Below, one piece after another: positions 1 through 64,000 of a stretch of 64,000 nucleotides of DNA. Position 1 is the first letter of the stretch; each line of letters starts with the position of its first letter. Under the pieces are notes generated by a model that was given only the letters and a program-made list of their open reading frames with translations, was not told the origin of the DNA and did not search any database. The position numbers and the translations under genes were made by a program. This stretch comes from an uncultured delta proteobacterium (GTDB lineage Bacteria > Desulfobacterota > WTBG01 > CAIYCZ01). The stretch spans positions 32,001 through 96,000 of the forward strand of contig CAWDOY010000001.1 of the NCBI GenBank assembly GCA_963803975.1, written 5' to 3'.

Positions 1-280
1 TCGGATGTACGGCTTCCTTCACCGTCATGGCGTTGTCAAGCTGCGGTTCCTGCTCTAACAGGCCGCGCGTATATCCCTTGGTCAGCATGGTCTCGCCGAG
101 ATACTCGTCTTCGACGCCGGCCATGATCTTGAGCAGCGTACTTTTACCTGATCCGTTCAGGCCCAGAACGCCGATCTTTGCGCCGTAGAAAAAGCCCAGC
201 GAAATATCGCGCAGCACCTGTTTATTCGGCGGATACATCTTGCCAACGCGCACCATGGAATAGATGACTTGATCGGTCAT
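1..280 (-). CDS. ettA: Energy-dependent translational throttle ABC-F protein EttA, N-terminal part (runs off window start)
   Basis: Manual translation [55 protein letters not shown]; Walker A motif and the EttA N-terminal signature. Confidence 0.9.
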
Positions 281-631
281 GAAAAATCTCCGTTAAAAGT
301 GATGAGTTTAAAGTGAAGGGTTCAGTTACGGCAGAGGCACATGGTTTAACAGGTGTTCAAGACCGATCGCATAAGTCGGAATATCTTCGCGAATGCCGTG
401 TGAAGTCCGCTGCTGCGGCACCATCGTCGTAACTAACAGAATGATCTGGGTCAACAATTGCAGCCGGTGATTCCCGACTTTATACATGGCATAACAATGG
501 GCGCTGGGTCCCCTTTAACCCCCGCCAAATCCAATTGCCCTTTGCCGTCCGAAAAGAATAATAGAAATGCTCTTTGGCTTTATTTTCATTCTGCGGTGAG
601 ATGGTTGCCGAAATCATTCGAGCCATGCGTT

Positions 632-733
632 GCAGGCCTACTCTGCTTGAAAACCCTTTAGCCGGATTTCGGGAGCCTTGCATCTGTGCATTTTTGACCA
701 GCCCGGGAAAAACAACTTTTTCAACAACCTGTC
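632..733 (+). repeat. Degenerate, internally deleted copy of the ~155-bp MITE-like element
   Basis: 665-733 (GCCTTGCATCTG..TTTTTGACCAGCC..ACTTTTTCAACAACCTG) matches the right half of the copy at 24323-24477. Confidence 0.7.
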
Positions 734-781
734 AGTCTCTTAATGTCTGCACTATTTTACACCAGCCAGATTTACCGGTCA

Positions 782-1186
782 TTATGAATGCTGATCCTGC
801 TTTTCCCTAATTATCCTCTGCACATGTTCATAAAAATCCACTACCCTGCGAAGCATTTCGGGGCGGTCAAGGTTCGGCTCGTTGGAGTCGAACAGGTCAT
901 AGCGCATCTGCACTGCAAAAGGGTTAAGCTCGATAAGGTTTTCGAATTGAAAGACACCGCAGCCTTAATCCTGAAGCATCAGAAACAACTGCTGAAGATC
1001 ATGGGTGCGTCCATAATTCCCCCCGGTAAGGATTATCCATGCCTTCAGGGATTTTTCCACTGCCTGTTGAGCATGAAAGCCGAATATTTCGTCGTCAGCA
1101 GAATCAGGGTCAATAAGCGACCGCAGGGCCTTTATGTCTTTTGCGGCCAGGGTTTGCATCATCACGGCCTGCTCAGGCACGCTCAT
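782..1186 (-). pseudogene. HEPN domain protein interrupted by an in-frame TAA at 965-967
   Basis: FHAQQAVEKSLKA and THDL motifs. After the stop the same frame continues LIELNPFAVQMRY to TAA at 782-784 (135 codons in total). Confidence 0.8.
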
Positions 1187-1505
1187 ATAAAACTCTCCCT
1201 TCTTTTAACGCATGGGAAATGACGTGGTTGCCGGCTGTTCGCCACTTTTCGATTTCCTCCGCAGTATACACCAGAAAATCCTTTGCAACCCGGTAGGCAC
1301 CGAGAAGCTTCCAGAGCCGGGTCATTTCAGCGCGGCGGCTTCGCTGGGCATTGAAAGGACCATCCTCAACCACCAGGAAATCGAGGTCTGAGTCGGCGCT
1401 TGCAGCGCCGCGGACATGCGAACCAAAGAGAATGACTTTACGGGGGTTGACCTCTCTGACAATTTTGTCAGTCATTTCCTGAAGTATATCTTCGGTTATA
1501 TGCAT
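1173..1505 (-). CDS. Minimal nucleotidyltransferase (MNT) antitoxin
   Basis: LFGSHVRGAASADSDLD (GSx10DxD); GGAGG RBS before ATG at 1505; overlaps the HEPN start. Confidence 0.85.
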   Translation of the reverse strand: MHITEDILQEMTDKIVREVNPRKVILFGSHVRGAASADSDLDFLVVEDGPFNAQRSRRAEMTRLWKLLGAYRVAKDFLVYTAEEIEKWRTAGNHVISHALKEGRVLYERA

Positions 1506-1702
1506 TGTGAGTACCTCCGTTATTGTCGCTAAATTCAATTGCTAATAATCAAACGTTACAATAAACACCGGGCCTATCTTAAAAAGCGGTTTATCTTCAC
1601 TCATATGCTGATACCCTCACGATAAACATTGCTGATAAAGGCGGATTCCCGAAGGGGACTGTTTTTTAAATTCGCCCCTCATGTATGACCGATCATATTT
1701 TG

Positions 1703-2110
1703 CTATTCATCAAGCTTCTTTAGTTCGATTCCTAAAACGCTCTCAAGCTCTTTGATACATATTTCAGCTTTTGCAATCCACTCCGGCACTTTATCATGTT
1801 CAAAGTGAACAAAATCTCCATAATCGCTTTTCTGCCTGAAATCAAACATGACAGAATAGAATTTGCCGGTCTCTACGCTGACCTTGCCGGTTTTGACAAA
1901 GTGCTCATTGAACATTGCCCTTACGCCACTATGCTTTGCAGATGCCAGATCAAAAGCAGCAAGCAGGGCAGACACCTCATAAAACAGGGAATAATAGATA
2001 CGATTCACCGCAGAATATAAACTGTTTTCACGGTAAAGAATTTTTGCATCCTGCAGTGTTTCCTGCGCCCGTTTTCTTCTATAGGTGAGCAACTCATTTT
2101 TCTGGTTCAT
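1703..2110 (-). CDS. HEPN domain protein (COG1895-like)
   Basis: AVNRIYYSLF, KHSGV and FDFRQKSDYG motifs; 4-nt overlap with the upstream MNT. Confidence 0.85.
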   Translation of the reverse strand: MNQKNELLTYRRKRAQETLQDAKILYRENSLYSAVNRIYYSLFYEVSALLAAFDLASAKHSGVRAMFNEHFVKTGKVSVETGKFYSVMFDFRQKSDYGDFVHFEHDKVPEWIAKAEICIKELESVLGIELKKLDE

Positions 2111-2433
2111 ACTACAATCCCCTCATTTTTTATGCTTTGATAGATTGGCATGCACATACACTGTGGTGATTTCCAGAAAGCCCTGGAATACACGATAATT
2201 CCAAAAATCACATTGCAGTTGAGCTCAACATCATAGGCAAGATTAAAAATTTCCTCCTCGATAGAATTGGTTACTTCTAAGGGGACAAGAACAAGAATGT
2301 CTATATCAGATAAGGAACCATACTCACCACGAGCTGCTGAACCAAAAAGATGCAGTTCTGTCGCTGTACCAAATTTTATTATCAATCTTTTTTTCAGCTC
2401 AAGAATGGCTTCTTGTATCTTTTTACTTTCCAT
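2107..2433 (-). CDS. Minimal nucleotidyltransferase (MNT) antitoxin
   Basis: LFGSAARGEYGSLSDIDILV (GSx10DxD); paired with HEPN. Confidence 0.85.
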   Translation of the reverse strand: MESKKIQEAILELKKRLIIKFGTATELHLFGSAARGEYGSLSDIDILVLVPLEVTNSIEEEIFNLAYDVELNCNVIFGIIVYSRAFWKSPQCMCMPIYQSIKNEGIVV

Positions 2434-2625
2434 ATGCGCGCTTTCCATTTGATTGTCAAAGATTGCGGAAGGTTGTTTTAAACAAGGAATATGCGTGATG
2501 AGTATATGATTAAAACATTGGTGTGTCAAAGAAAAAGCAAGAAATATGAATTAGTTTGGGCTGCTGCAGGGAGCCTTTTAGCTTGCTAAAGAAAGAGGCC
2601 TGTGGTAAAAATTTTAACCTTAAAT

Positions 2626-2683
2626 CCCTCACTCCCGTATCAAGTACGGGACAGGCTTGATCCGCTCCCGAAAGGGGAGAGGA
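2626..2683. repeat. REP-like palindromic element upstream of leuS
   Basis: Hairpin TCCCGTA-TCAAG-TACGGGA nested in a CCCTCAC...CTCCCGAAAGGGGAGAGG scaffold. Confidence 0.55.
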
Positions 2684-2733
2684 GATTTAATTTTTATAGC
2701 TGGGTCTCATATAGTTAAAGGATTTTACAGGAT

Positions 2734-5313
2734 ATGGACAAGGTATATGCTGCGCACGGGATAGAAGAAAAGTGGCAGCAGTTCTGGGAACAGAATAAGA
2801 TATTCAAGGTCATCGAAGACGCGCAGAAGAAAAAGTATTATCTCCTGGAGATGTTTCCCTATCCTTCGGGCCGCATCCATATGGGCCACGTGCGCAACTA
2901 CACCATCGGTGACGTGGTGGCGCGCTTCATGATGATGCGGGGCTATAATGTCCTGCACCCCATGGGCTGGGACGCCTTCGGCATGCCGGCGGAAAACGCG
3001 GCCATCCAGAGCAACACCCACCCGCACGAGTGGACCTACAAAAACATTGACACCATGCGCGGCCAGCTGAAGCGCATGGGCTTCAGCTATGACTGGGACC
3101 GGGAGCTTGCGACCTGCGACCTCAGCTACTACAAGTGGGAGCAGTGGCTGTTCCTGAAGATGCTTGAGCGGGACCTGGTGTATCGCAAAAAATCTTTTGT
3201 GAACTGGTGCGAGTCATGCCAGACGGTGCTCGCCAACGAGCAGGTGGAAAACGGCTCGTGCTGGCGCTGCAAGAACGAGGTCACCCAGAAGGAGCTTTCC
3301 CAGTGGTTTTTTCGCATCACCAAATATGCTGATGAGCTGCTCGCATCGCTTGACACGCTTACCGGCTGGCCGGAGCGCGTGGTCACCATGCAGCGCAACT
3401 GGATCGGCAGAAGCTATGGCACGGAGATAGCCTTTGCGCTGGAAAATTCATCCGAGAAGATAACCGTTTTTACCACCCGGCCTGATACCCTGTACGGCGC
3501 AACGTTCATGAGCCTCGCGCCGGAGAACCCTTTGGCGCTCAAGCTTGCGGAAGGCACGCCCCAGCACGAAAGCGTGCAGTCATTCATCGAGCGGATTTTG
3601 AAGCAGGACAAGACCGTGCGCACAGCCGAAGACCTGGAGAAGGAGGGCGTGTTCACCGGCGCCTACTGCATCAACCCGGTGAGCGGTTTCAGGATGCCCG
3701 TCTATGTGGCGAATTTTGTTCTCATGGAATACGGCACTGGCGCGGTCATGGCAGTGCCGACCCATGACCAGCGGGATTTTGAATTTGCTAAAAAATACGG
3801 CCTTGATCTAATCGTTGTCATCCAGCCCGAGGGCGAGACGCTTGACCCGAAGACCATGACCCAGGCCTATGTGGAAGAGGGCATCATGGTCAACTCGCAG
3901 CAGTTCAACGGCACAAAAAATACCGCGGCCATGGAAAAGATTACCGCGCATCTTGAACAAAAGGGCCTCGGCAAAAAAGCGGTGAACTACCGCTTGAAGG
4001 ACTGGGGCATTTCCCGGCAGCGCTACTGGGGAAATCCCATCCCCGTTATCTACTGTGACTCTTGCGGCATCGTGCCGGTGCCGGAAAAGGACCTGCCGGT
4101 GGTGCTGCCCAAAGATGTGGCATTTACCGGCATTGGGCAGTCGCCGCTGGCAAGATCCCCCGGCTTTGTGAATACGGAGTGCCCGCGCTGCGCAAAGCCC
4201 GCCCGGAGGGAGACCGACACCATGGACACCTTCGTGGAATCATCCTGGTATTTTGAGCGCTATGCCTGCCCTGATTATGATACGGGGCCGCTTGATGCGG
4301 CAAAGGTACAATACTGGATGCCGGTTGACCAGTATATCGGCGGCATTGAGCATGCGGTGCTGCATCTTCTCTACGCGCGGTTTTTTACCAAGGTGCTGCG
4401 CGACCTGGGGCTGGTCCAGGTGGATGAGCCGTTTGTGAACCTCCTCACCCAGGGCATGGTGTGCAAGGAGACGCAGCGCTGCGGGACGCATGGCTGGCTC
4501 TACCCCGAAGACGCGGAGAACGGCGTCTGCAAACAGTGCGGCAGTCCCGTGCAAATGGGAAGAATAGAGAAGATGTCCAAATCAACCAGGAACGTGATTG
4601 ACCCGGAGCAGCTCATAGAGAAATACGGAGCTGACACGGCGCGCCTCTTCTGTTTGTTTGCCGCGCCGCCGGAAAGGGATCTGGAGTGGAGCGACCAGGG
4701 GGTTGAGGGCGCGTACCGCTTCCTGTCCCGGGTGTGGCGGCTGGTGGCGGAATACCGGGAGGAGCTGGCAACGGCAAACCCCGTTGTTTCAGGTGACGTA
4801 ACAGAAGCGGCGATACGGGAGCTGCGGAGGAAAACCCACCAGACGATTAAAAAAGTTACTGAAGACATCGCCGAGCGGTTTCATTTTAATACTGCGATCA
4901 GCGCGGTGATGGAGCTGGTAAACCAACTCTACCAGTTTGACCCGCGACAGATACAGAACCCGCAGGCATGGTCAGCCCTGCGGGAGGCAGTAGAAGCCGT
5001 GATACTGCTGCTTGCTCCCATGGTGCCGCACCTCTGCGAAGAGCTGTGGCGCGAGCTGGGCGGAAGCGGCAGCATTATCCAGAAGCCGTGGCCCTCCTTT
5101 GACCCGGTAATCGCAGAGGCCGAGGAAGCGGTGATTGTTATTCAGGTCAATGGCAAGCTGCGGGGGCAGCTCACTGTCAGCGCCAGGGCTTCAGCGGAAG
5201 AGATTCAAGAGCAGGCCATGGCCTGCGAAAAAGTTCAGCCGTGGATTTCCGGCAAACAGATAAAAAAGATAATCACCGTGCCGGGCAAACTTATAAATAT
5301 AGTGGTCATATAA
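2734..5313 (+). CDS. leuS: Leucine--tRNA ligase
   Basis: MFPYPSG-IHMGH (HIGH), [20 protein letters not shown]; 859 aa. Confidence 0.98.
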
Positions 5314-5315
5314 AG

Positions 5316-5840
5316 ATGAAAACAAGACAGCTCTTTTTAAAATGCACGATTGTTATGATACTGCTTGCAGCAGCAGGCTGCGGCTACCGGCTGGCGGGCA
5401 GAGATAATCCCCTGCTTGGCGGCATCAACACTATTGCCATTCCCTATTTTAAAAATGAGACCTTTGAGGCGGGTGCCGAGTCAGCATTTACCCGGGCTTT
5501 TGCCGATCAATTTATTCAGAGCAAACGGCTTCAGGTGGTGAGCGTTGACAGGGCGGATGTGATTCTCCGGGGGACCATAAAGACTATCCGGGAAGAGATT
5601 ATCTCCTATAACAAGAATGACAAGGCCATGGAGTACCGGGTGTACGTGACCCTTGATCTGGCTTTGGAAAAGCGGGATACGGGAGAAGTTCTGTGGAAAC
5701 GCAAGCGGCTCAGGCATAACGAGGAATACCAGGTGAGCAATGATATTATGGTTACTGAGACCGGTAAAAACGTGGCCCTGGAGAAAGTGGCAAAAGACCT
5801 GGCCAAGCGGGTAGAGGAAAGTATTATACAGGGATTTTAA
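5316..5840 (+). CDS. lptE: LPS assembly lipoprotein LptE-like
   Basis: Lipobox LAAAGCGY; conserved leuS-lptE-holA order. Confidence 0.8.
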   Translation: MKTRQLFLKCTIVMILLAAAGCGYRLAGRDNPLLGGINTIAIPYFKNETFEAGAESAFTRAFADQFIQSKRLQVVSVDRADVILRGTIKTIREEIISYNKNDKAMEYRVYVTLDLALEKRDTGEVLWKRKRLRHNEEYQVSNDIMVTETGKNVALEKVAKDLAKRVEESIIQGF

Positions 5841-5872
5841 CCGCGCTGGATGCATTACGTAAAGAGTGGGCT

Positions 5873-6907
5873 ATGGCTATAACACAGGATGCTCTGAAAA
5901 AGCAGATCGCTGCGGGGAAATTTGCTCCCCTGTACTGTTTTTACGGGCAGAATATACTGCGCATCGAAGAAACCGTCAGCTCCCTGCAGGCGGCTCTGTG
6001 CCCCTCCGGCTGTTCGGAATTTGACTGTAACAGCTTTGATGCAGAACTGCACACCCCTGCTGAGATACTGAACGCAGCGCAGACGCTGCCCCTGCAGGCG
6101 GCAATGCGCCTGGTAGTAGTGAAACGGGCCGATGTTTTTAAAGCAGCGCAGTGGGAAGTATTTCACCGGTATCTGGGGAAACCCGCAAAGCGTACCTGCC
6201 TTGTTTTTATTATCAATGCGGAGAAGCTCAGCTTCAGCGGCAAGCTTCAGGCGCTCTTTGATACAGCGGGTGTCATGGTCAGCTTTGAAGCCCGGAAGAA
6301 AGACGCGCTCGATCAGGCAATCAGAGAGTACCTCGCCCGGTGCGGAAAAAAAATATCTCCGGATGCACTGCAGCTCATTATCGACACCCTGGGCGCTGAA
6401 TCTGCAATGCTCTACCAGGAGCTTGAGAAGCTGGCGCTTTACTGCGGGGACCGGGCGGGCATTCGGCGGGATGATGCGGCTGCCGTATTATCAGGAGCTG
6501 AGCAGCACAATGTCTTTCAGCTGGTGGAAGCAATCGGCATGGGTGATACCCGGGCCTCCCTGCAGCGGTTAACTGCGCTGATGGAAAGCGGGATGGAGCC
6601 CCTGCCCATCCTGGGCATGATTTCCCGTCAGTTCCGGCTGCTGGCAGTGGTGCGGGACGCGCTGGAGCAGGGCGGAAAGACCGCTGAAGTTATGACGATG
6701 CTTAAAGAATTTGATAAAAAAGTAAGCAGAGGGAGGGGCAATTTTTATCCGCCCGCGGTTGAGCGTCTCATGAGGCAGGCACGAACATGGTCCCGGAGAA
6801 AAATTTCCCGGGCATTTGAAAAGCTTGCATTCACCGACGCTCTTCTTAAATCGAGCCGGATTGATAAAAAGCTTATTTTAGAGCATCTTATCCTGCAGCT
6901 TGCATAA
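5873..6907 (+). CDS. holA: DNA polymerase III delta subunit
   Basis: RLVVVK, QELEKLALY, PLPILGMISRQFRLL, TDALLKS; synteny. Confidence 0.92.
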   Translation: MAITQDALKKQIAAGKFAPLYCFYGQNILRIEETVSSLQAALCPSGCSEFDCNSFDAELHTPAEILNAAQTLPLQAAMRLVVVKRADVFKAAQWEVFHRYLGKPAKRTCLVFIINAEKLSFSGKLQALFDTAGVMVSFEARKKDALDQAIREYLARCGKKISPDALQLIIDTLGAESAMLYQELEKLALYCGDRAGIRRDDAAAVLSGAEQHNVFQLVEAIGMGDTRASLQRLTALMESGMEPLPILGMISRQFRLLAVVRDALEQGGKTAEVMTMLKEFDKKVSRGRGNFYPPAVERLMRQARTWSRRKISRAFEKLAFTDALLKSSRIDKKLILEHLILQLA

Positions 6908-6926
6908 CCGGGCGAGGCTCTCCCGG

Positions 6927-7190
6927 TCAGGCCAGGGAGTTTGCCCGTTTGGTGAGCCGGGAAATTTTTCGTGAAGCGGTCTTTTTGTGAATGACGCCTT
7001 TAGCAGCTGTTCTGGCAATAGTAGCTGTGGTTGCCCGCAAAGCTTTCTGCGTTGCCGGCTTGTCTTTGCTCTCTACTGCATCAGAGAGGGTTTTCATGCT
7101 GGTCTTCATTTGTGAGCGAACGATGCGGTTGCGCAGCCGCCGCTTCTGATTTTGCCGGTGTCTTTTAAGTGCTGATTCGTGTGTTGCCAA
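6927..7190 (-). CDS. rpsT: 30S ribosomal protein S20
   Basis: SALKRHRQNQKRRLRN...KGVIHKKTASRKISRL; convergent with holA. Confidence 0.95.
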   Translation of the reverse strand: MATHESALKRHRQNQKRRLRNRIVRSQMKTSMKTLSDAVESKDKPATQKALRATTATIARTAAKGVIHKKTASRKISRLTKRANSLA

Positions 7191-7263
7191 TGGTGTCTCC
7201 TTTTGGTAAAAATTTCATAGGGCGCCATACTAACTATTTTTGCCTGTATTGTCAAGCGTTTAT

Positions 7264-7797
7264 ATGGAAATCTCCTACACCTGTTTTGAAACACCGTGGG
7301 GATGGTGCGGGCTGGTCAGGGGCAGTGCCGGGCTGCTGAGAATCTTTCTTCCTGAACCTGACCGGGCACTGCTTGAGGATAAGATCCGTACCGGGTATCC
7401 CCTGTTTTCCGAAGACGCTCCCGCAGAGCTTGCGCAGGAACGGGAAGCCCTGCAGAGCTATTTTTCCGGAGGCAACCCCGCTTTTTCATTCCCGCTTGAT
7501 TTCGCGGGAGCAACGCCTTTTCAGAAAGCGGTATGGAAGGCGGTGCGGAAAATTCCCTATGGCCAGGTGAGAACCTACCAGTGGGTCTCAAAACAGATAA
7601 AAAATCTTCACTCAATGAGAGCAGCAGGCAATGCCCTGGGCCGGAATCCGTTCCCGATAGTGATCCCTTGTCACCGGGTCATACGGGAAGATGGCCTTTT
7701 GGGGGGATTTTCAGCTCCTATGGGACTGCAGATGAAGGCAGCGCTTCTGGAGCTTGAGGGCATTACGCTGGAACCGTATCAGTTGAAGTTTGCATGA
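7264..7797 (+). CDS. ogt: Methylated-DNA--protein-cysteine methyltransferase
   Basis: FQKAVW..IPYG, NPFPIVIPCHRVI active-site motif. Confidence 0.92.
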   Translation: MEISYTCFETPWGWCGLVRGSAGLLRIFLPEPDRALLEDKIRTGYPLFSEDAPAELAQEREALQSYFSGGNPAFSFPLDFAGATPFQKAVWKAVRKIPYGQVRTYQWVSKQIKNLHSMRAAGNALGRNPFPIVIPCHRVIREDGLLGGFSAPMGLQMKAALLELEGITLEPYQLKFA

Positions 7798-7827
7798 CCA
7801 GCTCACAGAGTAAACAGGGAGCGTTGA

Positions 7828-9171
7828 ATGTCAGACCACGTGATCGAATGGAATGCGGTAGAAAAGGAAGCAGTAGAGCTTTTGAGCCGCTACATTCAAA
7901 TAAATACCATAAACCCGCCCGGCAATGAAATTGAGGGAGCACGGTTTCTTCAAAAGGTTTTAGCCACAGAGGGTATTCCCTGCGAGGTGTTTGAATCTGA
8001 CCAGGGCCGCGGCAGTCTTATAACGCAATTTTCCGGCTCAGGCAGCATCCCGGAGATTATCCTGCTGCATCATATTGACGTGGTTCCGGTAGAAGAGGAT
8101 AAATGGGAGCATCCGCCGCTATCGGGGGTTGTGCTCAATGGTGAAATCTGGGGGCGGGGGGCGCTTGACTGCAAGTCCCTGGGCATCATGCAGCTTATGG
8201 CCTTTGTTCTGCTGAAGCGGCAGGGCTTCTCCCCGGAACAGCGCATCGTCCTTGCAGCAACAGCCGACGAAGAGGCAGGCAGCGTTAAAGGCGCGGAATG
8301 GCTGATGCAGCACGTTCCCGAAAAGCTAAACGCTCGCTGGGTGATAAACGAAGGCGGGGGGCTGGGACTCAAGACCGGGCAGAGCAACCTGCATTTCTGC
8401 CAGGTTGCGGAAAAGGGCGTGTGCTGGGTGCGCATTACCTTTCAGGGAAAGCCGGGCCATGGCTCGCTGCCCCATGACCGCAACTGCGTGGTGGAAATGG
8501 CGAAAGCCATTGAAGCGCTGGCAGAGCATCGCTCGCCTTTTATCGTTACCGAGCCGGCAGAACAATTTATCTCCGGCATTGCCCGCGAACAGGGATACAT
8601 GCCTGCCGCAGAGTTCATGAAGCTGCTTGACCCGGCCCAGGCAGAAGCCGTGCTTGCTGCCATTCCCGAGCCGGTCCTGCAGCTGGTCCTCAATGCCTGC
8701 CTGCGCAATACCTTTACGCCGACGGTGACCAAAGCCGGCAGCAAAACCAATGTCATCCCGGGTGAATGCTTCTGTGAAATAGATTGCCGGATGCTGCCCG
8801 GCACAACACCCGAAGATATGGTCATGACCATTGAGCAGGTGCTCCGGGCAAAAGGATGCAGGAACTTTTCTATAGAGATTCTGCACTCCTCAATTCCCAC
8901 TGCATCAGCAACCAGCACGCCGCTCTACCGCCTGTTTGAAAGCACGCTGAAAAAGCATGACCCTAAAGCGCAGTTAATCCCTTACATGTCTTCAGGCGCC
9001 ACTGATTCGCGATTTTTCCGGGAGCGGGGTATCGTGGCCTACGGCATGCAGATGGAGTCATCGTTGACGTCCATGGAGCGCATGCACGGCCATAATGAGC
9101 GCATTGCCATAGAGAACCTGCTGCTGGGGATACAGGTGCTCTATGATACGCTGCAGGAGTTCTGCAAATAG
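7828..9171 (+). CDS. M20/M25/M40 family metallo-hydrolase (peptidase/deacylase)
   Basis: HIDVVP, GRGALDCK, DEE, GATDSRF, HGHNE. Confidence 0.9.
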   Translation: MSDHVIEWNAVEKEAVELLSRYIQINTINPPGNEIEGARFLQKVLATEGIPCEVFESDQGRGSLITQFSGSGSIPEIILLHHIDVVPVEEDKWEHPPLSGVVLNGEIWGRGALDCKSLGIMQLMAFVLLKRQGFSPEQRIVLAATADEEAGSVKGAEWLMQHVPEKLNARWVINEGGGLGLKTGQSNLHFCQVAEKGVCWVRITFQGKPGHGSLPHDRNCVVEMAKAIEALAEHRSPFIVTEPAEQFISGIAREQGYMPAAEFMKLLDPAQAEAVLAAIPEPVLQLVLNACLRNTFTPTVTKAGSKTNVIPGECFCEIDCRMLPGTTPEDMVMTIEQVLRAKGCRNFSIEILHSSIPTASATSTPLYRLFESTLKKHDPKAQLIPYMSSGATDSRFFRERGIVAYGMQMESSLTSMERMHGHNERIAIENLLLGIQVLYDTLQEFCK

Positions 9172-9292
9172 CCACGGGCCTTTTTTCAATTGACTTATGC
9201 GGTGTTTGTTTTAAAAATAAATGCAGTGGAGCGGGAAAGAAACCTTTCTCTGCGTCCTCTGCGGTTTCATTACCTTTCGTTAAGGGGGTTAT

Positions 9293-10093
9293 ATGATTGG
9301 AAAACAGATTCGGTTAGAGCGTATCATTAATAGAAATTCGAGAAAGTCAGTGATTATCCCCATGGATCACGGGGTGACCATAGGCCCGGTGCCCGGTCTC
9401 ATTGACATGAAGAAGACCGTTGACGCCATTGCCGAAGGCGGCGCCAACGCCATCGTGATGCACAAGGGCCTGGTTGCCAACGGCCACCGCGGAAGCGGTA
9501 AAGACGTGGGTCTCATCATCCATCTGTCCGCCAGCACCAAGCTGGCACCGGACCCTAACGCGAAAATGCTCGTGTGCACGGTGGAGGAAGCAGTGCGGTT
9601 CGGCGCTGACGCGGTCTCCATTCATATCAACATCGGCGCTGATGATGAGAAAGACATGCTGCGGGATTTTGGCTATGTGTCGCGTGAAGCGCAATCCTGG
9701 GGCATGCCGCTGCTGGCCATGATGTATACCCGGGGCAAGAAGATAAAAAATGAATATGATGTGAGCGTGGTTAAGCACGCGGCGCGGGTCGGAGCCGAGC
9801 TGGGGGCGGATATTGTCAAAGTTCCCTACACCGGGTCTCCGGCAACGTTCCGCGAGGTTGTCGAGGGCAGTTTTGTGCCGGTGGTTATAGCAGGCGGAGA
9901 AAAGATGGAAACCGATGAAGATATTCTGAACATGGTCAAAGGCTCTCTTGATGCCGGGGGAGCGGGAGTTTCCATCGGCCGCAACGCCTTTCAGCACCAC
10001 GCGCCGGAGCGGATCGTAAAGGCAATAAGCCTCCTGGTGCATGAAGACAGCTCAATAAAAGAGGCTCTTAAACTGTTGAAGGAAAAAAGATGA
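9293..10093 (+). CDS. 2-amino-3,7-dideoxy-D-threo-hept-6-ulosonate synthase (DhnA-type class I aldolase, AroA')
   Basis: [13 protein letters not shown] (Schiff-base Lys), IAGG, GRNAFQ; coupled to DHQ synthase II. Confidence 0.85.
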
Positions 10094-11082
10094 AACAAAT
10101 CTGGGTCAAAGTTGATCCCTGGGATAAGGACATTGCCATTGCCGCCCTTGAGAGCGGTGCCGAGGCCCTGGTGCTGCCGCCGGGCCACAGCGCTGAGGCA
10201 AAAAAGTTCGGCGTCATCCGCACCATAGCAGCAGATGGCGATCTGAAGCCGGGGACGGATGTTTTCATGGTTGATATAGCCTCAAAAGAAGATGAGCAGC
10301 GGATAGCGCGGCTTGCCCCGGACAAGCCGGTGATGGTAACAACGCGGGACTGGACCATCATTCCCCTGGAGAATCTTATCGCCCAGCGGCAGAATATTTT
10401 TCTTGAGGTGGCAACGCTTGCCGATGCCCGGACCGCACTGGCAATTCTGGAACGGGGAGTTGACGGCATTGTTATCAACAACCGGGATGAGGCTGAGCTG
10501 CGAAAGATTATCGCGGCGCTCAAGGAAGAAGGGGAACAGCTGTGTCTGGCGGAAGCAGCAATCACCCGGGTGCTGCCGCTTACCATGGGGGACCGGGTAT
10601 GCATTGATACCTGCTCGTCAATGGGCCTTGGAGAGGGAATGCTCATTGGCAACAGCAGCAGCGGCATGTTTCTGGTGCACGCGGAGTCAATTGAAAACCC
10701 GTACGTGGCGCCGCGGCCGTTCCGGGTGAATGCCGGGCCCGTGCACGCCTATGTCAGGGTTCCAGGCGGCACGACGCGCTATCTCTCAGAACTGAAAGCC
10801 GGGGACCCGGTGCTCATTGTAACCAGCGAGGGAAAGACCGAACAGGCAGTGGTGGGGCGGGTTAAAATAGAGAAGCGGCCCCTGGTGTTCATCGAAGCAG
10901 CTGTAAAGGACAGGATTTTTTCCGCAATCCTGCAGAATGCCGAGACCGTGCGTCTTACCGCGCCCGGCGGCACCCCGGTATCTGTTGTTGAACTCAGCCG
11001 GGGAACTAAAGTCCTGGTGCTGGTGGAAGCGGCCGGCCGGCATTTCGGCATGAAGGTGGAAGAATCAATAGAAGAAAAGTAG
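10090..11082 (+). CDS. 3-dehydroquinate synthase II (AroB')
   Basis: [54 protein letters not shown]. Confidence 0.93.
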
Positions 11083-11110
11083 CGCATTTCCCGCAAGCAC
11101 GCACCTTCAG

Positions 11111-11134
11111 GGCCCGTTCAATGAACGGGCCGTA
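11111..11134. repeat. Short REP-like palindrome or hairpin
   Basis: GGCCCGTTCA-A-TGAACGGGCC inverted repeat after aroB'. Confidence 0.55.
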
Positions 11135-11182
11135 TGAGATATAAATAATAACCTTCCAACGCATAATTATTCCTTTTATATC

Positions 11183-14125
11183 ATGGCGTTGCAGAATGTA
11201 TCCCCCCAGTGGAGATCTTTTTTGGTGCGGTTTATTTTACCAACCGCCATCACCATCGCCCTGTTTTTAACTTCCATTTTTTCTATCGTTATTCCCACCA
11301 TTGAGAAAAACAGCCTGGACCGCAAGCGGGAGATGATCCGCGAACTGACCAACTCAGCCTGGAACATTCTGGCGAAACTGGAGAACGATGTGCGGCTGGG
11401 GGTGCTGACCAGGGAGCAGGCCCAGAAGCAGGCCATTGACCAGATCCGCAACCTGCACTACGGCCAGGAGATGAAGGACTACTTCTGGATCAACGACATG
11501 CACCCGCGCATGGTTATACACCCGTACCGCACCGACCTGAACGGCAAGGATTTAAGCGACTACCAGGACCCGAACGGGAAACGGGTGTTCGTGGAATTTG
11601 TCAACGTGGTCAAAAAAGAGGGCTCCGGTTTTGTCAATTATATGTGGCAGTGGAAGGATGATAAAGCCCGCATTGTACCTAAAATCTCGTATGTCAAAGG
11701 ATTTGCGCCGTGGGGATGGATCATCGGCACCGGGATTTACATTGAAGACGTGAAGGCGGAAATTGCCCTGCTGATTCGCAATGTCATTGAGATCTCGCTG
11801 TTCATCCTGGTGGTCATGGCAGTGCTGCTGGCAACCATTATTATTCAGAGCTTCAGAACCGAGCAGCAGCGGCGCATTGCGGAGCAGGCGCTGCAGGAGT
11901 CTGAAGTGAAATACCGCACCCTGGTTGAGTCTGCTGCTGAAGGCATGCTTATGGCGCTCGAGGGCAGGTATATGTATGCCAACCAGACCATAGCAGCGCT
12001 GCTTGAATACAGCCAGGACGAGTTTTCGCAGATGCCCGTCCAGGAAATTTTCGTGCAGACACCAGCTCATCCCAGCTACCGGCACCTGCAGAATTTCATG
12101 GCGGGAAAGCCGCTTCCCGAAAGGTTTGAAGCGCAGTTGAAAACCAAATCAGGGGGCAGCAGGGATGTCATATTGTCCACATCCCCGATTGTTATCGGGG
12201 GCCGGGCAGGCTTTATCGTGGTTGCAACAGATATAACCCAGCGCAAGCAGGCCGAGGACGCGTTAGGTGTGAGCGAAGAAAAGTTTCGTACTCTGGCAAA
12301 CAACCTCAATGTCGGGCTGTTCAGGAGGACCATTGGCGACAGCCCGAAATTTATCGAGGTAAACCCGGCGCTGGTCTCGCTGCTTGGTTATGACAGCAAG
12401 GAAGAACTTCTTTCTATCTCAGCGGTCGATTTGTATGTTAATCCGGACGACCGGAAGAAATTTGAGCCAAAAGTCGAGCCGCAGGTTTCAAAAAGAGAAA
12501 TTAAAAGAGAAATTGTCAAGCTCAAGAAAAAAGACGGGACATTTTTTTTCTCCTCCATCTGGGCTGTTGTCATTAAAGATGAAGACGGGAATCCGCACTA
12601 TGTTGATGGGATTCTCGAAGACATAACAGACCTTAAATCCAGAGAAGAAGAGCAGGAACGCCTCCTTTCAGAAATGCAGGCGGCTTTGCTTTTTTTTAAC
12701 CAGCCGATAGAAAGCCTGCAGGTACAGGACGCCGTAGTATGTTCGCCCGCCACCAGCATTGCAGCGGCGGTATCCTTACTGGAGCAGCGGGAAACCGACG
12801 TCCTGTTGATACGAGATAACCAGGAAAACAATGTCGGGGTCATTACCGATCTGGACTTGAGAAAAAATGTTATGGCTAAAGGATGTCATCTGGATAAGCC
12901 CGTTTCAAGCATCATGAGTTCCCCCGTCATATCCATGTCCTGCAACTCGTGTATTTTTGAGGCCGGTCTTCTGATGGAGCAAAAACACATTTCCCATCTA
13001 TTTGTGACCAATAATCATGACCGTATTATTGGCGTGATTCGCAGTGACCACATCAGCGCAATTCAAAAATATTCTCCCACGATTCTTCTGCGGGATATCA
13101 ATAACGCCAAAGCTCCCCATGACATCATTGAGCACAATGCAGAACTCCCGTATCTTATCAATACCGTAATCAATAGCGGCGCAAAACCTCAATATATTAA
13201 TCATCTGACAACCATTATTGTAGATGCCGTGCTGCAAAAATTCATAGATTTTGCCATTCAGGAGCTTGGCATTCCTCCCGCCAGATTTACTTTTATAATT
13301 TTCGGCAGCGAGGGGCGTCAAGAGCAGACGCTGAGAACCGATCAGGATAATGCCATCATCTATGAAGATGTGCCGCCGGAGGCTGAGGAATCGGTGCAGG
13401 GGTATTTCCTGAATCTGGGGCAGCGGGTCTGCGGCTGGCTGCATCAGGCAGGGTATTCCTACTGCGAGGGAAACAATATGGCGCAAAATCCGCAATGGTG
13501 CCAGCCACTCTCTACCTGGAAGCGATATTTCAGTGAATGGATTGCCAACGGCACGGCAGAAGATCTGCTGAAAGCGAAAATCTTTTTTGATTTCAGAGGC
13601 GCTTATGGTGAACAGACTTTTGTGCAGCTGTTGCGAAAACATTTACATACGGTCATAGGGCAGAACCCGCGTTTTTTCCAATTGCTGGCAAGAAACGTGC
13701 TTCAGCTGAGCCCTCCCATAGGTTTCTTCGGGAATTTTGTTGTAGAATCGGTGGGAGAAAACAAGAAAGCTTTTGACATAAAAAGCTCCATGATGCCGAT
13801 TGTCGATTATGCAAGAATTTATGCGCTGCAGCATAACATAGCGGCGACCAATACCTTTGAACGATTAAAGCAGCTGTATGAACGCAACCTTCTTTCGCAG
13901 CAAAATTATCAGGAGATGATACAGGCATACAGCTATCTGATGCAGACCCGTCTTTGCACGCAGGCAGAGGCCATCATGCAGGGGAATAAACATCCCGATA
14001 ACTATGTCAGTCCCAGAAAACTGACCTACATTGAGCGCAAATTGCTAAAAGAGATATTTGCTCAAACAAAAAATTTTCAGGCGCGATTGAGCTATGACTT
14101 TACCGGACAGATGGGCGGTGTTTAA
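11183..14125 (+). CDS. Membrane sensor: TM-Cache-TM, PAS, PAS, CBS pair, DUF294 nucleotidyltransferase and DUF294_C
   Basis: Cache YFWIND..HPY..DPNGK..WGWIIGTGIY; two PAS/PAC ends (TDITQRK, EDITDLK); CBS VGVITDLDLR..IMSSPV; NTase FGSEGRQEQTLRTDQDNAIIY; FFDFR; YALQHNI..TNTFERL. Confidence 0.88.
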   Translation: MALQNVSPQWRSFLVRFILPTAITIALFLTSIFSIVIPTIEKNSLDRKREMIRELTNSAWNILAKLENDVRLGVLTREQAQKQAIDQIRNLHYGQEMKDYFWINDMHPRMVIHPYRTDLNGKDLSDYQDPNGKRVFVEFVNVVKKEGSGFVNYMWQWKDDKARIVPKISYVKGFAPWGWIIGTGIYIEDVKAEIALLIRNVIEISLFILVVMAVLLATIIIQSFRTEQQRRIAEQALQESEVKYRTLVESAAEGMLMALEGRYMYANQTIAALLEYSQDEFSQMPVQEIFVQTPAHPSYRHLQNFMAGKPLPERFEAQLKTKSGGSRDVILSTSPIVIGGRAGFIVVATDITQRKQAEDALGVSEEKFRTLANNLNVGLFRRTIGDSPKFIEVNPALVSLLGYDSKEELLSISAVDLYVNPDDRKKFEPKVEPQVSKREIKREIVKLKKKDGTFFFSSIWAVVIKDEDGNPHYVDGILEDITDLKSREEEQERLLSEMQAALLFFNQPIESLQVQDAVVCSPATSIAAAVSLLEQRETDVLLIRDNQENNVGVITDLDLRKNVMAKGCHLDKPVSSIMSSPVISMSCNSCIFEAGLLMEQKHISHLFVTNNHDRIIGVIRSDHISAIQKYSPTILLRDINNAKAPHDIIEHNAELPYLINTVINSGAKPQYINHLTTIIVDAVLQKFIDFAIQELGIPPARFTFIIFGSEGRQEQTLRTDQDNAIIYEDVPPEAEESVQGYFLNLGQRVCGWLHQAGYSYCEGNNMAQNPQWCQPLSTWKRYFSEWIANGTAEDLLKAKIFFDFRGAYGEQTFVQLLRKHLHTVIGQNPRFFQLLARNVLQLSPPIGFFGNFVVESVGENKKAFDIKSSMMPIVDYARIYALQHNIAATNTFERLKQLYERNLLSQQNYQEMIQAYSYLMQTRLCTQAEAIMQGNKHPDNYVSPRKLTYIERKLLKEIFAQTKNFQARLSYDFTGQMGGV
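11315..11610 (+). repeat. Near-identical direct repeat, copy 1 (Cache coding segment)
   Basis: About 10 mismatches in ~296 nt versus 15341-15636 by manual alignment; offset 4026 nt. Confidence 0.9.
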
Positions 14126-14884
14126 TTGATACTGGTAACCTCTGATACGCACTGTTATTACGATACCATCAATCAGCAGGTCGAATATGCCGAGGCGGTC
14201 CTGAACAATGCGATCTCCTGCGTCATTCATCTGGGAGACTTCGGGATTTATAAAGCCAATCTGCATGAATACTTCATCAGGAAGGGCAAGCGGTTTATCC
14301 GGCCGGTATATTTCATAGAAGGTAATCACGAGGACTTTCAGGCCTTCCCCCGGCTCACGGAAAAATACCGGGATTTTTTCACCTACCTCCCGCGGGGAAC
14401 CGTCCACACCCTGGATGGCTACCGCTTTCTGGCGCTCGGCGGGGCAGCCTATATGGATTCTTTCAACACGCAGAAGGGGGCGATCATCACAGATGCCAAT
14501 ATTAATCAGTGCCTTTCAATCCCTCGGGATGCCGTTGATATTATTCTTACCCATGACTGTCCGAACGGGATCGGCGTGCCGAATACGCCGGGGCTTGATT
14601 ATTATGGCGCAACCGGTTTTCCCCGAAGCGACGAACTGGGGGCTCATTTTAAGCCGCGACTGTGGCTGTTCGGCCATCATCACAAGCTCTTTGAATACGG
14701 GGATGCCTGTACGCGGTACTACGGTCTTGGCGACACCTGGAAGGGATTCGGCCTTTTAGATGCAGATTATCAGTTCAGGATTGTGATGCACCAGATTGCA
14801 TGGGAGCGCCCGCCCCTTATTGAAAGACTGCTGATAAAGCTCAAAATCATCAGGCCGGACCGGCCCCCGGTCAGCATCGAGTGA
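14126..14884 (+). CDS. Calcineurin-like metallophosphoesterase
   Basis: SDTH, HLGDFG, EGNHE, LTHD, FGHHH; TTG start directly abuts the upstream TAA. Confidence 0.87.
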   Translation: MILVTSDTHCYYDTINQQVEYAEAVLNNAISCVIHLGDFGIYKANLHEYFIRKGKRFIRPVYFIEGNHEDFQAFPRLTEKYRDFFTYLPRGTVHTLDGYRFLALGGAAYMDSFNTQKGAIITDANINQCLSIPRDAVDIILTHDCPNGIGVPNTPGLDYYGATGFPRSDELGAHFKPRLWLFGHHHKLFEYGDACTRYYGLGDTWKGFGLLDADYQFRIVMHQIAWERPPLIERLLIKLKIIRPDRPPVSIE

Positions 14885-15048
14885 TGTTTTTTAAAACAGA
14901 AACCCTTAATCAGTCCCACCTGGTTATTCAACCTCGCACCCTCTGAGCCCTGCAAATTTTTTCTTTTTTATCCCGGCTTGAACGAGACAGTTTTTGTATT
15001 TTAAAATAATTTTATTTCATTATGGCTATCGCGCCATGAAACCGGCCA

Positions 15049-15079
15049 TTGACACGACGGTCTCTTTAGCATATATACT
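15049..15079 (+). promoter_or_regulatory. Putative sigma70 promoter of the HK-RR-protease unit
   Basis: TTGACA-17nt-TATATA/TATACT. Confidence 0.55.
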
Positions 15080-15208
15080 CATTCTGTTTGTCCCCAGCCG
15101 CCTGGATGGTGCAGGGGTGCACCCGGGGTATCAGGCCAGCGCTGAGGGTATTGTAACACGAACTAAAACACGCACGGCAATCTACAGCATCAGTTTTTTC
15201 AAAACGTC

Positions 15209-16660
15209 ATGACAGCCCAGCAGCTACCTTTTCACTGGAAATCCTTTGGCATGAGGATTATTCTTCCCACCATCCTCACCATCGCGCTTTTCATCCTGGC
15301 GCTGTTTATGTTTATCATTCCCACCATTCAAAAAAACAGTCTGGACCGCAAGCGGGAGATGATCCGCGAGCTGACCAACTCAGCCTGGAACATTCTGGCG
15401 AAACTGGATAACGATGTGCGGCTGGGGGTGCTGACCAGGGAGCAGGCCCAGAAGCAGGCCATTGACCAGATCCGCAGCCTGCACTACGGCCAGGAGATGA
15501 AGGACTACTTCTGGATCAACGACATGCAACCGCGCATGGTCATACACCCGTACCGCACGGACCTGAACGGCAGGGATTTAAGCGACTACCAGGACCCGAA
15601 CGGGAAGAGGGTGTTTGTGGAATTTGTCAACGTGGTGAAGAAGGACGGCTTCGGCTATGTTGACTATTTGTGGCAGGACCGCGACAATAAAAATCTCGTT
15701 GTGCCTAAAATCTCCTATGTGAAGGGGTTTGCACCCTGGGGCTGGATTATCGGCACCGGGATTTACATTGACGACGTTCAGGCGGAAATCGCCCTGCTGA
15801 TCCGCTCCGTCATGAGGATTTCAGGGGTTATTCTGCTGCTGATGCTGCTGCTGCTCGCAAGCATTATCCGGCAGAGCTACCGCACCCAGAAACAGCTGTG
15901 GGTTGAAGAAGAGGAGCTTAAAAAAACCCAGGCCAGCCTGGCATTTGCAGAAAAAATGGCGTCCCTGGGAAAGCTCTCGGCAATGGTCGCCCATGAAATC
16001 AATAATCCTCTTTCAGGAATTCTATCCTATGCCAAACTCTCATCCCGATATCTGAGCAAAGCTACCGGTGACACTGAAACCGCGGCAGAGATCAATAATA
16101 ACCTCTCTTTTATCGCTGCCGAGGCCAAACGTTGCGGAGACATCGTCAAAAACCTGCTGCAGTTTGCAAAACGGGCTTCAGGGGAAGTGAAAGAGACGCA
16201 TCTCAATGAAATAGTTGATGTAAGCATGCAAGTGATTGCCCACAGCGTCAAGATGAAAAACCTGGAGCTCAAAAAACAGCTGGGCCAGGGAGACGACCTG
16301 ATTCAATGCGATGCAGGCGCCATTCAGCAGATCCTTATCGCCATGATTGTTAATTCCATAGAATCGTCATCACCCGGGGGGACCATTATTGCCCGCACTG
16401 ACTATAATGATGCGGCGTGCGTTCGGATCGCGTTGAAGGATTTTGGGGCGGGAATTGCCCCTGACGTGCTGCCGCACATATTTGAGCCTTTTTTCTCCAC
16501 AAAAGAATCAAATAAGAGCATGGGGCTGGGGCTGTCGGTGGTATACGGCATTGTCCAGCGGCACGGCGGTACCATCAGCGTGGATTCGCGCGCGGGCGCG
16601 GGTACCGAGTTTGTCATCACCCTCCCCCGCACACAACAGACCGCTGCCAACCAAACGTAA
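15209..16660 (+). CDS. Cache-domain sensor histidine kinase (NtrB-like)
   Basis: Cache between two TMs; H-box AHEINNPL; DFGAGI, FEPFFSTK, GLGLS, GTEF. Confidence 0.93.
   Translation: MTAQQLPFHWKSFGMRIILPTILTIALFILALFMFIIPTIQKNSLDRKREMIRELTNSAWNILAKLDNDVRLGVLTREQAQKQAIDQIRSLHYGQEMKDYFWINDMQPRMVIHPYRTDLNGRDLSDYQDPNGKRVFVEFVNVVKKDGFGYVDYLWQDRDNKNLVVPKISYVKGFAPWGWIIGTGIYIDDVQAEIALLIRSVMRISGVILLLMLLLLASIIRQSYRTQKQLWVEEEELKKTQASLAFAEKMASLGKLSAMVAHEINNPLSGILSYAKLSSRYLSKATGDTETAAEINNNLSFIAAEAKRCGDIVKNLLQFAKRASGEVKETHLNEIVDVSMQVIAHSVKMKNLELKKQLGQGDDLIQCDAGAIQQILIAMIVNSIESSSPGGTIIARTDYNDAACVRIALKDFGAGIAPDVLPHIFEPFFSTKESNKSMGLGLSVVYGIVQRHGGTISVDSRAGAGTEFVITLPRTQQTAANQT
15341..15636 (+). repeat. Near-identical direct repeat, copy 2 (Cache coding segment)
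   Basis: Matches 11315-11610. Confidence 0.9.
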
Positions 16661-16677
16661 TAAAGGAGTTTTGCACG

Positions 16678-18021
16678 ATGAAACCAGCCGACATAGGAAT
16701 CCTTATTGTTGATGATGAAGCTTCGGTACGGGATGCTCTCTATAAATGGTTTAAATTTGACGGATACCGCGTAGATACGGCTGAAGAAGCCACCAGCGCG
16801 CTTAAAAAGCTTCAGGAGGATTCCTGGGAGATTGTTCTGCTGGATATTAAAATGCCGGGCATGGACGGGCTGGAACTGCAGCGGCAAATAAAAAAGATTG
16901 ATAAGGACATTATAACTATTATCATTACCGCCTTTGCCTCAGTTGATACCAGCATCCAGGCGCTCAAAGAGGGAGCGTTTGATTACATTGTCAAACCCAT
17001 CGACCCTGATGATATGAGCCATCTCATCAGGAATGCAGTTGAACAGAGACGGCTGCTTACTGAAAACATGCAGCTGCGGCAGCAGATTGAGGAAATCTCC
17101 TACCCGGATGAGATTGTGGGAGAAAGCCCGGCACTTAAAAAGGTCATGGATAAGGTTGCCACGGTCGCGCAGACCGATTCAACCGTCATGATCCGCGGAG
17201 AAAGCGGCACCGGGAAGGAACTGATCGCACGGGCTATCCACAGCAACAGCAACCGCAGGTATTTTCCTATCATTACCATCAATTGCGGGTCCTATGCGGA
17301 AGGGCTGCTGGAAAGCGAACTTTTCGGCCATGAAAAGGGGGCCTTCACCGGGGCGCTGTACCGGAGACGGGGCAAGCTGGAAATGGCCGACAAAGGAACC
17401 ATATTTTTGGATGAGATCGGCAATATCGGGGAGAAGATGCAAATGGATCTGCTGCGGGTAATTGAAACGCGGCAGTTCACCCGGCTGGGAGGCGATAAGC
17501 TTATCAGCGTTGATTTCAGGATTATCAGCGCAACCAACAAGGACCTGGAAAAGGCGGTCAGGGAAGGAAGCTTTCGTGAAGACCTGTATTACCGGCTCAA
17601 TGTTTTTTCCATAACCCTGCCGCAGCTGCGTGAGCGAAAATCAGATATTGCGCTGATAGCACGGTTTTTCGTGAATAAATATTCCCAGTCGATGAATAAA
17701 ACTGTTACCGATCTTTCTCCCGAAACGCTGGATATGCTCATGAAATACCACTGGCCGGGAAACATCCGGGAGCTGCGGAACGTTATTGAGCGGGCGATGG
17801 TGGGTGCGCGGGGTCCCCGCATTGAAGTATCCGATCTCGCTTTTCCCTTTCATCCTTCCTCAAAACTGTCAAGCGAAGAGACCCTGGAGGCAGTGGAAAA
17901 AAATCATATCAAAGATATTCTGGATCGCACCGGGGGCAATGTCGCTCAGGCTGCAGGCATCCTCAAGATCAGCCGGCTTACCCTGTATAATAAAATAGGA
18001 AAATACCGGTTAAAAAAATGA
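16678..18021 (+). CDS. Sigma54-dependent response regulator (NtrC family)
   Basis: REC (VDDE, LLDIKMPG), GESGTGKE, GAFTGA, WPGNIREL, Fis HTH. Confidence 0.95.
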   Translation: MKPADIGILIVDDEASVRDALYKWFKFDGYRVDTAEEATSALKKLQEDSWEIVLLDIKMPGMDGLELQRQIKKIDKDIITIIITAFASVDTSIQALKEGAFDYIVKPIDPDDMSHLIRNAVEQRRLLTENMQLRQQIEEISYPDEIVGESPALKKVMDKVATVAQTDSTVMIRGESGTGKELIARAIHSNSNRRYFPIITINCGSYAEGLLESELFGHEKGAFTGALYRRRGKLEMADKGTIFLDEIGNIGEKMQMDLLRVIETRQFTRLGGDKLISVDFRIISATNKDLEKAVREGSFREDLYYRLNVFSITLPQLRERKSDIALIARFFVNKYSQSMNKTVTDLSPETLDMLMKYHWPGNIRELRNVIERAMVGARGPRIEVSDLAFPFHPSSKLSSEETLEAVEKNHIKDILDRTGGNVAQAAGILKISRLTLYNKIGKYRLKK

Positions 18022-18042
18022 TAGTGCTGCCGCGCCGATAGT

Positions 18043-18570
18043 ATGTTCTATATCTACATCGTGCCCATCAGCGGACAGGGACTCGGCTGTATTGAAGAAT
18101 TGCAGCGCTGCGTTGAGCATGCCTTTGGCGTCAAGACGAAATGCCGCGCCTTTAACGTCAACCTGCCGGACACCTTCGACCCCCACAGAAAACAGTACAA
18201 CTCCTCTCTTATCCTGCGGCAGTTAATTGCCGCGCCCCCAGCGGATGCATACAAAATTCTGGGGATTACCGGCATGGATCTTTTTATTCCCATACTCACC
18301 TATGTTTTCGGCGAGGCACAGCTTGACGGCATCGGGGCGGTGGTTTCGCTGCACCGGCTCAACAATCAGTTTTACGGTTTGCCGGAAGACCCCGGCCTGA
18401 TGCATGACCGGCTCCTGAAAGAGGCAGTGCATGAGCTGGGGCACACCTTCGGGCTGCTCCACTGCTTTCATCCCGGCTGCGTACTTAACGCATCCACCTA
18501 TGTGGAGGACATTGATCAGAAGTCGCGCGAACTTTGTTTCACCTGCCGGGAGACCATCAGATTGAAGTAA
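18043..18570 (+). CDS. Archaemetzincin (M54) zinc metalloprotease
   Basis: HELGHTFGLLHCFHPGCVLNAS...CFTC: HExxHxxGxxH plus Cys4 motif. Confidence 0.9.
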   Translation: MFYIYIVPISGQGLGCIEELQRCVEHAFGVKTKCRAFNVNLPDTFDPHRKQYNSSLILRQLIAAPPADAYKILGITGMDLFIPILTYVFGEAQLDGIGAVVSLHRLNNQFYGLPEDPGLMHDRLLKEAVHELGHTFGLLHCFHPGCVLNASTYVEDIDQKSRELCFTCRETIRLK

Positions 18571-18649
18571 GGTTCAGGGGGCGGAACATCAGTGGAGGGG
18601 TGGCAGAGGTATGGCGTGCCAGATAGGATTTTGTATGACAGCCGCCAGC

Positions 18650-19495
18650 TTATGGCACGGTCTTTGTTGTTAAGCAGTTTTCCGGAGAAGGGCAATTCTC
18701 GCTCCGGGATAAAGAGTCTATTATCTGATAGTACTGCTCCGCGCTGAGAAGCTCGGCAAGAGAATTTATTTTCACCCCCCCATCCTGCATGGTGGGGCCG
18801 AGGTCGTTCGATGAGTGCTGCAGCATTGCCGTGCCCGCTGCAGTCAGTTCCTGGTGCTTCTGCTGGTACCAGGCGAGAGCCTTTTTGCCGAACAGCAGGT
18901 TCCGCAGGTCATGTTCAAGGGTTGCGGGCTTTACGGTGACCATCCACCCCTCATCCCAGGGGTCGCTCATTATCAGCTCAGGTTCCTTTTGCAGCCGCTT
19001 GTTTATCAGCTGGATGGTTCCGGTAAGCGGTGCAATAACCGGTATGATATGGTGTTCCTGAATTATGTGCGCGCAGCATTCCCCCTGGCGTATCATCTCG
19101 CCTTCCTGCGGCAGAACTACTGCTTTCAACCGAACCATCAGCCGGGTCAGCACATCATCAATGCCAATCCGGACATTTTCCGGGTCCTCAACTTTTACCC
19201 AGCAGTGACCGGGATGATAAAAGAGCGACCAGCGCAGATGGAGAGAGGCATCCGGCACTGAAGAGAGCTCTTCCCCGGTCCCGGCTTCCTGCCGGGAATC
19301 CTCTGCTGCGGCCTCATTGCGCATCACCTGATCAAACATGCAGGTTTCGCACCGGTAGTCACGGGCGCAGAGCTTATAGGAGATCAGGCCGGTGGTCATC
19401 CAGACGCATCTTTTTTCTTCTTCCGGAATCAGATGACACTCTTTTTTGCTCATAGACTTGCAACCGTATTCAGCCGGGTTGTGATAAACAGACAT
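18650..19495 (-). CDS. GcvH-like (lipoyl-carrier fold) protein with Cys-rich N-terminus and no lipoyl Lys; start may be 19453
   Basis: YHPGHCWV, RIGIDD, APLTGTI..IN, DPWDEGWM; the ESVK position reads IQEHH; N-terminal CVWM..C..DYRCETCMFD. Confidence 0.8.
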   Translation of the reverse strand: MSVYHNPAEYGCKSMSKKECHLIPEEEKRCVWMTTGLISYKLCARDYRCETCMFDQVMRNEAAAEDSRQEAGTGEELSSVPDASLHLRWSLFYHPGHCWVKVEDPENVRIGIDDVLTRLMVRLKAVVLPQEGEMIRQGECCAHIIQEHHIIPVIAPLTGTIQLINKRLQKEPELIMSDPWDEGWMVTVKPATLEHDLRNLLFGKKALAWYQQKHQELTAAGTAMLQHSSNDLGPTMQDGGVKINSLAELLSAEQYYQIIDSLSRSENCPSPENCLTTKTVP

Positions 19496-19590
19496 GTATG
19501 TATAGTAGCGTTTTTGTTAACAGCCCTGAAAAGTTTTATAATATATCCCGTGTGTTCGATCTCTCCTGTTTTTTCTGGGCGTTCAGGAGA

Positions 19591-19624
19591 TGCGGCCCCG
19601 CACCGTAGATGGGGCGGGGCCGCA
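19591..19624. other. GC-rich stem-loop between the MFS and GcvH-like genes
   Basis: TGCGGCCCCGC...GCGGGGCCGCA 11-bp inverted repeat, no clear U-tract. Confidence 0.55.
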
Positions 19625-19631
19625 GGGGTGA

Positions 19632-20963
19632 TTACTTATCCTTTTTTTCTATTTTTTCACCACCGTCAGCCATGGTAAAACCCAACTGGGGTTCAAATAT
19701 GACGCCGGCGGGAACAGTGGCAGGCTTGGATGCTTTCATGGAGAAGGTCAGCCCGGCTCCCACAATGAGCATAATCGCAGCTATCAGAAAGGATGAGCTG
19801 AAACTTCCGGTGTTTGTTTGCAGCATCTGGGATACCCTGCTCATGACAAACCCGCCAATCCCCCAGGCCGTGAACATGATTCCATAGTTAATGCCGAACG
19901 ACTTGAGCCCCCACAGATCCTTGGTGAGAGACGGAAACAGGGACAGGTTTGATCCATAGTTAAAGCCGATAAACGTTGCCAGCAACAGCATCAGGACTGC
20001 ACTCGGGTGCTCTGCGCCGACCAGCGGGATGGCGGCAAGCATAAGCACTGCCTGGAACAGAAGCATCATCAGCATCGTATAATTTCTGCCGATTTTGTCG
20101 GATAATATGCCGGCTATAATGCGGCCGCCGGCATTGCCCACCGCCATGATGGCCACTGCCAGGAATGCTGCATTGGGCATGCTCTTCTTTGCCATGCCGG
20201 CGATGCTGCTGATAACCATCAGTCCCACGCCAGCACCGATGAAATAGATAAACCAGAGCACATAAAAGTTGGCTGACTTCATCATTTGTGCGGGAGTGGC
20301 ATCAACGCTCAACGCGGATTTTTTAACGGCTCCCTTTTTGTTCTGTGTCGCAGCTTCAGGCACATAGCCCTGCGGAGGATTAACCAGCAGCAGGGAAAGC
20401 CCGCACACCACGACAAGAAAAGCAACGCCAAACAGCATCATTGAATTATTGATGCCCATGGTTTTTAAGAGATACTCGGACAGGGGCGCGATATAAACTG
20501 ATGCGAGCCCGAAACCAGCCACCACCAGCCCTGCAATCAAGCCGGTTTTTGCCGGAGGGAACCATTTCAGGGCCGGCGGCGTTGCCGCGGAATAGCCGAA
20601 ACCGATCCCCGCTCCGGCCAGCACGCCGAACCCCAGAAGCCATGCTGCGTAACTATTGGACTGAGAACACAGCAGCAACCCGATCGCCACGAGAATGCCG
20701 CCGATAAAAGCAGTTATGCGCGGCCCAACCTTATCCTGACACTTGCCGGCAATGATCATTGAGAATGCAAAACAGAGACAGCAAACAGAGTACGGGTCAT
20801 TCATCTGCGCTGCACTCCAGCTGAAGATGCCGTCTTTTGCCTCAATTGATTTTGCTATGGAGCCCTTGAAAATACTCCAGGTATACAGAATGCCAAGGGC
20901 AAGGTTAATGCCGGTTCCTGCGAATGTTACCATCCATCCTTTGTTTTTTACTGCCTGTGTCAT
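19632..20963 (-). CDS. OFA (oxalate:formate antiporter)-family MFS transporter
   Basis: 12 TM pattern; NLALGILYTWS, KWFP..GL..G...AGFG, GRIIAGILSDKIGR, NYGIMFTAWG. Confidence 0.88.
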   Translation of the reverse strand: MTQAVKNKGWMVTFAGTGINLALGILYTWSIFKGSIAKSIEAKDGIFSWSAAQMNDPYSVCCLCFAFSMIIAGKCQDKVGPRITAFIGGILVAIGLLLCSQSNSYAAWLLGFGVLAGAGIGFGYSAATPPALKWFPPAKTGLIAGLVVAGFGLASVYIAPLSEYLLKTMGINNSMMLFGVAFLVVVCGLSLLLVNPPQGYVPEAATQNKKGAVKKSALSVDATPAQMMKSANFYVLWFIYFIGAGVGLMVISSIAGMAKKSMPNAAFLAVAIMAVGNAGGRIIAGILSDKIGRNYTMLMMLLFQAVLMLAAIPLVGAEHPSAVLMLLLATFIGFNYGSNLSLFPSLTKDLWGLKSFGINYGIMFTAWGIGGFVMSRVSQMLQTNTGSFSSSFLIAAIMLIVGAGLTFSMKASKPATVPAGVIFEPQLGFTMADGGEKIEKKDK

Positions 20964-21052
20964 ACTTCCTCCTTTTGTTTATGAACTTCTGCTGCCGTCA
21001 ATAGGGTCTATAAATAAATACACGAACCCTTATATTTTTCAGACTTTCTTTT

Positions 21053-21068
21053 ATCAATATCCATGCCA
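21053..21068 (-). promoter_or_regulatory. Possible sigma54 promoter for the OFA-MFS gene
   Basis: TGGCATGGATATTGAT: canonical -24 element and spacing, non-canonical GA at -12. Confidence 0.4.
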
Positions 21069-21185
21069 TAGGCAAGGGAATGCCGCTCATGAGAAAATAA
21101 CTAAAAATACAAAATAAAATCAAATAGTTGGAATGATTATGGATAGGCAACAAAATAAACAGATAAAGATAAATTACAGCCCTAA

Positions 21186-21309
21186 TGTTCAATAATTAAA
21201 CATAAAAAAACTGCTTCCGCGATTAAAATTAATTCTAAAGCTAATTCAAATGATTAGACGGAGCTTGCGTGTTCACATATTAAACACCATGATGTTAAAT
21301 TTATGAACT
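21186..21309. promoter_or_regulatory. Three copies of a 17-bp imperfect palindrome (candidate transcription-factor sites)
   Basis: TGTTCAATAATTAAACA (21186), TGTTCACATATTAAACA (21270), TGTTAAATTTATGAACT (21293). Confidence 0.6.
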
Positions 21310-21323
21310 TTTGTATTTTGGCC

Positions 21324-21352
21324 TTGACATTGATGGAATATTTGAATATAAA
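21324..21352 (+). promoter_or_regulatory. Putative sigma70 promoter of DUF485-actP
   Basis: TTGACA-17nt-TATAAA; AGGAGG RBS before ATG at 21424. Confidence 0.6.
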
Positions 21353-21423
21353 ATCCCATTAATTTAAAGCAAGTAAAGATTTATTAAGCAAAGTAAGCAC
21401 TATAGATAAATAAGGAGGAGACT

Positions 21424-21692
21424 ATGGCACACGGACCAACGACACAATGGGGAGAGGACAAAGCGTCAGAGTACAAGTCAAAGCTCGGGGTGTATCTGTT
21501 TATTTTTTATACTTTAGTGTATGCCGGCTTTATAATCATAAACGTAGTGAGTCCCAAACTGATGGGAGTAAAAGTGATTTAGGCCTTAATCTGGCAGGCG
21601 TGTACGGGTTCGGTCTGATTCTACTGGCTATCGTTATGGGACTTATTTACAACTACCTCTGTTCACAAAAGGAATATGCAGTTAATAAATAG
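21424..21692 (+). CDS. DUF485 (YjcH-like) small membrane protein, frameshifted near 21578
   Basis: MAHGPTTQWGEDKASEYKSKLGVYLFIFYTLVYAGFIIINVVSPKLMG, then another frame LGLNLAGVYGFGLILLAIVMGLIYN; typical position upstream of actP. Confidence 0.8.
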
Positions 21693-21707
21693 CAAGGAGA
21701 CTGAGCA

Positions 21708-23609
21708 ATGATTTATGCAGCTTCGCCGTTCGCAATCGGCTTGTTTATCGCGTTTGTGTTATCTGTTCTCGGGATTTCGTCGTATTTTGCCAAGAAGACG
21801 CAGTCATCAAAAGGGTATTATGCGGCCGGTGGAACCATTCACTGGGGTGTCAACGGCATAGCGTTTGCCGGTGATTATCTTTCTGCCGCCTCATTTCTGG
21901 GAATCTGCGGGATGATCGCATTTGACGGTTATGACGGATTTCTGTATTCCATAGGGTATCTTGCTGGCTGGGTTGTGGCCTTGTTTGTGGTGGCAGAACC
22001 CCTGAAGCGTTTCGGTAAATATACGTTTACCGACGCGCTTGATTATAAATTCGGTTCCAAGGGAATACAGCTCACCGCAGCCATCAGCACCCTTGTTGTT
22101 TCCCTGTGCTATCTGGTGCCGCAGATGGTCGGCGCCGGCGACCTGGTTACTCCGCTGCTGGGATTTCCCCATTATGTCGGGGTTATCATGGTTGGCGCTA
22201 TTGTTATATTCATCGTGGCGACAGCCGGCATGACCTCAACAACGTATGTTCAATTTATAAAAGGCGGCCTCCTGATCGTTTTTTCCACAATTCTTACCAT
22301 CTGCGTTTTCAATAACGGTATTTCAAAGAAACCTTCAGAAAATTACCACGAGTTTAAAGCACTGAAAGCTGTTGCCGCAGGAGGAGCTATTACTGCAGTT
22401 GAGGACACGTCCTATAAAATCGCCGGTGAATTTAAAGATAAAAAGGGACAGTTTGTAAAGCTTGAAAAAGACGGCATTAATTCATGGTGGAAGGCCGGTG
22501 AAAAAAATGGGGCGCCGGTGCTTGAAGAAGCACTCTCGCTCACGACTCGCGCGGACGGCACCAAGCTCTACAATGGCGAGCCCAAAGAAGCGCGGAAGTT
22601 TTTCCAGGTCGGCAGCGCAAGCAAGATTATTGTGGATGGCCAGGAAGTTGACAAGACCGGCGGCCTGGGTCCGTTTCAGTTCCTTGAGACTTTGGAATCA
22701 AGCGAGATTGTCCGTTTCGGCAAGGCAGCTATCAGCGACGGCAAAGACAAGGTTTCAGTCTTTTATCAGAACCCGACTTCCGGAAAAGATATCATGCGCC
22801 CCGGGCTGAAATTTAAAGTGGATAAGGGCTCTGATTTCATGTCAAAACTTAATTTCGTGTCCCTTATGATCGCCCTGTTTTTCGGCACCTCCGCACTTCC
22901 GCACATCCTCATCCGCTATTACACGGTCCCCAGCCCGAAAGACGCGCGCAAATCAACCATTGTTGCCATCGGCTCCATCGGTTTTTTCTACATCCTCACC
23001 CTGTTCATGGGCCTGGGGGCAATGGTCTCCGGCGTCATTGACCTTGAGAGCAGCAACATGTCGGCGCCGCTGCTCGCAAAATATTTCGGCACCGCCCTTT
23101 TTGCCATAATATCCGCAATCGCTTTCGCGACGGTTCTTGGTACGGTGAGCGGCCTGATTGTCGCCGCCTCAGGAGCAGTGGCACATGACCTGATGTCAAA
23201 TTTTTTAGGCATTGAAATGACCGATCAGGGCCAGGTTAAGGCAGGGAAAATTTCGGCAGTTGTTGTCGGCTGTATCGCAATACTGCTGGGCATACTCTGC
23301 AAGGGAATGAACGTATCGTTTCTCGTAGGCCTTGCGTTTGCCGTGGCCGCATCCGCCAATCTGCCGGCAATCATCATGCTGCTGTTCTGGAAAAAAACGA
23401 CCTCTAAAGGGATTGCCGCTTCCATTGTAGTAGGCATGGTATCAGCGCTGGGGATGATTCTGCTCTCTCCCAGCACCTATGCGGACATTTATGGCCTGCC
23501 TGCTACACAGGCCCCCATTCCCCTTGATAACCCCGGCATCATATCGATACCGCTCAGTTTTATAACGCTGGTGGTGATTTCACTGGTGACACAGAAGCAG
23601 GCGAAATAA
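21708..23609 (+). CDS. actP: Cation/acetate symporter ActP-like (SSS family) with a ~160-aa soluble insert
   Basis: NGIAFAGDYLSAASFLG, GTSALPHILIRYYTVP, AFAVAASANLP, NPGIISIPL. Confidence 0.9.
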   Translation: MIYAASPFAIGLFIAFVLSVLGISSYFAKKTQSSKGYYAAGGTIHWGVNGIAFAGDYLSAASFLGICGMIAFDGYDGFLYSIGYLAGWVVALFVVAEPLKRFGKYTFTDALDYKFGSKGIQLTAAISTLVVSLCYLVPQMVGAGDLVTPLLGFPHYVGVIMVGAIVIFIVATAGMTSTTYVQFIKGGLLIVFSTILTICVFNNGISKKPSENYHEFKALKAVAAGGAITAVEDTSYKIAGEFKDKKGQFVKLEKDGINSWWKAGEKNGAPVLEEALSLTTRADGTKLYNGEPKEARKFFQVGSASKIIVDGQEVDKTGGLGPFQFLETLESSEIVRFGKAAISDGKDKVSVFYQNPTSGKDIMRPGLKFKVDKGSDFMSKLNFVSLMIALFFGTSALPHILIRYYTVPSPKDARKSTIVAIGSIGFFYILTLFMGLGAMVSGVIDLESSNMSAPLLAKYFGTALFAIISAIAFATVLGTVSGLIVAASGAVAHDLMSNFLGIEMTDQGQVKAGKISAVVVGCIAILLGILCKGMNVSFLVGLAFAVAASANLPAIIMLLFWKKTTSKGIAASIVVGMVSALGMILLSPSTYADIYGLPATQAPIPLDNPGIISIPLSFITLVVISLVTQKQAK

Positions 23610-23641
23610 AGAAAAGAGATTGTCTAAAGCAACTTTGGGGT

Positions 23642-23680
23642 AGAAAGGCAGGGCCTGATCCGGGCGCTGCCTTTCTTTTT
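23642..23680 (+). terminator. Rho-independent terminator after actP
   Basis: AGAAAGGCAG...CTGCCTTTCT followed by T-run. Confidence 0.7.
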
Positions 23681-23745
23681 ATAGGGAAGATTTAAATTGC
23701 TAAAACCCTTGACACTGTAAGCCCGAGCATATAGGGTTTATACCC

Positions 23746-24324
23746 ATGGACCATACCTGCAAAGCTCGTCTCAAAGAACTCCTGATCGAAAAGTCCGTAA
23801 AATACAGCGACACTCCGGTGTTCAAGCTTGCATCGGGGAGGATGAGCGATTTTTATGTCGATTGCCGGAAGGTTACCCACAACGCTGAAGGAAAGTATCT
23901 GATCGGGAATATGATTTTTGATCTGATACAGGCGCTTCCCGTAGATGCCATCGGCGGGCTGACCATGGGAGCTGACCCCATTGCCTCTGCGGTTGCCTAT
24001 ACCGCGTTTCTCAATAAAAAGAAGATCAACTCTTTTGTCATCAGAAAAGAGCGCAAGGAGCACGGTCTGAAAAAACTTGTTGAAGGCGATGTGCAGCCAG
24101 GCGACCGGGTGGTAATCGTAGACGATGTTATAACGACCGGCGGGTCCACCATCAGGGCCATTGAGGCCGCCCGCGAAGAAGGGCTTGAGGTGGTAAAAGC
24201 AGTCGTGCTGGTTGACCGCGAGGAAGGCGGCAGAGAAGAGATCGTAAAGTATATTTCTTCAGTCGAGGCACTTTTTACCAAAACTGAATTGATGGAAGCA
24301 TATAGAAAAGCCCGCGGCGTTTAG
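23746..24324 (+). CDS. pyrE: Orotate phosphoribosyltransferase
   Basis: FKLASG, IRKERKEHG, VVIVDDVITTGGS, VDREEGG. Confidence 0.95.
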   Translation: MDHTCKARLKELLIEKSVKYSDTPVFKLASGRMSDFYVDCRKVTHNAEGKYLIGNMIFDLIQALPVDAIGGLTMGADPIASAVAYTAFLNKKKINSFVIRKERKEHGLKKLVEGDVQPGDRVVIVDDVITTGGSTIRAIEAAREEGLEVVKAVVLVDREEGGREEIVKYISSVEALFTKTELMEAYRKARGV

Positions 24325-24477
24325 CAGGCTGTTGAAAAACACCCATCTGCTGCGTTGCGCTTATCCTTCGTCATTGCGACGTACTGAAAAGTACGCCTCA
24401 TTCCTCTTGATTTCGCGCGCCTTGCATCTGGATATTTTTGACCAGCCTGTAAAAGACTACTTTTTCAAAAACCTGCT
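24323..24477 (+). mobile_element. ~155-bp non-coding MITE-like element with terminal inverted repeats
   Basis: AGCAGGCTGTTGAAAAA...TTTTTCAAAAACCTGCT; close inverted copy at 32890-33046. Confidence 0.8.
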
Positions 24478-24501
24478 GGACGCGGGGGGAGGGCAGGCGC
24501 G

Positions 24502-25152
24502 TCAGGATTTTTCCCCGGTCTGCAGCCACTGATAAAAAAGATCCGCTGCCAGCCATTCCCAGCGGCACAGCGGGTTATCAGGCAGCCACAGGCTCTGCAC
24601 CACCGGAGGTTCCCCTTCTTTCTCCATAATCCACGTGTAATAGGGGAAACGACTGCACACCAGGCGGGTTGACCGGGGCGGCACTACTTCTTCCCGTTCC
24701 ATGAAAAACCAGGTCAGCACCCAGAGCACTTCTCCCACCGGGCTGAACCTCCAGGTCACTTCCTCCTGAACGGTTTCTCTGTTCATCCCCTGCAGCTGTT
24801 CCAGTAAAAGAGGAATGATATGGTGCCAGGCTTCCGCACCGGTCTCGTGGCGCACGGCCTGCTCTATAATTTTCCTTTTCCCTTCGAGCGGGATAAGATT
24901 TAAATCACTGATAATAAACTTATGAATGTCCTGCAGCGCGAGATTGAGGTCCGGCTGCTGAGAGAGCTTTATGGCGGGCAGGTCATCGAGTGCCCGGGCG
25001 ACAATTCCCTCTGCCTGGTAGTGGTTAAACAATTCGCGCACCCAGGCATTCAAACAATAGCCTTTTTCAGGCGGCAGCAGTTCCTGCGGAAGGCTGTATT
25101 CCCCCCGTGCCTTGAAATCCTCGTACATTTTTTGAATCAGTGAAGATGCCAT
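24502..25152 (-). CDS. Hypothetical protein
   Basis: 216-aa ORF with AGGAGA RBS; no recognisable motif. Confidence 0.6.
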   Translation of the reverse strand: MASSLIQKMYEDFKARGEYSLPQELLPPEKGYCLNAWVRELFNHYQAEGIVARALDDLPAIKLSQQPDLNLALQDIHKFIISDLNLIPLEGKRKIIEQAVRHETGAEAWHHIIPLLLEQLQGMNRETVQEEVTWRFSPVGEVLWVLTWFFMEREEVVPPRSTRLVCSRFPYYTWIMEKEGEPPVVQSLWLPDNPLCRWEWLAADLFYQWLQTGEKS

Positions 25153-25236
25153 TGTTTCTCCTGTCATTAGTTATGCATGCTGTTACTGCACGGGGTAAAT
25201 AGGGATGGCACGTGTTCTTGACATGATGACCGTTTT

Positions 25237-26742
25237 TCAGGAGGAGCCGAACCCAAAGCTCATGAGACGCTCGCGTATTTTAGTTTTAAATGTTGGAAGA
25301 GCAATTTTAATCGTGAGCAGCAGGTTGTAATTAAAAGCTTTCAGCATAAGGTAGAAATAAGATACGGGTTCAATAAAAATCACGATGAAAAAATATAAAA
25401 TAGCAAGCACTGATTTTGCAATCAGTTTTTCTCTGTTCCGTACAAAATAGTCTATCATGGGTGATGTAATCAGCGGAGAAATCCTCACCAGTTTATTCAA
25501 ATACGTGGGCTGGTAGTTAAAATAATTTCTGATCCCCAGATCAAGGGAACCCATTTTTTCGTGAAGCAGGTCAAAAATCTCCGTACCTTTATAGAAGGTG
25601 AGGGTAAAGAGCTGAAGCTGAAAAGGCTTGCGCACGTTCTGCAGGACGCGCACGGTGTTCAACGCATCCTCCTCTGTTTCAAACGGATTATCGAGGATGA
25701 CATCGTAGTATCCGCTAATGCCGTATTTCCGCACGATGTCGGTTGCCTCTAAAAATTTTTCATTGGATACATGACGGTGATATACTTCCCGGTTGATCCG
25801 TTCACTTCCTGACTGCAGCCCCATCGTTACCCAGGCAAGACCTGCCGGCTTCAGGGTCTTTACCTTCTCTTCGGTCAGGTGGAGCGGTGTTGAGCGCACA
25901 ATGAACGGCCGGGCTATCCACTTTTTATAATCGCCGACGAATTCCTCATGCCACTCTCTGCTGTGGGCCAGGAAACAGTCATCATGAATATTCACCAGGA
26001 TAATGCCAGGGAACTGTTTTATGACCGAGCGCAGCTCTTCAATCACATTGCCCGGGGATCTCTTTCTGATTTTTTTTGTGCCGTAAAGCCGGGATAAAAA
26101 TGAATTGCAGCAGTATGCGCAGGAAAACGGGCACCCCCGGGAGGTTATCATATTATATGCCTTGCCGTCATAGCGGGTATACTGCCTGAAAAGCTTCATG
26201 TCCATGGCGAGGATTTTGCCTCCATGGTAGACATAGGAATGAGCCGGCAAGTGTTCAGGGAACGGGATCCGGTCCAGATCATCTATAAGCGGGCGGAGCG
26301 GATTTTTTGTTATCCCTGAGTCATCTTTAAAAGCTATGTTGTTGATGTGTGCGATGCCGGCATTTTTTTCCAGTGCGCGCGCTATCTCCAGGACGGTCTC
26401 TTCCCCTTCACCAATACAGACCATATCAGCATACTCAAGACACTCTTCAGGGCTTATGGTGGGATGTATGCCGCCAACCAGAAACGGTATATCAGGATAC
26501 CGCGCTTTGACGCTTTTGCCGATATAGGCGGCAAACGGGGCTTCATAACTCATAAACCCGCAGCCAATTAACTGCGGCTGATACGATGCAATAAAATCGA
26601 GCAGGGGGTCTTGAACATTTTGGGTATGCGAGGGAATGAAAAGAATGGCTGACTGATGGCCCTCCTGCAGCAGGCTGGCATGCAGGTATTTAACCCCGAA
26701 ATTTTCAGTCGTTGGCAACAGGGATAGGAGAAGAATTTTCAT
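25237..26742 (-). CDS. B12-binding radical SAM protein
   Basis: VGGIHPT, IGEGE, TSRGCPFSCAYC, HDDCF, GLQSGS. Confidence 0.92.
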   Translation of the reverse strand: MKILLLSLLPTTENFGVKYLHASLLQEGHQSAILFIPSHTQNVQDPLLDFIASYQPQLIGCGFMSYEAPFAAYIGKSVKARYPDIPFLVGGIHPTISPEECLEYADMVCIGEGEETVLEIARALEKNAGIAHINNIAFKDDSGITKNPLRPLIDDLDRIPFPEHLPAHSYVYHGGKILAMDMKLFRQYTRYDGKAYNMITSRGCPFSCAYCCNSFLSRLYGTKKIRKRSPGNVIEELRSVIKQFPGIILVNIHDDCFLAHSREWHEEFVGDYKKWIARPFIVRSTPLHLTEEKVKTLKPAGLAWVTMGLQSGSERINREVYHRHVSNEKFLEATDIVRKYGISGYYDVILDNPFETEEDALNTVRVLQNVRKPFQLQLFTLTFYKGTEIFDLLHEKMGSLDLGIRNYFNYQPTYLNKLVRISPLITSPMIDYFVRNREKLIAKSVLAILYFFIVIFIEPVSYFYLMLKAFNYNLLLTIKIALPTFKTKIRERLMSFGFGSS

Positions 26743-26785
26743 GTATCGGCTTTATGTAGTAGAACGGATTGCAAGGGAAAAAGCG

Positions 26786-28327
26786 TCAAACGGTTTTGAC
26801 GTGCCCGGTTTTTTTATTTAATCCAGGCCGCGGAAAAAGCGTCCGTATCCTGTCTGCCAGTTTTTTTCGTGCAAACAGCCGGTACCGGGCCATAAAGTTA
26901 GCCGCATCAACATCATATTCCTTGTGCCGGTCAAGCAGACGCGAAATGCTGTGGGCAAGCATGCCCAGGTCCGGAAAAACCTTGTAGATCCTGGCCCGGA
27001 TGAGAGCTCTGTTCAGCCATTTGGGAAGAGCAAGGAGCACCACCAGATAGGTTTGAATCCGGGCGAAGTTTTTTATCGTAATGGTGCCGCCCTGGATAAA
27101 GGAGCGGGCGGTGAGGCCCTCATTTATCTCTTCCACGTCCCGGGGCGTGAGCATCTTATGCTCCATGGCTATATCTATAATCTTGGTGCGCGGGAAATAG
27201 CGCAGGAAATAGAGGCTGAGACGGTTGGGCCGGGTCTCATTATAAAACGAGAGCATGTTGACCAGGTCATCCTCAGTCTGCGTGGGAAGGCCCAGCATAT
27301 TTTCACAGATTGCATGAATGCCGGCACTGCGCAGCAGCAGGATCGCGCTTCTCACCTTCTCGTTGCTTTCCCTGCGGTTGAGGATGTTTTTTTTCAGCTC
27401 TTCGTTGAGGGACTGAACACCCATAATCGCCTGCCAGCAGTTTGCCTCCTTGAGCCGTGCCACAGACTCTTCATCGATGAAATTAACATGAATGCAGGCG
27501 GTGAATGGCAGATTTATATCTTTCTTATAGCCATCCAGAAATTCAAAAAGCCATTTCTTGTCGCTGATTAATATTTCATCCCAGAAATGCACCGCGGAAA
27601 AATTATAGGTTGCTTTTGCCCAGCGCAGTTCTGCAAGGACATTTTCCGGACTTCTCCGGCGCATGAATCTGCCCTTGCCGGGATAGATTATATCCTTGTA
27701 GAGAGAGTTGTTGCAGAACGTGCATTTATTTACGCATCCCCGGCTGGTAATAGTTATGTAGCCCTCTGCAAAGAAGGGCAGCTTGTCATAAAAGATGCCT
27801 TTATCCGGGAACGGCAGCGCGTCAAGGTCTTCGATGAGCGGCCGCACCTCATTCTTGAACACCTCTGTTCCGTTTTTCGCCCAGATGTTGGGAATGGTGC
27901 GGCAGATGGCTGGATTTCCCAGGTTGTCTGCAAGGTCAACCAGCGCCCCCTCACCTTCTCCCACTACTATATAATCTACTGACGGCTGCCTGATAACATA
28001 GTCCGGCACCGAGGACGGGTGCACACCGCCAAACACAATGGGAACCTGCAGGGCCTTTTTTATCCGGTCAGCAAGGCGTACTGCCCAGGGATAATTATCA
28101 GACACCACTGAAAAGGCAACCAGGTCAGGCTTACAGGATTTCAATTCGGTAATGATATCTTCAGTGTAGTCAAAAAATTTATGCAGTCGTTTATAATAGA
28201 GAAAGGTATCGTTGAAGAGCTGCGGGTCAAAGCACAGCGAGCACTTGTGCCCGGCCTGTTTGAGGGCAGTAGCAAGGTACTCTATGGCAAGTGTTTCACA
28301 TGCAGATGATACAAAGACAATATGCAT
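26786..28327 (-). CDS. B12-binding radical SAM protein
   Basis: FGGVHPS, VGEGE, TSRGCVNKCTFC, GVQS, MLGLP. Confidence 0.92.
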   Translation of the reverse strand: MHIVFVSSACETLAIEYLATALKQAGHKCSLCFDPQLFNDTFLYYKRLHKFFDYTEDIITELKSCKPDLVAFSVVSDNYPWAVRLADRIKKALQVPIVFGGVHPSSVPDYVIRQPSVDYIVVGEGEGALVDLADNLGNPAICRTIPNIWAKNGTEVFKNEVRPLIEDLDALPFPDKGIFYDKLPFFAEGYITITSRGCVNKCTFCNNSLYKDIIYPGKGRFMRRRSPENVLAELRWAKATYNFSAVHFWDEILISDKKWLFEFLDGYKKDINLPFTACIHVNFIDEESVARLKEANCWQAIMGVQSLNEELKKNILNRRESNEKVRSAILLLRSAGIHAICENMLGLPTQTEDDLVNMLSFYNETRPNRLSLYFLRYFPRTKIIDIAMEHKMLTPRDVEEINEGLTARSFIQGGTITIKNFARIQTYLVVLLALPKWLNRALIRARIYKVFPDLGMLAHSISRLLDRHKEYDVDAANFMARYRLFARKKLADRIRTLFPRPGLNKKTGHVKTV

Positions 28328-28436
28328 TACTATTAATAACCTTTTTCGGATTGAAACGGCGGCTGGTAATGCGCGGGTTTCGATAACCGTAAAATGTTCA
28401 GGGCTAATCTACCCCGGTTCAGCATTCTGTAAGGGC

Positions 28437-29945
28437 TTATTTTAGCAATTTGCTTTTCACCAATCCCCTGAGCGCAGCTTCATAACGGGTGCCTTCGATA
28501 AACTTGTTTAATCTCCTCCGCACGATATCTCCAAAGCCATAGCCAACCACGTTCAGCCCGGCCCGGATGGTATTGCCAATGCTTCTGGGACTGGTGATAA
28601 ATTTAAAGACATAGCGGGCAATCACCTGTGGCCGCAGATAAAATTTCCGGTACATTTTCCGGTGGTTATTTATGAGATCCTGCTTGGTGAGCCCGGCGGG
28701 GATAAAAGCCGGTTCCCAGAAGCCGAGCTTTTTCCAGTCGCGCTCGAATTGGCCATACTGTTCAGCTGTTTTAAAAAGTTCCGCTCCCGGCATGGGGGTA
28801 CAAAAGGTTACATGAAAGTCTCTGAGGCCGCTTTCAGTAATAAACCGGGTTGTCTTTGCCATCGTCTCCAAAGTTTCGCCGGGGCAGCCGATCATGAAAT
28901 AGCCCCGTGAGTGAATTCCTGCTTCATTGGTTTTCCGGATCATTTCCGCAACTTTTTCTATGGTGGTCCTCTTTTTGAGATTATCCAGTATCTTCTGGTC
29001 GGCACTTTCAATGCCATAGGCAATCTGCCAGCACCCGGCGCGTTTTATGAACCTGAAGAAATCGTCGGGCATGATATCGGTTCTTGCCAGGCAGGACCAG
29101 CTGAGTTTGTAGTTCCTTCTGAGGATTTCTTCACAGATTTTGGTCACCCGCTTTCTATCAAGCAGGAAGTTGTCGTCGTAAAACATAATATCCCGGATGC
29201 CATAGACTTTCACCAGATGGTCAATCATCTCAATAGTGTTTTCAGCGCTGTGGCTCCGGTATTTTTCACCCATAAAGGGGCGGGCGCAGAAGGTACAGGT
29301 CCCGTTGCAGCCCCGTGAGGTAAGCAGTGTTGAGGACGGCAGCTGATAATAACTATGGGGTGATGGCTTGTAATATTTTGGCAGCGAGGGTATCAGGTCC
29401 CAGGCCGGGAACGGCAATGCATCCAGGTTTTCTATGTTGGCCCGGGGCGCGGAAAGAAGGACCTCAGCTCCTTTACGGTAGGCAATGCCCGGAATATCGC
29501 TGATAGCCCCGCCATTTTTATAGCAGGTTATTATCTCGGGGACCGTATATTCGCCTTCATTCAAAACCCCGATGTCAAATTCCTTAAACTCCTGCAGTGT
29601 TTCTGCCGGGAGAGAGGAAACATGGGGGCCTCCGATAAGAATGGGAACGGTAATGCCCTGCTTTTTTATTGCCGCTGCCAGTTCCCCTGCCCGCGTTATT
29701 GAGACGGTGGAAGCAGTTATGCCTATTAGTTCAGCATTGGCTTTGGCAATTTCTGTTAGGGTCCGGGGCAGGTCCATATCAAAGGCAGGCGCATCAAGGA
29801 TCTGCACGCTATAGCTTACCTGTCTCACTGTTGCCGCAATATAACAGAGACCCAGAGGCGGTGCCTGGCTGCCGACAGATGCAAAGCTCCCATAACGCTC
29901 TTCAAGGGTTATGGGAGGATTAATGAGCAATAAATCTTTTTTCAT
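28437..29945 (-). CDS. B12-binding radical SAM protein
   Basis: PPLGL, IGGPHVS, TSRGCNGTCTFC, YDDNF, GIESA, FMIGCPGET. Confidence 0.93.
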   Translation of the reverse strand: MKKDLLLINPPITLEERYGSFASVGSQAPPLGLCYIAATVRQVSYSVQILDAPAFDMDLPRTLTEIAKANAELIGITASTVSITRAGELAAAIKKQGITVPILIGGPHVSSLPAETLQEFKEFDIGVLNEGEYTVPEIITCYKNGGAISDIPGIAYRKGAEVLLSAPRANIENLDALPFPAWDLIPSLPKYYKPSPHSYYQLPSSTLLTSRGCNGTCTFCARPFMGEKYRSHSAENTIEMIDHLVKVYGIRDIMFYDDNFLLDRKRVTKICEEILRRNYKLSWSCLARTDIMPDDFFRFIKRAGCWQIAYGIESADQKILDNLKKRTTIEKVAEMIRKTNEAGIHSRGYFMIGCPGETLETMAKTTRFITESGLRDFHVTFCTPMPGAELFKTAEQYGQFERDWKKLGFWEPAFIPAGLTKQDLINNHRKMYRKFYLRPQVIARYVFKFITSPRSIGNTIRAGLNVVGYGFGDIVRRRLNKFIEGTRYEAALRGLVKSKLLK

Positions 29946-30350
29946 ATATTTAATTATTTTAATATGTATTTATTATATAGGCAAATCTTATTTGCGGATT
30001 TTTCTCTGTTCTGCTTTTATAATTTACCACTCTCTCCAGACTCCTATCATCTTTCGGAACAAAAAATATTTTTTTAAAGAAATCCTTTTTGCAAGACCAG
30101 AGATTGCTCTTTATAACAGTTTTCGATGAAATTTGTTGTTATTATTAATACCATAAAAACAAGTATCAGTACATACTACTTTTTAATCAAAAGCCGGGGC
30201 GTTATATAATAGACACCATGAAAAAAGCAGCTGAGGAAAATGGTTGAATAAAAAAGCAGTCAGGATATTATTAAAATTATGCAGGCCAATTAAATTTTTT
30301 AGCCCCATTGAGGTTTCTCCCTTCTCAGAGAGATGAACAGGAGCGGTGCA

Positions 30351-31104
30351 ATGCAGATAGCAGGTGTTCACGAGCTGGCAATAGCAAACACAAAAGTATT
30401 CGTCATTCAAGCGCAACAAAACGTGCTGGTTGATACCGGTTCCGGGCCTCTGCATGATGAGGTTATTGCCTTTCTGGAAAAGACTGGTTTTGCCTTTGAG
30501 AGTGAAGAGCAAAAAAAATTGATGAAGGAGGGGGCTTATGAAACGATTATCAGGTTTCTGCGGGAGAAAAAAATAACCATAGATGCCATCATCTGCACGC
30601 ACTGCCACAGCGACCATACCGGCAACTTAAAACAGCTGAAGGAATATCTCCAGGTGCCGGTTGCCCTGCACGGGCTTGACATCCCGGTCGTTGAGGGCAG
30701 GGAGCAGCCTGCGCCGCCGGCCTTTATCCCGCCGGAGATTCTTCAATACCTGAAGACTGTACCCTGCGCTGTTGAGCACGCTTTGCAGGACGGGGAGTTT
30801 TTTTGCGAAGACCTTCAGGTTATCCATGTGCCCGGCCATACCCCGGGGAGCATCTGTCTGCTCTACAAGAACCAGGCGCTCATAACCGGCGACTGTGTCA
30901 TAGGTAAAAGCACGGGTTTCCCCGCGCCGGGCAGGGATGAATTAAATCCCCCGGTTAAAATGTACAGCAGGGACTATGACCAGGCGGTGAAAAGCCTGCA
31001 CAAACTTCTTGCATATGATTTTGATGCACTATTACCCAGCCACGGCGCTTCACTCCGGGAAAAGGGAAAAGGAGCAGCTTATCACCATGCTGCAGAAACT
31101 ATAA
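30351..31104 (+). CDS. MBL-fold metallo-hydrolase; probable +1 frameshift near 31068
   Basis: THCHSDH, PGHTPGS, TGD, PSHG; the shifted frame ends KEQLITMLQKL-TAA. Confidence 0.85.
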
Positions 31105-31107
31105 CAA

Positions 31108-31144
31108 CAGCCTGGGAGAAAACCACTTTTTCAACAACCGGTTA
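31108..31144 (+). repeat. Isolated right end of the MITE-like element
   Basis: CAGCCTGGGAGAAAACCACTTTTTCAACAACCGGTTA matches the end of the 32890 copy. Confidence 0.6.
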
Positions 31145-31168
31145 AAAATATAATTAAGGGGGAGCCTT

Positions 31169-31853
31169 ATGGGAAATGAGAATCAGATTGTCGCAATAGC
31201 CGGTGCTACCGGCAGAACAGGCCGGCTCATCGTACAGGAGCTGGCAGCCAGAGGTTATAACGTGCGGGCGCTGGTCCGCTCTGCTGCAGCCGCGTCTATT
31301 CAGCAGCAGAAGGGGATTGAGCTGGCGGAAGCTGATCTTTCCTCTACCGGAGTCGCTTGAGCGGACGCTCGAGGGAGCGGCGTTTCTTATCAGCGCCATC
31401 GGCTCAAAGAAGCCGTTCAGCGCCAGGGAAAACAATGCGGTTGACAACATGGGTAATCAGAACCTGGCCAGGGCAGCCTTGAAAAAGGGCCTGCAGCACA
31501 TGGTGGTCATCTCCTCCATTGGCACGGGGGACAGCAGATATGCCATTAGCTTTATGTTCAGGCTGCTTATGACCCCGGTGCTCAGGATGAAAGAAAAGTC
31601 AGAGGCGTTTATCCGGGGCTGCGGCATAAGTTATACTATTATCCGTCCCGGCGGCTTATCAGACAGAGAACTCACCGGGAAGGTGGCATTCGGCGAGGGC
31701 GGGAAAATATCGGGCATGGTCAGCAGGCAGGAGATTGCCCGGGTGTGCGTTGACGCGCTGAGCACGCCATCCATGAAAAACAGAACCCTTGAGGTCATCG
31801 ATGCCGCAACCCTGAAAGACGAGCACCGCCAGTTTATGGTAGAGGTGAAATAA
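31169..31853 (+). CDS. Atypical SDR / NAD(P)H-binding protein, frameshifted near 31345
   Basis: IAGATGRTG Rossmann motif in the first frame; ISSIG, YTIIRPGGL, SRQEIA in the second. Confidence 0.85.
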
Positions 31854-31888
31854 AATGTTCAATCTGTTTTTAAAGGCCGGTTTTTATT

Positions 31889-32134
31889 ATGTCCAAACAC
31901 TCCCATGAATTTGTTGAACACTATGAGGGGCTGATCGGTTTTGGCCTTGACCGTGAAACGGATGAGAACACGGTTGTATGCTATTTGCAGAAATTCTCTG
32001 ATGACGGGCTCATGGCGCTTCTCAGAAAACGGCTCACCGACGGGGAGCTTAACGAAATCTTCTCGCTTGTGAGCAGGCTTCTGCAAAGCCACCTCGCGGA
32101 AGAAGAGTACCATCGCTATTTCATAAAAGAGTAA
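31889..32134 (+). CDS. Small conserved-looking cytoplasmic protein
   Basis: 81-aa ORF in an operon arrangement; stop overlaps the next ATG. Confidence 0.65.
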   Translation: MSKHSHEFVEHYEGLIGFGLDRETDENTVVCYLQKFSDDGLMALLRKRLTDGELNEIFSLVSRLLQSHLAEEEYHRYFIKE

Positions 32135-32817
32135 TGCCGGGAAAACTGCAGGCTATGAAAATAACTGATCATGTCTGGCAGGTAGGCGGAGACAGCCTGA
32201 CCGGTTCCGGCGATGCCGCGATTTATCTGCTGGCCTTTGATAACGCGGCTGCTCTCATTGATGCCGGGTGCGGGAATGGCCACCAGCAGCTGGTACAGAA
32301 TATTTCTCAGTGCCTGCCGGCAGCCGCAAAGATAGAATACCTTTTCCTCACCCACTGCCACTATGACCATGCGGGCGGCGCTGCAGCAGTCCGGAAGCAT
32401 TATGGCTGCGCCATTGCAGCGCATGAACGTGATGCAGAGTACCTTGAATCAGGTGACAGCAGGGTAACTGCCGCACAGTGGTACAACGCGTACCTGGAAC
32501 CATTAGCAATTGACCATAAAATAAAGTCAGCAGAGGAGACCTTCAAGCTCGGCAGCAACAGCATCATTGCGTATCACTGTCCCGGTCATTCGCCCGGCTC
32601 CATGGTGCTGGTAACTGAAGTAACGGGGAAGAAGGTTCTCTTCGGACAGGATATTCATGGCCCTCTCCATGATGACCTTCTTTCCAACCGAAGGGACTAT
32701 ATAACGTCTCTGAAGTTTCTCCTGGGCCTTGAGGCGGACATTCTCTGCGAAGGGCACTTCGGTATTTACAGAGGCAAACAGGAGGTGCGGGAGTTCATAC
32801 AGTCATTTCTGCGCTGA
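32134..32817 (+). CDS. MBL-fold metallo-hydrolase
   Basis: THCHYDH, PGHSPGS, FGQD, CEGH. Confidence 0.88.
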   Translation: MPGKLQAMKITDHVWQVGGDSLTGSGDAAIYLLAFDNAAALIDAGCGNGHQQLVQNISQCLPAAAKIEYLFLTHCHYDHAGGAAAVRKHYGCAIAAHERDAEYLESGDSRVTAAQWYNAYLEPLAIDHKIKSAEETFKLGSNSIIAYHCPGHSPGSMVLVTEVTGKKVLFGQDIHGPLHDDLLSNRRDYITSLKFLLGLEADILCEGHFGIYRGKQEVREFIQSFLR

Positions 32818-32889
32818 AGAAGAGAGAGGATGAAAAATTAATTGCAGCAAGGGCTCTTTTTTAGTACATTTCACGTTCTGATAAATCAC

Positions 32890-33046
32890 TATCAGGTTGT
32901 TGAAAAAGTAGTTTTTTCCAGGCTGGTCAAAAACATACAGATGCAAGGCGCGCGAAATCCTGAGGAATGAGGCGTACTGTGCTGTACGCCGCAATGACGA
33001 GGGATGAGCGCAACGAAGCAGATGGATGTTTTTCAACAGCCTGCTA
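32890..33046 (-). mobile_element. ~155-bp MITE-like element, full inverted copy, TA at both ends
   Basis: TATCAGGTTGTTGAAAAA...TTTTTCAACAGCCTGCTA; reverse complement aligns to 24323-24477. Confidence 0.8.
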
Positions 33047-33090
33047 TACAATTCACCAGTACCGCTACCAGCGGATAAAAGGAGGCACGT

Positions 33091-33738
33091 ATGAAAATCA
33101 TTCTGTTAGGCTCACCGGGAGCAGGCAAGGGCACCGTATCCAAGCTGCTGATCGCCCATGACGGCTCAGCGCATATTTCAACCGGAGACATGCTGCGCAA
33201 TAACGTGAAAGAGGGCACCCCTCTCGGCAAAAAGGCAAAAGAGTATATGGACCGCGGCGACCTCGTTCCTGATTCCCTGATCATGGACATGATGGAAGAG
33301 CGGCTGCAGGCGCCTGACTGCAAAAAGGGTTTTATCCTGGACGGGTTTCCCCGCACCATTCCCCAGGCCGAGTCCCTCGGCGGGCTGCTGAAGAAGCTGA
33401 ACCTTGCCATTGACCTCGTGGTCAACATGGAGATCGGCAAGCAGGTGGTGCTGGACCGCCTCACCACCCGGCGCACCTGTTCCAACTCGTCATGCCAGGC
33501 AATCTATAATGTGAAGACAATGCCGTCCAAGAAGGAAGGCATCTGCGACAAGTGCGGCAGCCCCACCATCCAGAGAAGCGATGAGACCGAGGAGGCAATC
33601 CTGAACCGCCTTGCGACCTACAACAGGCAGACCGCGCCGTTAATCGACTATTACAGCAAGAAGGGCAACCTGCTGACTATTGAAGCAGTAAGCAGTGATG
33701 GCGTGGTAAAAGCTATTGTTGGTGCTTTGCCGAAATAG
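33091..33738 (+). CDS. adk: Adenylate kinase (Cys4 zinc-type lid)
   Basis: GSPGAGKGT, STGDMLR, LDGFPRT, RRTC...C...CDKC. Confidence 0.97.
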   Translation: MKIILLGSPGAGKGTVSKLLIAHDGSAHISTGDMLRNNVKEGTPLGKKAKEYMDRGDLVPDSLIMDMMEERLQAPDCKKGFILDGFPRTIPQAESLGGLLKKLNLAIDLVVNMEIGKQVVLDRLTTRRTCSNSSCQAIYNVKTMPSKKEGICDKCGSPTIQRSDETEEAILNRLATYNRQTAPLIDYYSKKGNLLTIEAVSSDGVVKAIVGALPK

Positions 33739-33763
33739 CCATAGTATTGAATGCTTGAAGTTC

Positions 33764-33809
33764 TGAGTTTGAGGGCCAGCGCGGGTCTAATCCCTGGCCC
33801 TCAAACTCA
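33764..33809. other. 16-bp perfect inverted repeat after adk
   Basis: TGAGTTTGAGGGCCAG...CTGGCCCTCAAACTCA. Confidence 0.65.
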
Positions 33810-33842
33810 TCATCACGGAACATGAAGAGCGCGAGGCTGTTT

Positions 33843-34304
33843 ATGAAAGATACTTTGAAACCGGGACTGTCCCTTGAATTCAAATATACGGTTCCGGAAA
33901 ATAAAACCGTCCCCTTTCTGTTTCCCGAAGCCCCGGAGTTTCTGGTCATGCCCAATGTTCTTGCCACCGGGTTCATGGTCGGGCTTTTTGAGTGGGCGTG
34001 CATCAAGCTGCTTACCACCCATCTTGACTGGCCTGATGAGCAGAGCGTTGGCACCGGCTTTACCCTGAACCACCTTGCCGCGACCCCTCCCGGGCTGACG
34101 GTGAACGTGAAGGTGAAGCTGGAGAACGTGGAAGGCAAGAAGCTCTCCTTCTCCATTGTGGCGGATGACGGCGTTGATAAAATATCCGAGGCCACCCACG
34201 AGCGGTTTGTGATTAATGCCGAGGGCTTCAATAAGAAGGTTGCAAAAAAGCGCGCAGAGGTTTTTGAAAAGTTCAGTAACTTCGGGTTGCCGCCAAACCG
34301 GTAG
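33843..34304 (+). CDS. FlK-like (fluoroacetyl-CoA-type) hotdog thioesterase
   Basis: VLATGFMVGLFEWAC, SVGT...HLAATPPG, HERF (Thr/Glu/His pattern). Confidence 0.85.
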   Translation: MKDTLKPGLSLEFKYTVPENKTVPFLFPEAPEFLVMPNVLATGFMVGLFEWACIKLLTTHLDWPDEQSVGTGFTLNHLAATPPGLTVNVKVKLENVEGKKLSFSIVADDGVDKISEATHERFVINAEGFNKKVAKKRAEVFEKFSNFGLPPNR

Positions 34305-34314
34305 GCCCGGGACG

Positions 34315-34818
34315 CTACCAGTAACGCCCCAGGGGAACGTAGCGGTACTTGTACAGATCTGAATTGGTATCAATATCATAGCCGTTGTATTTAAGGCGGT
34401 TGAGATCAAGCCCGTCTTTCATGAGGTCGCCCCGGGCTGTCACATCCCCTCCCCGCGCCCGTGCCGACAGCGCCAGATCAACCGCGGTGGGGTCCGGATA
34501 GATCCGGTACTTGTGCTCATAGCAGCGCAGCTTTTTCCCTTCTTTTTCCAGAAGCACATACCAGGTATAGAACCCGCTGCTGCCGTAATAGGTAAGCGGC
34601 GCGGACAGCTCAATCTCCCTGCCTTTATAGCGGTCGAAGTGCTCTGCGATATCTTTAAGTGTTGCTGTAATTACAACGTGCTTGTCTTTATACTGCTGCT
34701 GGTTTTTCAGATAGGTATCCAGGTCCACCCGCACCAGTTCTTTCTGCATGCAGCCGGTCACCGCCAGCAGCAAGATCGCTGCATAGATAGAACTCTTTAT
34801 GTACCGCACCAGCTTCAT
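34315..34818 (-). CDS. Hypothetical lipoprotein
   Basis: Lipobox LLAVTGC. Confidence 0.65.
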   Translation of the reverse strand: MKLVRYIKSSIYAAILLLAVTGCMQKELVRVDLDTYLKNQQQYKDKHVVITATLKDIAEHFDRYKGREIELSAPLTYYGSSGFYTWYVLLEKEGKKLRCYEHKYRIYPDPTAVDLALSARARGGDVTARGDLMKDGLDLNRLKYNGYDIDTNSDLYKYRYVPLGRYW

Positions 34819-34865
34819 ATAATCTTTCCCGGCTTTTTCACCTTCCACCTTTCTCTTTTCCCCTT

Positions 34866-35579
34866 TCACTTTCCACTTTTCACTTCATACTGTCCCAGCT
34901 CAAGAACCCTTTTGGGAGTGCCCGGGGGCCCTTCAGGGCCTTCATATTTTACCAGGTAGTGGGGGGGCGCTGCGCTGTACCACAGGTTCAGTTTCGGCAG
35001 GAACGCTCCAATGAAACTGCTCATGCCGAATTCAAGCTTGTAGCAGTCATACGTTTTATCCTTGATGGTCACTTTTTCAATGCCTTTGTCGGTGAGCGTC
35101 ATGGTGTAGCTCTTCTCGTTTCCTTCGCCGTAGTAGCCGATTTTAAGGGACGGCAGCTTGCCGAAGGGATAGCCGCGCATGAGGTACATGAGAATATTAA
35201 AGTCAGCGATCTTGATTTCCCCGTCCTTAAAGGTCTGCTTCTCGCTCACCACCTTCAGCATTGAATCAAGGGTGGCGTCAGGGTATTTGCGCAGGGTGTG
35301 AACAGAAATGAGCGCCATGGTTTTCCTGTCAAACTGTATGACCTTGTCCTGGCGCTGCGAGAGCGAGGTTATTTCATACAGCTCCCGGCCGCCTTCGGTT
35401 TTAACGGCAACCGTATTTTCTACAGTGAACTTATTGTCGCCGATCTTTGAGTCATATACTGCACGCTCGCCATTGGGGATCTGCGGGTCGACAAGGGGCG
35501 TTTCGGCCAGCGCTGTGCCTGATACCATTACAGCAGCAATGACCGCTGCAATGAACAAACGATTTTTTAAGAATTTCAT
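34866..35579 (-). CDS. Hypothetical exported beta-rich protein (DUF3108-like)
   Basis: Signal peptide ending ALA; GIEKVTIKDKTYDCYKLE, PHYLVKY. Confidence 0.6.
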   Translation of the reverse strand: MKFLKNRLFIAAVIAAVMVSGTALAETPLVDPQIPNGERAVYDSKIGDNKFTVENTVAVKTEGGRELYEITSLSQRQDKVIQFDRKTMALISVHTLRKYPDATLDSMLKVVSEKQTFKDGEIKIADFNILMYLMRGYPFGKLPSLKIGYYGEGNEKSYTMTLTDKGIEKVTIKDKTYDCYKLEFGMSSFIGAFLPKLNLWYSAAPPHYLVKYEGPEGPPGTPKRVLELGQYEVKSGK

Positions 35580-35644
35580 GCCGTGTTCCTTCTCCGGAAT
35601 CAGACTAAGATTATCACCCCGCAATGCCTTCCACAATGCCGGGG

Positions 35645-36171
35645 TCATTCAATTACTATGACCTGCAGCGCATCCATGATCGCTCCCGCACACAGGGCAT
35701 CCCGAATGTACCTGAGGTCTCCCTTCAGCCTGGGACTTCCCTTGACTGCAAACTGATCAAGCAGCGATACCATGTCCTCGACAGCCTGCTGCCTTATTGC
35801 TGCCTCACCGGTATAGAGCAGTGTTTCAACGGACGGCAGAAGCTCGTCCGCGACTTGCTTTTGCCTGCGGGCAAGCACAGGGTTTAATGCCAGCAGCAGA
35901 GACAGCTCCAGCGAGTTGTCGTAGAGCCGGTGCGTAATTTCCCTGCCGGCCTCAGTGTTGTTTAGGACCTCGTTTCTGAAGGTTCTGAGCAGCAGAGGTT
36001 GGCATCCTTCTGTTCCCCCCAGATTTTTGCGTATGACTGCGGCCAGAAACTGGCAGTGGCCTGGGTAACAGCATCTACGCCTGCCTGCGTATGCAGAGGA
36101 GACAAAAGCGGCGAGACCATGATGGTCATAAGCGCCAGCAGGATAATTCTGTAACGCACAGTGCTTTTCAT
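35645..36171 (-). CDS. Exported protein with CFI-box-CTERM-like domain, frameshifted near 35995
   Basis: Signal peptide; the joined frame reads LLLRTFRNEVLNNTEAGREITHRLYDNSLE. Confidence 0.55.
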
Positions 36172-36225
36172 AACAGCTCCTTTATACAATCAGTTAGAAC
36201 CACGGCGACCATTTCATCTTGACAG

Positions 36226-36504
36226 CTATTTGTTTACTTCAACCAGCGTGCCGCTAATGAACTTGTGAATTATGCTGGAAACGTAGGTCTGATACGGAAG
36301 CCCCTCTTTGACCGCTTTTCTCTGCAGTTCAACAAGGTCCCTTTCGGATATCCGTATGTTCAGCCGCTTATCCTTCTTCAGGGTATTCCGGGCATACTGG
36401 ATCAGTTCCTTTTTCCTTTTCGTGCTGTCCGGCGCCGAAACCCATTCTCCGTCCTCAAAACTTTTAAGGATTTTATTTTCTTCTTTTGACCGTTTCGCCC
36501 TCAC
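36226..36504 (-). CDS. BrnA/CopG-like RHH antitoxin
   Basis: KDKRLNIRISERDL...GLPYQTYVSSIIH; GTG start with GGAGGA RBS. Confidence 0.8.
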   Translation of the reverse strand: MRAKRSKEENKILKSFEDGEWVSAPDSTKRKKELIQYARNTLKKDKRLNIRISERDLVELQRKAVKEGLPYQTYVSSIIHKFISGTLVEVNK

Positions 36505-36560
36505 GTGGTCCTCCAAAATATTTTTCAGTTGCCTTCCTGCTGGCGATACTTTTCTTAAAT
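36505..36560 (-). pseudogene. C-terminal remnant of a BrnT-like toxin
   Basis: Frame reads KKSIASRKATEKYFGG directly before the antitoxin; no intact ORF upstream. Confidence 0.5.
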
Positions 36561-36800
36561 TATTACATTGTGAGCATTTTAGCAACAAACATGTTACTGC
36601 GGATTATCAGTGGGTTGATTCTTGTGTGGTCAAAGATGGCGGGGTGAAACTGTTCCAGCGCCCTGCAGGAAGAAATAATCCAGTAGCAGATTTGATTCCC
36701 GTTGTTTATCTGACACATGAAGACGTGACTCCGCCATTCCTGCATGCAAAGTATGCATGGCTACGTCTCTTTAATGCTGAATTGGAAAAGAGTGGACAGT

Positions 36801-36930
36801 GGGTGTGTTGAAAAAGTATCCTCCTGGTCAAATTTAAGGATATTAACATTATGTCAAACGAGGAATAACGACCAGTTAGAGATTCTTCGCTGACGCTCTT
36901 AATGATAGTTCGAGGTTTTTCAACAGGCCC
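36801..36930. mobile_element. Second MITE-like element with related ends and a different interior
   Basis: GGGTGTGTTGAAAAA...TTTTTCAACAGGCCC ends; internal REP-like GAGATTCTTCGCTGACGCTC. Confidence 0.55.
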
Positions 36931-37148
36931 ACAGGCATCTATTAATAGGCTGTCGCTCCTGTTTTACTGAAATGTATGCAAATATTATTATTGACTCCCA
37001 TTATAAGCCAACCTATAACCTTTTTACCATATTAACCGGGATTTTTAACTTAATCGAACCAATCGTCATATATAGCAGCTTCGACATAATGCAAACCCTG
37101 TTCTTATGTTAGTCCTGTCGTGAATCATAGTAAGGGTATCAACTATTA

Positions 37149-39536
37149 ATGAAAACTACACCACTGACACGCGCACTCCAAGTGTTCTTACTGGCAATGG
37201 CTACCCTTATTCTTGAAGTGTCATTAACTCGAATTTTTTCCTTTATTACCTACTATCATTTTACCTATCTGGTGATCAGTGTGGCGATGTTAGGTTTTGG
37301 CGCAGCCGGCACCTATCTGACGATACACAAAACCGAAGACATTTCCTCCGACGGAGAGTTCCTCGCCAGCAATGCATGGTGGCTGAGCTTAAGCACGATT
37401 GCTTCAGTAGTTATTATTTCACGAATCCATTTCTATCCGGCTGATTTGTATCTTTACCGGGATTATAGCAACCTTTTCTCGCTCCTCATCATCGTTCTTG
37501 CAGCCGGCGCACCCTTTTTCTTCGGCGGAATATGTATCGGCTACATCATCAGTAATGCAGGCAGTGCCATCAACAGCGTATATTTTGCTGATCTTGCAGG
37601 AGCAGCTACCGGCTGCTTACTGGCCCTGGTGCTTATCAATTACCTCGGCGCTATTGCAAGCTGTTTTGCTGTTGCGGTCATCGCCATGGCAGTCGCAGCT
37701 TTTTCAAGCCGCCATAAGCAGCGACGGTATCTGGGAGGCTTACTCATTTCCATACTATTAACTGCTGTGATTGCGTACACAGATTTTTTTACACTATATG
37801 TGCCTCCGGATAAACATATGTTCAATTTTCAACACATGATTGAACGCATCAAGTGGCACGTGATCACCCGCCTGGATGTTTCGCAACCCATCGAAGATAA
37901 ATGTTCATTTGGTGGAGGACTATCCCTTCAATACAAAGGTGCACCGCAGAAAGTACGTTTGATCTTTCAGGATGGATCAAATTTGACCGGTATCATTAAC
38001 CCGACTCCGACACCTCTTGAGACCGCATCCTTAGGGTACTATATGCAAGGGGCACCGTATCAGGTAAAACCTCATGCTGAGGCACTGGTAATAGGATGCG
38101 GGGGCGGTGCAGATATTTTAATTGCCCTGCACTATAATGCCAAATTTGTTGTCGGGGTGGATGTAAATCCTCACATGATTGAGCTCATAAAGGAGACCTA
38201 TAAAGATTTTGCCGGCAATGTTTTCCAGCGCAGCGATGTTGAATTAAATGTTTCAGAAGGCAGACACTTTCTGAGCCGTGACCGGCGTACATTTGATGTA
38301 ATACAGCTCAGCGGAGTAGATACCTGGTCAGCCCTTTCTACGGGCGCCTATGCCCTTACCGAAAACTTCATCTACACCAGCGAGGCTTTTGATCAATATT
38401 TAGCTCATCTCAAAGAAGGCGGTATCGTAAATTTTTCACGCCCCTGCGGAGACCAGTTAACTGAAACACCGAAGTTAGCTGCTACAGCTCTCGACGCGCT
38501 CGGGCGTATTGGTGCATCCAATCCATCTCAACACCTTGTCGTGGTAAAGGGAATGGGATATGGTTCTGGCTGGCCGTGGGCTCAAACCCTGGTCAAGAGA
38601 TCACCGTTCACTCCAGCCGAGGTTGAGAAATTAACAAAATGGACTCAGTCAATGGGCTTTGAGGTGCTCTACGATCCTTACACCGTACGAAAAGGAGAAT
38701 TGGAAACCCTCATTCGGGCAAACCCCGGGGAGAGAGAACGACTTATTGCACAGCACTGGCTTAACATTCGTCCAGCCACTGATAATGCTCCCTTTTTTTT
38801 CCAATTTCATCGCTGGAGAGATGTGCTGAAAAGAAATTCTGCGGGGGGAAGACTGGCGCAATTTATTTTGCTGGCAAGTTTTGTTCAGGTCGCTTTTCTT
38901 AGTGGAATACTTATACTATATCCCCTGTATCGCAGAAAAACGATTGCCTCTCAGCCTGGAGGCCGTACAGGTATTTTCACCTTTTTTGCTGCGTTGGGGT
39001 TGGGATTCATCATTGTTGAGATTACACTATTACAGAAGTTTATGGTGTTTCTGGGCGGCCCTACCTATTCAATGGCTATTACACTGTTCACTCTTTTGCT
39101 CTTATCAGGCATCGGAAGCTTTCTCTCCCGTAATCTGTCTGAACATCCCTTTAGACTTCTCCGCGTCGTGATTCCGCTTCTGGCTGTGGTCATATGCCTG
39201 GAGGCCTTTTCCCTTGATCGTATAATGGCCAGTCTAATGAATCTCTCACCTTTGTTAAGATGTTTAGCAGTGATAATACTTATTGCACCCCTGGGGTTAT
39301 TGATGGGCATACCTTTTCCGGCTGGATTGCGATATGTTGATCAATTCAGACCCGAACTGAATCCATGGGCATGGGGAATTAATGCATGTGCAACGGTAAT
39401 GGGTTCCGGGTTTTGTATATTCATCAGTTCTGCACTGGGTTTTCGTTCAGCACTTATTTTCAGCTCAGCAGTTTATTTAACCGGCTGGTTTGTCCTGTCA
39501 ATTTCCCAAAGAAATAAGTCCCTCAAGGGACTTTAG
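37149..39536 (+). CDS. Polytopic membrane protein with central spermidine-synthase-like SAM domain
   Basis: N- and C-terminal TM bundles; VIGCGGGAD, VDVNP, SEGR..FDVI, PATDNAPFFF, WAWGINA. Confidence 0.85.
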   Translation: MKTTPLTRALQVFLLAMATLILEVSLTRIFSFITYYHFTYLVISVAMLGFGAAGTYLTIHKTEDISSDGEFLASNAWWLSLSTIASVVIISRIHFYPADLYLYRDYSNLFSLLIIVLAAGAPFFFGGICIGYIISNAGSAINSVYFADLAGAATGCLLALVLINYLGAIASCFAVAVIAMAVAAFSSRHKQRRYLGGLLISILLTAVIAYTDFFTLYVPPDKHMFNFQHMIERIKWHVITRLDVSQPIEDKCSFGGGLSLQYKGAPQKVRLIFQDGSNLTGIINPTPTPLETASLGYYMQGAPYQVKPHAEALVIGCGGGADILIALHYNAKFVVGVDVNPHMIELIKETYKDFAGNVFQRSDVELNVSEGRHFLSRDRRTFDVIQLSGVDTWSALSTGAYALTENFIYTSEAFDQYLAHLKEGGIVNFSRPCGDQLTETPKLAATALDALGRIGASNPSQHLVVVKGMGYGSGWPWAQTLVKRSPFTPAEVEKLTKWTQSMGFEVLYDPYTVRKGELETLIRANPGERERLIAQHWLNIRPATDNAPFFFQFHRWRDVLKRNSAGGRLAQFILLASFVQVAFLSGILILYPLYRRKTIASQPGGRTGIFTFFAALGLGFIIVEITLLQKFMVFLGGPTYSMAITLFTLLLLSGIGSFLSRNLSEHPFRLLRVVIPLLAVVICLEAFSLDRIMASLMNLSPLLRCLAVIILIAPLGLLMGIPFPAGLRYVDQFRPELNPWAWGINACATVMGSGFCIFISSALGFRSALIFSSAVYLTGWFVLSISQRNKSLKGL

Positions 39537-39574
39537 AAGGAATAAGAGCAGCGCGATCATTTATAAAAATTTTT

Positions 39575-40040
39575 TTACCTTCCAAGGGTGTTTCGCATGC
39601 GAAAGGTGCATTTGCTGTCGCCATCGCACATCCGGCGAGGCTCGGTAAATTCTCCCAGTTCCCTGGTTACTGCTTCCGTTGTCACCTCCTCTAATGCATG
39701 ACAAAACTCATTATCAAGTCCCCTTGTTTTAGACTCTTCAAGAAACGGGCAGTACGTAACTGAATATTGAAACTCATCAGGCTTAACATAGTCCAGTCTC
39801 GGTTACAAGCCCGAACATCCGGTCTGACATTCCGGCAAAGCTCGACATGGTTTGAAACGACAATCCCTTTGCCATGTCATTAACGCGCTTGTTTCCTCGC
39901 TCAAGTATCTTTTTGAATATATCCATACCCTTGCTGCCAAGGCTCTCCTTCAGCTCCTCAAAAACATCAAGCTTGAAGCTGACTATATGTTTTTGAAGAA
40001 AAGCGACCTGCTGTTCTGCGGGAATGTCATGTGTCGGCAT
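39575..40040 (-). CDS. ATC-hydrolase/V4R-like small protein, frameshifted near 39797
   Basis: Joined translation contains VTYCPF, EFCH and MCDGDSKCTF (three-Cys pattern). Confidence 0.65.
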
Positions 40041-40057
40041 AATCTTCCTCCATTTGT

Positions 40058-40102
40058 TAACCGGCTGTTGAAAAATACCCATCTGTCCCGGCATGGCCGG
40101 GA
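40058..40102 (+). repeat. Left end of the MITE-like element followed by a REP-like hairpin
   Basis: GGCTGTTGAAAAATACCCATCTG then TCCCGGC-ATG-GCCGGGA. Confidence 0.6.
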
Positions 40103-40250
40103 TTACGCTTATTGCCGATTGCGCTACCCCCCGGTGTCCCCCCTTTATAATTGTGCCATTTGGCGATGAGGGGTCAGATTTTTTCTTCCATGAACAACCC
40201 CGAAGCCCTGCGGCAGATGAAGCAATTCTCTGGTTGAGAGAGGATTGCTG

Positions 40251-40295
40251 TTGACTCGCATGATAAAAAGGTGTACAAAAATAATGTACACCTTT
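40251..40295 (+). promoter_or_regulatory. TA promoter with perfect palindromic operator
   Basis: TTGACT at 40251; AAAGGTGTACA-N7-TGTACACCTTT at 40267-40295 overlaps the -10 region. Confidence 0.75.
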
Positions 40296-40307
40296 AGGGA
40301 GGCTTAT

Positions 40308-40544
40308 ATGCAGGAAATAAATGTAAAAGAGATGCGCAGTAATTTAAGTGCGCTGCTGGAACGGGTCGAGCGCGGTGAAGAAATTGTCATTACCCGCCAC
40401 GGGAAAAAAATTGCCCGGTTGATATCGGCACGTAAAACCGCGGTATCGTTACCCAGCCTTGCCGAGTTTCGTTCTACGATTAAGGTAACGGGTGAATCCC
40501 TGGGTAAAACGGTCGTTGCTTTAAGAAATAAGGAACGCTACTGA
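40308..40544 (+). CDS. Phd/YefM family antitoxin
   Basis: NLSALLERVERGEEIVITRHGKKIARL. Confidence 0.92.
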   Translation: MQEINVKEMRSNLSALLERVERGEEIVITRHGKKIARLISARKTAVSLPSLAEFRSTIKVTGESLGKTVVALRNKERY

Positions 40545-40969
40545 TGCTGTATCTGGATACCAGCGTTTTAACAGCCTATTACTGTCCTGAGCGAATCAGC
40601 CGGAAAGTTGAAAAGATTATTCTTCACACAAAGCAACCGGCCATCAGCTATCTTACCGCAGTTGAACTGGCCTCAGCGCTATCAAGAAAAATCCGCGACA
40701 AACAATTATCTGTTGCGGATGGAAACAAAATAATAGCGCAGTTCCATGCGCAGGTTGAGCAGGGGCTCCTGCTGTGGATGCCCGTTGAATTTCAACACTA
40801 TCAAATAGCCAAGGGCTGGATCGCCCAGTTTACCACACCGCTTAGAACCCTGGATGCCCTGCATCTTGCCGTTGCTTCCCAGCATGGTCTGACCCTTTTG
40901 ACCGCTGATGTCCAGCTTGCAGAATCAGCCGGTTTTCTGGGTGTAAGCGCACAGCTAATCAGTGAATAA
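40544..40969 (+). CDS. vapC: VapC (PIN domain) toxin
   Basis: YLDTS, VELASAL, LRTLDALHLA, TAD; TGATG overlap with the antitoxin. Confidence 0.92.
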   Translation: MLYLDTSVLTAYYCPERISRKVEKIILHTKQPAISYLTAVELASALSRKIRDKQLSVADGNKIIAQFHAQVEQGLLLWMPVEFQHYQIAKGWIAQFTTPLRTLDALHLAVASQHGLTLLTADVQLAESAGFLGVSAQLISE

Positions 40970-41015
40970 ACAGAAATATTCCGGGGTTTCACCTCTATCC
41001 TTGCTTAACTAACCA

Positions 41016-42179
41016 ATGCACCGCCTCAACATCCTCTTCATCTGCTGCCTGGTCATCTTCACCGACATGGTGGGCTACAGCATCATCACCCCGAGCATCC
41101 CGCTCTTTGCCAAACTCTTTAAAGCCTCTGACACGGCCATAAGCTTTGCCTTTGCCGCGTACCCGATCGCGTTTCTCATCTTCATCCTGCCGTTCGGCTT
41201 TCTGGTTGACCGGGTGGGAAGAAACCACCTCATCATCGGCCTCGGCATGTTCAGTCTTGCTGCTGCCTGCTTAAGCCTGGTGTTCGCGGAATCGATCGCG
41301 GTCTTCTCCATCGGCCGCGCTTTCCAGGGCATCGGCTCCGCAGCCTCATGGGTGGCGGCACAGCCCCTGGCCGCGCAGCAGATCGACTCCTCGAAAAAGA
41401 AGGGGCTTGAGATAAGCTCCATCACCATTGCCTATGGTCTCGGCATGATTCTCGGGCCGCTCTTGGGAAGCATCGGCGGCCTGCGCACGCCCTTTTATAT
41501 TAATTTCTTTTTAGCTGCAGGGGTCGGTCTTGTGGCCCTCATATGGCTGAAAGGCGCGGAGCTCTCCGCGCGCATGATGGAGTATGATTATCTCTCCATT
41601 ATCAGGCGGCCGGGCATTATTGTCGCCTGTCTCACCATCATGTTTCTTTACGCAAGTCTCGGCATGATGGAGGTGCTCTTTCCCCTTTACATGGATTCTC
41701 TAACGTATTCCAAGGCGAGCATCGGCATGCTGTTTCTCATTCTCTCTGTCTTTCTCGTTATCGGCCAGCCAGGCACCGGCTACTGGATGGAGCGCAGCGG
41801 CCCCTACGCGCTTATTCTGACCGGGTTCTTCGCTCTTGCCTGCTCCCTTTCCCTGATGATAGTGTGTACGAGCTTTCGCGGCTGGGTTCCGGTCTTCATG
41901 GTATTCGGCGTCTTCATCGGCGCGCTCACCTCAGCCTCCATGCTCCTAATAGCTCAGAACAGCAGGCCCGGCGAGCAGGGCGCTGCCTACGGTATATGGA
42001 ACTTTTCCTTTTCCGTCGGATATCTCTGGGGCCCGGCCCTCGGGGGGGTGCTATCTGATTTTTCCCATAGCGCTATGCCATCCATGGGGTTTAAGACACC
42101 TTTTTTCTTCTTTTCCTTCCTTATTATTTGCTGCGCTGTTTTATTCAAACTGCTGGTTCGTAAGCCAAAAAAGGGATGA
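41016..42179 (+). CDS. MFS transporter (DHA1-like)
   Basis: 12 TM; GFLVDRVGR motif A, GRAFQG, GPLLG. Confidence 0.87.
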   Translation: MHRLNILFICCLVIFTDMVGYSIITPSIPLFAKLFKASDTAISFAFAAYPIAFLIFILPFGFLVDRVGRNHLIIGLGMFSLAAACLSLVFAESIAVFSIGRAFQGIGSAASWVAAQPLAAQQIDSSKKKGLEISSITIAYGLGMILGPLLGSIGGLRTPFYINFFLAAGVGLVALIWLKGAELSARMMEYDYLSIIRRPGIIVACLTIMFLYASLGMMEVLFPLYMDSLTYSKASIGMLFLILSVFLVIGQPGTGYWMERSGPYALILTGFFALACSLSLMIVCTSFRGWVPVFMVFGVFIGALTSASMLLIAQNSRPGEQGAAYGIWNFSFSVGYLWGPALGGVLSDFSHSAMPSMGFKTPFFFFSFLIICCAVLFKLLVRKPKKG

Positions 42180-42511
42180 GCCTTTTATACACTACCCGCG
42201 ATGAGCAAAAGGTATTAGAAGTACGCTCATTTTATGCTTGACAAGGAAACAAGGGTTATGTCATTTTCAAAAGAAATTACTCGACCATAAAGAATAATTA
42301 TTAGATTTTAAAAGTGCAGGGAGAAGCAAAGAAAAATTGCTGGATAGCTGCATAACAGTGTGATATAGAAGCCTCATTATTCGCGTCATTCTATTTAAAT
42401 ATTAATAGACTTCTCTTATCCACGGTGGTCCCCGCCACAATTAATTATATTATCCTTTCGGGCTTTTGGAATTTAGATCCAGGAACGGATTAACAGTTTA
42501 GGAGGTCCCTT

Positions 42512-43940
42512 ATGATTAAAGAGTTGAAAGAGATAGTGGGGGCGAAAAATGTTCTGGACGATAAAGAGACCCTGGCGCTCTACGCCGCAGACCAGAGCCT
42601 CAGCTCCCCCAAAGAACCAGCTGTCGTTGTCAGGCCTAAAGACACTGCCGAGGTGCAGGAAGTCATTAAGTTTGCCAATAAAACCCTCACCCCGGTGGTG
42701 CCGGTAAGTTCAGGAATACATTTCTGGGGCGCCACGCTGCCGGAGCAGGGCGGTATCATCCTTGATCTCAGCCGCATGAACAAGATCCTTGAGATCGATG
42801 CGCAGAACCGGAAAGTAAAAATTCAGCCGGGTGTAACCTGGCCGCAGCTCATGGAAGCTTTAAAGGAGCATGACCAGATTCCGCTGAATCCTCTTTTCCC
42901 CCATCCCAAAACATCGGCTCTTACCAGTTCACTTGAGCGTGAGCCCATGCTTATCCCGAAATATGAATACGGCGACCCGGTGCTGACCATGGAAGTGGTG
43001 CTGCCCACGGGTGATATTTTTAAGACCGGGACTGCCTCAGCCGCAAACACCCAGGAAGGCTATCCCGGAAGGCCCGGGCATTGACTTTTACCGCTTCTTT
43101 CTGGGCGCCCAGGGAACCATGGGCATTGTTACCTGGCTGAATATTAAGACCGAATACCGGCCCAAACAGCAGAAAGCATACTTTGTCGCCTTTAACGAGC
43201 TGCAGGATGTGGCAGAGCCCATTTACCAGATACAGCGAAAACTGCTGGGCAATGAATGTTTTGTTCTGAGCAGGTATCTGCTGGCGCTGCTGCTCTGCGA
43301 AGGCGAGCAGAAGGAATTCGCAAAGCTTATGACGGAGCTGCCCCCGTACACGCTGGTGCTGGTGATCGCCGGTGCCCCGCGCCGCCCCCTTGAGAGAATT
43401 GCCTATGAGGAAGCGGCGCTGATGGAAATTGCCGGCCAGCTCAATTTTGAACCGAAAAAGACCGTTGCCGGTATTGCCGGGCTTGAAGCAGCGATCCTTG
43501 AGAAGCTTCGCAACATACCCGCAAACGGCGACTACTGGAAGACGAGCTTCAAGAATTCTACGCAGGACATTTTCTTTATTACTACCATGGATCGTGCCGC
43601 GGACTTTGCTGACCTGGCCCTCACCCATGCAGCCTGCTACGGTTTTAACATCAATGAGGTAGGGATATACCTGCAGCCGTTAGAGCGTGGCCGCGCCTGC
43701 CATCTCTGTTTCTCGCTGCCGTGTGACCTGGGGAGCGAGGCGGAAAAAGAAAAGGTAACAAGCCTCTGCCTTGAGCTGAGCGAGCAGCTCATCCTTGAGG
43801 GGGCGTTCTTCACCCGTCCCTACGGCCCCTGGGCAGACATGGTGTATAGAAGGACCACCACCTACACCAGCACCCTGAAGGAGCTGAAAAAGATTTTTGA
43901 TCCGAACCATATTCTGAACCCCGGAAAACTATGTCATTAA
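42512..43940 (+). CDS. FAD-linked oxidase (GlcD/VAO family), frameshifted near 43065
   Basis: PAVVVRP, LDLSRMNKI, EVVLPTG; second frame GAQGTMGIVT...KKIFDPNHILNPGK. Confidence 0.88.
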
Positions 43941-43967
43941 GCATTTATATAATAGATGGAGGATTAC

Positions 43968-45263
43968 ATGGCTAAGGTTAAGGAAATGCTACTCCCGAAA
44001 GATCCACGCTATCTCAAATACCCGCTCGAAGGCCCGTTTGACCAGGAAAAAGCCTACTGGACAGCCTTTAACTGCTCCCGCTGCTCAGTCTGCAAGTGGG
44101 TTGATTCATGGCGGGTGAAGAGCGCCAAGTACGCGCGCATCTGCCCGCAGCATACCCGGTATCTCTTTGATTCCCATTCCGGCCAGGGCAAATGCGACCT
44201 GGCGCGGGCCATCATCGAAGGCAAAATGAAGTGGGAGGATGACCCCGAGATCAAGAACATTCTGTTCCAGTGCACCATGTGCGGCGGCTGCGATGCCATG
44301 GACAAGGGCATCAGGGACGGGGAACTCATCAAGCTCTACCGCTGGATGAGATCCGAGTATATTAAAAAATTCGGGCCGCTGCCCGAGCATAAGGCCATGA
44401 TCGACAGCGTCAAGCAGTATGACAATGTCTGGCTTCAGCCGCGCGCCAAGAGAAATGCCTGGGCCAAAGATTTGCAGAACCTCGGCATCAAGGACCTGAA
44501 TAAGGAAAAAGCGCAGGTTCTGTTCTTTGTCGGCTGCACCTACGGTCTTTCCCAGGAACTGAAACCGACGATCTTAAATATTGCAAAGATATTAAAGCAG
44601 AACAAGGTTGACTTCGGCATTCTCGGAGACAAAGAGCTGTGCTGCGGCAGCCCTCCGGAAAAGACCGGCATGCTGGAAGAGTTTGAACGGCTCGGTGTTG
44701 CCAATATTAAACGCTTTAACGAGCTGGGAATAAAGACCCTCGTTACTCCCTGTGCGGGCTGTTACGGCACCATCCGGGTCGAGTACGATGAGCTTCCGGT
44801 GAAGAAGAAATTCGAGGTGCTCCATGTTGCAGAGTATCTTGACCGGCTGGTTCAGGACAAGAAGATAAAATACAAAAAGGAAGTACCCCTCACGGTTACC
44901 TGGCATGACCCCTGCCACATGGGACGGCTGGGGCGGCCCTATGTGCCGGGCAAAGATCTGGACGGCGTCTATGATGAGCCGCGCGCAATCCTCAAATCCA
45001 TCCCCGGCGTAGAGCTCGCGGAGATGGAGCGCATCAAGGAATACGCCTGGTGCTGCGGCGGCGGCGGCGGGGCATTCACCGGTTTCAAGGATTTTGCCCA
45101 GTGGACGGCACGCGAGCGGCTCACCGAGGCAAAGGATACCGGTGCCCGGGCCATTGTAACCAGCTGCCCCTGGTGCGAGAGCAACCTGCGCGCGGGCGGT
45201 ATTGGTATGGATGAAAAAATGGAAGTCAAGAACCTGTTTGACCTGATGATGGAAGCTCTTTAA
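43968..45263 (+). CDS. (Fe-S)-binding protein, GlcF/HdrD family with CCG domains
   Basis: CSRCSVC...CP, CTMCGGC, CCG, PCAGC, HDPCH, CCGGGG, SCPWC. Confidence 0.9.
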   Translation: MAKVKEMLLPKDPRYLKYPLEGPFDQEKAYWTAFNCSRCSVCKWVDSWRVKSAKYARICPQHTRYLFDSHSGQGKCDLARAIIEGKMKWEDDPEIKNILFQCTMCGGCDAMDKGIRDGELIKLYRWMRSEYIKKFGPLPEHKAMIDSVKQYDNVWLQPRAKRNAWAKDLQNLGIKDLNKEKAQVLFFVGCTYGLSQELKPTILNIAKILKQNKVDFGILGDKELCCGSPPEKTGMLEEFERLGVANIKRFNELGIKTLVTPCAGCYGTIRVEYDELPVKKKFEVLHVAEYLDRLVQDKKIKYKKEVPLTVTWHDPCHMGRLGRPYVPGKDLDGVYDEPRAILKSIPGVELAEMERIKEYAWCCGGGGGAFTGFKDFAQWTARERLTEAKDTGARAIVTSCPWCESNLRAGGIGMDEKMEVKNLFDLMMEAL

Positions 45264-45323
45264 GAGGAGAGATTTTAAAAGGGACTGTGTTAGTTTTATT
45301 TTGCTTTTTAATGGTCCGGTAAT

Positions 45324-45491
45324 TTAAATAATACAGTAAACCTCTTCATGTTCGCCGATATCTACAAGTTGAAATGGATTTTTGGTGAATTTCTTTATCG
45401 CGTCCCAAAAGCGCCCTTTGATCTCGTCGTTACGCACTATCTTCTTTCTGTAGATACGTTTAAACCCCTGGTCCCATACTATGTTAATCAT
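45324..45491 (-). pseudogene. Internally deleted RelE/YafQ-like toxin remnant
   Basis: N-terminus (FKRIYRKK..F..NPF) fused directly to the C-terminal LVDIGEHEEVY; central segment absent; no antitoxin seen. Confidence 0.6.
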
Positions 45492-45731
45492 TTTCCAAAT
45501 CCTCATACATAGAAAGCCTTCAGGTTACCCTCAATAAGCTTGTTTAATCATGCAGTGCGCATACGGATCTCCTTATCTGATATTTCAACTTTTCTTATTT
45601 TCTTGCAGCATGATAGTTTAGTCAAGAAAAGGTTCAAGCTTAATCTTTGCCTTGCAATTTTTGAAGCCCCTTTCCCAGGTGCTCCTGCACGGCGCGGGCG
45701 AAGGCCCCTCTGTATGCCTTGCGCGGCACTG

Positions 45732-47367
45732 CTAAAGCTGTGCGCCGCAGGTCCATGTTTCCGTGAGCCCGCGGTCTTTATGCCGCAGGAAGGCCCGCAT
45801 CTCCACCAGCGGCCTTCTGTCAGGCGGGGTTTTATCAACAAGGGTCGGGTCGCTTTCAGGCTTCACGGTGAACACCAGGCGCCAGCCGTTGGTAACACTA
45901 TTTTTATATACCTGCTGCTCCAGAAGCCGTCCGCCGGAGCCAACGCTCACAATGCCTTCCACCGGGTCTCCCGCCTTCAGCTTTTCAAGCTCGCTGCCTT
46001 CAAAATCGACAATGAATTTTTTAATATCCGGCTGCTTCGGCGTTTCAGTCCTTGTTGCGACAACGCGTCCCGCGGGCGGGCGGGACTGATCCGGATAATG
46101 CCAGCTTAAGGTGTAGGCGAATGATAGCGGCTGCCCGACAGGTGCTGCTGCCGGCCGCCAGAAGGCAACGATGTTATCATGGATTTCATCATCAGTGGGA
46201 ATCTGCACCAGCTCAACCCAGCCCTTGCCCCACTTGCCTTTCGGGGTACACCAGAGGCTCGGGCGATAGTCATACCGTGCCTCCAGGTCCTGATAGTGAT
46301 CAAAATTCAGATCACGCTGGACAAGGCCAAAGCCTGCAGGGCTGTCTGCCTGAAACGCGTTGACCCAGAGCCCCTTGGGGTTGAACAGCGGCCGCCAGAG
46401 CCATTCGCCGTTTTCCATGTGAATCATGAGGCCGTCTGAGTCGTGTATTTCAGGCCGGAACCAGTCTTTGGGCCGGATATTACTATTTTCACCGTAAAAG
46501 AACATGCTGGTCATGGGAGCAATGCCCAGCTTGTCAGCGCCCTTGCGCAGGAAGATGGTGCACTGCGTATCCATCAGGGTTTCTTTGCCCGGCGTGATCA
46601 CAAATGAGTATGCCCCTGCTACCCGCGGGCTGTCAAGCAGGGCGATAGACGGTTATCGTGGTATCACCGGGCTCGGGGCGCTTCACCCAGAATTCGCGGA
46701 ACCAGGGAAACTCCTCACCCGATGGCTGCGCCGTGTCAACCGCGAGGCCGCGCGCTGAAAGGCCGTAGTGCATTGATTTGGCCACAGCCCTGAAGTAGCT
46801 TGCCCCGAGAAAAACCGCCACCTCATCCTTATAGGTTTCATTATTCAAGTTGTAATGAATTCTGAAGCCTGCAAATCCAAGGTCCTGGGGAATTTTTGCC
46901 TTAAGCTCCTGCGCGCTTTTTTCATAGACAAAAAGGTCAGTGGAAAAACTGATGGGGACCGGCCCTGCAGGCAGTATCTCATTTACTTTTACTGTGCGGT
47001 CAAAATAGAGGCCGGCATGGAAGAACTGGAGCTCAAACGGCAGGTTTTCTTTCCGCCAGTGAGACTTGTCGGGGATGAAGCGGATATCGCGCATCTGATC
47101 ATAGGTGATGTCAAGAAGCCATTGCGGCATCTTGCCCCGCGGGTCCTCATACGCCGCGGAAGAAAGCCTTTGGGCCTTCTCGACAACATCGTTAAAGCCG
47201 TACTCCGGCTTCGGCGACTGCTGCGTCTTTTTTGTCTGTTTTTCTTTTGCCCGGGCATGGATGTCCGGCGAGAAAGAAAAAAATATAAAACCAAGAATCG
47301 CGAAGAACAAAACAGTTTTTGATACACGCAGAGCTGTCGTTGATAGCGTTGTGTTGTTCATGGGCAT
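45732..47367 (-). CDS. opgG: Periplasmic glucan biosynthesis protein G (OpgG/MdoG), frameshifted near 46645
   Basis: FAGFR, VFLGASYFRA, YGLSARGLA, EEFP.FREFW; second frame GIAPMTSMF, RPEIHDSDGL, HDNIVAFW, TETW. Confidence 0.92.
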
Positions 47368-47508
47368 TTTCAATATCCTTTCCGTCTCCTGGTGAAGAAA
47401 CAAGAATAGCTTTTCATTATGCCGGCTATGAGCTTTCCTGCCGCAGTTATTGCTGCTCACAGCAGCATATATACTATACTAACTGTTTTTGCTGAGTCAA
47501 ATATGATT

Positions 47509-50500
47509 TTACTGTTTATCTCTCAGGGAAGACGCGTCGCTGGCACTGTCGCGTATAATTTTCCCGTCTTGCTGCGCTGCTGTATATTCCCTGCCCTTAT
47601 AAACCAGGCGCTTCACCGTGAGCGTTCCCTTTCGGCAGAAAAAGCGTATCCGGGATGACAAGGCTGCCGTTTTGCATGGTAAGACCAAGGATTTTGTATG
47701 CGGTAAAAAGCATGCGGGCTGCCGCACCGGTGTACCAGCTCCATCCCCCGCGGCCGGCGTAGCCGTAGCCATAGTAAACATCCGCCGGCTGCTGATGCGG
47801 CGGCAGGCCATAGCGGTCAATCCTCTCAGGAGTGATATCATCAAGCGGCGAAATCTTTATCCACACCTTCAATGCCCTTGCCAGATACTGCCCGGCGCGA
47901 TTTTCGTCGCCCGCAGAACGGGAAAGCTCTGAAAGTTTCACCAGGGCGTCCACAAGCCATGATGCCCCGTGTGAATACTGGCCGCCGTTTTCCCGGACCC
48001 CCGGCGGATAGTCGGAAAGCTTACCGGGATTCGGGCGAGAGCTCTCAGTGAAAGCAGGGGAGAGCAGCAGCACCAGGTTTTCCTGCTCAAGGTCCTTCAG
48101 CCCCTGCTCCACGGCGCAGGCTCCCCGGTCAAAATCAGCGGCACCCGAAATCACGGGCCAGGATGCGTTCAGGGCATCGTTTAAAACCATTTCCTCGCCG
48201 CTGTCGGTGATTGCGCGCACGTAACGCTGCTCATCACGCCACATGGCAGCGAGTGCTTTGCGCAGCTCTGCCGCCCGGTCAAGGTAGAATGTTTTCTTTT
48301 CATCGCCTTCCTTGAGCCCTGCGATGTTTGCAAAATGCGTGAGAATATCGTAGAGAAAAAACCCCAGCCAGGTGCTCTCGCCGCGGCCCCGGAAGCCCAC
48401 CAGGCTCAGGCCGTCATTCCAGTCCCCGGTGCCGATGAGCGGCAGGCCGTGTTCTCCAAGCCGCTGCAGTGTTAAATCCAGGGCTCTGACGCAGTGCCAA
48501 TAGAGCGGTTCGCGGTCACGTGACAGCCGGGGGGCAAACATCACGCCTTCCCGGTCGCGCGGAATGCGCCTTCCTTCCAGATAGGTAAGCTCTTCATCAA
48601 GTATGGTCAGATCTCCGGTTGCCTCCACGTACTGGTACACCAGATAGGCCAGCCACAGATGAGGGTCAGACGCGCGGTTGCGCGCGCCCAGACCGGTCCG
48701 GTCTTCCCAGCTCTGGTGCCACCACTGCATGACATCGCCGGCAAAGAACTGCTGCCCGGCATGAAGAAGTATCTGACTGCGCGCCATCTCAGGGTGCAGG
48801 TAGAGAAACGGCAGCAGGTCCTGCAGCTGGTCGCGATACCCATACCCTCCGCTTCTCTGGTTGGGGCCGGTTCTGCCCCACAAATGGGCGGCAAGCACCT
48901 GGTAGGGAAGCCAGTCATTCACCATGCGGTCAAAGCCCGGATCGCTGGTTTCAATTCTCATCACGGACAGGGTTTCCGCCCACCAGCGCTCTGTTTTTTT
49001 CAGAGCCGCATTGGCCGCTGATTTGTCCAGAAGACCACGGATAATTGTGCGTGCCTGATCCGCATCCCCGGCCTGACCCACAACCATGACCATGTTCTCC
49101 TCAGCCCCCGCGGGAATAGTAAGGGTTCCGCAGAAGCCAGCTATTCGATAGCCGTCATCCAACACATCCGCGCATGGTATGCCGTGCTCGACCATAAAAG
49201 GATTGGTAAGATCTCGCCCATTGCCGCCCACAAATCGGGAGCGTACTGTTTCATAGGCCAAAACCTTCAGGCTTGTTGCCACAAACGCCGTGCCCCGGTA
49301 AAAATCGTTTTGGGGGTTTGAGAAGAACAAAGCCCGGGTGCTCTCATCATATTCGGCGCTGATTTTCCCGCGCGTGTCAGATGGAATTTCCCCGAGCATA
49401 ATCTGCAGGTAGGGCACCACCCGGTACGTCATGGTCCGGGAAGATTTATTTTTTATTTTCAGCCGCCGTACTTCCGCCGGTTCGTGCGGCGGCACAAAGA
49501 GCGTGTATTCCAGGTCAACGTCAGGGGTCTCTTTCCGGTAAACAGCATACCCGCGGCCGAAGGTGATGTCGCAGGGTTCATCGGTTCTGCGAAACGGCAA
49601 AAAGGTCGGACTGTCAAGAGCGCCTGTTTCCATGTTGTAAAGATAGAGCGCCTGACCGGGGACCTGCACCGGGGCATTGTTCAGCGAAAACGGCGTAACG
49701 CCGTTCTGCTGAGAGTTGCCCATGAAGGAATAGATCTCACCCTCATTGTTGAGCACCACGCCATACTCACGCTCATTGGCAATAACATGGGTCCATGGCC
49801 GGGGCGTGTCCCAGTCCATGGAAAGCTCGGTGCCGTCAGGAGAAAAAGAGAAAAGCGTTTTTTTGCTGCCGGGTTTTGTCCCGGCCTCTTCTGCTTCATC
49901 TGTCGGAGCGCCGAAGCCGTGCAGTATCCGGCGCTTGTCAAAGGAGGCCTGCAGCGCCTTCTGCGAGCTGACCGGGAGCTTCAGATATTTTTTAATCAGC
50001 TGCTGTGCCTGCTCCATGCTGGCTGCATAGCCGTCGGCAAACACAACCTCCGTGGAGCCGTGCGGGGCAAGTCCACAGTGCAGCCGCAGGCTGGCTGCAG
50101 GGTCAAAGGTGTACAGGAGCCCCTCATCAGAGAGTCTCCGCGGTCTTTCCTGCAGGCCCGCAGGCATGCGCAGGCTGCCGTGGCCGATGAAGAACAGCCG
50201 CGAATCTTCATAGCCGGCGAGCAGAATATTGCCGCCCGGGTTCTCCCCCACCGCGTGAAAAGCGACCTCGGGTGATACTTTTCTTTGTATTGGATCAAAA
50301 TTTGAATCTTTCAGGAGACGGTTTCGGGCTATGATGGCATTAAGGCCCGGAATAAACCATGTGCCGATATGGATATTATTGAAGTCAGGATGCCGCAGAT
50401 ACGCGTCTGAGACATTCAGCGCAAACTCCCGGTAGCTGGTCAGCTCTATGGTGCGGGCCCGGCTTTCAAGGTTGGTGAGCTTCAGGGTCCACAGCTCAAC

Positions 50501-53137
50501 CGTGTCCTGGCAGTCAATGCGCACAATTGCTTCCGCCCTGATTCCGTTCCAGGTATTCACCATGCGCAGCGAAGACCGGTCAAGCTGGGTAACGCAGTAG
50601 TCCTCTCCCACCCGGCGCATGGGCTGGCAGGTAAGAGACCATAGCCGTGCAGGCGCATCAGGAGGCATATCCAGGTCTTTAAGATAGAAAAATTTGCCGC
50701 GCAGCTGCAACGGGTCATGGAGCCTGCGGGTAAGATCAATTTCATTGCCCGGGCGCACTGAGCTGAACACCCTGCTCCAGCCCCGCCCGTCAGCTGCAAG
50801 CGTCAGGGTATAGAAGCCGTTGTGTATGACAAAGGTTGTGCCGTCAAGACCCGGATTGGCTGTTTCCTGTCTCCGTGAGGCTGCCTGCTGCGGATGCGCA
50901 CCGCGCGAAGGCCGGTCTTTATTCAGCTGCCGCGCAAGCAACACAACCCCGACGAATAATGAAATTGTCAAGAATACTCCCGGGAGGAGTGCCTGCGGGA
51001 ATAGTGCCAGCGGATGAGCTTTGGCTATGGCCTCAGCACCATCCCAGGCAACATTCCAGTCACTGCCGCGGGGAATGTAAAACGGGATTAACAGCGGCGC
51101 CCACGTGGCAAACCGCCGCAGGCCCGATGGTATCACGCGCGTCCTCATTGCATGGCCGAGAAAACGCGCCGTCTTTTCATCGACCACATCCATGCCGACA
51201 AACGACAAATTCACCAGCGTTGCCACGCGCAGGCCCATGTGATCTATAAAGATGGCAATGCGCACCCAGTCGTAGGCCAGAAGATTGGTGAAGGTCTGCA
51301 GGCTCCAGGCACGGAACGCCGCGGGCGAGGAGGTGAGGCTTTTCATTGTCGCGACAGCAGTGCGCAGCGCGCCGTCCTGATTGTACCATGACGGATCAGG
51401 CGACATGCGCAGGAAGGAATAGATGATCGGCGCCATCCACAGGCCCCAGCGCTGCACGCGGAAAGCCTGCTCGACCATTGCCACGATACCCTGCCGGGTA
51501 AAAAGGTTTTTCAGCGGCGCCGTGCTTCTCTGGACCAGCGCGGTCAGCGCCACCAGGTTGATGCTGAACAGGGGCGCCGCGATCGACCAGTTGATGACGC
51601 CGGAGAGCGATTCGTTGAAGAAAAGGCGCACGCCGCCGGTCACCGCGCCGAGGTTCATCGCGCCCCACTTGCTGAACAGCGGGTAGATCACATAGTCCTC
51701 GACTTTAATCCCTGCGGAAGCATAAAAGAGGGTTGCGTAGTTTTTAAATTTTGCCGCCACCACCGCCGCCTGCATGGTGTCAAAGTACCAGCAGAGCGCC
51801 CCGCCCGCAAGGCCGCCCATAATCGCCTCGGTGATGTAGATTCTCGGGGCCTGCACGCGCAGCCGATTCCCAAGGAGCGTGACGTTCAGCACATCACGCA
51901 GCAGGTTGACGGCAGCGTAGGCCGCGGCACCAGCCGCGATTCCATAGAGGAAGCGGGCTGCAGGGGCTGCGGCGGGCAGACCCTCGCGCACGGCAAAGGC
52001 AACTACCGCACCGACAACACCGCCGCGCAGGCAGTGATCCCAGCGGGAATAGTTGCTTCTGAGGCGCATGACAAACGGCAGGCTGCCTTCAAAGCTTTCA
52101 ATAATATTTTTAATGAACGGGAAGATGATGACGCCGGCTATGCCGGCACAGCTAACAGGATAAGCTGTGAGCAGGGTCCGGACGCCCGGAACTGAGAGCG
52201 CTCCGGCAGCCGCGTGGATCAAGCCCATAAACACCGCGCTGTACACAGCGCCCTGGGTGAAGCCGCTTTTATAATGTCCCGGCCCCCAGTACCAGGCGGG
52301 GTGCTTAGAGTGCAGGGAATCCATAATAAGCCCGGTGAGCAGAAACGTCTGCCCCCACAGGCCTGCCTGCGAAACAGTCGCCGCGGCAATGGCTGCAAGC
52401 GCGCCGACGACAGGCGGAAGAGCTGCTACCCCGGCCCCTGAGCCGAGGCCCGCGATCGCGGGAGTGGCGGATGAGAACAGGGCACTCGCGAGAAGAAGCG
52501 CGTGCATCCGCGCATCCGTAAGGAGCCTTCCCGCGAGCAGCAGGGTCAGGCCGTTAGCGACCGCTTCATTGATAACGATAAGAACAGCCGCTTTCCCCAT
52601 CCACTGCAGCACATCAGGGGTAAGCTTTGCGTTGAAGGCAAAAAACCGCCCGATGCTTTCAAGCATTATTGGTGACTGCAGCACGAGCAGGCAGTTGAAA
52701 AGCAACGGCACTGCCAGGGTAAAGCTGCCGGCAACAGGAGAAACATGGCGGCCTTTGGAGGAAGCACAGTAGGCAATGATTAAAAGATAGCTGATACATG
52801 CTGCTGCCGCGGCTGGGCTGGTTATGGAAAACAGCTCATGCCAGGCAACAGGCGCCTGCCATATCTTCAAATCTGGGGCGGCAGCGGCTGCCAGCGCGCC
52901 GGCTATAAGAGCATCCTGCAGGGCTTCAGGCATGGTAAGGTGGCAGCGCGTAAAGCCGTATGTTATTATCTCGGCAGCAAGCATGCCCAGCAGGGCAGCA
53001 ACAATAATAGTCGGCGCAGTTCCCCCCTGCTGCACAGCAATGGCAGCGGCAGCAATCGCGCAAGCGCCTGCCACATATAATAATGTCTGAGCCAGTAATC
53101 CTTTATTGTTTTCCAGTATACTGTCTGCCTGCTGCAT
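47509..53137 (-). CDS. Large GH94 glycoside phosphorylase-like protein with ~740-aa polytopic membrane N-terminus; probable frameshift near 47630
   Basis: Two Glyco_transf_36-like modules; TPRPW, GYRDQLQD, GDWNDG, PPGVRENGGQYSH, GRGGWSWYTG as in the C-terminal half of cyclic beta-1,2-glucan synthases. Confidence 0.88.
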
Positions 53138-53200
53138 ATTGGTCCACGTCCTGGCTGAATACCTTGTTTGAATAACCCCTGTCTTACTGCATTATAGTTA

Positions 53201-53230
53201 TAGTATTGTTATCGGTAGTATTGTTATCGG
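53201..53230. repeat. Perfect 15-bp tandem duplication in the GH94 promoter region
   Basis: TAGTATTGTTATCGG x2; minus-strand TTGACA at 53245-53250. Confidence 0.8.
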
Positions 53231-53411
53231 CGAATGCGGCCAAGTGTCAAGTTAAAAAAGATATAACGGCATGTTAGTCTGTTGAAACGCATAAATACCA
53301 TTAAGCAAGCATCAATGCAGCATGTTGCATGAGATGGCTTTTTTTGTTTGGGAGGAAAATTGTATGGAAACCGTCAGAGATTTTAAACAGTTTAAAAAAG
53401 ACAGCAATAAT

Positions 53412-53446
53412 AAAAAAGGGCAGGGCCATTACCTGACCCTGCCCTT
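53412..53446 (-). terminator. Rho-independent terminator
   Basis: AAGGGCAGGG...CCCTGCCCTT followed by TTTT on the minus strand. Confidence 0.7.
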
Positions 53447-53498
53447 AAAAAAACCTGCTGGATATTATGCGCAATTTTTTATTTTTGTAACGCTTCGT

Positions 53499-53961
53499 TT
53501 ACTGGCCGGCCGTTGTATTCTCCTCGCCAAAACAATTTGACAGATTGAGTATCACCGGGATAAACTTTGGCAGAGAACACGCCCGGTCCTCGCCGCAGGT
53601 CGCCCTTATTTCCGCTACAGCCACTATGGTATTAGATATACAGGCAATATAAGGCAAGATTCGGGTCATCCGGATTGGTGCATACCACAGTATCCAGCAG
53701 CGCATCCAGAAGTATTGCTGATCTGCATACTATATCTTCACCACATGCATCGAGTTTACCGAGATTCTGATTAGCCGCACTGAGAATGCAGAGGCCCACG
53801 GCTAACCCATCTCCTGATGCCTGGGGTGAGATTTTTGTGTTGAGCGCTGCCAGCTGTTTAAGGTTAACAGAAGCTGACTGTGCCTGGGGCAGTCCGGCTA
53901 TTGCTAAAACTGCCAGTAAAACTGCCAACATAACGATCGATTTAGTTTTTCTGCTTTTCAT
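53499..53961 (-). CDS. Secreted Cys-rich hypothetical protein, frameshifted near 53655
   Basis: Signal peptide; two similar halves (CI..ACGEDIVC / CI..TCGEDRAC) in adjacent frames. Confidence 0.6.
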
Positions 53962-54026
53962 AATTACTCTTCTCCTTTTACGTCTGTGTTTGTTGTTATT
54001 ACCTACTGTGCCTCATGAAAAAAGTT

Positions 54027-54296
54027 TCAGAAAGGCGCTGCTGGTTGGTGTCCAATGCTGGTCTTGTGCCGACGCCCGGTTTTAGAACTTTTAATAACAG
54101 TGTCAGCGCAGGAGCGGCACAGGCCGCGGGTTGAATCTTCCGGTGGCGGTGCAATCATTCGTACCGAGCAGTGCTTGTAAATACCCGGCATTGTATCTTT
54201 GCAGTCATCACAGGTAAGGGCTTTGCCTGTGTAGAATACACAGCCAAATACATGGTGGGGTCGGTTACATTTTTTATTAGCGCAAACTTTTACCAT
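54027..54296 (-). CDS. Small Cys-rich (putative metal-binding) protein
   Basis: GGAGG RBS; CANKKC, C, CDDC, C, CRSC. Confidence 0.55.
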   Translation of the reverse strand: MVKVCANKKCNRPHHVFGCVFYTGKALTCDDCKDTMPGIYKHCSVRMIAPPPEDSTRGLCRSCADTVIKSSKTGRRHKTSIGHQPAAPF

Positions 54297-54387
54297 GACT
54301 CTCCTCCCGTAGAAGTCATAAAACATGAACCTGTTTCAGTTGGTTGCTTCTCTTTAGCGCGCGCTCTTTTTTTCTAACATTCAGTTG

Positions 54388-54403
54388 AGCAACGACTGTG
54401 CCA
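54388..54403 (-). promoter_or_regulatory. Sigma54 (-24/-12) promoter
   Basis: TGGCACAGTCGTTGCT, an exact match to TGGCAC-N5-TTGCW, ~90 nt upstream of ATG 54296. Confidence 0.75.
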
Positions 54404-54928
54404 TTTGCAGAGATACTGCCCATTTTACCGGCAAGAATAAAAAGATGTATCTAATTTCAATGTGTTATTAAATTATTTTTGAGAAAATTCCAACAGGCAC
54501 CCTCGGGGATACACTCAAGGTTAAGGCTGTTTTCAACCAATTGCTTTGCGTGGACGATCACTAACTGGTTATATTGGAACGAGGCATTTGTGAAATTAAA
54601 ACTGTTTGTTTGCTCTGTACCTTCCGTGTTCAGGAAGGTGAATTGTGCCCTCACGAACCCCCAATTTATTAATCATTACCTGATAGAGAAGGAAACTTTA
54701 TATAAATTTTATATAGTTTTTTATTGACTATCCTTTTTTATTAGGTTAGGCTTTTCTGGGTTTTTAACAGCTTCCTTTCTCTGGGCAGCTATGTCTGAGC
54801 CGCTATTTTATTATAATTGGAAGCATTCGCATTTAATTTATTCTGCACCATATAGAGTATCACTTATTCCGGCTTTTTCCATGGCAGGGTAATCAGCCGG
54901 AGTAGATACCAATAATAACGGGAGGAGT

Positions 54929-56146
54929 TTGATGCAGAGAGTCATAGCAGCAGGGAAGACTTTTTTACTGATACTCTCTCTTGTCCTTATCTCTCCGCTG
55001 GCGAGCGAGGGGGCCAAGCCCCAGGAAGTGGCCGCTCCCCCGTCCCCTGAAAAGATTCAGACCGCCGCATCTGCAGCAAACAGCCAGAATAAAAAAGCCG
55101 CGATAAAAAAAACAGCGTATCGGAAACACCGCGCTAAATCTGCGTACCACAGGCAGGCAGCTGCCCCGCAGCGTGCTTCGAAGATTTCCAGAAAAATATG
55201 CCGGCCTATTTATGCACGCAGTCTTGAAGAGCTTCAGGGCCCGCTCCCGGAGATTGTTGCTGCGGAAATCAGTAAATTGCGGAATAACCGCCACCTGCTC
55301 AATAGCGACGACATATCAATACATATTCACGACTTGAAAAAGGATGAGACGGTGGTCAACATAAAGGCTGACCGGATACGCAATGCCGCAAGCCTTATCA
55401 AACCGCTTGTCATGCTTACCGTGTATGATCTTGCCTTTCAGAACAAACTCTGCCTCACGGATTCAATAGAAACGCATATATATAAAATGATCACCGTAAG
55501 CAACAACGAATCCACCAACAGCCTGATTCGCCTGGTCGGGGACGGCAGTACGGTGCGGGGGCTGGAGAAGATTAATGCTACTGTCAGGAAATACGGTTTC
55601 CGGGACACCTATCTTGTGGAAGCTATTCCTGAAGGCGGCAGGACCTACCGCAACCGGACATCTGCCTATGACCTGAGCGAATATTTCCGGAAGATTTACA
55701 AGCGCAGCATTATCTCGCCCCATTATTCCCAGAAGATGATCGATGTTCTGCTTGATAACCATGTGCGCCGCATCAAAACAGCGGTGCTGGTTCAGGACGG
55801 CGTGCCGGTTGCGGACAAGACCGGGTATGTGTGCGGGACGAACGGTGACAGCGGCATTGTTTTCCTGCGCAATATCAACCGGAATGCCTCTGACTATGTC
55901 ATTTCCATCATTATTGAAAATCCATACCGGCCGACCAATGGATGGGGAAGGCGCAAGACCGAGGTAATCCGCCATCTGTCAAACGTCATCTATTCTTATT
56001 TCAGACAGCAGCAGGCAGCCCAAACCGCCCGTAGCCGCGACCAGCAAGGGATAGCGCTTTCCTGTGCACCATCACCCCGCCTGATACGCTGCGATCAATG
56101 CGTTAATCTTTTCTTCTATTATCAATTCAGCCGCAATAACATCTGA
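54929..56146 (+). CDS. Class A beta-lactamase-like serine hydrolase; true stop probably ~56054
   Basis: ASLIK (SxxK), SNN, NRTSA.D, DKTG; signal peptide and basic linker. Confidence 0.85.
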   Translation: MMQRVIAAGKTFLLILSLVLISPLASEGAKPQEVAAPPSPEKIQTAASAANSQNKKAAIKKTAYRKHRAKSAYHRQAAAPQRASKISRKICRPIYARSLEELQGPLPEIVAAEISKLRNNRHLLNSDDISIHIHDLKKDETVVNIKADRIRNAASLIKPLVMLTVYDLAFQNKLCLTDSIETHIYKMITVSNNESTNSLIRLVGDGSTVRGLEKINATVRKYGFRDTYLVEAIPEGGRTYRNRTSAYDLSEYFRKIYKRSIISPHYSQKMIDVLLDNHVRRIKTAVLVQDGVPVADKTGYVCGTNGDSGIVFLRNINRNASDYVISIIIENPYRPTNGWGRRKTEVIRHLSNVIYSYFRQQQAAQTARSRDQQGIALSCAPSPRLIRCDQCVNLFFYYQFSRNNI

Positions 56147-56887
56147 CGCAGTTTTAAACTCAGAGGCAAGGCTTACGAGGATTTTGTCAAACCGGGAGGG
56201 CTTTATCGCCCAGCTCTTCTCATATTCAATGCGCGCGATATGATATTCTGCCCGTGAAAAATAGTACTTGCCGAGCCGGCTCCCGCGGGAAGCAAATTTC
56301 CAGCACGCTTTCAACTGAAAATAGTCCTGCAGGGCCTTCTTTATTGCCGGCTTTGTGAACAGCTCGCGCTTGAGACTCTCACCGAGCCGGTTCTGGACAA
56401 TGCTGAAAAATTCCTTGATAAAATCAATATCCGTAATAACCAGCCCGTACAGGTACCAGTCATCAAGTGCTGCAGCCGCGGCAGCCTGTTCCGCCACCGT
56501 TAAATAGCTGTAGCTGGGACAGAAGTGTCCGTCACACATCTCAACTCCGTAGAATGAGCAGCCTCTCAGGTCAACGCCGTGATGAAGGGCAGGGTGCAGC
56601 AGGCAGCCGATATTTTTTCTGCTTTTGTCCAGAAAGCCGATGAACTCGCAGTTATAGATTGTGTCGCAGAGTTTATGCTGAGGCGAAAACTCGCTGCGCA
56701 AATCAAGGTACACATCAGGGTCGGGGGTTTCGCCGAGAGAAAAGAACAAGCTGGTATTGCTCTCAAGAAGTAAGGTGAGCGTTTCTTTTGAGTGGTCTAA
56801 CCAGTTATAGAGGCCGCAGCAGGCGCCGCAGGATTTTGTATCATCAGGCTGGCAGAGATGGATGGGATATCTGGCGGGCTGCTCCAT
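56072..56887 (-). CDS. Cys-rich hypothetical protein (possible Fe-S/Zn)
   Basis: C..SCGACCGLYN, CEFIGFL..IGCLLHP, C..HFCPS. Confidence 0.65.
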   Translation of the reverse strand: MEQPARYPIHLCQPDDTKSCGACCGLYNWLDHSKETLTLLLESNTSLFFSLGETPDPDVYLDLRSEFSPQHKLCDTIYNCEFIGFLDKSRKNIGCLLHPALHHGVDLRGCSFYGVEMCDGHFCPSYSYLTVAEQAAAAAALDDWYLYGLVITDIDFIKEFFSIVQNRLGESLKRELFTKPAIKKALQDYFQLKACWKFASRGSRLGKYYFSRAEYHIARIEYEKSWAIKPSRFDKILVSLASEFKTASDVIAAELIIEEKINALIAAYQAG

Positions 56888-56894
56888 ACGACTT

Positions 56895-57182
56895 TCATTT
56901 TTTAAAGATGGTATCCAGCGGGTTCTGCTTTTTCTGCTTGAGGCTATCCGATGCCGCGGTGTCTGAAGAATCCTTAAAGGAGAAATACTCGCAGAAATTT
57001 CCCCGGTCCTTGTCGAGCACCCTCTCAGCCTGCGTTTCCCGGCACTGGTTAGAAGATTTTGGATCGTAGAAACGGCAGTTGAGGCAGCAGCGCACATCCG
57101 CTTCACAGTGCGGGCAGGTCTCGCTTCTGCCCGGCTTTTCTACGACCGGGATCTGCTTTTTGCAGGAGTAACATACCTTCAT
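56895..57182 (-). CDS. Small Cys-rich zinc-ribbon-like protein
   Basis: CYSC, CPHC, CCLNCRFY, C, NFCEYF. Confidence 0.7.
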   Translation of the reverse strand: MKVCYSCKKQIPVVEKPGRSETCPHCEADVRCCLNCRFYDPKSSNQCRETQAERVLDKDRGNFCEYFSFKDSSDTAASDSLKQKKQNPLDTIFKK

Positions 57183-57213
57183 GAAGCTACTATACACTAT
57201 CAGGGCATGCAGT

Positions 57214-57840
57214 TCAATGGGTGCCGGGCCGCCTGGTTGTCTGCAGCTCCCGTATTGCCGCAATGACGATCTGCCAGTTATCTCCCGGTTTTAAAATAAT
57301 ATCCGCTTTCTCTTTTGATGGCTCTATATACTTCAGGTGCATGGGCCGGACTGTTTCAAGGTACTGCTGTGCGACGGATGCAACCGTTCTTCCCCGTTCC
57401 TGCACATCACGTGCTATTCTTCGCAGCAGGCGGATATCTGTTGCTTCATCAATAAATATTCGTAAATCAAAAAGCCGGCATAGTTCTTCAATGGCAAAAA
57501 TAAGGATACCGTCGACCACTACTATTTCTCCGGGCTCAATCCTGACGGTTTCCCGTTTCCTGGTGTGGGCAGTAAAATCATAGACCTGCTTTTCAATGGA
57601 CTGCCCCTTCCGTAGAAGCTGTAGGTGTTTTATGAGCAAAGGTATATCAAGCGCATCAGGATGATCAAAATTGAAATGGTGCCGCTCATGCAGCGGTATA
57701 TGGGACCGGTCACGATAATATGAGTCGGTGTCAATCAGCTTCGCGCGCGTTTCACCAAAATCGGCAATAATCTTTTGTGCCAGGGTTGTCTTTCCTGAGC
57801 CGGTACCGCCGCAGATGCCGATAAGGAGGGGAGAGAGCAT
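57214..57840 (-). CDS. udk: Uridine kinase
   Basis: IGICGGTGSGKTT, DSYY, NFDHPDA, RRIARDVQERGR, IEPSK. Confidence 0.95.
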   Translation of the reverse strand: MLSPLLIGICGGTGSGKTTLAQKIIADFGETRAKLIDTDSYYRDRSHIPLHERHHFNFDHPDALDIPLLIKHLQLLRKGQSIEKQVYDFTAHTRKRETVRIEPGEIVVVDGILIFAIEELCRLFDLRIFIDEATDIRLLRRIARDVQERGRTVASVAQQYLETVRPMHLKYIEPSKEKADIILKPGDNWQIVIAAIRELQTTRRPGTH

Positions 57841-57952
57841 AATTTACCCTTAAGAAAAGATGACAGATAGACAGGCAACAGGCAATAGACTAAAAACTTT
57901 GAACCTTAAACGTTAAACTTTAAACTCGAAACTTTAAACGCCCCCGGTTTTT

Positions 57953-58453
57953 TTATTTATCAGAGACGGCTGCAAAAAAGATAAACGGAATTTGTTGTGT
58001 CAAACGGCCTTCTTCAATGTATTCCCTTAAGGTAAAGAGCCCTATGATATAGGTATCGAAAAGATACAACCCTTTGAAATGAGAGCTATAACGGTACGTC
58101 CCGGCTTTTTGCATGGTGAATTCCCAGTCAGCTTCAAATAGATAGTCAGTAATGGTGTATTTGCCGTGCGGGGTGATAGGCGTCTCACGTTCCATTTTGA
58201 TTTCCAGGGTTCCCCGGTCGTATAAAAATATGGTTGCGGGGCCCACAGAATGCTCTTTTTTCAGGCTGAAAAACTGCACGCGGAATGCTTTCCCGGAGCT
58301 TTCCTTTTTATTCTGTTCCTGCTTCGGCTTTTCATGTGATCTGGTGGTGCTCACGTTTGAAAAAGCGGGCGTAACAGCACACAAAAAAAACGTGTACAAA
58401 GCACAAAATAATGTGTAGTGAAATGACTTATAATAATATTTATTTTTCAACAT
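57953..58453 (-). CDS. Hypothetical exported protein
   Basis: ORF with hydrophobic N-terminal segment. Confidence 0.55.
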   Translation of the reverse strand: MLKNKYYYKSFHYTLFCALYTFFLCAVTPAFSNVSTTRSHEKPKQEQNKKESSGKAFRVQFFSLKKEHSVGPATIFLYDRGTLEIKMERETPITPHGKYTITDYLFEADWEFTMQKAGTYRYSSHFKGLYLFDTYIIGLFTLREYIEEGRLTQQIPFIFFAAVSDK

Positions 58454-58559
58454 ACTTAAAAGCCATTGCCATGGATCCCGGCTGGCGGGAGGGCGAAGCA
58501 ATCGTTCTTTATGGGCAGATTAATTATATATCCCTAACGAATCTTAAACAAGGAGATTT

Positions 58560-59024
58560 ATGATGAACAGCCCGGCATGGAGAAGCACGTGCAATAGAAG
58601 AGCAGTGATGGTACTCGCGGGTCTGGTCCTTTTAAGCGGTTGCGCCCGGATACCCGCAGTCCGCATTAAAAACCAGAAAGGCGCGGTGCTGAGCGTGGAG
58701 GTTGAAATAGTACGGAAACCGGCCGAGAGAAACCTCGGGCTCATGTATCGAAAGTCTTTGGCTAAAGACAGCGGTATGCTCTTTATTTTTGAGGACGAGA
58801 TTAAACATACGTTTACCATGAAAAATACTTTTATCCCGCTGGATATGATTTTTATCGGCCGGGATATGCGCATCGCCGGCTGGGTGGAAAACGCAAAGCC
58901 CCTCTCTCAGGAGCAGTTTTCGATTGCCCGGCCCTCGCAATATGTGCTTGAGGTGAATGCCTTTTTCTGCCGGGATCAGGGGCTGACAATAGGTGATGAG
59001 GTGACGTTCAAGAATATAGATTAG
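58560..59024 (+). CDS. DUF192 domain lipoprotein
   Basis: LLSGC lipobox; GLMYR, GMLF, MKNTFIPLDMIF, VLEVNA. Confidence 0.88.
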   Translation: MMNSPAWRSTCNRRAVMVLAGLVLLSGCARIPAVRIKNQKGAVLSVEVEIVRKPAERNLGLMYRKSLAKDSGMLFIFEDEIKHTFTMKNTFIPLDMIFIGRDMRIAGWVENAKPLSQEQFSIARPSQYVLEVNAFFCRDQGLTIGDEVTFKNID

Positions 59025-59080
59025 CAGGCTGCTGAAAAACACCCATCTGCTTCGTTGCGCTCATCCTTCGTCATTGCGAC
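59022..59080 (+). repeat. Left part of the MITE-like element
   Basis: TAGCAGGCTGCTGAAAAACACCCATCTGC..GTCATTGCGAC nearly identical to 24322-24380, then diverges. Confidence 0.8.
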
Positions 59081-59304
59081 ATTTTACCCCGGCGCTGGCA
59101 TCCTTCGGAGTTGTTCATGAAAGAACAAAGTTTCTCAGGATACGCCTCACATTCCCCTTGCCATAATGGGGGGATCAGGGGGCGCATTGCATGCATGAAA
59201 CCTCGGCACAATGCTTTTGAGTTGAACAATACTCTTTCAGGAGTTCCGTTTAACGGGAAGCGGCAATACGCTGCTTGTAAACAGTAATTAACCGGGGATA
59301 TAAA

Positions 59305-59964
59305 ATGCTGCGAGCCGTTATTTTTGACATGGATGGCGTCATCATAGACAGCCAGCCCTATCACTTTGCCGTCGAGGAAAAGATTTTCCGTGAATTAGGC
59401 GTTGCTGTCACGGAGGAAGAAAGTCATTCATTTGTCGGCATGGCAGGCGACCGGATGTGGTTATATGTCAAAAATAAATTTGGCTTGAGGCAGTCACTAA
59501 AAGAGCTTGTGGAATATGACAACAGGATTCGCATTGATTATTTTGCGTCACTTGCAAAGGTAACACCAATTCCCGGCATTGTGGATTTGCTGGAGGAGCT
59601 TAACCGGAATAATATCAAAATTGCTTTAGCTTCATCATCATCCGTTGAAGTCATCGAAATATTCATTTCAAAATCAGGACTCAAACATTACTTTCAGCAG
59701 ATCATAAGCGGGGACTTTGTAGAGAAGGGAAAGCCTGCCCCGGACATCTTTATCCATACAGCGCAAGCGCTACAGGAAGCTGCTGCAGACTGTGTTGTGA
59801 TAGAGGATTCTGCCAATGGGGTGAAAGCGGCAAAAATGGCTGGCATGAAATGCATAGGCTTCAGCAACGCAAATTCCGGTGACCAGGATTTGTCATTGGC
59901 GGATATGGTGATTGATGATTTTACAAAAGTTAATTTAGAAATATTTGAATCACTGTATAATTAA
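59305..59964 (+). CDS. HAD-family phosphatase (beta-PGM-like)
   Basis: FDMDGVIID, ASSS, KPAPD, IEDS. Confidence 0.92.
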   Translation: MLRAVIFDMDGVIIDSQPYHFAVEEKIFRELGVAVTEEESHSFVGMAGDRMWLYVKNKFGLRQSLKELVEYDNRIRIDYFASLAKVTPIPGIVDLLEELNRNNIKIALASSSSVEVIEIFISKSGLKHYFQQIISGDFVEKGKPAPDIFIHTAQALQEAAADCVVIEDSANGVKAAKMAGMKCIGFSNANSGDQDLSLADMVIDDFTKVNLEIFESLYN

Positions 59965-60556
59965 ACGGAAATAAGGAAAATTTGTTGGACATCTGGAAGA
60001 AAAACTGAGTAAGATATTGCAACGCAAAAAGATAGGAGACCTAAGAAGAAAAACTAGTATGGTGTTTTCGGATTTGGATTTGGGATTTGGGGGATTTGGG
60101 GAATAAGCTTGGCACGTTTTTCATTCCGGCCTATGTCTATGTCGCCCGGTCGGTTCATGCCAAAAGTTGAGCAAGACGGACGAAATGAACAGGAAGATAC
60201 TTTTGGTACTGTCAAAAGTTTTATGAAAAGAGGATGAGATATGGAACCACAGAGTTCACGGAGAAATTCTCGTGGTCTCAATGCTATAAAATCGGGAAGG
60301 CAATAAATTAAGAATTTACCGTTTTTTATCTTGGGGAGTTCCTGAATTCGAAATGCTTTATCCTTTTTGTTTCGCGGTGGCCTTCCAGGTACCTGGTTAT
60401 GGAACGGGGGGTTGAATTGAGGATACAGAGGATAACAATAGCGAGAACACAGAGGGGAGGGAACAGAATTTCTGTTAACTTCTTGAAATAAAATATTTTC
60501 TCTGTGAGCACTGTGGTCAATTTTTGACAAAACGATACTTTTCAAAAGGAGGCCAC

Positions 60557-60862
60557 ATGAAGAAATGCGGGGTTAGGGTTTTTCTAATGATTTTTATCAG
60601 TGCTTTTTTTGTACTGATTGGCAGAGTTTTGTGGGCACAGGATAGAGGCATACCGACAGAGGCAATCAAGAACGCTTACCAACAGATACTCGCCGGTGCC
60701 GACAAGAACGGCGACGGCAAGATCAGCACGCAGGAATGCACGGCCATGTCAACGGCCAAGGAGATGGAGAAGAACTGCAAGTACTGGGATGCCAACGGCG
60801 ACGGGGTCATTACAGAGGACGAGTATGTGCAGCAGGTCAAGAAGATTGGGAATAGGAAGTGA
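60557..60862 (+). CDS. Secreted EF-hand protein
   Basis: Signal peptide; DKNGDGKISTQE and DANGDGVITEDE loops. Confidence 0.85.
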   Translation: MKKCGVRVFLMIFISAFFVLIGRVLWAQDRGIPTEAIKNAYQQILAGADKNGDGKISTQECTAMSTAKEMEKNCKYWDANGDGVITEDEYVQQVKKIGNRK

Positions 60863-61223
60863 GGACTTGGGGACATTGTTTCTTTGGAATGGGGGATAGG
60901 CACCTAATTTTAAAATGAGAGGATTGGCTGCATCAAGCGGTCACGTTCCAGGAGTATGCTGCCATGGATTAGTTTCGCTGCTATCCCTACACCACCAATA
61001 TATTTTTCTGCAAGCTGTTCTGGAAGAGGGATTTTCCGGGAGCTTTCCGATATAACCTTTGTACCTCATACATATCCTTTTCTTTTTTTACTAAATCAAA
61101 ACCGATGACTATCCTCATTATTTATGTTATCTAATATATATAAGGAATAGTAACGATTTAAAAAAGTCAGTATAGGATTATCACTGCACGTTACAAATGA
61201 ATTACCCTTTAAAAGGAGGATAT

Positions 61224-62978
61224 ATGACAAGACGAGACCTAAAAAGCACACTGTCAATCTTCACCGTCTGTATTATGACCGCTGCAGTTTTTTTAGTGTA
61301 CACCGGGTGTACAAAGCAAAACAATATCCCGGAAGCACTTGATTCGGTCACAGGTGAAGACGGAACTACCTGGGAGCGCGTCACCGAGCCTGGCTTTGGC
61401 AATGGTAACAATATTTCTGTGGCAGCCATTGGAGAATACAAGGGCCGTATCTATGCAACGACCCGTAATGATGTTGAAGGAGCAGAGGTATGGAGAACCA
61501 ACGGTAACGGCTGGGAACAGGTAGAAATAGTCGCGGGATTTAAACACGGCATCTATGGCAACACCATGCTTAACAATCTGTGGAGCAAGATGGTCGTTTT
61601 CAAGGATAAACTGTATGTCGGTTTTTCCGCAGGCCTGCAGGGGACCGTGCTGCAATCATCAGGCTGTGAAATCTGGAGTTATGATGGGAAAACCTGGGAA
61701 CCGGTTGTGTCTGACAAAAAAGATATTGATGAAGCTGGTACCATCACTGCCATTGCCGGATGTGAGGATAAGGATGCGGAAATCACTGCACAGTTTACTG
61801 ACAGTGCAAAGAACTGGACCGCTAACGAATGGGCTGGCGGCGTATTACAAATCACTTCCGGTCAGGGAGCATACCGCAGGTTTGATATTGTGAGCAATAC
61901 TGCCAACACCCTTACCATACAGCAGAATGAAACCACCGGTGATTACGGGAAAGAATACACGGTGTGCGGCACAAAACATTATTCTAATCCCTTCCCTGTA
62001 TATGAGTATGACCTTGGCCCAATAAAGCTCGGTGATAGTTATGAAATAGGTATCGGGACTGATGAAAATGGTTTTGGCGACTACTGGAACAAGACCGTCA
62101 CGGAAATGCTGGTATTTGATGACAAGCTCTATGTAAGCACCGGCCTCAACTATGACAATGGCGCCCAGGTATGGTTTTCGGAAGATGGAGAGACCTGGCA
62201 GGTAACCCAGCCGCCCAACAGCTTCGGTAATTACCATGATGATCCAAATTATAAAGATGGCAAAAAGGCCGTCAGCAGCAGCATCAGCGATATCGGTGTG
62301 TCTGACGTGTCAGGAAAGCCGGTGCTCTATGCAGCAGGCACCGGTACCACGGGAGCCAAAGGCCGCTGCACCCGCATGGCAAAGCTTACCAGCACCGGGT
62401 GGGAGCTCATTGTTGACTCAGATGTTGATGCAAATGACACCGGCACCAACGAAAACGGCTTTGGCGATGGCCTGGGGTGCACCATGAATAACGGTAATTT
62501 CATGGGCTGGAGCCTGCAACATTTCAAAGATAAATTGTATGTCGGCATCAATTCACTCGGCGGCACCAGGGTACTGTATACGCCAAACGGCAGTTCCGAA
62601 GATGGCAACTGGTTTTTCAGTGTCGGTCCGGGCACCCCGTATCCCATAGGCTTTGATGGCCAACTGCTGCAGACAGATGACCCTAACTTCATCGGCACCT
62701 ACAGGAATATAGCCAACAACCTCTTCGTGTTTGATGATGTACTGTATGCCGGAGTTATTGACCAGAAGAGTGAAAAGGTTGAGACCGGGATACCGCTCTG
62801 GAAAACCCCTGATGGGATAACCTGGACCAGGATAACTGACAACAGTTTTGGTCAAACCGCAGCGCTGGCCTTTGAGGGTTTTGCCACATGTTTCGACGCT
62901 ATGTACGTAGGAGTGAACAACGCTTCTTCTTCCCAGTCAAATACCGGAGGCGCAACGATCTTCCGGATGGCTAAATAA
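61224..62978 (+). CDS. Secreted or lipoprotein with repeated beta-propeller-like blades
   Basis: VYTGC lipobox-like; repeated W..V...GFG and F.DKLYV(G/S) units. Confidence 0.7.
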   Translation: MTRRDLKSTLSIFTVCIMTAAVFLVYTGCTKQNNIPEALDSVTGEDGTTWERVTEPGFGNGNNISVAAIGEYKGRIYATTRNDVEGAEVWRTNGNGWEQVEIVAGFKHGIYGNTMLNNLWSKMVVFKDKLYVGFSAGLQGTVLQSSGCEIWSYDGKTWEPVVSDKKDIDEAGTITAIAGCEDKDAEITAQFTDSAKNWTANEWAGGVLQITSGQGAYRRFDIVSNTANTLTIQQNETTGDYGKEYTVCGTKHYSNPFPVYEYDLGPIKLGDSYEIGIGTDENGFGDYWNKTVTEMLVFDDKLYVSTGLNYDNGAQVWFSEDGETWQVTQPPNSFGNYHDDPNYKDGKKAVSSSISDIGVSDVSGKPVLYAAGTGTTGAKGRCTRMAKLTSTGWELIVDSDVDANDTGTNENGFGDGLGCTMNNGNFMGWSLQHFKDKLYVGINSLGGTRVLYTPNGSSEDGNWFFSVGPGTPYPIGFDGQLLQTDDPNFIGTYRNIANNLFVFDDVLYAGVIDQKSEKVETGIPLWKTPDGITWTRITDNSFGQTAALAFEGFATCFDAMYVGVNNASSSQSNTGGATIFRMAK

Positions 62979-63007
62979 AACCAACCACCGTACATAATTT
63001 TCTCAAT

Positions 63008-63041
63008 AAAAAAGCACCTGTACTTTTACAGGTGCTTTTTT
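63008..63041. terminator. Bidirectional rho-independent terminator
   Basis: AAAAAAGCACCTGTA-CTTT-TACAGGTGCTTTTTT between convergent genes. Confidence 0.85.
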
Positions 63042-63158
63042 CAATTGGGCTCATAGTAGGCTCTTATTTTAAATGGCCCCTTTTGCGGCAATCGTTACAG
63101 CAAATGCAGACGTTGCAGTAACAAAAAAATATCTGCATTAATTAGTAGTTTTAAATCC

Positions 63159-64000
63159 CTAATCACTCCACACTTCCACATTGGGGTCAAGTTCCTTCCC
63201 GGTCTTATTGATATACGTGAACGCTTCTTTGTCATGTAAAGCATAGGCTCGCAGAAACAGTGCAGTCCATCGCGCATAGGTCTCTATGGATACCTCCCGA
63301 TCAATAGTGGGTTCTGCTGAGTCCTTCCCCGGTCCTGGAGGATTATTCATATCACACATGCCAAAATGATTTGCACCCTTGACCTCAACGAGCATTTTCG
63401 GCGGATCATCAATCATGCCATAAGATGTTATGCTGACATCATACACGGCACGGGTTTCTATGGCGCCGTTTATAAACGCAATGGGCATTCCCATGTCGTG
63501 GGTATCCCTGATTGTTGTATCTCCGGGTACTCCGTATGGCTTTGTGTTGATACCGGTTAAGGCGATTGCTTTCAATTCTTCCGGCCTGGTAAAAGTCTCT
63601 CCGGCAGGGCAGAAGGTTGGCTCACACAAATTCTGAATGGCATTTATGGTACATGCAGCACCGTATGAGTGCCCCAACCCCACGAGCGTTGAGGTATCAA
63701 TTAGCCCTTTAATGGGCGAATCTGCGCTCCCGTTTTCATCTTTCATAAATTCTAATACATCATAGAACTGCTTCTGCTCTGAAAACAGGCCAGAAGCATT
63801 AAACCCCGGTATGGCGATTGTAGAAAAATGATTGGGCACCACAACTATGAAACCATAGCTGGCAACATAATGCGCATATTTTGAATAATATTGCTTATCA
63901 ACCCTGCCGCCCTGTAAAAACAGAGCAATCGGAAATTTGCAAAACCCTTTTGCTAAACCTTCAACAACCGGGTAATAAATGTCTGCAGGGTCATCATGCT
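63159..64000 (-). CDS. Alpha/beta hydrolase, chlorophyllase-like (5' end outside the window)
   Basis: GHSYG nucleophile elbow; GANHFG; frame open upstream (ADIYYP, IALFLQG, ASYGFIVVVPNH). Confidence 0.82.
   Translation of the reverse strand, partial: HDDPADIYYPVVEGLAKGFCKFPIALFLQGGRVDKQYYSKYAHYVASYGFIVVVPNHFSTIAIPGFNASGLFSEQKQFYDVLEFMKDENGSADSPIKGLIDTSTLVGLGHSYGAACTINAIQNLCEPTFCPAGETFTRPEELKAIALTGINTKPYGVPGDTTIRDTHDMGMPIAFINGAIETRAVYDVSITSYGMIDDPPKMLVEVKGANHFGMCDMNNPPGPGKDSAEPTIDREVSIETYARWTALFLRAYALHDKEAFTYINKTGKELDPNVEVWSD

Follow-up and report, generated by a model that had tools for sequence, protein, structure and literature searches.

Protein regulation by nucleotidylation has been predicted for the DUF294/COG2905 family for 25 years. 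COG2905 proteins have the order cNMP_binding-CBS-CBS-DUF294-DUF294_C and an adjoining RNase_T/DEDDh gene, as in P. putida PP_0354/PP_0353 and P. fluorescens Pflu5625. They are predicted to regulate through nucleotidylation (PMC5715377; 10.64898/2026.09.07.749794), and their role is called unclear in the 2026 preprint (10.64898/2026.09.07.749794). Three further systems resemble parts of the locus described here: GlnE, with two nucleotidyltransferase (NTase) domains; GlnD, with NTase, HD and ACT domains; and DrrA/SidM, a secreted protein-Tyr AMPylase acting on host Rab1, which is undone by a separate hydrolase (PMC12663964).

A membrane form of the COG2905 module

The window, by which we mean the whole 64,000-nucleotide stretch analysed, encodes a receptor and an adjoining metallophosphoesterase (MPE) that together are a variant form of the COG2905/DEDDh module. 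Both forms have the CBS-DUF294-DUF294_C core (~50% identity between the receptor and the nearest soluble forms), an intact NTase motif preceded by CBS domains, a coupled phosphoesterase-type gene, and a tie to ActP/SSF, a small subunit and acetate metabolism. They differ in that the receptor is a membrane rather than a soluble protein, with transmembrane (TM) sCache_2 plus PAS input instead of a cNMP-binding domain, and in that its partner is a Dbr1-like MPE (PHP in others), not DEDDh. In the literature searched, we found no publication describing a membrane Cache-PAS form of a DUF294 protein. The features of the locus are as follows.

11183..14125, + strand: receptor nucleotidyltransferase, 980 aa, TM-sCache_2-TM-PAS-PAS-CBS-CBS-DUF294-DUF294_C (open reading frame, Pfam, hydropathy)
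11222..11302, + strand: TM1, aa ~14-40 (hydropathy)
11318..11767, + strand: sCache_2 sensor (Pfam), pocket Y100, W102, H113, Y153, W155, K167
11774..11848, + strand: TM2, aa ~198-222 (hydropathy)
11894..12631, + strand: two PAS domains (Pfam), without conserved His/Cys
12701..13066, + strand: CBS pair (Pfam), first-site motif G552-x-x-T555-x-x-D558 conserved
13142..14101, + strand: DUF294 and DUF294_C, pol-beta NTase of the GlnE/GlnD/DrrA type with helical C-domain (Pfam, motif, fold)
13304-13348, + strand: catalytic motif G708-S709...D720-x-D722 (alignment)
14126..14884, + strand: calcineurin-like MPE, clade A, 252 aa (open reading frame, Pfam), candidate eraser
15209..16660, + strand: histidine kinase with paralogous sCache_2, Cache 88% identical in amino acids, same six pocket residues
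16678..18021, + strand: sigma-54 response regulator of the NtrC type, paired with the kinase (Pfam)
21424..21692, + strand: small transporter subunit, DUF485-like, interrupted in the present assembly by a frameshift of one base near 21580
21708..23609, + strand: ActP/MctC-like sodium:solute symporter (Pfam, census), best candidate target

Open reading frames, Pfam and hydropathy bear out the 980-aa Cache-PAS-PAS-CBS-DUF294 architecture with an intact NTase motif that an earlier note on this DNA had described. Two hydrophobic segments bracket the Cache domain, and Pfam places sCache_2 at aa 46-195, PAS domains at ~244-356 and ~366-483, the CBS domains, DUF294 at aa 654-791 (E 3e-45) and DUF294_C at aa 829-973 (E 8e-44). 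PF03445 and PF10335 occur in order and above their gathering cut-offs (154 and 149 bits vs 21 and 22.5). As the note had also claimed, no kinase, cyclase or HTH family is among the receptor's 11 Pfam matches; PF00027 (cNMP-binding) is likewise missing, with two TMs, sCache_2 and PAS in its stead. The receptor is the sole DUF294 match genome-wide.

An assembly chimera caused by the Cache repeat, which the note had named as fatal to its reading, is suggested by a ~310-bp tract that the receptor shares almost identically with the gene of the kinase, 4 kb away, but is vanishingly improbable. Full-length relatives (950-1030 aa) make up 75 of the 83 best-ranked matches screened, with a Pfam set identical to the receptor's, and receptor-type loci span many phyla. 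An independent metagenome contig (L127) matches over 12.8 kb at 99.3% and spans both Cache copies, and contigs of two further runs bridge the Cache-TM2-PAS junction (11687-12588 with 1 difference, 11581-12579 with 16). Relatives, L127 and bridging contigs together refute the chimera: the receptor is a real, widespread bacterial membrane protein. RNA-library contigs cover 20 of 30 bins, the NTase/MPE region not being among them.

Sensory domains and the neighbouring two-component pair

Short-chain carboxylate sensors of the sCache_2 type have the pocket set Y, W/F, H, Y/F, W/F, K, according to PMC11844446. Mapping this set, as given there, onto the receptor by spacing and by alignments with 4K08 and 5G4Y, we found all six pocket residues of His-type C2/C3 carboxylate sensors. 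Across 58 Cache domains, five of these are invariant and W102 is present in 55. The receptor shares its sensor domain (E 3e-38 to 4K08, with a match to the MctS model too) and the pocket residues with Adeh_3718 (4K08), PscD (5G4Y/5G4Z) and MctS. The output differs: those three act through a chemotaxis or histidine-kinase domain, and the receptor carries an NTase instead. Judging from the pocket residues, the external ligand is probably an acetate-like short-chain carboxylate, which narrows the external Cache ligand that the note had left general.

The near-identical Cache of the adjacent histidine kinase contains a recent gene-conversion tract (~15315-15635 in the kinase, ~11290-11610 in the receptor), and this kinase is probably the transcriptional arm for the same ligand.

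For redox sensing by the PAS domains, one of the inputs that had been suggested, we found no support. No His or Cys in the PAS region is conserved above 50% in the alignment of relatives, and one PAS is absent in 17+7 of 65 membrane forms, leaving redox or cofactor sensing unsupported; the pair probably serves signal transmission or dimerisation. The CBS pair is the least conserved receptor domain (42% mean identity). Its conserved G552-x-x-T555-x-x-D558 is what we take to be the adenine-nucleotide site motif of the first CBS site, and the second site is degenerate, with H623 in the receptor. The note's energy sensing by CBS is therefore plausible, on these residues, at one site only.

The nucleotidyltransferase and its phosphoesterase partners

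The NTase motif, GSEGRQEQTLRTDQD at receptor aa 708-722, is strongly conserved: G708, S709, R712, E714, D720, Q721 and D722 are invariant in all 34 aligned full-length proteins, and G708, S709, D720 and D722 in 62/62 of a set partly chosen by a DQD-containing pattern. Profile alignment puts it in register with GlnD of E. coli (E 0.0015) and, at weak scores, with both GlnE domains. A model of the NTase (pLDDT 95) gave VIA-align Z scores of 27.4 to the GlnE N-domain, 26.4 to the GlnE adenylylation domain and 24.7 to DrrA (TM 0.67), the next entry scoring 11.4; the alignments with GlnE and DrrA extend over ~300 residues (rmsd 2.8-3.5) and take in the NTase core, N-helices and C-terminal helical domain. 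Foldseek returned four matches at E<=0.001, again GlnE/DrrA proteins. A single-sequence fold of aa 481-980 was discarded (pLDDT 38), and a profile search with the NTase alignment against PDB sequences gave no real match. The GlnE removing domain scores as high as the adding domain against the model.

The modelled NTase fold is thus closely like that of protein (de)AMPylases only. Likeness to GlnE and GlnD covers the whole-domain fold (Z 26-27 to GlnE), the G-x-x-G...E...DxD residues in register and, presumably, a writer/eraser logic. The receptor differs from both in its ~12-20% identity and weak profile scores against the E. coli proteins, its single NTase without HD or ACT (Pfam), its candidate eraser on a separate gene and its input through a membrane receptor; GS or PII genes do not recur among the annotated neighbour clusters of receptor loci. 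The likeness to DrrA lies in the AMPylase-domain fold, at 12-14% identity, but the receptor is an endogenous sensor in environmental bacteria with no sign of secretion. Of the two outputs that the note had offered, this modelled fold would favour protein NMPylation over synthesis of a nucleotide signal.

The MPE begins with a TTG on the base after the receptor TAA and is translationally coupled to it. Its Metallophos match (PF00149, E 8e-15) is above the cut-off, and D7/H9, GD38, GNHE66-69, H143 and GHxH183-186 are invariant in 24/24 aligned homologues, confirming the calcineurin-like gene with metal-binding motifs that had been seen directly after the receptor stop. The only PDB matches of the MPE-A profile are to the lariat debranching enzyme Dbr1 (E 1e-16, aa 2-204), an enzyme with a Cys as first metal ligand, a lariat-recognition loop and activity on 2'-5' RNA. 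Dbr1, the closest solved relative by profile, shares the GNHE and GHxH motifs; the MPE differs in having an Asp aligned to the Dbr1 Cys, in being shorter and without the Dbr1 insertions, and in being bacterial and tied to a receptor gene.

We took a six-frame census of partners at 65 non-redundant membrane-form loci and 35 soluble forms. A phosphoesterase (MPE or PHP) lies within 700 bp or is fused in 49 of the 65 membrane loci (MPE-A 24, MPE-B 12, MPE-C 3, PHP 10) and in 37 of the 45 flanked by 900 bp or more on both sides; the other 16 (8 of the 45 adequately flanked) have no recognised adjacent phosphoesterase. DEDDh was found within 4.5 kb at 0/65 membrane loci, and the soluble forms have DEDDh in 17/35 and MPE in 1/35. 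No locus in the census has two partner types, and so the mutual exclusivity of phosphoesterase and DEDDh that the note had raised holds in the sampled loci. So does co-conservation: the MPE occurs in the same 15 of 42 class genomes as the receptor. The genome's single RNase_T match sits on another contig, not beside the receptor, and an N-terminal PHP is present in 7/7 long forms scanned. A GAF-HD-GYP gene upstream in L041/L047 was not counted as a fourth eraser, these being just two related loci. In a quick NTase tree, the PHP, MPE-B, MPE-C and DEDDh partner types follow clades and MPE-A is spread over several groups; we draw no direction of evolution from it because its deep nodes are weak and its sample is biased to best-ranked matches.

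Such an exchange of partners, across three phosphoesterase folds that are unrelated to one another, speaks for a writer paired with an eraser. That DUF294 instead removes a nucleotide, like the GlnE N-domain, or regulates by binding alone, with the MPE a separate housekeeping enzyme, would suit the best fold match, the GlnE removing domain tied with the adding domain. We regard this as highly improbable: the repeated, lineage-specific recruitment and fusion of MPE, PHP and DEDDh, hydrolases unrelated to one another, makes most sense with DUF294 as the maker of the bond they break, and the asymmetry of the soluble-pair mutants of P. putida, among them a pp_0353 mutant with a defect on pyruvate, fits a writer plus an eraser.

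MPE, PHP and DEDDh folds are all phosphodiesterases of nucleotides or nucleic acids. With Dbr1 nearest to the MPE and DEDDh enzymes being nucleases, nucleotide or RNA substrates would suit these partners too. Decidedly unlikely, in our judgement, is an NTase that makes a diffusible dinucleotide or short oligoadenylate, perhaps 2'-5', for transporters or CBS domains, with MPE, PHP or DEDDh degrading it. The partner folds and the MPE-A matches to Dbr1 alone would fit, and such a signal would account for structurally unrelated transporter partners; against it, the fold matches listed include no CD-NTase, OAS or cyclase, the three close ones modify proteins, and the annotated neighbourhoods show no recurring gene for a dedicated nucleotide-binding effector. 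Tailing or capping of a transcript or tRNA, trimmed by the nuclease-like partner and controlling actP mRNA, is very unlikely. RNase_T-like and Dbr1-like partners would agree with it, and mRNA degradation was proposed by the authors of PMC9927547, but folds of the CCA, poly(A) and TUTase kinds are poor matches (TM ~0.2 for TUTase, E >0.05), Pfam finds no RNA-binding domain in the receptor, and the scheme is less suited to a membrane-bound receptor.

Candidate targets and a proposed mechanism

Among 42 genomes of the source's class, whose relatives are not independent, an ActP-like gene is present in exactly 15/15 DUF294 genomes and 0/27 others, and tracks DUF294 even when unlinked (G010, G011, G015). 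Genes co-occurring with the receptor may simply travel as a single block. An OFA/SfMCT (MFS) transporter occurs in 13/15 receptor genomes vs 15/27 receptor-less ones and, not tracking the receptor, was rejected as a target. Of the transporters that the note had listed, ActP/DUF485 is accordingly the best-supported candidate and the OFA transporter falls away. The DUF485-like gene is intact in L127, and a Tyr at the TM2 end is present in 42/42 DUF485/DUF4212 subunits listed, read by eye. The RYYT loop of partner symporters is invariant in clade A only, others having RFFT, RFYV and so on, and no cytoplasmic Tyr invariant across all partner symporters was found. Transporter partners include unrelated folds (SSF, SatP, AmtB). 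A search for NTase-symporter fusions among proteins >1715 aa scored 0/1086 candidates, which is weak evidence.

In Bacillales, DUF294-linked amtB lacks an adjacent glnK in 6/6 such genomes (table read by eye); a missing glnK was dropped as a DUF294-specific sign, because glnK is also missing from the rows for staphylococci and the B. cereus group. A sigma-54 consensus gave 5 window matches vs 6.9 expected by chance, none of them preceding actP or the MFS gene, and sigma-70 and terminator scans were at chance level.

Our preferred reading, to which we give an even chance, is reversible NMPylation under the control of carboxylates, gating uptake by DUF485-ActP, a one-component transmembrane system for post-translational control. 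The periplasmic sCache_2 very probably binds acetate, propionate or pyruvate. The signal would pass via TM2 and PAS to the cytoplasmic DUF294, the CBS pair adding adenine-nucleotide status. By analogy with GlnE, GlnD and DrrA, DUF294 would then put an NMP, likeliest AMP or UMP, on a protein hydroxyl, probably Tyr. Gene context suggests that the coupled MPE cleaves this phosphodiester and that PHP or DEDDh may do so in other lineages. Most tentatively, the target could be the DUF485-ActP importer, with the tag lowering uptake when acid is plentiful. We found no enzyme assay for the putative DUF294 writer or phosphoesterase eraser in the literature searched. Taken as a whole, the note's interpretation is partly borne out: the fusion, partner co-conservation and exclusivity stand and the modelled fold is closest to protein AMPylases, but PAS redox sensing and the OFA target find no support.

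The same chemistry might act elsewhere, on acetyl/propionyl-CoA synthetase or another metabolic enzyme, on the receptor, or on a regulator of actP expression, an unlikely alternative. In P. putida, growth on propionate is slowed by either soluble-pair deletion but not by loss of actP-I (10.64898/2026.09.07.749794), which means that processes other than ActP are affected as well; these mutants fit our preferred reading partly. The acs gene is present at 10/17 well-flanked soluble-form loci, the symporters have no universal acceptor Tyr, and a part in the expression of the symporter was a speculation of Price et al. Against a non-transporter target, of 30 membrane loci flanked by at least 7.5 kb on each side, 24 include an SSF or SatP transporter and only 2 have acs, ActP tracks the receptor exactly across the 42 genomes, and a membrane anchor would put the enzyme beside a membrane target.

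A broader proposal, possible but on the doubtful side, is of a receptor class with direct AMPylation/UMPylation output that tags ActP or a DUF485/DUF4212 Tyr, the tag being stripped by MPE, PHP or DEDDh. Such a protein would be to nucleotidylation what a receptor kinase is to phosphorylation, switched by external acetate or propionate, and its tag may be a short oligo-AMP chain. What the membrane form supplies is a nameable ligand (C2/C3 carboxylates) and a transporter that tracks the receptor genome by genome. If the proposal is true, it would add a new receptor type with NMPylation output and new deAMPylase folds, the three nuclease-type folds being new protein de-NMPylases, and DUF294/COG2905 would be a GlnD/GlnK-like shut-off for solute importers (ActP, SatP, AmtB). 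In sediment anaerobes, where acetate is the central carbon intermediate, it would mean post-translational control of acetate uptake.

The receptor and its neighbourhood

The gene pair consists of two abutting open reading frames (ORFs):

11183-14125: receptor ORF, 980 aa; sCache_2, two PAS, CBS, DUF294 and DUF294_C (Pfam)
first base after the receptor ORF: metallophosphoesterase (MPE) ORF, 252 aa; Metallophos (Pfam)

Hydropathy places two transmembrane segments around the Cache domain, and the receptor is the sole DUF294 match in the whole genome. The downstream genes encode a histidine kinase with a Cache domain, an NtrC-type regulator, an archaemetzincin, a GcvH-like protein and a lactate transporter of the SfMCT type (MFS); a DUF485-like gene and a symporter resembling ActP/MctC also lie there. 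Many related loci carry the kinase, regulator, archaemetzincin and Cys-rich GcvH-like genes (15209-19495) as a group (clusters of 15-27 members). The DUF485-like gene (21424-21692) carries a 1-base frameshift near 21580 in the window assembly and is intact in the related locus L127 and in contigs of sequencing run X2, reflecting either an assembly error or strain-specific loss. Immediately upstream of the receptor, an archaeal-type aldolase and 3-dehydroquinate synthase II pair (9293-11082), common only to a few close relatives, is outside the receptor module. The minus strand holds an 1846-aa ORF at 47597-53137.

The earlier note had allowed for an assembly chimera caused by a Cache repeat. 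Using receptor residues 480-980 as query, we screened 83 proteins (the top 82 and one more) from the best 120 of 3376 matches; 75 have 950-1030 aa and the same domain set. When species genomes were scanned, the best 80 of 615 matches gave 76 loci, to which 45 metagenome loci were added. Among those best 80, membrane forms bear the labels Deltaproteobacteria, Spirochaetota, Bacteroidota, Actinomycetota, Chloroflexota, Planctomycetota and Gemmatimonadota, among others. L127 matches the window over 12.8 kb at 99.3%, and contigs from two runs bridge the Cache-to-PAS junction. Together, these full-length relatives, the L127 match and the bridging contigs rule out a chimera and leave next to no room for an artefact.

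The repeat is a gene-conversion-like tract shared by receptor (11290-11610) and kinase (15315-15635), with near-complete identity in locus L112 and partial identity in L113 and L116. Across codons 44-145, receptor and kinase differ synonymously in only 10/92 same-residue codons. Ten comparisons of orthologous receptors with one another gave 34-54 differences in about 80 such codons, and receptor and kinase of L112 gave 0/96. The repeat is genuine, and so few differences suggest occasional gene conversion; L112 alone may be an assembly collapse. A second close Cache protein occurs in all 15 receptor-bearing genomes of the organism's class.

Sensor and nucleotidyltransferase domains

The Cache domain aligns with Adeh_3718 (4K08) and with PscD (5G4Y), both at E of about 1e-37. 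Six pocket positions have been named for C2/C3 carboxylate binding, with His marking acetate, propionate and pyruvate sensors and Leu marking lactate sensors (PMC11844446). The window has Y100, W102, H113, Y153, W155 and K167. Five of these are invariant in 58/58 Cache domains and W102 is kept in 55/58, in a set that includes some metagenome loci picked by a pattern containing Y153/W155; all six are invariant in 34/34 proteins from the protein homologue search.

Redox sensing through the PAS domains, as the earlier note had suggested, fared less well: no PAS-region His or Cys is kept above 50% in the membrane-form alignment, and 24/65 membrane forms have a single PAS (BLAST), leaving cofactor-based sensing unsupported. 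Of the two CBS sites, the first is conserved across 62 membrane forms (G552 59/62, T555 47/62, D558 54/62) and the second is not. Two Planctomycete forms (L068:9104-12370, L070:4039-7338) read PHP-...-PAS-CBS-DUF294 with no Cache match, which suggests a different or absent sensor.

An alignment-based fold model of residues 630-975 (pLDDT 95) was compared with 48,161 PDB representatives. The closest folds, each over ~300 residues, are the GlnE N-domain (Z 27.4), the GlnE adenylylation domain (Z 26.4) and DrrA (Z 24.7), after which the match falls to Z 11.4; Foldseek agrees. By profile alignment, GSEGRQE...DQD sits on the E. coli GlnD catalytic motif (E 0.0015) and, weakly, on both GlnE domains (E 0.05-0.07). 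Enzymes of the GlnE, GlnD and DrrA class add NMP to proteins or remove it (PMC12663964). The receptor belongs to the DUF294 family and lies outside COG2905 proper; its putative mode of action is like that of GlnD and GlnE, yet it is neither. Modelled fold likeness to GlnE and DrrA does not establish function, and the GlnE remover domain ties with the adder. That tie speaks for a DUF294 domain that removes a nucleotide, or acts by binding alone, which we nevertheless consider very improbable. DUF294_C is described as derived from HEPN and as lacking the RNase motif (PMC3710099), and oligoAMPylation has been attributed to MNT domains (PMC13000451). That the nucleotidyltransferase (NTase) domain makes a free nucleotide messenger appears distinctly unlikely.

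Three NTase cysteines (13430-13501; aa 750, 761, 773), of which C761 is kept in 60/62 membrane forms and 101/101 sequences of a mixed alignment, are a possible metal or redox site. Loci L151, L152 and L154 each carry two Cache-PAS-CBS-DUF294 genes tail to tail with no adjoining phosphoesterase; in each pair, one gene is a long-branch form whose GS.GR.E motif is altered.

Phosphoesterase partners

Partners were sought in six frames with HMMs from neighbour clusters. Dereplication at 90% identity had left 65 membrane-form, 35 soluble cNMP-form and 6 truncated loci; loci lacking a full NTase ORF by ORF calling were left out beforehand. A phosphoesterase (MPE or the PHP type) is fused or within 700 bp at 49/65 membrane loci, and at 37/45 of those flanked on each side by 900 bp or more. 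MPE clade A, the window's type, occurs at 24/65, downstream and mostly overlapping the receptor stop; clade B at 12/65, upstream; clade C at 3/65, convergent and weaker; and PHP at 10/65, fused or directly upstream. PHP is fused in 7/7 long forms scanned and also appears as a separate gene among the neighbour clusters.

DEDDh (RNase_T/dnaQ-like) genes were found within 4.5 kb at 0/65 membrane loci (HMM, six-frame); at L151 one lies at 4.7 kb on the opposite strand. Partners of the 35 soluble forms were DEDDh (17), MPE (1) or none (17), in a census whose DEDDh HMM represents one clade, whose soluble set is nearest relatives only and whose kin are not independent. No membrane or soluble locus in this census has two partner types, and no RNase_T emerged when 37 neighbouring frames at unresolved loci were scanned with Pfam. 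Phosphoesterase and DEDDh are thus mutually exclusive here, a pattern the earlier note had raised, and its pairing of receptor with phosphoesterase is also borne out: of the 42 class genomes, the 15 that carry DUF294 are also the 15 with MPE-A, apart from one stop-containing MPE-A fragment. The only PDB matches to the MPE profile are to Dbr1, a phosphodiesterase.

In Desulfobacterales-labelled loci (L007-L043, e.g. L017:6928-9102), the DEDDh partner is a protein of about 720 aa whose N-terminal part contains a PAS domain, so the putative eraser there would have its own sensor. At L041 and L047, a GAF-HD-GYP gene immediately upstream of the receptor is possibly a fourth hydrolase partner.

A transporter as candidate target

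Soluble relatives are predicted signal-transducing NTases (PMC5715377, citing Aravind and Koonin 1999); COG2905 genes cofit with a DUF4212 subunit (10.1101/072470), and some Bacillales carry amtB in one operon with DUF294 and dnaQ (PMC3412718). Our literature search, mostly of open-access journals, found no paper on the membrane form, which supplementary architecture tables may name. P. putida mutants that lack the DEDDh gene pp_0353, or actP-I, grow more slowly on pyruvate and those that lack the NTase gene pp_0354 do not (PMC9927547), as predicted by an inhibitory tag with an eraser. The authors' explanation is instead mRNA decay; we regard RNA as the substrate as improbable. A 2026 preprint (10.64898/2026.09.07.749794) confirms the pyruvate result and suggests protein modification, calling the function unclear. 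It also reports that propionate growth is slowed in both the pp_0353 and pp_0354 mutants and not in the actP-I mutant.

This propionate defect argues for a further target, and a tagged protein other than the DUF485-ActP transporter is an unlikely but serious alternative. Against it, a transporter of the SSF or SatP type is present at 24 of the 30 membrane loci whose flanks each reach 7.5 kb or more (42/65 overall), versus 2 of these 30 for the acetyl-CoA synthetase gene acs. The ActP-like gene also tracks DUF294 in the class genomes, occurring in exactly the 15 with DUF294 (unlinked in three) and 0/27 others, as compared with 13/15 and 15/27 for SfMCT as a control; these genomes are 59-100% complete, such that a gene not found is not necessarily absent. 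Outside the class, the receptor gene of genome G051 neighbours SatP, and the genome has no MPE-A and no copy of this ActP. No SSF-NTase fusion was found, and the likely cytoplasmic loops hold no Tyr common to all partner symporters. The receptor-tied symporter clade (21708-23609) has a large insertion at about aa 205-375 that classic ActP lacks.

The most likely mechanism, to which we give about even odds, is one in which an external C2/C3 acid would set the activity of the receptor's protein NMP-transferase, which would tag the DUF485-ActP importer. The sign, with the tag as the off state, is taken from the P. putida asymmetry alone. The MPE would take the tag off, and the sister Cache kinase would serve as the transcriptional arm of the same signal.
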